Positions 1 to 5,292 of a stretch of DNA of 5,292 bases are shown here, one piece after another. The notes beneath the pieces were generated by a model. That model was not told the DNA's origin. It was given only the letters and a program-made list of their open reading frames with translations, and made no database searches. Both the position numbers and the translations under genes were made by a program. Position 1 is the first letter of the stretch. Every line of letters starts with the position of its first letter. The DNA lies in the IMG/VR virus record IMGVR_UViG_2690316086_000011. One strand, written 5' to 3'. This DNA is from a virus (lineage: Duplodnaviria > Heunggongvirae > Uroviricota > Caudoviricetes).

Positions 1-1415
1 GACTGGTGAATGTGCCGTTACGGCTGCCACAGGCCACTCTGGATGATAAACAGCAGAGTGCCCTGACAAAAACAGAGCGTGAGCTGGCCCTGTCCAGACT
101 GAAAGGGGAAGAAAAAGAGCGTGTCCGACTGGGGTATGCGGCGGATGACCTCGGTTTTGTGGGTGATCCGTATCAGGAGGCGAGACAACGTTATATCAGT
201 AATGCCCTGGAAGCCTGGCGCAATAACGAGGCGAATAAACCCAAATCCCGGGGTGGAAAATCAGAGACGGAAAAAGCGGAAGACAGTTTTTCCCGGCTGC
301 TGAAGCAGCAGAAAGAGCAACTGGCACTGGTGGGGCAGAATACAGAGCTGGCGAAGCTGAAATACCAGACTGCGCAGGGCGAACTGAAAACCCTGACGGA
401 GATGCAGAAGCAGGAACTGCTGCGTAACGCGACCCTGATTGACCAGCAAAAAATCCGGGAACAGTTGCGATCCCGGGAAGAGACACTGAAGAATGAGAAT
501 GCGGCTGCGCGTGCGTCGAATGATGCTGAACTGCTGGGGTACGGGCAGGGGGAGCGAGCCAGAGAACGCATGCGGGAGTTGCAGCAGATCCGCGACAGCT
601 TCCGCCAGAAGGATGCGGACCTTCAGTCTCAGTATCAGACCGGGGATATCAGTGAGGATTTTTACAGACAGGCTCTGGCACAGAACGCGCAGTATCTGAG
701 TGAACGCCTTAAAGACCAGGAAACTTTTTATGCCGAATCGGATGCGCAGCGTGCGGACTGGCAGAAAGGGCTGCAGGAGGGATTCAGTAACTGGGTGGAT
801 AATGCGTCCGATTACGCCTCACAGGCAGCACAGCTTGCGACGGAGGGTATCTCAGGGATGGTGAATAACATCACGGAGATGCTGAACGGAAATAAAGTGG
901 AATGGCGCAGCTGGGCCTCATCAGTGCTGCAGGAAATATCAAAAGTTCTTATGAATGCCGCGATTGTCAACGGGATCAAGACGGCGGCAAACGGTATGTC
1001 CGGTGCAGGAGGATTTCTCGGCAGCATTGGTGACTGGCTGGGCGGAGCGGTGGCCAATGCAAAAGGCGGCGTGTATACCTCGGCAAACCTGAGTGCGTAC
1101 AGCAACAGTATTGTGGATACGCCCACGTACTTTGCCTTTGCAAAAGGGGCGGGACTGATGGGGGAGGCCGGTCCTGAAGCCATTATGCCCCTGACCCGGG
1201 CGGCGGATGGCTCGCTGGGTGTGCGAGCGGTGGGCAGTATGAACGGTAGTGCGGGTCTGGTGTATTCCCCGGTCTACCATATCGCCATTCAGAATGACGG
1301 GACTAATGGCCAGATAGGGCCGGAAGCTGCGGGCAGTCTTGTGCAGCTGATTGACCAGCGGGTGCAGGCGGTGATGCTGTCCATGCGACGTGACGGAGGA
1401 ATGCTGAGTGGCTGA
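1..1415 (+). CDS. H: Tail tape measure protein, C-terminal portion (lambda gpH-like). The reading frame is open to the 5' edge of the window (frame of nt 3), so the gene starts upstream; stop TGA at 1413-1415.
   Basis: Long ORF open to the window edge, immediately upstream of M-L-K-I-J homologs as in lambda. N-terminal part is rich in Q/E/K/R/L (coiled-coil-like, approx nt 60-760). A Gly/Ala-rich hydrophobic segment (NAAIVNGIKTAANGMSGAGGFLGSIGDWLGGAVANAKGG, approx nt 955-1075) is typical of tape measure C-terminal regions. Assignment by synteny and composition, not by search. Confidence 0.82.
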   Translation, partial: LVNVPLRLPQATLDDKQQSALTKTERELALSRLKGEEKERVRLGYAADDLGFVGDPYQEARQRYISNALEAWRNNEANKPKSRGGKSETEKAEDSFSRLLKQQKEQLALVGQNTELAKLKYQTAQGELKTLTEMQKQELLRNATLIDQQKIREQLRSREETLKNENAAARASNDAELLGYGQGERARERMRELQQIRDSFRQKDADLQSQYQTGDISEDFYRQALAQNAQYLSERLKDQETFYAESDAQRADWQKGLQEGFSNWVDNASDYASQAAQLATEGISGMVNNITEMLNGNKVEWRSWASSVLQEISKVLMNAAIVNGIKTAANGMSGAGGFLGSIGDWLGGAVANAKGGVYTSANLSAYSNSIVDTPTYFAFAKGAGLMGEAGPEAIMPLTRAADGSLGVRAVGSMNGSAGLVYSPVYHIAIQNDGTNGQIGPEAAGSLVQLIDQRVQAVMLSMRRDGGMLSG

Positions 1416-1749
1416 GATAAAAACGCTGCATCTGGTCCCGCGTGAAGGGATGCAGGTGAGTGAGAAGCCGTCGGTGGTGAGGGTGCGGTTTGGTGACGGT
1501 TATGAACAGCGCCGCCCCACAGGGCTGAATCCTCAACTGAAGACGTTTCAGGCGGTGTTCCGGGTGACGGATGAGTCAACCCGGCGCTGGCTGGATGAAT
1601 TTTTATCCTGGCATGGTGGTTACCGTGCCTTTTTGTGGCGACCGCCGAAACATAACCGGACGGTGAGGGTGGTGTGCCGGGAGAGGAGTGTCACGGATAA
1701 CGCCCGGTACAGTGATTTCAGTTGCACGATAGAGCAGGTGGTGAACTGA
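1408..1749 (+). CDS. M: Minor tail protein M (lambda gpM-like), 113 aa, GTG start.
   Basis: ORF with GTG start at 1408, preceded by GGAGGA at 1395-1400 (7-nt spacing), overlapping the H stop by 8 nt. Size is close to lambda gpM (about 109 aa). Shares recalled conserved blocks with lambda gpM (VRFGDGY, HGG, FLW, C-terminal EQVVN). Confidence 0.85.
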   Translation: MAEIKTLHLVPREGMQVSEKPSVVRVRFGDGYEQRRPTGLNPQLKTFQAVFRVTDESTRRWLDEFLSWHGGYRAFLWRPPKHNRTVRVVCRERSVTDNARYSDFSCTIEQVVN

Positions 1750-2447
1750 TGCAGGATATTCACGAAGAAAGCCTGAACGAGTCGGTTAAGTCAGAGCAGT
1801 CACCGCGGGTGGTGCTCTGGGAAATCGACCTGACGGTGCAGGGCGGTGAGCGGTATTTTTTCTGCAATGAGCTGAATGAAAAAAGGGAGCCGGTGACCTG
1901 GCAGGGGCGGCAATATCAGGCGTACCCGATTGAGGGCAGTGGCTTTGAGATGAACGGAAAGGGCAGCAGTGCCCGCCCGTCGCTGACGGTGTCCAATCTG
2001 TTCTGTCTTGTCACCGGGATGGCGGAGGATTTGCAGAGCCTGGTGGGTGCCACGGTGGTCCGCCGCCGGGTGTATGCGCGTTTTCTGGATGCGGTGAACT
2101 TTGTGGCAGGCAATCCGGAAGCGGACCCGGAGCAGGAGCTGAGAGACCGCTGGGTGGTGGAGCAGATGTCATCGCTGACGGCCATGACGGCCTCGTTTGT
2201 GCTGGCCACACCGACCGAGACGGACGGGGCGCTGTTTCCCGGTCGCATCATGCTGGCGAACACCTGTATGTGGGATTACCGGGGAGATGAATGCGGGTAT
2301 AACGGCCCTGCGGTGGCGGATGAGTTCGACAACCCCACTACGGATATCCGTAAGGACAGATGCAGCAAGTGCATGCGCGGGTGTGAGATGCGCGGCATGG
2401 TGGCTAATTTTGGCGGTTTCCTTTCCATTAACAAACTTTCGCAGTAA
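1749..2447 (+). CDS. L: Minor tail protein L (lambda gpL-like), 232 aa, with a C-terminal cysteine cluster.
   Basis: ATG at 1749 overlaps the M stop (TGATG), giving 232 aa, the same length as lambda gpL. N-terminus MQDIHEESLNE and C-terminus GGFLSINKLSQ resemble lambda gpL as recalled. Cysteines at residues 173, 182, 205, 208 and 212 (nt 2265-2384). The track ORF start at 1722 is in the same frame but lies inside M and is less likely. Confidence 0.88.
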   Translation: MQDIHEESLNESVKSEQSPRVVLWEIDLTVQGGERYFFCNELNEKREPVTWQGRQYQAYPIEGSGFEMNGKGSSARPSLTVSNLFCLVTGMAEDLQSLVGATVVRRRVYARFLDAVNFVAGNPEADPEQELRDRWVVEQMSSLTAMTASFVLATPTETDGALFPGRIMLANTCMWDYRGDECGYNGPAVADEFDNPTTDIRKDRCSKCMRGCEMRGMVANFGGFLSINKLSQ

Positions 2448-2452
2448 ATCCA

Positions 2453-3196
2453 ATGACACAGACAGAATCAGTGATTCTGGCACACACACGGCGGTGTGTG
2501 CCTGCGGAGTCGTGCGGCTTCGTGGTGAGAACGCCGGAGGGGGAGCGGTATCTGCCGTGTGTGAATATCTCTGCAGAGCCGGAGGCGTATTTTCGTATTG
2601 CACCGGAAGACTGGCTGCGGGCAGAGATGCAGGGGGAGATTGTGGCACTGGTCCACAGTCATCCCGGTGGTCTGCCCTGGCTGAGCGAGGCCGACCGGCG
2701 GCTGCAGATAAAAAGTGCACTGTCCTGGTGGCTGGTCTGCCGGGGGGAAATTCATAAATTCCGCTGTGTGCCACATCTGACAGGACGGCGCTTTGAGCAC
2801 GGGGTGACGGACTGTTACACGCTGTTCCGGGATGCTTATCATCTGGCGGGGACTGAAATGCCGGATTTTGAGCGTGAGGATGACTGGTGGCGCAACGGTC
2901 AGAACCTTTACCTGGACAATATGGCGGTCACCGGCTTTTACCGGGTGCCCCTGTCCTCTGCACAGGCGGGCGATATCCTGCTGTGCTGCTTTGGCGCATC
3001 GGTGGCCAATCATGCCGCCATTTACTGCGGCAACGGTGAACTGCTTCACCATCTGCCTGAACAACTGAGTAAACGGGAGAGGTATTCCGAAAAATGGCAA
3101 CGACGAACGCATTCTGTCTGGCGTCACCGCCACTGGCACGCATCTGCCTTCACGGGGATTTGCAACGATTTGGCCGCCGCCTCAGCCTGTATGTGA
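2453..3196 (+). CDS. K: Tail tip assembly protein K (lambda gpK-like), 247 aa, with an N-terminal JAB/MPN (JAMM) metalloprotease-like domain and a C-terminal NlpC/P60 (C40) peptidase-like domain.
   Basis: ATG at 2453 lies 5 nt after the L stop. JAMM motif elements are visible: Glu19 in PAESCG, then H68-S-H70-x7-S78-x2-D81 (HSHPGGLPWLSEAD, nt 2654-2695). NlpC/P60-like Cys121 (GVTDCYTL, nt 2813-2815) and His187 (ANHAAIY, nt 3011-3013). The 3' end overlaps I by 103 nt in a different frame, as in lambda. Confidence 0.88.
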   Translation: MTQTESVILAHTRRCVPAESCGFVVRTPEGERYLPCVNISAEPEAYFRIAPEDWLRAEMQGEIVALVHSHPGGLPWLSEADRRLQIKSALSWWLVCRGEIHKFRCVPHLTGRRFEHGVTDCYTLFRDAYHLAGTEMPDFEREDDWWRNGQNLYLDNMAVTGFYRVPLSSAQAGDILLCCFGASVANHAAIYCGNGELLHHLPEQLSKRERYSEKWQRRTHSVWRHRHWHASAFTGICNDLAAASACM

Positions 3197-3774
3197 ACAC
3201 GGCAGCGGAAGCCATCCGTGCCCTGTCGATGCAGATGCCGGGATTCCGCCGTCAGATGAACGAAGGCTGGTACCAGATACGTATTCGCGGTGAGGACACG
3301 GCACCGGAGGCGGTGTACGCCCGTCTTCACGAACAGCTGGGTGAGGGAACGGTCATCCACATTGTGCCGCGACTGGCCGGGGCCGGAAAAGGTGGACTGC
3401 AGATTGTGCTGGGGGCGGCAGCCATCGTGGGCTCTTTCTTCACTGCCGGGGCAACGATGGCGTTATGGGGTTCAGCCCTGGCAGCCGGTGGTTTTTCTGC
3501 CACCACGATGCTGTTTTCACTGGGGGCCAGCATGATACTGGGTGGTGTGGCTCAGATGCTGGCCCCGAAGGCTAAAGTACCGGAGTACAAAAGCACGGAT
3601 AACGGCAGACAGAACACGTACTTTTCCTCGCTGGATAACATGATTGCCCAGGGGAACCCGATGCCGGTGCCTTACGGTGAAATGCTGGTTGGCTCACGGC
3701 GAATCTCCCAGGACATCAGTACCCGTGATGAAGGCGGTGACGGGAAGGTGGTGGTTATCGGGCGGCAGGCATAA
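3094..3774 (+). CDS. I: Tail tip assembly protein I (lambda gpI-like), 226 aa.
   Basis: ATG at 3094 with GGGAGAGG at 3075-3082 upstream. Size is close to lambda gpI (about 223 aa). Recalled conserved blocks are present: ARICLxGDLQRFGRR, IHIVPRxAGA, QIVLGAAAI, FSLGASMxLGGVAQMLAPKA, NTYFSSLDNM, GDGxVVVIGR. Central Gly/Ala-rich hydrophobic stretch. Stop TAA at 3772-3774. Confidence 0.87.
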   Translation: MATTNAFCLASPPLARICLHGDLQRFGRRLSLYVNTAAEAIRALSMQMPGFRRQMNEGWYQIRIRGEDTAPEAVYARLHEQLGEGTVIHIVPRLAGAGKGGLQIVLGAAAIVGSFFTAGATMALWGSALAAGGFSATTMLFSLGASMILGGVAQMLAPKAKVPEYKSTDNGRQNTYFSSLDNMIAQGNPMPVPYGEMLVGSRRISQDISTRDEGGDGKVVVIGRQA

Positions 3775-3810
3775 AAGCGAAAAAATCCCGCAGTGACCGA
3801 AGGCTGCGGG
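3775..3810 (-). terminator. Candidate intrinsic terminator on the minus strand: 7-bp perfect stem (CCCGCAG 3787-3793 / CTGCGGG 3804-3810), 10-nt loop, with ATTTTTTCGCTT following on the minus strand.
   Basis: Perfect inverted repeat read directly from the sequence. The T-run is only on the minus-strand 3' side (plus strand shows GCGAAAAAAT upstream of the stem); the plus-strand 3' side is A-rich. No known minus-strand gene is upstream of it, so function is uncertain. Confidence 0.35.
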
Positions 3811-3944
3811 AACAGAAAATGAAGATTAACCACAGGGAGTTTTGTTTTTATTGGCCCGAAAAAACTGTAACGCCCGGGAATGATATCTGCCACGGGGGCG
3901 TACAGAAAATGTGAAGATATTCAGAATTTTTATTCAGTCATGAT

Positions 3945-3978
3945 ACAGGCATCCTCCGGGATGCCTGTTGTTTTTGTG
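3945..3978 (+). terminator. Candidate rho-independent terminator on the plus strand: 10-bp perfect GC-rich stem (ACAGGCATCC 3945-3954 / GGATGCCTGT 3959-3968), 4-nt loop TCCG, followed by TTGTTTTTGT.
   Basis: Perfect inverted repeat with a downstream T-tract read directly from the sequence. It sits 32-65 nt upstream of the J start codon inside the expanded I-J spacer. Confidence 0.5.
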
Positions 3979-4009
3979 CGTAACAGTTATCACAGTAAAG
4001 GGTGAGACA

Positions 4010-5292
4010 ATGGGCAAAGGTGGCGGCAAGGCGCACACGCCGGTTGAGGCAAAGGACAATCTTAAGTCCACGCAGATGATGAGCGTGATTGATGCCATTG
4101 GTGAAGGGCCGATTGAAGGTCCGGTGAAGGGGCTGCAGAGTATCCTGGTGAACAAAACCCCGCTGACGGACACGGACGGTAATCCTGTGATACATGGTGT
4201 GACAGCGGTCTGGCGCGCCGGGGAGCAGGAGCAGACACCACCTGAAGGCTTTGAGTCCTCCGGGGCGGAAACCGCACTGGGCGTGGAAGTGACGAAAGCA
4301 AAGCCGGTGACGCGCACCATTACGTCCGCGAACATTGACCGCCTGCGGGTCACCTTCGGGGTGCAGTCACTGTTGGAGACCACCTCAAAGGGCGACCGTA
4401 ATCCCTCTTCTGTCCGACTGCTGATTCAGTTGCAGCGTAACGGTAACTGGGTGACGGAAAAGGATGTCACCATTAACGGCAAGACCACCTCACAGTACCT
4501 GGCGTCGGTGATTCTGGAGAATCTGCCTGAGCGGCCCTTTAACATCCGGATGGTCCGGGAGACGGCGGACAGCACCACGGACCAGCTGCAGAACAGAACG
4601 CTGTGGTCGTCATACACCGAAATCATCGATGTGAAACAGTGCTACCCGAACACGGCCATTGTGGGGCTGCAGGTGGATGCGGAGCAGTTCGGCGGTCAGC
4701 AGATGACGGTGAACTACCATATCCGCGGTCGCATCATCCAGGTGCCGTCAAACTACGACCCGGAAAAACGCACGTACAGCGGTATCTGGGACGGCAGTCT
4801 GAAACCGGCATACAGCAACAACCCGGCCTGGTGTCTGTGGGACATGCTGACCCACCCGCGCTACGGGATGGGGAAACGCCTGGGGGCCGCGGACGTGGAC
4901 AAATGGGCGCTGTATGCCATCGGGCAGTACTGTGACCAGCGTGTTCCGGACGGCTTCGGAGGGACAGAGCCGCGGATGACGTTTAATGCGTACCTGTCAC
5001 AGCAGCGTAAGGCGTGGGACGTTCTCAGTGATTTCTGCTCGGCGATGCGCTGTATGCCGGTATGGAACGGCCAGACGCTGACGTTCGTTCAGGACCGCCC
5101 GTCGGATGTGGTGTGGCCGTACACCAGCAGCGATGTGGTGGTGGATGATAACGGCGTGGGGTTCCGCTACAGCTTCAGCGCCCTGAAGGACCGCCACACG
5201 GCGGTGGAGGTGAATTACACCGACCCGCAGAACGGCTGGCAGACCTCCACGGAACTGGTGGAAGACGCCGCTGAGATAAAGCGCGTAGCGGC
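4010..5292 (+). CDS. J: Tail tip/central tail fibre protein J (lambda gpJ-like), N-terminal approx 427 aa; runs off the 3' end of the window.
   Basis: ATG at 4010 preceded by AAAGGGTGAG (Shine-Dalgarno-like). N-terminus MGKGGGKAHTPVEAKDNLKSTQ and extensive downstream blocks (TPPEGFESSG, RTITSANIDRL, TSKGDRNPS, NWVTEKD, KTTSQYLASV, DSTTDQLQN, TLWSSYTEIIDVKQCYPNTA, NNPAWCLWDMLTHPRYGMGKRLGAADVDKWALY, FCSAMRCMPVWNGQTLTFVQDRPSD) closely resemble lambda gpJ as recalled. It is absent from the supplied ORF track only because no stop codon occurs before the window edge. Confidence 0.93.
   Translation, partial: MGKGGGKAHTPVEAKDNLKSTQMMSVIDAIGEGPIEGPVKGLQSILVNKTPLTDTDGNPVIHGVTAVWRAGEQEQTPPEGFESSGAETALGVEVTKAKPVTRTITSANIDRLRVTFGVQSLLETTSKGDRNPSSVRLLIQLQRNGNWVTEKDVTINGKTTSQYLASVILENLPERPFNIRMVRETADSTTDQLQNRTLWSSYTEIIDVKQCYPNTAIVGLQVDAEQFGGQQMTVNYHIRGRIIQVPSNYDPEKRTYSGIWDGSLKPAYSNNPAWCLWDMLTHPRYGMGKRLGAADVDKWALYAIGQYCDQRVPDGFGGTEPRMTFNAYLSQQRKAWDVLSDFCSAMRCMPVWNGQTLTFVQDRPSDVVWPYTSSDVVVDDNGVGFRYSFSALKDRHTAVEVNYTDPQNGWQTSTELVEDAAEIKRVA

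What the first reader, a model, noticed from the sequence alone, without database searches (positions are those of the whole stretch)
3775..4009. Expanded AT-rich I-J spacer flanked by two oppositely oriented terminator-like hairpins
The I-J intergenic region here is 235 nt and clearly more AT-rich than the flanking genes, whereas in lambda as I recall it is about 60 nt. It holds a perfect 7-bp stem-loop (3787-3810) with a U-tract only on the minus strand, and a perfect 10-bp stem-loop (3945-3968) with a plus-strand U-tract just upstream of J. Two strong hairpins inside an otherwise tightly coupled late operon suggest a small inserted unit (moron-like small transcript or sRNA, or a regulated termination point needing antitermination to reach J) rather than a simple spacer. 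It is the only part of the window not explained by the tail-gene model.
Basis: partly seen in the sequence, partly recalled or inferred. Interest (0 to 1): 0.5.

Follow-up and report, generated by a model that had tools for sequence, protein, structure and literature searches.

The report
Prophage small-RNA gene between tail genes
The long gap between tail genes I and J holds a variant of a known, Hfq-bound prophage small RNA (PasB / EcOnc22-24) read backwards against the tail operon, followed by a separate terminator-like hairpin just before gene J, so it is a real but largely already described feature.

Summary
In detail: a 235-nt, AT-rich I-J spacer (GC 0.44 vs 0.58) with two strong hairpins. 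The two hairpins do not bound one unit.

Hairpin A (3787-3810) with its minus-strand U6 tract is the terminator of a PasB-family sRNA gene, transcribed antisense to the tail operon (about 3857->3780). PasB (EPEC E2348/69) and EcOnc22-24 (EHEC Sakai) lie at this junction and are Northern-confirmed and Hfq-dependent. A covariance model built without window-type alleles hits the window full length (53 bits, E 7e-9). The window allele is about 74% identical to named PasB.

New inferences, both untested:
- A conserved -10 (TAnnnT) sits where the published PasB 5' end predicts it.
- An invariant CRP-like site (TGTGA-N6-TCAGA) lies at fixed spacing, about -60.5, which is class-I-like geometry.

Hairpin B (3945-3968, plus U-tract) lies outside the sRNA gene. 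It is a plus-strand terminator-like element. Lambda, HK97, a Serratia phage and another E. coli spacer type carry non-homologous counterparts directly before J.

In some relatives the junction carries a reverse-oriented sodC moron that replaces the PasB promoter block and hairpin B.

Verdict: new allele of a known kind; modest interest.

The parts
3780..3857 (-). Predicted PasB-family sRNA transcript (about 78-80 nt; 5' end 3857 +/- 2, 3' end in the U-tract near 3780).
   Evidence: E2348/69 PasB (NC_011601 1466343->1466261, minus) maps by alignment to window 3858->3779. Covariance model R1, built from 12 other alleles, hits 3861->3774 on the minus strand at 53.3 bits, E 7e-9, full length.
3787..3810 (-). 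Hairpin A: the intrinsic-terminator stem-loop of the sRNA (7-bp stem CCCGCAG/CUGCGGG).
   Evidence: Fold -14.0 kcal/mol, z -2.7. The published PasB Northern probe AATCCCGCAGTGATCGCGGAGCT shares its first 13 nt with the window plus strand at 3784-3796, which puts the RNA on the minus strand. Two stem pairs carry compensatory changes in L065/L079.
3780..3786 (-). Terminator tail A-UUUUUU, the likely Hfq proximal-face site.
   Evidence: Read directly from the sequence. The A-run is >=90% conserved in alignment A2.
3819..3830 (-). Best-conserved single-stranded stretch of the sRNA body (RNA GUUAAUCUUCAU), the probable seed.
   Evidence: Conserved columns in A2 and A3 and unpaired in the fold. The Zhu et al. 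2026 preprint places the PasB seed just upstream of the terminator.
3864..3869 (-). Putative -10 hexamer TACAGT (minus strand, 3869->3864).
   Evidence: The pattern TAnnnT holds in every allele (TACAGT, TAATGT, TAGTGT and others): 3869, 3868 and 3864 are invariant across 14 non-redundant alleles. In E2348/69 the reported PasB 5' end lies 6 nt downstream of the homologous hexamer. This is inference; no transcription start data exist for this allele.
3887..3892 (-). Putative weak -35 TGGCAG (3892->3887), 17-nt spacer to the -10.
   Evidence: T and G at hexamer positions 1 and 3 are invariant (3892, 3890); divergent alleles read TTGCAG or TTGCGC. It falls below the consensus-scan threshold.
3907..3928 (.). 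CRP-like site AAATGTGAAGATATTCAGAATT (core TGTGA 3910-3914, N6, TCAGA 3921-3925; centre 3917.5).
   Evidence: It is the only match to TGTGA-N6-TCANA in the window, against 0.01 expected. Both half-sites are invariant while the N6 varies among alleles. The centre-to-(-10) spacing is identical in 33 of 35 spacers, putting the centre at about -60.5. The site is retained when the DNA beyond ~3933 is replaced. CRP binding is untested.
3945..3968 (+). Hairpin B: plus-strand intrinsic-terminator-like stem-loop (10 bp, loop UCCG).
   Evidence: Fold -19.3 kcal/mol, z -5.4; top terminator-like hit in the window. One pair switches U-A to C-G in 12 of 33 spacers. All one-sided changes are G.U on the plus strand and would be C.A mismatches on the minus strand.
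3969..3978 (+). U-rich tail of hairpin B (UGUUUUUGUG), ending 32 nt before the J start codon at 4010.
   Evidence: Conserved in A2.

Best explanation
The 235-nt I-J spacer is a reverse-oriented, non-coding moron followed by a separate pre-J terminator.

(1) sRNA gene. The minus strand encodes a PasB / EcOnc22-24-family sRNA of about 80 nt. It starts near 3857, reads towards gene I, and ends at hairpin A and its U6 tract, 6-12 nt from the I stop codon. In homologous prophages this RNA is made in the repressed lysogen, depends on Hfq, and pairs in trans with core and virulence mRNAs. Pairing probably uses the conserved single-stranded GUUAAUCUUCAU stretch, while the 5' half differs between alleles.

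(2) Promoter (inferred). It has a conserved TAnnnT -10 and a weak -35. An invariant CRP-like site is centred about 60.5 bp upstream, like the class I arrangement at lac. I infer that cAMP-CRP activates the sRNA when glucose is absent.

(3) Hairpin B. It is not part of the sRNA gene. It works in plus-strand (late-operon sense) RNA as an intrinsic terminator and/or 3' stabiliser directly before J. Q-modified polymerase would read through it during lytic growth. It would stop non-antiterminated transcription from entering J in the lysogen.

Shown here: the anatomy, homology, position and conservation. Taken from the literature for homologues: expression and Hfq dependence. Inferred: start site, CRP control and the role of hairpin B.
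For: Position:
- PasB lies in the same I-J spacer of E2348/69, antisense to the tail genes, directly after the I stop.
- The Hfq-CRAC peaks EcOnc22/23/24 of Sakai all fall in I-J spacers, antisense to the tail operon.
- The paper's coordinates are offset from NC_002695.2. After correcting by the +136 to +143 nt offset, calibrated on AgvB1 and AsxR, the peaks lie on the PasB-homologous RNA.

Homology:
- The whole-spacer alignment with E2348/69 has a mean column identity of 88% as the aligner reports it.
- The CM hit is 53.3 bits, E 7e-9, full length, from a model that excludes window-type alleles.

Expression of homologues:
- PasB is 83 nt on Northern, has baseMean 482-1082 against 5-15 for I and J, and log2FC -6.8 in delta-hfq.
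- EcOnc22 is ~85 nt and is destabilised in delta-hfq.

Promoter and CRP:
- The -10 positions are invariant, and the published 5' end lies 6 nt downstream of the hexamer.
- The CRP-like motif is unique in the window (0.01 expected).
- Spacing to the -10 is fixed in 33 of 35 spacers, although the sequence between is variable and the transcribed part has indels.
- PasB is higher in overnight static LB than in DMEM. The CRP-repressed sRNA Spf shows the opposite pattern in the same data.

Hairpin B:
- There is compensatory and plus-strand-only G.U variation.
- Non-homologous hairpin plus T-run elements sit directly before J in lambda, HK97 (annotated 'putative terminator'), Serratia phage Bigdog and JJ1887-type spacers.

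Moron character:
- GC is 0.44 against 0.58.
- Lambda lacks the ~175 nt.
- In some relatives a reverse-oriented sodC occupies this junction. It replaces the sRNA's putative promoter region and hairpin B but keeps the PasB-like 3' tail and hairpin A.
- HK97 carries forward and reverse morons at its equivalent junction.
Against: - There are no expression, 5'-end or 3'-end data for this particular allele. It is only 72-74% identical to the two alleles studied experimentally.
- The promoter is weak by consensus, and the standard scan finds none in 3500-4300.
- Three invariant bases between the putative -35 and -10 (3881, 3883, 3884) are not explained by this promoter. They would fit an alternative -10 (TATCAT; TATAAT in E2348/69), which would put the CRP-like site at about -44.5, an unusual position.
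- The whole block 3908-3978 is conserved, not just the CRP half-sites. Part of that conservation may reflect recent common descent or another function.
- The higher PasB level in static overnight LB is equally compatible with stationary-phase or low-oxygen control.
- Hairpin B is absent from the sodC-type spacers, and Salmonella phage S135 has only a 9-nt spacer. It is therefore not required for J expression.
- Assigning EcOnc22-24 to PasB rests on a coordinate offset calibrated at 1.27 and 1.94 Mb, not at 2.2-2.9 Mb.
Confidence: 0.8

Rival explanations
1. Both hairpins act on the late tail-operon transcript as a regulated termination or attenuation point, so that J is reached only by Q-antiterminated polymerase. 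No separate small transcript matters.
For: Hairpin B is a strong plus-strand terminator-like element 32-42 nt before J. Its variation is plus-strand compatible. Analogous hairpins precede J in lambda, HK97 and Bigdog.
Against: Hairpin A has no plus-strand U-tract, and in homologues it is the 3' end of an abundant minus-strand RNA. The ~150 nt between the hairpins contains conserved minus-strand promoter features. This reading can therefore hold only for hairpin B, where it overlaps with the best explanation.
Confidence: 0.15
2. The sRNA acts mainly in cis. It is fully complementary to the I-J part of the late mRNA, so it pairs with that mRNA during induction and directs its cleavage or alters J expression. 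Trans targets would be secondary.
For: The gene is antisense to the late operon at a fixed position next to the I stop in every allele. The site is kept even where a sodC moron has been added.
Against: RIL-seq recorded 37 trans interactions for PasB in a non-induced lysogen, where I and J are almost silent. Nothing here tests cis pairing.
Confidence: 0.15
3. The spacer is a decaying remnant of a lost protein-coding moron. Its hairpins are leftover terminators with no present function.
For: Relatives carry a sodC gene at the same junction with the same hairpin A next to I. The RNA body itself folds no better than shuffles (z -0.19).
Against: The spacer occurs in 1330 of 5426 complete E. coli genomes, with up to 10 copies each. 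Stems are kept by compensatory changes. Promoter positions are invariant and their spacing is fixed. Homologues are abundantly expressed and Hfq-bound.
Confidence: 0.04
4. The spacer encodes a small protein: the plus-strand ORF 3819-3914 (31 aa, MKINHREF...).
For: An ATG ORF exists, and its first four codons (ATGAAGATTAAC) are conserved.
Against: The start codon is ACG in many alleles, and the reading frame and length differ between alleles (22 aa in E2348/69, 31 aa here). The conserved 12 nt coincide with the probable sRNA seed on the other strand.
Confidence: 0.02

Closest known systems
PasB (E2348CN_0006), Hfq-dependent prophage sRNA of EPEC E2348/69 (Pearl Mizrahi et al. 2021, PMC8550237; Zhu, Shabalina & Storz 2026 preprint, 10.64898/2026.05.13.724894)
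   Same: Same junction (I stop to J start), same antisense orientation, same terminator stem and U-tract, same conserved pre-terminator stretch, and the same promoter block and CRP-like site. Spacers are of similar length (240 vs 235 nt).
   Different: RNA identity is only 74%, and the 5' half differs (GGGCCAAUAAAAACAAAACUCCCUGUGG here, GCCCGAGUAACAAAAACAACUCCUUCACAUU in PasB). Targets may therefore differ. The two papers do not discuss a promoter, CRP, the sodC alternative or hairpin B.
EcOnc22 / EcOnc23 / EcOnc24, Hfq-CRAC sRNAs of EHEC Sakai prophages Sp15 (Stx1), Sp14 and Sp11 (Tree et al. 2014, PMC4104026; review PMC7873438)
   Same: They lie in I-J spacers, antisense to the tail operon, are ~85 nt and are destabilised without Hfq. 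The window spacer is 99.6-100% identical to spacers of Stx1a- and Stx2a-converting phages.
   Different: The Sakai allele is 72% identical to the window RNA. Equating EcOnc22-24 with the PasB family is my inference from corrected coordinates; I did not find it stated in the papers I read, and Pearl Mizrahi's table lists no EHEC homologue for PasB.
Morons of lambdoid phages, especially HK97 gp22 / gp23 ('moron' and 'reverse moron') upstream of J (GenBank AF069529 annotation; Cumby et al. 2012, PMC3594210)
   Same: Extra DNA at the junction before J, GC different from its neighbours, its own terminator, reverse orientation, expression from the repressed prophage, and a plus-strand terminator immediately before J.
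   Different: The cargo is a non-coding sRNA rather than a protein gene. HK97's inserts are not homologous to it.
Class I CRP-dependent promoters (lac P1, CRP site centred at -61.5)
   Same: A near-consensus TGTGA-N6-TCAnA site, a weak -35, and a site centre about 60.5 bp upstream of the inferred start.
   Different: The position is inferred from a -10 match and from a coverage-based 5' end in a homologue. One half-site deviates (TCAGA). No binding or genetic evidence exists.

Membership tests
PasB / EcOnc22-24 prophage sRNA family | Encoded in the tail I-J intergenic spacer of lambdoid prophages, antisense to the tail operon, directly downstream of the I stop. | tested here: met
   Window 3780-3857 on the minus strand, compared with E2348/69 1466261-1466343 on the minus strand between I (ends 1466255) and J (starts 1466496). 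Sakai Sp11, Sp14 and Sp15 spacers show the same arrangement.
PasB / EcOnc22-24 prophage sRNA family | Sequence and structure homology to family members. | tested here: met
   CM R1, built from 12 alleles without window-type sequences, scores 53.3 bits, E 7e-9, covering model positions 1-83 of 83 on the minus strand. Pairwise identity is 74% to PasB and 72% to the Sakai type.
PasB / EcOnc22-24 prophage sRNA family | 3' Rho-independent terminator with a U-tract (the Hfq-binding module). | tested here: met
   Hairpin A at -14.0 kcal/mol plus A-U6. The stem is conserved, with two covarying pairs.
PasB / EcOnc22-24 prophage sRNA family | Discrete ~83-85-nt transcript, Hfq-dependent, made in the lysogen. 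| not testable with these tools
   Known for the E2348/69 and Sakai alleles. The length predicted here is 78-80 nt, from the -10 to the U-tract.
Moron (independent transcription unit inserted in a phage operon) | Extra DNA relative to related phages, with deviating base composition. | tested here: met
   235 nt against 60 nt in lambda and 9 nt in Salmonella phage S135. GC 0.443 against 0.582.
Moron (independent transcription unit inserted in a phage operon) | Own promoter and own terminator. | tested here: inconclusive
   The terminator is clear (hairpin A). The promoter rests only on conserved TAnnnT and T.G positions and on the homologue's 5' end. The consensus scan finds none.
Class I CRP-activated promoter | CRP consensus site (TGTGA-N6-TCACA) on the correct helical face near -61.5. 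| tested here: inconclusive
   The core matches 9 of 10 positions and the motif is unique in the window. The centre lies between -59.5 and -61.5, depending on the true start. The start site is not mapped for this allele.
Class I CRP-activated promoter | CRP-cAMP binding, and crp/cya- or glucose-dependent expression. | not testable with these tools
   Only indirect evidence: PasB is higher in static overnight LB than in DMEM, opposite to the CRP-repressed Spf.
Intrinsic (Rho-independent) terminator, for hairpin B | GC-rich stem-loop immediately followed by a U-rich tract on the transcribed strand. | tested here: met
   10-bp stem with 6 GC pairs, 4-nt loop and tail UGUUUUUGUG. Actual termination was not tested.
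AgvB / AsxR anti-sRNAs and other Rfam families | Match to the Rfam covariance models. | tested here: not met
   No Rfam 15 hit at E <= 1 anywhere in the window. The anti-sRNAs lie at the PR' moron site, not in the tail operon.

The most novel reading that the evidence does not exclude
The I-J junction of E. coli lambdoid prophages carries a compact, two-strand regulatory cassette. It has three proposed properties.
- A cAMP-CRP-activated Hfq sRNA gene whose 5' (targeting) half has diversified into many alleles. Because genomes hold up to ten copies, polylysogens would carry a carbon-status-controlled sRNA multigene family wired into the host Hfq network.
- The sRNA may also pair in cis with late tail mRNA.
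- It is combined with a pre-J terminator that recurs, in non-homologous form, across unrelated J-encoding siphophages and restricts transcription of the host-range gene J to antiterminated polymerase.
Probability: 0.25. Interest if true: 0.5.

Novelty: new member of a known kind. Interest (0 to 1): 0.3.

Why it matters
Genome annotation leaves this spacer blank in about a quarter of complete E. coli genomes, including O157:H7 and Stx-converting phages. Yet it holds an expressed, Hfq-bound regulator.

Several points follow from recognising it:
- It links two separately named sets of sRNAs, EcOnc22-24 in EHEC and PasB in EPEC.
- It shows that the family has many alleles with different 5' halves.
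- It gives a concrete, testable regulatory hypothesis: cAMP-CRP control from a class-I-like site.

The recurrence of a terminator-like hairpin directly before J in unrelated phages is a small, general point about tail-operon architecture. It could be tested with existing Term-seq methods.

Tried and rejected
- Rfam scan of the whole window at E <= 1: no hit. The RNA is therefore not AgvB, AsxR, STnc100 or any other curated family.
- AgvB/AsxR-type anti-sRNA: rejected. Those lie at the PR' moron site.
- Protein-coding reading of ORF 3819-3914: rejected. The start codon and frame are not conserved.
- Cra/LacI-type operator reading of TGAA-N4-TTCA: rejected. The centre is variable among alleles (GATA, GAAA, GAGT, TAAA), whereas such operators need a conserved central CG.
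- Alternative minus-strand promoters were considered: P1 (TATCAT, 3885->3880; TATAAT in E2348/69) and P3 (ATGACT-16-TATCTT). P1 is not excluded as a second start, but it does not fit the published 5' end. P3 would give a ~130-nt RNA, which is not seen on Northerns.
- A plus-strand promoter feeding hairpin B, or divergent use of the CRP-like site: no conserved -10 was found.
- Hairpin B as a minus-strand terminator: rejected. There is no U-tract on that strand, and its one-sided substitutions would break pairing there.
- The uncorrected Tree et al. coordinates put EcOnc22-24 on the minus strand of hairpin B. Calibration with AgvB1 and AsxR showed a +136 to +143 nt offset relative to NC_002695.2.
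- EcOnc35, EcOnc36 and EcOnc54 were checked as possible further copies. None is at an I-J junction.
- The genome-contig scan with the J N-terminus found nothing.
- The pattern scan found the module only in E. albertii and in a few tiny, contamination-like contigs.
- The plasmid search added nothing.

Full report
**Observation.** The window holds lambdoid tail genes (end of H, then M, L, K, I), followed by a gap and the start of J. The I ORF ends at 3774 and the J ATG is at 4010, so the spacer is 3775-4009, 235 nt. Its GC is 0.443 against 0.582 for the rest of the window. Lambda's I-J spacer is 60 nt.

Hairpin A (3787-3793 paired with 3804-3810) is a perfect 7-bp stem. It is followed by A-U6 on the minus strand only. 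Hairpin B (3945-3954 paired with 3959-3968) is a perfect 10-bp stem followed by UGUUUUUGUG on the plus strand. Both fold far better than shuffles: A on the minus strand is -14.0 kcal/mol (z -2.7), and B on the plus strand is -19.3 kcal/mol (z -5.4). B is the best terminator-like site in the whole window.

**What hairpin A belongs to.** The spacer is widespread.
- It occurs in 147 phage records, mostly Stx1a- and Stx2a-converting phages, at up to 100% identity.
- It occurs in 1330 of 5426 complete E. coli genomes, with up to ten places per genome, and nothing is annotated there.

The literature search led to PasB, an sRNA found by Hfq RIL-seq in EPEC E2348/69 (PMC8550237). Table S6 of that paper gives NC_011601, minus strand, 1466343->1466261 (83 nt), between E2348C_1436 and E2348C_1437, and the Northern probe AATCCCGCAGTGATCGCGGAGCT. 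Those two genes are I (ending 1466255) and J (starting 1466496), so PasB sits in a 240-nt I-J spacer directly after the I stop.

The first 13 nt of the probe equal the window plus strand at 3784-3796. The RNA is therefore on the window's minus strand, and hairpin A with its U-tract is the terminator. The two spacers align along their whole length, and PasB maps to window 3858->3779.

As a formal test I built a covariance model from 12 alleles that excluded all window-type sequences. It hits the window's minus strand at 3861->3774, full length, at 53.3 bits and E 7e-9. No Rfam family matches anywhere in the window.

**Earlier record in EHEC.** Table S2 of Tree et al. 2014 (PMC4104026) lists three homologous Hfq-CRAC peaks: EcOnc22 (Sp15, the Stx1 phage; ~85 nt on Northern; destabilised in delta-hfq), EcOnc23 (Sp14) and EcOnc24 (Sp11). 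A 2021 review still lists their targets as unknown.

In NC_002695.2 all three coordinates fall inside I-J spacers, on the strand antisense to the tail genes. Taken at face value they would lie over hairpin B. The paper's coordinates are offset from the current record, however. AgvB1 is displaced by +139 to +143 nt and AsxR by +136 to +138 nt. With that offset the peaks fall on the PasB-homologous RNA. I therefore equate EcOnc22-24 with the PasB family. This is an inference: the offset was calibrated at 1.27 and 1.94 Mb, not at the loci themselves.

**Expression of homologues.** In E2348/69, I and J have baseMean 5 and 15. pasB has 482 (DMEM, mid-log) and 1082 (overnight static LB), with log2 fold changes of -6.8 and -2.4 in delta-hfq and 37 RIL-seq interactions. 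The unit is therefore transcribed from the repressed prophage, as a moron should be (definition in PMC3594210). The window allele is a distinct variant. It is 74% identical to PasB and 72% to the Sakai type. The terminator and the stretch GUUAAUCUUCAU are conserved, but the 5' half differs.

**Promoter and a CRP-like site (inferred).** I aligned 33 distinct spacers from IMG/VR, E2348/69 and the window and reduced them to 14 non-redundant alleles.
- -10 element: on the minus strand, positions 3869, 3868 and 3864 are invariant, giving TAnnnT (TACAGT here). In E2348/69 the published 5' end lies 6 nt downstream of the equivalent hexamer. This puts the window start at about 3857.
- -35 element: a weak -35 (TGGCAG, 17-nt spacer) has invariant T and G.
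- Upstream block: the most conserved block of the whole spacer begins upstream of the -35 and contains AAATGTGAAGATATTCAGAATT. The pattern TGTGA-N6-TCANA occurs once in the window, against 0.01 expected.
- Pattern of variation: the half-sites are invariant while the N6 varies between alleles.
- Spacing: the distance from the site centre to the -10 is identical in 33 of 35 spacers. Yet the sequence between is variable and the transcribed region carries indels. The centre lies at about -60.5 (range -59.5 to -61.5), close to the -61.5 of lac-type class I promoters.
- Module boundary: in JJ1887-type spacers, homology to the window ends just after this site (about 3933). The site therefore travels with the sRNA module.
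- Expression pattern: PasB is higher in glucose-free overnight LB than in DMEM, whereas the CRP-repressed Spf is fivefold higher in DMEM in the same study.

Several caveats apply. Stationary phase or low oxygen would explain the expression pattern equally well. Three invariant bases (3881, 3883, 3884) fit an alternative -10 instead. The consensus promoter scan finds nothing. Neither PasB paper discusses promoters or CRP.

**Hairpin B.** It lies upstream of the sRNA promoter, on the other strand, so it is not part of the sRNA gene.
- One stem pair switches U-A to C-G in 12 of 33 spacers.
- All one-sided substitutions (three pairs, five sequences) give G.U on the plus strand. They would give C.A mismatches on the minus strand. 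This argues that the element works in plus-strand RNA.
- The minus strand has no U-tract after it.
- Non-homologous hairpin plus T-run elements sit directly before J in four other cases: lambda (ACCGCC-TGCG-GGCGGT-TTTGTCATTT, 24 nt before the ATG), HK97 (annotated 'putative terminator', 12 nt before J, beside a 'moron' and a 'reverse moron'), Serratia phage Bigdog and JJ1887-type E. coli spacers (-28.5 kcal/mol).
- It is missing from sodC-type spacers and from Salmonella phage S135, whose spacer is 9 nt.

My reading is a recurrent, dispensable pre-J intrinsic terminator and/or 3' stabiliser. Q-modified polymerase would override it. It would block non-antiterminated transcription from entering J in the lysogen. 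None of this was tested.

**The junction as a moron site.** Among 80 IMG/VR loci with near-identical J N-termini, I-J spacers fall into four length classes: 187, 234-260 (the majority), 342 and 851-852 nt.

The 851-nt class carries a minus-strand Cu/Zn superoxide dismutase gene (sodC) with its own hairpin terminator. The PasB-like 3' part and hairpin A are retained between sodC and I. The CRP-like block and hairpin B are absent. Prophage sodC-F genes of O157:H7 are described in PMC2569942.

Its cargo is a known sRNA.

**Rejected readings.** The plus-strand ORF 3819-3914 is not conserved. A Cra/LacI-type operator does not fit the variable centre of the motif. The module is confined to Escherichia in the species-level genome collection: E. 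albertii plus a few tiny contigs that look like contamination. This agrees with the 2026 preprint.

**Verdict.** The feature is real and largely explained. It is a new allele of a known prophage sRNA family plus a common type of pre-J terminator. The CRP-like operator with class-I-like spacing, the link between EcOnc22-24 and PasB, and the recurrence of pre-J terminators are modest new points, and all need experiments.

Noticed in passing
L005:650-1500 (also L006-L008, L024, L030-L032, L035, L037, L039-L041, L043, L046, L049): In 18 related viral contigs the I-J spacer is 851-852 nt and holds a minus-strand periplasmic Cu/Zn superoxide dismutase gene (sodC) with its own hairpin terminator (L005 810-835). 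The PasB-like 3' part and hairpin A remain between sodC and I. The CRP-like block and hairpin B are missing, so the sRNA tail there may be made by read-through from sodC or not at all.
   Followed up: partly
L083:1050-1236 (E. coli JJ1887; same class as L054, L059, L093): A 342-nt spacer class keeps PasB, its promoter and the CRP-like site. Everything beyond window position ~3933 is replaced with unrelated DNA containing a very strong two-way hairpin (AAAACCCCGGTATC-TGCT-GATACCGGGGTTTCTCTTT, -28.5 kcal/mol).
   Followed up: partly
Sakai NC_002695.2 versus Table S2 of PMC4104026: The sRNA coordinates published in 2014 are offset by about +136 to +143 nt from the current RefSeq record (calibrated on AsxR and AgvB1). 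Read uncorrected, EcOnc22-24 would be placed on the wrong element of the spacer.
   Followed up: yes
L105:2464-4059 (O26:H11 11368); L107 (Sakai Sp6): Some relatives carry a 1.6-kb insert between tail genes L and K, with two Arc-family repressor genes and an Ant antirepressor (an immI-like module). The Hfq peak EcOnc54 of Sakai lies in the equivalent Sp6 insert. The window itself has no such insert.
   Followed up: partly
L023:1255-1320 (and L027, L029, L038, L042, L052): In this class the I stop codon is lost and the I reading frame runs on through a shortened hairpin A (CCCGCA-GAGT-TGCGGG). This leaves an apparent spacer of 187 nt.
   Followed up: no
window 3881-3884: Three bases between the putative -35 and -10 (T3881, A3883, T3884) are invariant across 14 alleles. 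On the minus strand they read as part of TATCAT (TATAAT in E2348/69). This could be a second promoter or another protein-binding site, and the main model does not explain it.
   Followed up: partly
window 3919-3939: ATTCAG occurs twice, 13 nt apart (3919-3924 and 3932-3937), within the invariant block between the CRP-like site and hairpin B. The second copy is lost in JJ1887-type spacers. Its meaning is unknown.
   Followed up: no
L047:1242-1500 and L053:1241-1500 versus L020, L022 (alignment A2 columns 240-270): The J-proximal part of some spacers carries a variable number of CAGACAT-like 7-nt repeats just upstream of the J ribosome-binding site. The window allele has none.
   Followed up: no
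window 1610-1629: A plus-strand terminator-like hairpin (GGCATGGT-GGTT-ACCGTGCC followed by TTTTTGTGGC) lies inside the M gene reading frame.
   Followed up: no
L085, L088, L093 (contigs filed under Asaia platycodi, Parendozoicomonas haliclonae, Streptomyces flavalbus): Very short contigs (460-3408 nt) in assemblies of non-enteric bacteria carry E. coli prophage I-J DNA at 80-99% identity to the window. This looks like contamination of those assemblies.
   Followed up: no
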